Part shown: one piece after another, positions 1 through 9,674 of the stretch
How positions within the stretch are numbered: the first letter of the stretch is position 1
Layout of the letters: every line of letters begins with the position of its first letter
IMG/VR virus record: IMGVR_UViG_2548876938_000003
Span: 1 to 9,674 of that record
Length of the DNA: 9,674 nt
From: a virus
Taxonomy: Duplodnaviria; Heunggongvirae; Uroviricota; Caudoviricetes
Strand: one strand, 5' to 3'
Program-made: the position numbers and the translations under genes
Notes under the pieces: model-generated
Told to the model about the DNA's origin: nothing
Seen by the model: only the letters and a program-made list of their open reading frames with translations
Databases searched by the model: none

Positions 1-287
1 CTGATGACATACATGCCGTAAATCATGCCGGTGCCATCCAGCAACGGCCACGCCCGGCCTTCATCTGCCATCAGCCTGAGCGTGGTCATCGTCAGCTTTC
101 CGCCGGTCAGTTCGGGATAAAGCACACCGGCAAGCGTCATGTTTTCCTCGCCAACACCGAGAAACTGGTAGGCATCCCGTTTACCGATACGGGAATTTGA
201 CGGCCAGCGATAATCTGATTCACGCTGCATGGTCTGGTGTGGCAGCGTCTGGCGCATAAAAACAAACATACCTAACGCGAGCATCAT
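1..287 (-). CDS. U: Tail protein gpU (P2 U-like), first 95 codons; 3' end lies beyond the window start
   Basis: Minus-strand tandem ATG ATG at 287-282, preceded by a strong SD (AAGGAGGTGA) that overlaps the gpT stop codon. Translation reads MMLALGMFVFMRQTLPHQTMQRESDYRWPSNSRIGK... for the ~25 codons translated by hand, matching my recollection of P2 gpU; the remainder to the window edge is assumed open. Absent from the ORF track because there is no in-window stop. Confidence 0.85.
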   Translation of the reverse strand, partial: MMLALGMFVFMRQTLPHQTMQRESDYRWPSNSRIGKRDAYQFLGVGEENMTLAGVLYPELTGGKLTMTTLRLMADEGRAWPLLDGTGMIYGMYVI

Positions 288-301
288 TTTTAGTCACCTC
301 C

Positions 302-2749
302 TTAACCGTCATGCATCATGCTGGCACGGGCGCGCGCACGTTTATCCCGCTCGTATTTTTCGAGCGCATCCTGTAACTGGCGGTCGAGCTGTGTCCCCGG
401 CGCAGTACCACCCGTCAGGCTGATGTGATATTCGTTTTTACTCTGGTCTACATAAGAGCGGCCAGCAGGTGCAGTGACCGGCTGATAAGCCTGATAACCT
501 GCATAAGAGCTGGTCGCCGGAATATAACCACCGCTGCCATACGTGGCGGCTTGAGTTCTGGCGGCGGTCTGGTCAAGTGTGTCTGACTCTTTGTTGATAA
601 CACCGAGTTTTTCCAGTACCCAGTCAATACCACTGCGCAGTTTGTTGAACGCATTAAGCGGCAGCATCAGCGCGTCAGCCAGTGCCTGCCCGAACATGAC
701 GCCCGTGTCACGGCAACGGTTCAGGGTGTCCTGGGTGGCTTTGACCGGGGCAATCAGGTTTTTAAACCACTGCCACGCGGCCTGTAACTTTTCGCCCAGC
801 CAGTCAAACACCGGCTTCAGTGGCGTGAACAGTTCCCCCACCGGCGCAAATGCCGCTTTCAGCCCTTCAACCACACCGCCAAAGAATGCGCTGACAGGCT
901 CCCAGTATTTACGGATAAGCAACGCCCCGGCGACAATGGCGGCCACCACGGCCACAACCGGCCAGCTAATCGCCCCGATGGCCGTCATAACAGCACTGCT
1001 AACCGTCGTGAAGATTGCCCCCATTGCGCCTGCTGCCGCGATAATGGCATTGATGCCGGTGATAACCGGCCAGGCTACAAGACCAATGGCACCGATGATG
1101 CCAATAAGCGCCAGCGCGCCACCGACAATGAGGCCGATGGTTGACGCCAGTGATTTGTTTTTCTGGATCCAGCCGTCGAGTTTTAACACATACTTTGTGG
1201 CCGTCTGCGTGAGCTTACGCAGTGCGCCTTCCTGCTGGTCAAACAGGTCAGTCCCCACCGCCTCATAAGCGGACTGAAACTCCTTAAAGTCACCGCCGAG
1301 GTTATCCTGCATGATTTTAACCAGCTCTTCCGTTTTACCGTCCGAGGCTTTCAGCGTGGCGGTCAGCGTATCCAGTTTTCCGCTTGCTGCCGCTGCCAGT
1401 AAAACGTTCGCTGATTTCAGGGCTTCCTCACCAAAAATGGTTTTAAGGTATTCCCCCTTCTGAGACGTTCCCAGCTTATGCTTATCAAAGCTGGCCTGAA
1501 TCTCTTTCAGAATGGTGAACAACGGACGCATATTTCCCTTTTTGTCCGAGGTTTTAACGCCAAGCTCTTTGAGTGCATCCCATGCTTTTCCAGTCGGTGC
1601 CTGTAATCGGGTGACAACGGCACTGCTACCCGTACCCGCCATTGACCCCCTGATGTTATTGTCATGCAGCACACCGGTCATGGCCGCTGCCTGCTCAAGA
1701 CTTACACCTGCCGTCCTCGCAACCGGGCCGAGGTAAGTCAGTGCATCACTGAGTCCCTGAAAATCAGCCGCCGACTTATTCATCGTTGCCGACAACACGT
1801 CGCCCACATGGCTGACATCATCATTTGACAGTTGAAAGGATGCCTTAGTCCCCAGCAACAATTGCGCGTTTTCTTCCATCGACCGCTGGTTTGCCAGTGC
1901 CATATTCAGTGTGACCGGCGTTGCTGCCTGAATAGCCGCAGCATCTCCACCCGCTTTCGCAATGATAATCTGTGCACCGGCTGCATCATCTGCCGAGGCT
2001 GCGGTATTGTCGCCGAGCTGGCGCGCCTGCTTGCGGAGTGCGGTCATTTCGGCGGAGTCTTTTGCCACTCCTAGCACGGCCTGCAATTCTGAGTTTTTCT
2101 GCGCAAACTCATAACCGGGCATCAGCAGCTTAACACCGGCCATCGTTCCCGCAGCAGCAATCCCCACACCGGCAGCGCCCACTGAGGCCATATTTCCTGC
2201 CAGTTCCTTTCCGGCCTGATAACGCTGTTTTACTGCGTTAAGTTTTGCCTGTTGTGCACTGACACGCGCCAGTGCGTCGCGCTGACGGTTAAGCTGTGCG
2301 GTGGTTTCACTGATACGGTTTTTCAGCCCCTGCTCATCATGTGCAAGATTGCGGGTATTAATTCCCACAGCGGCCAGTTCCCGCTGCTGGCGTTTAACGG
2401 AATCCGTCAGGCGGTTATATTTCGCCTGTAAGTCCTCCGCCGCACGCTTTGCGGATTCCAGCACTTTCGCCTGAGCACGGGTCGGACGTTCGGTGTTTTT
2501 AAACTGTGTGGCAAGGGCTTCGGCTTCCTGCCGAGCCTTTTCAAGTGCATGACCAGTCACGGCGAGCTGTGCACTGGTCTTGCGAAATCCCTCAATACGG
2601 GATGCCTGACCGTTCAGCTCGCGCAGTGATTTTTGTGTTTCCCGGATATCCCCCGACAGCGACTTACTCGCTGTGCGGATGGATTTAAACGGGCGGGATG
2701 CCTGGTCAACAGCCCTGAGCAATACCTGTAATTTTACATTGTTACTCAT
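302..2749 (-). CDS. T: Tail tape measure protein gpT (815 aa)
   Basis: Complete 815-aa ORF. The N-terminal half is rich in A/Q/R/L/E (coiled-coil character). A long central Gly/Ala/Ile-rich hydrophobic block (LASTIGLIVGGALALIGIIGAIGLVAWPVITGINAIIAAAGAMGAIF...) is typical of tape measure proteins. It lies immediately downstream of the E/E' frameshift chaperone pair; the ATG at 2749-2747 sits 3 nt downstream of the E' stop (2742-2744 lies inside T codons 2-3). Length equals the P2 gpT length I recall. Confidence 0.93.
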   Translation of the reverse strand: MSNNVKLQVLLRAVDQASRPFKSIRTASKSLSGDIRETQKSLRELNGQASRIEGFRKTSAQLAVTGHALEKARQEAEALATQFKNTERPTRAQAKVLESAKRAAEDLQAKYNRLTDSVKRQQRELAAVGINTRNLAHDEQGLKNRISETTAQLNRQRDALARVSAQQAKLNAVKQRYQAGKELAGNMASVGAAGVGIAAAGTMAGVKLLMPGYEFAQKNSELQAVLGVAKDSAEMTALRKQARQLGDNTAASADDAAGAQIIIAKAGGDAAAIQAATPVTLNMALANQRSMEENAQLLLGTKASFQLSNDDVSHVGDVLSATMNKSAADFQGLSDALTYLGPVARTAGVSLEQAAAMTGVLHDNNIRGSMAGTGSSAVVTRLQAPTGKAWDALKELGVKTSDKKGNMRPLFTILKEIQASFDKHKLGTSQKGEYLKTIFGEEALKSANVLLAAAASGKLDTLTATLKASDGKTEELVKIMQDNLGGDFKEFQSAYEAVGTDLFDQQEGALRKLTQTATKYVLKLDGWIQKNKSLASTIGLIVGGALALIGIIGAIGLVAWPVITGINAIIAAAGAMGAIFTTVSSAVMTAIGAISWPVVAVVAAIVAGALLIRKYWEPVSAFFGGVVEGLKAAFAPVGELFTPLKPVFDWLGEKLQAAWQWFKNLIAPVKATQDTLNRCRDTGVMFGQALADALMLPLNAFNKLRSGIDWVLEKLGVINKESDTLDQTAARTQAATYGSGGYIPATSSYAGYQAYQPVTAPAGRSYVDQSKNEYHISLTGGTAPGTQLDRQLQDALEKYERDKRARARASMMHDG

Positions 2750-3169
2750 TCGTGTTTCCGCTTCGCCGGAGCGCCTTTTCGCGCCATGTGATGAGTTCGG
2801 TCAGGCTCATGGGATACAGTTCTGATGGCGGCCAGTGAAATATCACTGCCACATCCGCCATCAGGTCATCGACCGAGAGATTTTTCGGGAACGTCACTGC
2901 ACCGAGTTCGGCGACAAAAAACCGACCACCTTACCGGCCAGCGCCACAAGGTCAGGCAGTTCCAGCGCGGCGACTTCCTGCTCGGTCAGCATCGGTGCCG
3001 TCATGCGCGGCAGCACTTTAATCAGTGCATCGACTTCGGAGTTTGCAACCGCAGCCAGACTGACACCGCGCAGCGTCCCGGCGTTAGGTTTCATCAGCGT
3101 GACCTGTTCGATAACCTGCTCACCACGTTTGACCGGATTGTCCAGGGTAATGACATTTTCTTTGTTCAT
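2742..3169 (-). CDS. E+E': Tail assembly chaperone gpE+E' (142 aa), made by programmed -1 ribosomal frameshift at 2915-2921
   Basis: Hand translation of the -1 frame after the slippery site gives VAELGAVTFPKNLSVDDLMADVAVIFHWPPSELYPMSLTELITWREKALRRSGNTNE, then TAA at 2744-2742, which overlaps T codons 2-3 (ATGAGTAAC). 85 + 57 = 142 aa, the length I recall for P2 E+E'. Confidence 0.8.
2894..3169 (-). CDS. E: Tail assembly chaperone gpE (91 aa, zero-frame product)
   Basis: ORF MNKENVITLDNPVKRGEQVIEQ...KVVGFLSPNSVQ, ATG at 3169-3167, TGA at 2896-2894. Position between tail tube and tape measure genes. Contains the slippery heptamer 7 codons before its stop. Confidence 0.9.
   Translation of the reverse strand: MNKENVITLDNPVKRGEQVIEQVTLMKPNAGTLRGVSLAAVANSEVDALIKVLPRMTAPMLTEQEVAALELPDLVALAGKVVGFLSPNSVQ
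2915..2921 (-). promoter_or_regulatory. -1 programmed frameshift slippery heptamer T_TTT_TTG (mRNA sense)
   Basis: Plus strand reads caaaaaa at 2915-2921; the reverse complement is TTTTTTG in X_XXY_YYZ register with the E frame (GGT TTT TTG). This is the conserved tail-chaperone frameshift of P2-like and lambda-like (G/GT) phages. Confidence 0.8.
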
Positions 3170-3197
3170 GGTTTTCTCACTTCTGAATCGGGGTTAA

Positions 3198-3218
3198 CCG
3201 GTCAGCCTGGCTGACCGG
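3198..3218 (-). other. Perfect 9-bp GC-rich stem-loop (ccggtcagc-ctg-gctgaccgg) in the FII-E spacer
   Basis: Inverted repeat read directly from the sequence, 8 nt downstream of the FII stop and about 28 nt upstream of the E start codon. No U-tract follows on the transcribed strand, so it is not a canonical intrinsic terminator. Confidence 0.5.
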
Positions 3219-3225
3219 ATGAAAA

Positions 3226-3744
3226 TCACAGGCCGATATTGCGGCGGTGTTGCTCCAGCCGGTCGACGCCGTTCACCTTCTCAATCATGTTGATGGTGTC
3301 GATTTCGACCAGCTCCTTACCGTCCATCGTCAGCCGGAAATAGGTGCAGACCACGGAGATTTTCGACTCGGTGTCTTCTCCCTGTTTCCCCTCGCCGGTG
3401 TCGATTTCTTTCTGACGTCCACGCATGACCACCTCGACGGCCACCGTTTCGCCGGTATCGTCGCGCTGGTAAGAGCCTGCAAAACGAATCGGCACGGCAT
3501 CCACACCGGTTGCGGCGTAAAGCTCCCAGATAACCGAATCCGGGAAGCCCCCGAGCGACCACTCCATTGACAGCGCATCGTCATCAAGGCCGAGGTCTAC
3601 CGGTGCGCTGCCGTTCATCCCCGCACCGCGATAGTTTTCGAGCTTACGGGTCAGTTTTGGCAGCGTGACGGACTTTGCAACGCCCTGATAGCTGTAGCCG
3701 TTCAGAAAGACGTTCATTAACTTGAGTTTGCGCGGCATTGCCAT
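3226..3744 (-). CDS. FII: Tail tube protein gpFII (172 aa)
   Basis: Complete ORF MAMPRKLKLMNVFLNGYSYQGVAKSV...; ATG at 3744-3742 preceded by SD AAGGAG, which overlaps the FI stop. Length and sequence match the P2 tail tube protein as I recall it. Confidence 0.93.
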   Translation of the reverse strand: MAMPRKLKLMNVFLNGYSYQGVAKSVTLPKLTRKLENYRGAGMNGSAPVDLGLDDDALSMEWSLGGFPDSVIWELYAATGVDAVPIRFAGSYQRDDTGETVAVEVVMRGRQKEIDTGEGKQGEDTESKISVVCTYFRLTMDGKELVEIDTINMIEKVNGVDRLEQHRRNIGL

Positions 3745-3756
3745 CGGTCAGGCTCC

Positions 3757-4566
3757 TTAATTGCTGTTAACCGAAGTGACCAGATTTGCCAGGTATTTAT
3801 CGGTAATACGCTGGCGCAGGGTCAGGTTTTCGAGAGGAGGCACCGGGGTATAGTCGTAGTCGATATACAGTTTTCCGGCCTTGAGGGTTTCCGCATCGTT
3901 GGATTCTTCGCTGAACCAGCAGGTCGCATCCACGATATAGCCGTTTGTTTTCAGCTCACGGAATTTGGCATTGATGCCGTCAACGATGTCGCGAATCAGC
4001 GTTGCGGTGATGGGCTTGTCCACTGCCCACATGTGCGCCTCAGCCATCGTGTCGGCCAGCACCTGCGCGGTGCGGGTGTAGTTTTCAAAGAGGAACAGCG
4101 GGTCATCGGAGCAGGTACGGTTACCCCAGAAGCGGAAACCGTCGCGGCGAATCAGCGTAGTGACGCCTGACTCGTTAAGCAGGTCAGCATCGGTGCCGGA
4201 CTCCTGCAAATCCCAGAAGACGGATGCGCTGATGCCGGTAACACCGTTCACCCCGACATTGGACAGCGTTTTATGCCAGCCCTGCTCCTGGTCGATTTTA
4301 GCGCGCAGACCCAGCGCACGGGCGGTGGCATACGCGGTGGCGGTGGTACTGGTGACCGTATCCCATGCGAGGAAATCCGGCCAGATGACCATCAGCTCAC
4401 GCTGGCTGAAATTCTGACGGTAGGCTTTCACCTCGGAAATGGTTTTACAGCCCCATGCGCTGATATACCCGAAAGCACGCAGCTTCTGACAGACTGATGC
4501 CAGTGCAACAGCCACCTCTTTGGTATCCAGTCCCGGCACGCCGAGAATACGCGGTTTAACACCGGT
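3757..4566 (-). pseudogene. FI: Tail sheath protein gpFI, 5'-truncated remnant (C-terminal ~269 codons only)
   Basis: Sheath-like sequence starts abruptly at ...[26 protein letters not shown]... and runs to ...[12 protein letters not shown] with TAA at 3759-3757. The ORF-track start at 4614 is a GTG, and its first 15 residues ([15 protein letters not shown]) are the gpV coding sequence read out of frame. P2 sheath is about 396 aa as I recall, so roughly 125-130 N-terminal codons are missing. Confidence 0.85.
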
Positions 4567-4834
4567 TATCGCCGGAATAAATCCCCGGCAGAACGAACGC
4601 CGTGTCGAGTTCACCGCCCACGGCCAGAATCAGCACCTGTTCCCCCACGGAAGGTGCCCACCATGTGCGCGAACGTCCGGCGCGATGGGTCAGCCACTGA
4701 AGCCAGTCGGTGCACATGCCGCCGGTCTGCACACGGCAGCGACCGGCGTTAAGGTCGGTTTCGACGATAATGCCGGTGCGGATCATGTTGCGCAGTGCGC
4801 GCGCGAGTTCCTGAATATTTGCGAGAGTGTTCAT
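4556..4834 (-). pseudogene. V: Baseplate spike/assembly protein gpV, N-terminal 89 codons followed by an out-of-frame RC-stop
   Basis: [90 protein letters not shown] matches the gpV N-terminus. The frame then reads R-C-stop (TAA at 4558-4556), which lies inside the sheath-derived sequence. Full-length gpV is about 211 aa as I recall. Confidence 0.85.
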
Positions 4835-4845
4835 AACGGGAAGGA

Positions 4846-4869
4846 TGCCGCCGGGTCATACCGGCGGCA
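4846..4869 (-). other. 9-bp stem / 6-nt loop hairpin (tgccgccgg-gtcata-ccggcggca) between the S stop and V start
   Basis: Inverted repeat read directly from the sequence, 12 nt upstream of the V ATG (4834). Not followed by a U-run. Sits where the late promoter PV and V translation-initiation signals are expected. Confidence 0.4.
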
Positions 4870-4900
4870 ATGTGACGATGAGGTGTCGGGAATGGCACAA

Positions 4901-5323
4901 CTAACGGTCGAGGTGAGCCAGGATAATCTCTTCAATCATCTGCACATCCTCACCGGTAAAGCCGAGCAGAGGACGCGCCGGATAATCAATTTTCTTACCG
5001 TCTTTCCGGTTTTCTTCCGACAGACCGAACTGATGCACACTGGCGATTTTCGGCGACTTCCCGCCGTAAAATTCCATTGATGCCTGCTCCGGGCTGGCGC
5101 GGATATGCAAAAAACGACTGGTAATAAGTTTCGCAAACATTTTTCGCTTAACGCGACCGGTCTTTTTTCTGGCGCTCTGCTGCTGGCGTGGTGCGTAGGG
5201 TGTGCCGTCCGGGGCTTTCTGTGCCATCACCCGGCGCTGCTGACTCTGCCGCAGACGTTTCGCCAGTTCGGCGCTCAGTCGCCGACGCCCTGACGGTGAC
5301 AGCGATTCAATAAGTCCGGCCAG
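4901..5323 (-). pseudogene. S: gpS-like tail completion / virion morphogenesis protein, 5'-truncated and lacking its native start
   Basis: The frame reads ...RLAGLIESLSPSGRRRLSAELAKRLRQSQQRRVMAQKAPDGTPYAPRQQQSARKKTGRVKRKMFAKLITSRFLHIRASPEQASMEFYGGKSPKIASVHQFGLSEENRKDGKKIDYPARPLLGFTGEDVQMIEEIILAHLDR with stop at 4903-4901. Assignment is from motif memory (HQFGL, YPARPLLGF) and position immediately before V. Protein-like sequence in this frame continues upstream into the 3' end of the M ORF. The only in-frame starts are GTG at 5230-5228 and ATG at 5227-5225 (the ORF-track 109-aa call); there is a stop at 5371-5369. Confidence 0.6.
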
Positions 5324-5913
5324 TCGAGCTGTGTCGCACGTTGCAGGTGAGCCAGCGCACCGGCGGCATCACCAGCGTCACGCAGAAACAGACCGGTGAT
5401 TTTGTGCAGCTTTGCGCGCACTTCATCAGGCATGTCTGCCGTGGCGGTCAGTGCAAGGGTCTCCGTCAGCAGGCGGGTATCCACAGACTCACCGGCAGCG
5501 TGGGCGCGCATGGCCGCGAGCGCCACCTCCTCGGTGAACATGTACGGCGGGGTGCGGCGGTGTTTACCCGGCATGGTCAGACCGTACTTCAGGGCATAAC
5601 GGGCAATCTCCAGCGCACCGGCAATATCGCCGGTATCCAGACGCCACAGCATGACCGTCATCAGAATGTCATCCTGTGCACCTTTGCCCTGCTCCAGCAC
5701 GCCGTTCACCCACGGCAACCAGAACGGCAGCAGTTCGCGTTTTTTCGCGGCCTTCAGCTCTTTTGAATAAATCGCTTTCAGTGTGCGCTGGTCTGCGGCC
5801 AGCTTGACCAGCATCTGCTCATAGACAGTTGCATGTCGCAGCGGGGCGGCGTCCCGCTGCGCGGTCATCGCTGCCGAGACCCGCATCATGTGGCGCTGTG
5901 CGGGACTCGTCAT
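5275..5913 (-). CDS. M: Terminase small (endonuclease) subunit gpM, apparently 3'-truncated (212 codons; aberrant C-terminus WPDLLNRCHRQGVGD)
   Basis: MTSPAQRHMMRVSAAMTAQRDAAPLRHATVYEQ... with ATG at 5913-5911, 3 nt downstream of the N stop, and SD GGGAG. After ...HLQRATQLD the frame reads through sequence that is coherent in the S frame, and stops at 5277-5275. P2 gpM is about 247 aa as I recall. Confidence 0.8.
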   Translation of the reverse strand: MTSPAQRHMMRVSAAMTAQRDAAPLRHATVYEQMLVKLAADQRTLKAIYSKELKAAKKRELLPFWLPWVNGVLEQGKGAQDDILMTVMLWRLDTGDIAGALEIARYALKYGLTMPGKHRRTPPYMFTEEVALAAMRAHAAGESVDTRLLTETLALTATADMPDEVRAKLHKITGLFLRDAGDAAGALAHLQRATQLDWPDLLNRCHRQGVGD

Positions 5914-5916
5914 CGG

Positions 5917-6990
5917 TTACGCTCCCGGCTCTGCGGTCACTTTAGTCGGTGTGGAGAAGTCACCGACCTTAATTTTTTCCACCAGGCAACCGGCGGCGTA
6001 GTCTTCCACCACGTAATCAATGTTCATTGACTCGTAGTTCTCCACGCGGTCGAGTTTCGGGTTTTCCTCAATCACGCGGCGATGGCTGTCATCCATGTAG
6101 TAGATGGACAGGTTTTCCAGCTTCGTGATGAGCATCGCATCCGCCGGGAAGTACGGGACGCGTACCGCTGGCAGGTTGCCGATGCGTTTCTGGCTGATGA
6201 TGACGTCAGCGGCCAGCATTTCGCTGTTGTCCTGCTCCTTGTTGACGATGGGGAAATACTTGTCCGCCAGTAGCTGACGCCCCACAATCACCACAAGGTC
6301 AGGGTCTTCCTGATACCACGGCTCAATCAGGTTGTTGGTCGCATCCATCACCAGTGCGTCAAGGCTGGCATAATCACCGCCCTTACCCACGCGGATGACC
6401 TCAGAGGTCGTGTGCCCTTCCTCGTCAGTGACCTTGCTCATCACGCGCGCCGGGGCTTCATTGCGGTATTTCTGCAGCCAGCCGACCGCCACATCCTGCA
6501 ACATCGGATTACTGCTGCGGTCAGAGGTTTCGGCACGCCTCACGCCGTTAAAACCGGCCATGATGAAATCAAGGGACTGGCGTTTGATAATGGCGTTACG
6601 GACACGGAGCTGGAAATCCTGATAACGCGCCCACAGGTCCAGCGTTTTGTAGCGGATATAAAAATCGAAGTTAATCTGGTCGCATTCGTACTTGTTTGAC
6701 GCCAGCTTCGAGAAGTCCTTTGGCTGACGCTCGGTGCCACCGGCGGTGTCGGTGGTGCTGGCGATGGAGCCGGTGACACCGATGCCAATTTTTTCCCCTT
6801 TCATTTCGCTGACCGGCACAATGTTGATGCGGGTCAGAAAGTCAGAGGACTCCTGCATGGTGTTCATCAGGGTCTGGGTGACCGACGGTTCAACGGTGAA
6901 TTTTTTCGACACATCACCGGCGTCGATGCCGTTCAGTTCGGCAACACGGGACAGGTAGGCATTAAATTTAAAGCGGGTTTCCTGGCGCAT
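5917..6990 (-). CDS. N: Major capsid protein precursor gpN (357 aa)
   Basis: Complete ORF MRQETRFKFNAYLSRVAELNGIDAGDVSKKFTVEPSV... preceded by AGGA SD; TAA at 5919-5917. Canonical position between scaffold O and terminase subunit M. Length equals P2 gpN as recalled. Confidence 0.93.
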   Translation of the reverse strand: MRQETRFKFNAYLSRVAELNGIDAGDVSKKFTVEPSVTQTLMNTMQESSDFLTRINIVPVSEMKGEKIGIGVTGSIASTTDTAGGTERQPKDFSKLASNKYECDQINFDFYIRYKTLDLWARYQDFQLRVRNAIIKRQSLDFIMAGFNGVRRAETSDRSSNPMLQDVAVGWLQKYRNEAPARVMSKVTDEEGHTTSEVIRVGKGGDYASLDALVMDATNNLIEPWYQEDPDLVVIVGRQLLADKYFPIVNKEQDNSEMLAADVIISQKRIGNLPAVRVPYFPADAMLITKLENLSIYYMDDSHRRVIEENPKLDRVENYESMNIDYVVEDYAAGCLVEKIKVGDFSTPTKVTAEPGA

Positions 6991-7048
6991 AGTTTTTCCT
7001 GAAATTAAGGGTTAATCGTGAAGGTTTTCCCGGACTGACTGACGCCGG

Positions 7049-7903
7049 TCAGCAGTTCGTCATCAGGGCGTCACCGCCACCGCCGGTGGCTTTGCTGCGG
7101 CGCTGCTGGGTCAGACTTTCGGTGTGGTCGAGACTGTTTTTCAGGCGGGTGAATGCCTGACTGGTTTCATCCGCCCTGTCAGTCACATCCTGCTTAAGTG
7201 CCGAAAAGGCGGTTTCCATCTCAGCAAGGCGCTGCTCAGTGGCGCTCAGTTTTTCCTGCACATGCTCAGCGACAGCGGTCACCGCTTCATGCACGTCATT
7301 CAGACGGGCGTCATCGCTGGCCTGTTTGCGGCCAAAAATGGATTTCACCTTTTCGGTCAGGGCGGTGAACACGGTTTCAGGCAGGTCTTCAAATTCCAGC
7401 TCAACAGGCGTTGCCACTGAAATCAGGTTTTCAGGGCTTAATTTGAAGCGGTTCAGAGGGTTGTGTTTTGCCGTGCGGCAGAATTCCAGGTATTCCGTGC
7501 CGAGGCTTGCCGGGTCATCGGTGACGGCCAGCCCCACCAGATAACACTTGCCGGTGTTGGCAAAGTTCGGCTGAATTTCCATTGAGGTATAGACCTTCTG
7601 CGCGGCCTTGTTCATCGCGATAAGGTCATCGGTCGGGGTGATTTTCGCAAACAGCGCCCATTTGCCTTTCAGCGCCGAATCGTCGTCAATCTTTTCGGCC
7701 TTCAGTTCGGCCACATCGCCATAACGTTTAAAAATACCGTCAGGCAGGATGCCGCGCAGATGTTCCAGGTTAATGCGGCAACCATAGACACGCGGGTCAA
7801 AGGTTTCGGCCATTTCCTGAATATCCTGCGCACTGATGACACGCCCGTCACAGGTGTCACCCTCAACGCCGATACGAAAGAATTTTGAGACTTTTTTTGC
7901 CAT
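7049..7903 (-). CDS. O: Capsid scaffolding protein gpO (284 aa)
   Basis: MAKKVSKFFRIGVEGDTCDGRVISAQDIQEMAETFDPRVYG... with coiled-coil-like C-terminal half. True start taken as the ATG at 7903-7901 (SD AGGA 6 nt upstream), not the ORF-track upstream ATG at 7969. Divergent from P, as in P2. Confidence 0.9.
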   Translation of the reverse strand: MAKKVSKFFRIGVEGDTCDGRVISAQDIQEMAETFDPRVYGCRINLEHLRGILPDGIFKRYGDVAELKAEKIDDDSALKGKWALFAKITPTDDLIAMNKAAQKVYTSMEIQPNFANTGKCYLVGLAVTDDPASLGTEYLEFCRTAKHNPLNRFKLSPENLISVATPVELEFEDLPETVFTALTEKVKSIFGRKQASDDARLNDVHEAVTAVAEHVQEKLSATEQRLAEMETAFSALKQDVTDRADETSQAFTRLKNSLDHTESLTQQRRSKATGGGGDALMTNC

Positions 7904-8076
7904 TGTCAGGAGTCCTGAATAGTGATTAGAGGAGTCACATGTCGGCATCAGTTTCCCGACGATGCGCATCCTCCGCCATCAGTCCCGGATGGCTTATCAC
8001 TGACACAACAGCACCTTAGCGAATCGCGGGGCGCGACTCAGTAGCCTTGCCGTGTATTCATCACGGCGAGGTATTC
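7904..8076. promoter_or_regulatory. Divergent intergenic region between O and P; presumed late promoters PO and PP plus 5' leaders
   Basis: 173-bp non-coding spacer between divergently oriented first genes of two late operons. Contains the near-palindrome tcagga-g-tcctga (7906-7918) overlapping the O SD, and a GAGG SD for P at 8067-8070. I could not find an exact TGT-N12-ACA Ogr/Delta-type activator motif, so promoter placement is inferred from gene arrangement only. Confidence 0.45.
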
Positions 8077-9674
8077 ATGACCATCACCACAGACACCACT
8101 CTTTTACACGACCCGCGTCGTCAGGCGGCGCTGCTGTACTGGCAGGGATTTTCCGTGCCGCAGATTGCCGCCATGTTGCAGATGAAACGCCCGACGGTGC
8201 AGAGCTGGAAACAGCGCGACGGCTGGGACAGCGTTGCCCCCATCAGCCGTGTCGAAATGAGTCTGGAAGCGCGGCTGACCCAGCTCATCATCAAACCGCA
8301 GAAAACCGGCGGTGACTTCAAGGAAATTGACCTGCTCGGACGCCAGATTGAACGACTGGCACGGGTCAACCGTTACAGTCAGACCGGCAACGAGGCAGAC
8401 CTTAATCCGAACGTCGCTAACCGCAACAAAGGCGGGCGTCGCAAACCGAAAAAGAATTTTTTCAGTGACGGGGCCATCGAAAAGCTGGAGCAGATTTTCT
8501 TTGAGCAGTCTTTCGAGTATCAGTTGCACTGGTATCGCGCCGGGCTTGAGCACCGCATCCGCGATATCCTGAAATCCCGCCAGATTGGCGCGACGTTTTA
8601 TTTTTCCCGCGAGGCGCTGCTGCGCGCCCTGAAAACCGGTCATAACCAGATTTTTCTGTCGGCCAGTAAAACGCAGGCGTATGTGTTCCGCGAATACATC
8701 ATCGCCTTTGCCCGGCTGGTTGACGTTGACCTGACCGGTGACCCGATTGTCCTGGGCAATAACGGCGCAAAACTGATTTTTCTCGGCACCAACTCCAACA
8801 CCGCGCAGAGCCATAACGGCGACCTGTACGTCGATGAGATTTTCTGGATCCCGAATTTTCAGGTACTGCGTAAGGTGGCATCAGGTATGGCCTCACAGAG
8901 TCACCTGCGATCGACCTATTTCTCCACTCCGTCCACGCTGGCGCACGACGCCTACCCGTTCTGGTCGGGTGAACTGTTCAACCGGGGACGCGCCAGCGCC
9001 GCCGAACGCGTGGAAATCGACGTCAGTCATAACGCCCTTGCCGGTGGGCTTCTCTGTGCAGACGGCCAGTGGCGGCAGATTGTCACCATTGAGGACGCCC
9101 TGAAAGGTGGCTGCACGCTGTTCGACATTGAACAGCTCAAACGCGAAAACAGCGCCGACGATTTTAAAAACCTGTTCATGTGTGAATTTGTTGACGACAA
9201 GGCGTCAGTGTTCCCGTTCGAGGAGCTGCAACGCTGCATGGTCGACACGCTGGAAGAATGGGAAGACTATGCACCCTTTGCCGCCAATCCGTTCGGCTCA
9301 CGTCCGGTATGGATTGGTTACGACCCGTCACACCGTGGCGACAGCGCCGGATGCGTGGTGCTGGCACCGCCGGTGGTGGCCGGTGGCAAATTCAGAATAC
9401 TTGAGCGTCACCAGTGGAAAGGCATGGACTTTGCCACTCAGGCTGAATCCATCCGCAAACTCACCGAAAAATATAACGTCGAATACATCGGTATTGATGC
9501 CACCGGCCTCGGTGTCGGCGTGTTCCAGCTCGTGCGCTCGTTCTATCCCGCCGCGCGCGACATCCGCTACACGCCGGAAATGAAAACCGCAATGGTGCTC
9601 AAGGCAAAAGACGTTATCCGCCGTGGCTGTCTGGAATATGACGTCAGCGCCACCGACATCACCAGCTCGTTTAT
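8077..9674 (+). CDS. P: Terminase large (ATPase/nuclease) subunit gpP, first 532 codons; 3' end beyond the window
   Basis: ATG at 8077 with GAGG SD; hand translation MTITTDTTLLHDPRRQAALLYWQGFSVPQIAAMLQMKRPTVQSWKQRDGW... is open to the window end. Walker-B-like LYVDEIFWIP and a nuclease-domain-like VWIGYDPSHRGDSAGCVVLA are present. Absent from the ORF track because there is no in-window stop. Confidence 0.93.
   Translation, partial: MTITTDTTLLHDPRRQAALLYWQGFSVPQIAAMLQMKRPTVQSWKQRDGWDSVAPISRVEMSLEARLTQLIIKPQKTGGDFKEIDLLGRQIERLARVNRYSQTGNEADLNPNVANRNKGGRRKPKKNFFSDGAIEKLEQIFFEQSFEYQLHWYRAGLEHRIRDILKSRQIGATFYFSREALLRALKTGHNQIFLSASKTQAYVFREYIIAFARLVDVDLTGDPIVLGNNGAKLIFLGTNSNTAQSHNGDLYVDEIFWIPNFQVLRKVASGMASQSHLRSTYFSTPSTLAHDAYPFWSGELFNRGRASAAERVEIDVSHNALAGGLLCADGQWRQIVTIEDALKGGCTLFDIEQLKRENSADDFKNLFMCEFVDDKASVFPFEELQRCMVDTLEEWEDYAPFAANPFGSRPVWIGYDPSHRGDSAGCVVLAPPVVAGGKFRILERHQWKGMDFATQAESIRKLTEKYNVEYIGIDATGLGVGVFQLVRSFYPAARDIRYTPEMKTAMVLKAKDVIRRGCLEYDVSATDITSSF

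Follow-up and report, generated by a model that had tools for sequence, protein, structure and literature searches.

In bacteriophage P2, the late genes are arranged in the operons P-Q, O-N-M-L-X-lysis-R-S, V-W-J-I-H-G and FI-FII-E-T-U-D, each of which is served by an Ogr-dependent promoter. P2, its relative Wphi and the Peduovirus prophages of E. coli resemble the locus described here in gene order, in nucleotide sequence (97-99% identity), in the lengths of the encoded proteins and in the TTTTTTG site of E/E'. Unlike these phages, the locus misses 8.3 kb of essential late genes in two blocks, and four of its genes are truncated. The family also comprises the ETEC1701, JNE23-001 and GPEC60-33-648 prophages which, like the locus, carry large lesions in the tail or lysis region beside intact neighbours. 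Moreover, we take the cryptic P2 remnant of E. coli K-12, consisting of ogrK and a partial D, and the defective P2-like prophage of E. coli B to be further deletion-inactivated members of the P2 family and thus comparable to the locus, the K-12 remnant being presumably far more eroded. The R-type tailocins, bacteriocins derived from P2 tails, share the genes for a P2-type tube, a tape measure and the E/E' chaperones with the locus; on the contrary, they keep sheath, baseplate, fibre and lysis genes and possess no capsid genes, whereas the locus shows the reverse. In general, deletion-driven degeneration of prophages has been described in reviews (PMC6379469), and genes of lytic function were found to be preferentially lost in incomplete prophages (PMC7744054; also PMC6379469).

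The stretch of DNA analysed here (9,674 bp, hereafter the window) constitutes the entire draft contig AIAO01000078.1 of GCA_000446325.2 in reverse orientation. With a probability of about 0.88, we consider it to derive from an ordinary P2-type prophage that was made defective by two recent short-repeat deletions and whose intact genes are not kept for a purpose.

Identity and gene content of the late region

Judged by homology, the window corresponds to the late genes of a P2-like (Peduovirus) prophage. BLAST searches of phage records and 5,426 complete E. coli genomes revealed that every base of the window is homologous to P2-like late genes, with relatives overall reaching 97-99% nucleotide identity. 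In every intact relative, the match is divided into three colinear pieces spread over approximately 18 kb; for instance, the prophage of E. coli CFS3246 covers the whole window in three colinear pieces at 97.9% identity, and phage Wphi matches the head part at 98.3%. The closest intact relatives attain 99.2% identity in the head part and 98.4% in the tail part; with these as the best matches, a near-identical intact parent was not found, so that no direct ancestor dates the deletions. The host of the prophage is probably E. coli, given the 97-99% identity to prophages of this species and the names of cluster members.

Along the minus strand follow, in this order, U (cut), T, E/E', FII, a C-terminal portion of FI, an N-terminal portion of V, S lacking its start, M lacking its end, N and O, while the plus strand carries P (cut). 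Gene names were taken from annotated relatives, and the Pfam matches agree with them. Together with the high nucleotide identity, the succession of P followed by O, N, M ... FI, FII, E, E', T and U is that of a Peduovirus late region. Scans for tRNA genes and Rfam families returned none in the window, and a repeat scan of the same sequence yielded only short matches of chance size.

Both ends of the contig fall inside genes (P and U), with phage homology reaching the last base, and the corresponding Logan contig of another sequencing run breaks elsewhere, namely at window positions 4189 and 9033. This combination suggests that a repeat in the same genome, possibly a second P2-like prophage, lies behind the contig breaks. 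As a separate observation, relatives encoding an identical gpT are integrated at the yegQ-ogrK site, which we take to be the site of the K-12 remnant; the window element's own site lies beyond the contig, as do Q, D, ogr, int, C, cox and the att sites, if the element possesses them.

Among the tail genes, U (1-287, minus strand) retains the first 95 of its 159 codons before the contig end cuts the rest; it features the PF06995 domain and is colinear with U of the intact prophage L001, which serves as reference throughout. The tape measure gene T (302-2749, minus strand) is intact and encodes 815 amino acids, corresponding in length to T of Wphi with 804 of 815 residues identical. Gene E and its -1 frameshift product E+E' occupy positions 2742-3169 of the minus strand (E at 2894-3169, 91 amino acids; E' frame at 2742-2897), as read directly from the sequence. 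The putative slip site TTTTTTG at 2915-2921 (minus strand) is the one expected of the E/E' chaperone pair of Peduovirus, and a -1 shift at this site in silico yields an E+E' protein of 142 amino acids, which differs from that of Wphi in a single residue. The tail tube gene FII (3226-3744, minus strand; PF04985) is likewise intact, and all 172 residues of its product are identical to Wphi FII.

The head genes are preserved to a similar extent. The major capsid protein gpN (5917-6990, minus strand; PF05125) is intact with 357 amino acids, 352 of which are shared with Wphi N, and the capsid scaffold/protease gpO (7049-7903, minus strand; PF05929) is intact with 284 amino acids and 283 residues in common with its Wphi counterpart. 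The large terminase gene P (8077-9674, plus strand) comprises the first 532 of 590 codons without any stop, the remainder being cut by the contig end; 531 of these 532 residues are those of Wphi P, and the Terminase_6C domain ends at profile position 121 of 155, precisely where the contig does. Taken together, T, E, FII, N and O match Wphi in length exactly and reach 98.6-100% amino-acid identity; internal stops are absent, and their start contexts (22 upstream bases) are the same as in L001. The original prediction, which had listed P, O, N, FII, E/E' and T as full length with intact starts and an intact frameshift signal, thus stands for O, N, FII, E/E' and T but not for P, of which 532 of 590 codons are present up to the contig end.

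The gene content also bears on other phage-derived entities. With its truncated sheath gene, its baseplate, fibre and lysis genes lost to deletion and two capsid genes (N and O) in place, the locus does not fit an R-type tailocin, and this reading was rejected; readings as a GTA-like element or a capsid-forming island were likewise rejected on gene content.

The two deletions and the remnants left behind

In comparison with intact relatives, the window is short of 8.3 kb in two internal blocks, one of 5.15 kb and the other of 3.19 kb. Deletion 1 (5.15 kb, L001 positions 7572-12720) extends from FI, which lost its first ~125 codons and the DNA upstream of them, across the fibre-assembly and invertible region and the genes H, I, J and W into V, whose last ~123 codons are gone. 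In deletion 2 (3.19 kb, L001 positions 13485-16676), S was deprived of its first 9 codons and M of its last ~50, and R, lysC, lysB, lysA, K, Y, X and L disappeared altogether. The junctions were delineated by setting the window against the two parental sequences as found in up to 10 relatives. Junction 1 (4563-4571) coincides with the imperfect direct repeat CGGTTA(C/T)CG, in which 8 of 9 bases agree, and junction 2 (5321-5326) with the imperfect direct repeat CAG(C/T)CG, in which 5 of 6 bases agree; the base at 5320, adjoining junction 2, is found on neither parental side. Short direct repeats at the crossover are the usual footprint of RecA-independent illegitimate recombination, and the repeats observed here point to slipped-strand or microhomology-mediated recombination as the probable mechanism of deletion. 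On this account, two independent illegitimate recombinations between very short imperfect direct repeats would have inactivated the prophage. Through deletion 1, the sheath gene FI, reduced to its C-terminal two-thirds, became attached to the beginning of V at the expense of the baseplate, tail-fibre and fibre-assembly genes; deletion 2 connected S to the initial ~196 codons of M, with the loss of L, X, the lysis cassette (Y, K, lysA, lysB, lysC) and R.

A short contig that is phage-homologous to its last base and ends inside P and U, in a genome for which a repeat or a second P2-like prophage is suggested, might give the impression of deletions where an assembler had merely mis-joined pieces within or between P2-like prophage copies. 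The chance that this applies is very slight, as the overlaps at the junctions measure 5-9 bases and are hence far below the overlap or k-mer of any assembler. In addition, the Logan assembly of the separate run SRR21142975 (contig L004) covers window positions 4189-9033, contains both junctions and is 100% identical over 4,845 bases. Given overlaps far too short for a mis-join and the perfect match of an independent assembly, both deletions are real and not an assembler artefact.

Four genes were left broken by the two deletions, hereafter referred to as FI', V', S' and M'. The sheath remnant FI' (3757-4571, minus strand) comprises the C-terminal ~270 codons, while the start codon, the N-terminal ~125 codons and its own upstream region are gone; it aligns to positions 6757-7571 of L001, where the sheath gene extends over 6757-7947, and hence lacks the N-terminal third; its Pfam sheath domains start at profile position 11. 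The baseplate spike remnant V' (4556-4834, minus strand) is an open reading frame of 92 amino acids composed of ~88 of 211 native codons and 4 out-of-frame codons running into FI; it keeps its native start context and, of its domains, the PF04717 OB domain only. The tail-completion remnant S' (4901-5326, minus strand) is devoid of the native ATG and the first 9 codons, so that a GTG at 5230 becomes the first canonical start in frame; the recorded gene call comprises 140 amino acids and begins at a CTG within junction 2. Finally, the small terminase remnant M' (5275-5913, minus strand) retains ~196 of 247 native codons, followed by 16 out-of-frame residues from S DNA. Its Pfam domain PF05944 (residues 35-164) is wholly kept, as in full-length M, so that M' may retain some terminase function.

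Neither indels nor premature stops were detected anywhere in the retained DNA, including 2 kb of remnants. The original view, which saw in the locus a P2-family prophage rendered defective by recent deletion, is borne out by colinearity, two missing blocks and retained DNA free of indels and stops. The accompanying statement that adjacent genes had been cleanly excised instead of accumulating point lesions is correct with respect to the point lesions but overlooked the four truncated genes that remain.

Predicted operon layout and products

Two intergenic regions with presumed promoters have survived. The S-V intergenic region (4835-4900, minus strand) is unchanged, with zero mismatches to L001 over 4572-4915; we assume that it precedes the V operon as in P2, its promoter role being assigned from the P2 map. 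The divergent O-P intergenic region (7904-8076) is likewise retained, with zero mismatches to L001 over 7784-8365, and its promoter role is again assumed from the P2 map. An Ogr-box pattern of the form TGT-N12-ACA has 0 matches in the window, and scans of the window for sigma-70 promoters and terminators returned fewer sites than shuffled controls, the one terminator-like match being the hairpin and T-run at the E/E' slip site.

Based on this layout, deletion 2 would shorten the O operon to O-N-M'-'S, and deletion 1, by dropping the F promoter region, would have the V promoter and V' precede 'FI-FII-E-T-U. FII, E, T and U thus presumably lie downstream of the V-operon promoter now. If late transcription were switched on, the element would produce at most scaffold, capsid protein, large terminase, tube protein, chaperones and tape measure, while baseplates, sheaths, fibres, completed heads and lysis proteins would be out of reach. 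Compared with the complete essential late-gene set of a functional P2-like prophage, L, X, Y, K, lysABC, R, W, J, I, H and G are absent and M, S, V and FI are truncated. Hence, the element would be unable to form particles or to lyse the cell. Nor would it act as a stand-alone helper of a P4-type satellite, since the sheath, baseplate, fibre and lysis genes as well as L, R and S are missing and M is damaged; with regard to the functions that P4 draws from a helper, those of tail and lysis and L are lacking, and M is altered. Genes of a satellite were not found in the window.

It is conceivable that two modules, one for head and terminase (P, O, N, M') and one for tube and tape measure (FII, E/E', T, U), owe their retention to continued activity. 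Their partner in the same genome might be a satellite or a second P2-like prophage, the modules furnishing, for example, hybrid phages or alternative capsid and tail parts, in which case M' would be active. We regard this as very improbable, and the element most likely has no current function.

Substitution pattern, distribution and decay

The original prediction also raised the possibility that the structural genes, described as showing purifying-looking conservation, had been retained for a purpose. Substitutions relative to L001 allow this to be examined, because the four remnants can be set against the intact genes. As had been supposed, dN/dS of the retained genes is low: the intact genes differ from L001 by 138 synonymous and 23 non-synonymous changes, and the value for gpT is 0.058. 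The remnants, however, are equally low, with 32 synonymous and 6 non-synonymous changes, of which FI' alone accounts for 12 and 0, respectively. The same holds true for the 26 substitutions that are private to the window when compared with a panel of ten related loci. Of these, 16 reside in intact genes (13 synonymous, 3 non-synonymous), 9 in remnants (7 synonymous, 2 non-synonymous) and 1 in intergenic DNA. For remnants drifting since the deletion, at least about two thirds of all changes would be expected to be non-synonymous, and 7 synonymous changes out of 9 correspond to a binomial P of about 0.01 under neutrality (our estimate, assuming a synonymous fraction of 0.33). Since remnants without working proteins are as conserved as the intact genes, private branch included, the signal predates the deletions; the private remnant changes indicate that even the private branch is mostly made up of changes from the functional period.

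According to these counts, the functional phage passed on the purifying-looking conservation, compared with which the deletions are young. In terms of mechanism, P, O, N, FII, E/E', T and U would have survived intact because too little time elapsed for point lesions to arise, and their low dN/dS would be a legacy of the functional period. A separate observation touches the same point of inherited constraint: the gpT protein of the window is an exact match to that of the intact prophages L005-L008, despite 71 differing sites relative to L005 in the DNA segment from T to FI'.

In principle, the modules P, O, N and FII, E, T, U might nonetheless be kept by selection, either for use by a P4-like satellite or as a recombination reservoir for incoming P2-like phages. 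The absence of lesions from the retained genes, their native start contexts, the presence of the frameshift site and the unchanged regions upstream of O/P and V are all compatible with such a role, as is marker rescue from defective P2-like prophages, which is known in E. coli B (P2 Hy dis). Still, the non-functional remnants are as conserved as the intact genes (32:6 versus 138:23), and fixation at the level of a clade is absent (0 of 5,426 complete E. coli genomes). The gene set alone cannot supply satellite heads, tails or lysis, and any homologous DNA can recombine without being selected for it. We therefore consider selective retention highly unlikely, and the proposal of a purpose is not sustained.

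The distribution of the deletions was assessed in several collections. With a 1.2-kb query spanning both junctions, neither junction was found in any of the 5,426 complete E. coli genomes; junction-specific 23- and 24-mers were absent from a collection of species-representative genomes and from metagenome contigs, and the pattern of junction 1, the only one searched there, was absent from a viral contig collection. Of the M' and V' fusion proteins, exact copies are recorded for this assembly and one Logan run only. The supposition that the double deletion might be fixed in a clade hence found no support, with 0 of 5,426 genomes and one other, identical carrier, and vertical inheritance of the defective state across a clade is not apparent from this distribution. 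Conversely, confinement to a single assembly, which the original prediction had taken to speak against it, applies very nearly but not strictly, the sole other carrier being SRR21142975 with its 100% identical contig. As both are identical over 4.8 kb, with zero post-deletion divergence, SRR21142975 may represent the same strain or a clonal relative. Regarding domestication, the retained genes are no more constrained than the inactivated ones, and the carriers amount to two identical contigs that have not diverged since the deletions.

Roughly 1,700 complete E. coli genomes are positive for P2-like prophages, and other members of the family bear different lesions. In ETEC1701, a deletion with other breakpoints took the 5' part of the sheath gene through V, in JNE23-001 the lost stretch runs from L' through the lysis genes, and in GPEC60-33-648 ISEc12 is inserted in the sheath gene. 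The breakpoints of all three differ, and neither junction of the window occurs in any of them. These differing lesions show that decay of P2-like prophages by large lesions beside intact genes is commonplace, which accords with the literature on degenerating prophages (PMC6379469) and on their loss of lytic genes (PMC7744054).

Another possibility is that the deletions themselves were selected, in that a prophage deprived of its lysis cassette and tail assembly is disarmed ("grounded"), with the structural genes as neutral passengers. Deletion 2 takes out the complete Y-K-lysABC cassette, the independent JNE23-001 deletion also spans L' through the lysis genes, and ETEC1701 separately lost the 5' part of the sheath gene through V; moreover, preferential loss of lytic genes from incomplete prophages has been reported (PMC7744054, PMC6379469). 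Nevertheless, three cases amount to an anecdote, the deletion lineage is extremely rare and does not indicate a selective sweep, and random deletions filtered by viability alone predict the same pattern. Selected disarmament is thus a tentative option that we consider rather doubtful, though clearly less remote than retention of the modules by selection.

Recent inactivation of an ordinary prophage by two short-repeat deletions remains the preferred reading. The window represents routine recent decay in a rare lineage. If the retained modules were truly selected, the prophage would be a case of partial domestication, but no finding points there, and the case itself matters little beyond annotation. 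What it does illustrate is that intact reading frames and low dN/dS in a defective prophage are not to be equated with current selection unless its broken neighbours serve as a control.

Tape measure protein and tail chaperone signal

The tape measure protein gpT, encoded at 302-2749, comprises 815 aa and is identical to the gpT of L005-L008, four intact P2-like prophages residing at the yegQ-ogrK site. In comparison with L005, the 4.6-kb segment extending from T to the truncated sheath gene FI', which includes T itself, exhibits 71 nucleotide differences, and those located within T all leave the protein unchanged. The invariance of gpT despite the differing sites in this segment indicates a strong constraint on the protein across the phage population. 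An 8-pair hairpin, GCTGGCCGGTAAGGTGGTCGGT (2921-2942, minus strand), which was flagged as terminator-like, is situated just upstream of the slip site of the tail chaperone pair E/E' and terminates exactly at TTTTTTG.

Remnants at the second deletion junction

The truncated small terminase M' (5275-5913, minus strand) retains the complete Pfam domain PF05944 (residues 35-164) and is devoid only of its final ~50 residues, in place of which it carries 16 out-of-frame residues derived from S DNA; M' is assumed to be non-functional. Adjoining the same junction, position 5320 is occupied by a lineage-private C, which matches neither the T of the S side nor the A of the M side and may have arisen as a side effect of the repair that generated the deletion. 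The deposited gene call for the S remnant (140 aa) begins at a CTG codon (5321-5323, minus strand) inside the junction, while the first canonical in-frame start, a GTG at 5230, yields 109 aa; the 140-aa call on record is probably an artefact.

Contig ends

The window corresponds to a complete draft contig, whose ends (1 and 9674) fall within gpU and gpP, respectively; phage homology extends through the final base, IS sequence is absent from both ends, and the independently assembled Logan contig L004 breaks elsewhere, namely at 4189 and 9033. The differing breaks in two assemblies, together with phage homology up to IS-free contig ends, hint that the genome contains a further P2-like prophage or some other repeat.

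The deleted regions in related prophages

At the loci L005-L008, L011 and L012, the closest intact relatives encode, between the sheath and tail-fibre genes, a serine recombinase (Resolvase/HTH_7) alongside fibre-assembly genes in opposite orientation, an arrangement that constitutes an invertible tail-fibre cassette. This cassette occupies the position of the first deletion. In L012, the recombinase gene is frameshifted.

Independent lesions in the same two regions, i.e. sheath-to-V and L-to-lysis cassette, were found in the P2-like prophages of ETEC1701 (L009, which also features a rearrangement where a replication-endonuclease fragment adjoins lysA), JNE23-001 (L010) and GPEC60-33-648 (L011), with the sheath gene disrupted by ISEc12 in one case. 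The repeated loss of tail and lysis regions in P2-like prophages might be non-random.

Follow-up and report, generated by a model that had tools for sequence, protein, structure and literature searches.

The DNA analysed here, which we call the window, comprises contig AIAO01000078.1 of assembly GCA_000446325.2 over its full length of 9,674 bp and carries part of a P2-like prophage in an Escherichia coli genome. Our results make it very probable that this is a fragment of a defective Peduovirus prophage which has undergone two internal deletions between short repeats, one joining the baseplate spike gene V to the tail sheath gene FI and the other joining the terminase small-subunit gene M to the tail completion gene S.

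By megablast, phage P2 and the P2-like prophages of ~1,800 complete E. coli genomes match the window at ~98% identity. When aligned by blastn with P2 (NC_001895) and with the intact prophage of CFS3246 (NZ_CP026929.2), the window resolved into three colinear blocks of 94–98% identity whose ends overlap by 3–9 bp. Window positions 1–4571 correspond to P2 22598–18028 in reverse orientation and run from the truncated U to the 3′ part of FI; positions 4563–5326 hold the 5′ part of V (window 4564–4834, P2 10578–10308), the S–V spacer and the 3′ part of S (window 4899–5326, P2 9369–8942); and positions 5321–9674, matching P2 5749–1396 in reverse orientation, hold the 5′ part of M followed by N, O and the truncated P. 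Compared with P2 the window lacks positions ~5750–8947 and ~10579–18030, as well as orf30 between S and V, which is missing from its closest intact relatives too. The open reading frame map displays P2-type late genes in series on the minus strand and the terminase large-subunit gene on the plus strand, exiting the right end, and the Pfam families of all called genes (Terminase, GPO, P2 capsid, small terminase, Phage_tail_S, Phage_base_V, Phage_sheath_1/1C, tube, TAC_7, GpE, tape measure and GpU) agree with those of their P2 counterparts. Gene order and orientation are those of P2 (P, O N M ... S V ... FI FII E E′ T U), and this synteny, together with the high identity, places the window in Peduovirus, an assignment that rests on the late genes since both contig ends fall inside phage genes, U and P.

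The closest intact relatives that we compared are the E. coli P2-like prophages of CFS3246, GCA_019146435.1 and GCA_023814945.2, which are 97.7–98.4% identical to the window across all three blocks and retain full-length M, L to S, V to G and FI. The latter two adjoin yegQ/ogrK and encode a T protein identical to that of the window, and the CFS3246 prophage keeps all 8,356 bp that the window lacks. The segment comprising the V remnant and the S–V spacer (window 4563–4900) matches many E. coli prophages at 100% identity, compared with ~97–98% to the same genomes for the flanking blocks, a contrast that probably reflects the mosaicism typical of P2-like phages.

A reading of the sequence without database searches had proposed a V–FI deletion junction at about 4561–4567 with the two genes in different frames, and the base-level comparison located the crossover to within a few bases of this, at 4563–4568 on the minus strand, within the microhomology TAACCG that is common to V codons 89–91 and FI codons 127–129. 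The V parent reads ...TCCGGCGATAACCGCGCG, the FI parent ...GAGTCGGTAACCGGTGTT and the window ...TCCGGCGATAACCGGTGTT, with a single copy of TAACCG retained and no filler DNA. Chance is excluded for this junction because 98% identity extends over kilobases on either side. The crossover joins V codons 1–90 to FI codons 128–396, with the frames 1 nt apart, so that the last V codon kept is 90 and not 89 as had been proposed. The resulting V pseudogene (4556–4834, minus strand) encodes residues 1–90 of P2 V (90/90 identical), which include its N-terminal domain PF04717 only, and ends in ...GDN followed by Arg-Cys from the out-of-frame FI and the stop codon TAA at 4556–4558. The FI pseudogene (3757–4566, minus strand) retains 269 of the 396 codons (68%), a slight refinement of the two-thirds given in the sequence-only reading; the limits 128–396 come from codon arithmetic, and local alignment gives 126–396 (268/271), including two junction-derived residues. 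This remnant holds the Phage_sheath_1 and sheath_1C domains only and lacks the N-terminal third of the protein, the additional N-terminal domain PF22671 found in the full-length FI of relatives, the start codon, the ribosome-binding site and the promoter PF. A V–FI fusion protein was considered and rejected, because the frames are 1 nt apart, no slippery sequence is present and the V remnant stops at its TAA.

The gap opened by this junction, from the V 3′ end through the FI 5′ end, amounts to 7,457 bp in P2 coordinates, 5,158 bp relative to CFS3246 and 6,690 bp relative to GCA_019146435.1. According to the P2 feature table it contains V codons 91–211, W, J, I, H, G and FI codons 1–127, which agrees with the prediction that the rest of V, the baseplate genes W/J/I and the fibre genes H and G were missing. 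The V-operon terminator (P2 15639–15666) and fun(Z) also fall in the deleted interval, as do the PF activator site (P2 17555–17583) and transcription start (17626–17628), so the proposed loss of PF holds. The proposed loss of the Z/fun locus stands in P2 coordinates, where its position is deleted, with the qualification that in the closest intact relatives the interval between G and FI carries inverted tail-fibre-assembly cassettes instead of P2's Z/fun. Oppositely oriented cassettes of this type were seen in prophages with an identical tape-measure protein (L006/L007, 5000–7800), and two related Logan contigs whose tape-measure protein is also identical (L008, 670–1287, and L009, 55–441) have a resolvase-family, invertase-like gene immediately upstream of FI and no Z/fun; the gene in L008 was called in two pieces.

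The deletion had also been offered as the reason why no accessory or defence cargo is seen, and this explains the matter only in part. P2-like phages have their main defence hotspot near cos, in the interval from A to Q (PMC9122126), and Z/fun is a further such locus, described in work that also reports defective P2-like elements (PMC13586616). Although the Z/fun position was removed from the window, the A–Q hotspot would lie outside the contig, and the deletion by itself therefore does not account for the lack of cargo.

The second junction, which was not part of the sequence-only reading, lies at 5321–5323 on the minus strand (context 5275–5330) and links codon 197 of M out of frame with codon 11 of S at the microhomology CTG. 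Here the M parent reads ...CAGCTCGACTGTCAGG, the S parent ...GACCGGCTGACCGGACT and the window ...CAGCTCGACTGGCCGGACT; the 3 bp of microhomology barely exceed the chance expectation. The M pseudogene (5275–5913, minus strand) encodes terminase small-subunit codons 1–197 followed by 15 out-of-frame codons from S, and the S pseudogene (4901–5323, minus strand) retains codons 11–150 of the tail completion protein and has no start codon. The 3,198 bp lost contain the M 3′ end, L, X, Y (holin), K (endolysin), lysA, lysB, lysC, R and the S 5′ end, and this junction thus strips the whole lysis cassette. Together the two deletions total 8,356 bp, exactly the difference between the 18,030-bp CFS3246 span and the window.

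Apart from the four genes cut by the deletions, all genes lying wholly on the contig are full length compared with P2 and free of frameshifts and premature stops. On the minus strand these are the major capsid protein N (5917–6990, 357 aa), the capsid scaffold O (7049–7903, 284 aa), the tail tube FII (3226–3744, 172 aa, identical to P2), the tail assembly chaperones E (91 aa) and E+E′ (2742–3169, with the conserved frameshift site present) and the tape measure protein T (302–2749, 815 aa). Two more genes run uninterrupted off the contig ends, namely U (1–287, minus strand, codons 1–95 of 159) and the terminase large subunit P (8077–9674, plus strand, codons 1–532 of 590).

The S–V intergenic region (4835–4900, minus strand) comprises 66 bp, contains no orf30-type cargo and is the presumed region of the Ogr-dependent PV promoter. 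The intact CFS3246 prophage has the identical spacer sequence, and therefore whatever acts as PV in functional relatives is still present. P2 late promoters depend on Ogr. A consensus scan of 3600–5400 found no sigma-70-like promoter, a result that is uninformative for Ogr-dependent promoters, and the S–V spacer has no exact match to the activator-site consensus TGT-N12-ACA. A terminator scan of the same 3600–5400 region returned one weak terminator-like hairpin, inside the V remnant, which is below the shuffled expectation of 2.2. We also observed a perfect 8-bp GC-rich hairpin at 4847–4868 on the minus strand (GCCGCCGG-TATGAC-CCGGCGGC), ~12 nt upstream of the V start and lacking a T-run; it is identical in CFS3246 and is a candidate 5′ leader structure or weak O-operon terminator.

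Three other accounts of the window have to be weighed against two deletions in a prophage. One is that the V–FI join is a chimera, made when an assembler linked reads that came from a single intact prophage or from two prophages. In its favour, a short contig (9,674 bp) whose ends fall within U and P is typical of repeat-limited assemblies, and several P2-like elements in one E. coli genome are common: the window matched a median of 2 places per genome and up to 8, although its two deletions by themselves divide the match to any one intact prophage. Against this, Logan contig SRR21142975_280 (4,845 bp), which derives from a different sequencing project and assembly pipeline and represents either the same strain re-sequenced or another isolate, is 100% identical to window 4189–9033 and runs unbroken across both junctions. 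The joins moreover share no more than 6 bp and 3 bp, far less than any assembler overlap or k-mer, and had the sample also contained an identical intact copy, a de Bruijn assembler would have met a branch at the junction and ended the contig there. For these reasons we regard an assembly chimera as very unlikely. Both contigs stop within phage genes, the window in U and P and the Logan contig in the FI remnant (4189) and P (9033), which suggests related sequence elsewhere in those genomes, such as a second P2-like element, or IS insertions. Another account, that the arrangement is natural to some P2-like lineage and involves no deletion, has in its favour that open reading frames extend across the junction and nothing else. 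Opposed to it are the stop of the V remnant after 90 of 211 codons, the FI remnant's loss of 127 codons, start and promoter, and the 1-nt offset between the two frames; in addition, all close relatives carry the full set of intervening genes, with V and FI at their full lengths of 211 and 396 aa and 5–7 kb apart. The exact junction-1 31-mer had 0 matches in 100,044 species-representative genomes, IMG/VR and JGI metagenomes. We regard this account as refuted by these comparisons.

The third account is that the element has been domesticated under selection, its retained genes serving a host or anti-phage function or acting as a recombination reservoir for incoming P2-like phages. It draws on the integrity of the genes outside the four cut by the deletions and on two other E. 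coli prophages that have lost an overlapping central block. The decayed P2-like prophage of ETEC1701 (NZ_CP122938.1) consists in this region of a V remnant, an H fragment and FI from codon ~159, with a truncated M joined to a truncated K and an inversion; it resembles the window in the proximity of its V and sheath remnants and in its truncated M. Isolate 38M23CPO005 (NZ_CM151354.1, L010, 6709–7429) has one large deletion that joins M, cut at codon ~119, directly to a truncated FII. Both, like the window, have lost the central late region and retained O–N and E–T–U, and in fact keep Q–P–O–N and E–T–U–D–ogr. Their deletions are independent of those in the window, as the junctions and partners differ. 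In ETEC1701 (~24278–24285) M breaks after ...GACTGTCA, 3–4 nt beyond the break in the window (5321–5326), and is joined to a lysozyme fragment and not to S; these near-matching breakpoints may be a coincidence or a weak deletion hotspot, and are a further point that can be counted for domestication. A recent deletion, however, would equally leave intact reading frames, and since M, S, V and FI are all truncated, either out of frame or startless, no capsid-packaging or tail-like machine is possible. The element was found in just two assemblies and in no complete E. coli genome, with no sign of spread or long retention, and among the 1,502 E. coli records examined over a 600-bp window spanning the M–L boundary 1,490 are intact and only 12 truncated. 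Domestication of this element is accordingly improbable in our judgement, and we hold slightly less likely still the broader proposal that central-block loss is a recurrent, selected route of domestication, of which a deletion-prone site around M codon 198 would be part and in which the intact head and distal-tail genes would be kept for a function such as interference or recombination with incoming P2/P4-type elements. An R-type tailocin was rejected on account of the truncated sheath, the missing baseplate, fibre and lysis genes and the presence of the head genes N, O and P; a satellite was likewise considered and rejected.

The deletion of the V–FI region appears to be specific to one strain. 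The junction is absent from complete RefSeq E. coli genomes: of 1,681 records matching window 4300–4900, one alone reaches a query coverage of at least 80%, split over two pieces whose breakpoints are not those of the window. Exact-protein look-ups found the truncated V, M and FI products only on the source contig and on one Logan contig, and the other 'partial' V, M and sheath proteins of the same clusters proved to be contig-end fragments and not deletion products.

Returning to the reading that we favour, a defective prophage with two deletions, each would have arisen by illegitimate recombination between very short direct repeats, TAACCG for V/FI and CTG for M/S. Base-level comparison with the parents (P2, L002 and L006) shows both junctions to be seamless, with one repeat copy kept, and neither contains IS, transposon or recombinase-site sequence or filler. 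A RecA-independent slippage or a microhomology-mediated joining is the mechanism that these features suggest. The deletions would be fairly recent or neutral, because all other contig genes are still full length, or point decay may simply not have had the time to act.

The functional consequences can be judged from established P2 biology and the P2 record. With both the V-operon terminator and PF lost, the FI remnant and FII–E–T–U would be reached only by transcripts that start at PV, or upstream of it, and read through. The complete late-gene set essential to a functional prophage (M, L, X, Y, K, R, S, V, W, J, I, H, G and FI) is not present on the contig, and the element should now be unable to lyse its host, package DNA or build a tail. 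Lysis would fail because Y, K and lysABC are gone, cos cleavage and packaging because M is truncated, head completion because L is lost, and the sheath and tail completion because FI, R, S and X are affected. With W, J, I, H and G absent from the locus, no baseplate or fibres would be expected from this element, and the earlier claim that it can make neither these nor a complete sheath holds for this contig. A second, intact P2-like prophage elsewhere in the genome might supply the missing functions, and the breaks of the Logan contig in FI and P hint at a further related sequence in that sample. In a host that carries a prophage, selection would be expected to favour changes such as the loss of the lysis cassette.

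The P2 remnant ogrK–yegZ in E. coli K-12 is a cryptic prophage. Compared with it the window is far less eroded, having eight genes full length and two more uninterrupted to the contig ends. Decay has followed the same course in the K-12 remnant and in the defective elements described previously (PMC13586616), with internal deletions inactivating lysis and morphogenesis genes. What we describe is therefore ordinary prophage decay, a strain-specific instance of a known phenomenon and not a new kind of element; its significance beyond correct annotation is small and it opens no long-standing question. Annotation of the contig should mark V, FI, M and S as pseudogenes and describe the element as a defective prophage. 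The window nevertheless shows, cleanly and at base resolution, how two short-homology deletions have inactivated a prophage, one of them taking out the whole lysis cassette, and together with the two independent E. coli examples it marks the loss of the central late region as a repeated route of decay of P2-like prophages.

Follow-up and report, generated by a model that had tools for sequence, protein, structure and literature searches.

A P2-like prophage remnant very probably shaped by two internal deletions, one of which joins terminase gene M to tail gene S

The stretch of DNA analysed here (the window) is the complete 9,674-bp contig AIAO01000078.1 of assembly GCA_000446325.2. By blastn, its reverse complement runs collinear with phage P2 (AF063097) except at exactly two breaks, both of which are clean deletions; the four aligned segments span the whole window at 93.9–98.2% identity, and the genes and junctions that they contain are listed in Table 1. 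Pfam searches of the window ORFs returned Phage_term_smal, Phage_tail_S, Phage_base_V, Phage_sheath_1/1C, Phage_cap_P2 and Phage_GPO. The window is matched at 95–99% by 96 phage records, mostly P2-like phages of Escherichia, Yersinia and Salmonella, and related prophages are present in approximately 1,800 complete genomes of E. coli. On this evidence the window belongs to a P2-like (Peduovirus) prophage whose host is an Escherichia-type enterobacterium. Rfam gave no match to an RNA family in the window. Long antisense 'shadow' ORFs occur opposite the phage genes (8104-8814 on the minus strand and many plus-strand ORFs in 300-7500, among them one of 236 aa facing P and one of 229 aa facing T) and are by-products of GC-rich coding DNA, not genes.

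Table 1. Positions of genes, junctions and aligned segments in the window, with the corresponding P2 nucleotides.
Feature	Position in window	Strand	P2 position	Description
P', large terminase gene	8077..9674	+		532 open codons, runs off contig end
O, capsid scaffold gene	7049..7903	-		intact, 284 aa as called
N, major capsid gene	5917..6990	-		intact, 357 aa
M', truncated small terminase gene	5275..5913	-		212 aa; 197 native codons (of 247) + 15 aberrant
S', tail-completion / virion-morphogenesis gene	4901..5320	-		codons 1-10 or 1-11 and start codon gone
S-V intergenic region	4835..4900	-		66 bp; identical to intact CFS3246 prophage
V', baseplate spike gene	4556..4834	-	10308-10578	cut after ~90 codons
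FI', tail sheath gene	3757..4562	-		~125 N-terminal codons gone
FII	3226-3744	-		open, full length
E	2894-3169	-		open, full length
E'	2742-2897	-		open, full length; slip site GGTTTTTTG conserved
T	302-2749	-		open, full length
U'	1-287	-		open, cut by contig end
Junction 2	5321..5323	-		CTG microhomology; crossover of 3,198-bp deletion
Junction 1	4563..4568 (blastn blocks overlap to 4571)	-	10578 (V) to 18028 (FI)	TAACCG microhomology
Segment: P', O, N, M to codon 197/198	9674-5321		1396-5749	blastn
Segment: S from codon ~10	5326-4899		8942-9369	blastn
Segment: V, first 271 nt	4834-4564		10308-10578	blastn
Segment: FI 3' part, FII, E/E', T, U'	4571-1		18028-22598	blastn
S-side deletion endpoint, window	5318-5326			
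S-side deletion endpoint, L002 (IAL7250)	contig 8376-8380			
S-side deletion endpoint, L058	contig 1309-1314			
S-side deletion endpoint, L169	contig 923-926			

Junction 2 joins P2 nt 5749 (M codon 197/198) to P2 nt 8945-8947 (S codon 11). In the alignment to P2, M homology stops at window 5321 (P2 5749) and S homology runs from window 5326 (P2 8942), as an earlier interpretation of the window from its letters and ORFs (the sequence-only reading) had predicted. The trinucleotide CTG is present at both parental sites, in M at P2 5747-5749 (...GACTG/T, the slash marking the break) and in S at P2 8945-8947 in codon 11 (...GGCTG/G); at base level the M sequence reads ...CAGCTCGACTG/TCAGG, the parental S allele ...GACCGGCTG/GCCGGACTTATT and the window ...CAGCTCGACTGGCCGGACTTATT. 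Homology around the crossover extends to 5/6 matches in CGrCTG. The missing segment amounts to 3,198 bp alike against P2, against the intact CFS3246 prophage and against contig L030, the closest intact relative of the window (98.7–99.0% identical in whole-segment blastn). According to the P2 annotation it comprises the last 50 codons of M, the genes L, X, Y, K, lysA, lysB, lysC and R, and codons 1-10 of S; the sequence-only reading had put the loss at about 3 kb and had named L, X, Y, K, lysA/lysB and R, to which lysC and the ends of M and S are now added. Gene L serves head completion, Y encodes the holin and K the endolysin. The flanks of the junction are 97–99% identical to P2-like phages across kilobases, so chance is not a concern here.

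Two bases just past junction 2 differ from P2 (GCC and CTT). Their interpretation as repair scars was rejected, as the same S allele, with the normal start MNEFKRFEDRLAGL, occurs in intact S genes of several IMG/VR and metagenome contigs; the parental allele CGGCTGGCCGGACTTATT is intact in IMG/VR contigs L006-L009, and for this reason no junction-associated mutations are needed. Compared with P2, CFS3246 and the intact S allele, a single copy of the short repeat is left and no bases are inserted at either junction, which is the signature of a microhomology deletion.

The join is out of frame; M' therefore gains 15 nonsense residues and a stop, and S' is left without a start codon. M' ends ...HLQRATQLD followed by WPDLLNRCHRQGVGD (15 aa) and the stop at 5277-5275, exactly as read earlier. 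Its residues 1-197 equal P2 gpM save for a few substitutions, and the complete PF05944 domain is kept (E=3.4e-48, profile 1-130/130); M' might retain some activity. M' is not a full-length gpM (approximately 245–249 aa with a basic C-terminal tail): P2 gpM has 247 aa, and the M homologues in the same 90% protein cluster have 245–249 aa (those cut at contig ends left out). The gpM tail that is lost here (P2 residues 198-247) is rich in Lys, Pro and Arg and includes a KRGRPKKK stretch resembling an AT-hook. The S frame is open from 5323 down to the S stop at 4901 and reads LAGLIESLSPSGRRRLSAELAKRLRQSQQRR...; its product matches Pfam PF05069 (Phage_tail_S; E=3e-42, profile 13-147/148) and lacks the N-terminal ~10 residues (MNEFKRFEDR). 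An S-like frame without its own start over these nucleotides had been proposed before and is borne out: upstream in the frame lies a stop, after which no ATG, GTG or TTG is found until the GTG at 5230 (native V42). The distance from the M' stop (5275) to the V start (4834), previously given as about 440 bp, is 441 bp.

A lineage that naturally carries a short M and an internally starting S would require no deletion at all. Nothing speaks for this beyond the ORF calls, and it can hardly be credited: relatives at 98–99% identity have a 744-nt M and a 453-nt S with the full L-R block between them, uncut members of the M cluster have 245–249 aa, and the S allele of the window occurs with a normal start. 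Both circumstances under which the sequence-only reading would have been wrong on this point thus fail, since M of 245–249 aa and S of 150 aa are usual in close relatives, and the RLAGLIES allele is also found in intact S genes beginning MNEFKRFEDRLAGL.

The junction could also have been produced by the assembler, through chimeric joining of reads that stem from a single P2-like prophage or from two. The contig is indeed short and belongs to a draft assembly, and its ends fall within phage genes, as though it had been broken at repeats. However, Logan contig SRR21142975_280 (4,845 bp), from the Logan assembly of a different run (SRR21142975), is 100% identical to window 4189-9033 and crosses both junctions, and assembler mis-joins arise at long repeats, not at microhomologies of 3–6 nt. 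Mis-assembly at 3–6 nt homologies in two assemblers is implausible, and an artefact is considered very improbable overall. Junction 2 is rare: it was found in 0 of 5,426 complete E. coli genomes, it was absent from the scanned GTDB representative genomes, and in S-anchored scans a window-type junction was found in none of the 116 IMG/VR and 56 metagenome contigs carrying that part of S. The exact M' protein is on record solely from the AIAO01000078.1 contig and the Logan contig.

The other junction mentioned in the sequence-only reading is real as well and joins V to FI at window 4563-4571. The deletion at this junction 1 measures 5,158 bp against CFS3246 and 7,457 bp against P2, and removes the 3' end of V, the genes W, J, I, H and G, the pF promoter and the 5' end of FI. 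P2 orf30 is absent from the S-V spacer of the window; as the spacer is identical in the intact CFS3246 prophage, this absence is, on the alignment, a natural polymorphism and not a deletion scar or third lesion. In IMG/VR contig L058, V is broken 16 nt upstream of junction 1 (P2 10562 vs 10578), and the V junction of that contig holds a 117-nt fragment resembling the C-terminal HTH of a DNA invertase. A V-side deletion hot spot was considered and found unconvincing, with just two events 16 nt apart (P2 10562 and 10578) among 197 contexts.

Both assemblies break within conserved phage genes, the window at 1 (U) and 9674 (P) and the Logan contig (L004) at 4189 and 9033, a pattern that points to another P2-like element in the genome with the broken sequences in common; such an element, if present, could carry the missing lysis and tail genes. 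With the contig ending in P and U, the rest of the prophage, and any complementing second P2-like prophage, lies outside the window.

Taken together, the window is very probably a P2-like prophage remnant with two internal deletions that arose by illegitimate recombination at short homologies, as indicated by the single copy of a short repeat at the junction, the absence of filler bases and the kilobase scale of the loss. At junction 2, a single event would have linked M codon 197/198 with S codon 11 through the common CTG, cutting out 3,198 bp with the C-terminal tail of M, L, X, Y, K, lysA, lysB, lysC, R and the start of S. The enzymatic route may have been slippage during replication, RecA-independent end joining at the microhomology, or gyrase. 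The window holds no full late-gene set (L, X, Y, K, lysA/B/C, R, W, J, I, H and G), and nothing in the contig corresponds to P2 5750-8944 or 10579-18027; this makes the window a defective remnant rather than a functional phage. Judged by gene content, heads, baseplate, sheath, fibres and cell lysis would all be beyond the reach of the element after both deletions. It would be a dead remnant from which no particle, tailocin or lysis is expected, as sheath, baseplate, fibres, head completion, R, S and lysis genes are missing or truncated.

The age of the lesions was assessed from pN/pS against intact relatives, which is 0.00–0.15 in O, N, M', S', FII, E and T; for V' it is 0.34 against L030, on four differences. 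Because the differences are almost all synonymous, the disabled M' and S' included, the divergence would predate the loss of function, and the simplest reading is that nearly all of it built up in a phage whose genes were still working, the deletions themselves being recent. The same data bear on the proposal that the element is domesticated, by which capsid, terminase, tube and tape-measure genes would be retained by the host for some function, and selection against killing would have eliminated the lysis cassette. Full-length open frames are present for P', O, N, FII, E, E', T and U', divergence is strongly biased to synonymous sites, and every recurrent deletion takes lysis genes. Recent deletions that came after the divergence would, however, leave a synonymous bias as well, and M' and S', although disabled, show it to the same degree. 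Neither a particle nor a tailocin can be formed, with sheath, baseplate, fibres, head completion and R absent or cut short. The junction is found in two contigs only (each listed for two samples) and in 0/5,426 complete E. coli genomes, whereas a domesticated locus should be widely conserved. Domestication is thus regarded as unlikely. The earlier description of the element as 'decaying or domesticated' holds in its first half and finds no support in its second, as the divergence from intact phages is almost purely synonymous and the lesion looks recent.

Decay by two deletions leaves room for a contribution of the local sequence at the S side. Four deleted remnants (the window, the E. coli IAL7250 remnant, L058 and metagenome contig L169) end at P2 8945-8948, within ~3 nt of the endpoint of the window, and their left ends lie in M for the window (P2 5749), in the M-L spacer for IAL7250 and L058 (P2 5949) and in holin Y for L169 (P2 6931). 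IAL7250 has an intact M, and its junction links the M-L spacer to S at TGA (P2 8946-8948); in L169, holin Y is joined to S at T/GACCGG. The IAL7250 remnant, which adjoins ogrK/trhP, resembles the window in being P2-derived, in carrying internal deletions with short junction homologies, in having lost L through R and in the break of S at codon 11; it differs in its left breakpoint (P2 5949 in the M-L spacer, not M codon 197) and in its other, second deletions, is ~2% divergent, has a full-length M, and its junction gives S' an in-frame GTG. L058 has the same 5949-to-S junction as IAL7250, yet differs from it by 2.0% in sequence, with pN/pS at 0.04–0.17 and SNPs that lie -4, +48, +99, -111 and -114 nt away from the junction. 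On account of these three observations, the identical junction was probably not inherited from one ancient deletion and looks like recurrence.

On these grounds the S-side breakpoint may be a sequence-directed deletion hot spot, at which a replication-stalling or break-prone site at S codon 11 (CT/GACCGG) repeatedly seeds leftward deletions of the lysis region; this would refine rather than replace the explanation by two short-homology deletions, and is a tentative possibility. It is favoured by the shared endpoint at P2 8945-8948 despite different left ends, by the divergence between L058 and IAL7250, by remnant backgrounds that are no closer mutually than to intact phages, and by the scan anchored 50 nt downstream in S, in which no other junctions were seen within the 110-nt view of ~170 S-bearing contigs. 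For 2–3 further events to fall within ~5 nt of the first, given a view of 110 nt, the probability is roughly 1e-4 to 2e-3. The events number only 3–4, however, and an IAL-type junction could derive from an L169-type one via 5-nt GGTGA homology, which lessens their independence; other deletions in the data set end elsewhere (P2 4218, 7257, 7485 and 8763), and no nuclease, gyrase or Chi motif was found at the site, with 0 Chi sites in the window. Partial matches to the S site in complete E. coli genomes are mostly mosaic S alleles. The endpoint sits in the loop of the palindrome CCGG-CTGA-CCGG (CCGGCTGACCGG), between two GACCGG repeats; in the allele of the window the palindrome is CCGGC-TG-GCCGG. 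This hairpin is weak (-5.0 kcal/mol), 6% of positions carry an inverted repeat of at least 4 bp, and the hairpin was rejected as the cause of the endpoint, its stability being unremarkable (just within the top 10% of P2 31-mers). That S codon 11 (P2 nt 8945-8948) is a nucleotide-precise recurrent endpoint of lysis-stripping deletions in P2-like prophages is conceivable but doubtful. As the breakpoint recurs in other remnants, junction 2 may not be a purely random microhomology event.

Further candidate causes were considered for the S site. Its minus strand (window 5310-5319; P2 8946-8955) reads AGTCCGGTCA and agrees at 9/10 positions with the nick region of the P2 ori, AGTCCTGTCA. A pseudo-origin for the HUH-nuclease gpA was rejected, the nick equivalent lying at ~P2 8957/8958, 10–12 nt off the junction and inside retained DNA; the likeness is probably coincidental. 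Long-range inverted homology between the M-L spacer and S was rejected as well, as matches of 8–9 nt are not significant (of random P2 windows, 32% match the S window over at least 8 nt and 12% over at least 9 nt). For a Hin/Cin-type quasi-site, compared by eye, the left half-site likeness fails to put the crossover at the nucleotides where it is observed.

By itself the finding is of little consequence; it traces, base by base, the disabling of one P2-like prophage, and the contig is best annotated as a defective remnant in which M', S', V' and FI' are pseudogenes. If the S-side hot spot were true, inactivation of the P2 family in Escherichia would be channelled by a specific site of breakage or fork stalling, or by a nuclease or recombinase not yet recognised. 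Were a large census to confirm the hot spot, it would be a tractable case in which prophages decay non-randomly and lethal lysis modules are purged.

With P2 and other Peduovirus prophages (the CFS3246 prophage; IMG/VR UViG_2547132418_000010) the window has in common the gene order P/O N M...S V...FI FII E E' T U (the slash standing for the change of strand), 94–99% nucleotide identity, the Pfam families and the E/E' slip site. It differs from them by the lack of 3,198 bp from the M 3' end to S codon 10 and of 5.2–7.5 kb from the V 3' end to the FI 5' end, and it lacks the P2 orf30 insert, as do many P2 relatives. With prophage decay through short-homology illegitimate recombination in enterobacteria it shares kilobase-scale deletions bounded by direct repeats of 3–6 nt, out-of-frame fusions and preferential loss of lethal lysis functions. 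The element is of a known kind, a defective P2-like prophage remnant whose particular junction is new but ordinary, and compared with short-homology prophage decay in general it differs in nothing but the apparently recurrent S-side endpoint.
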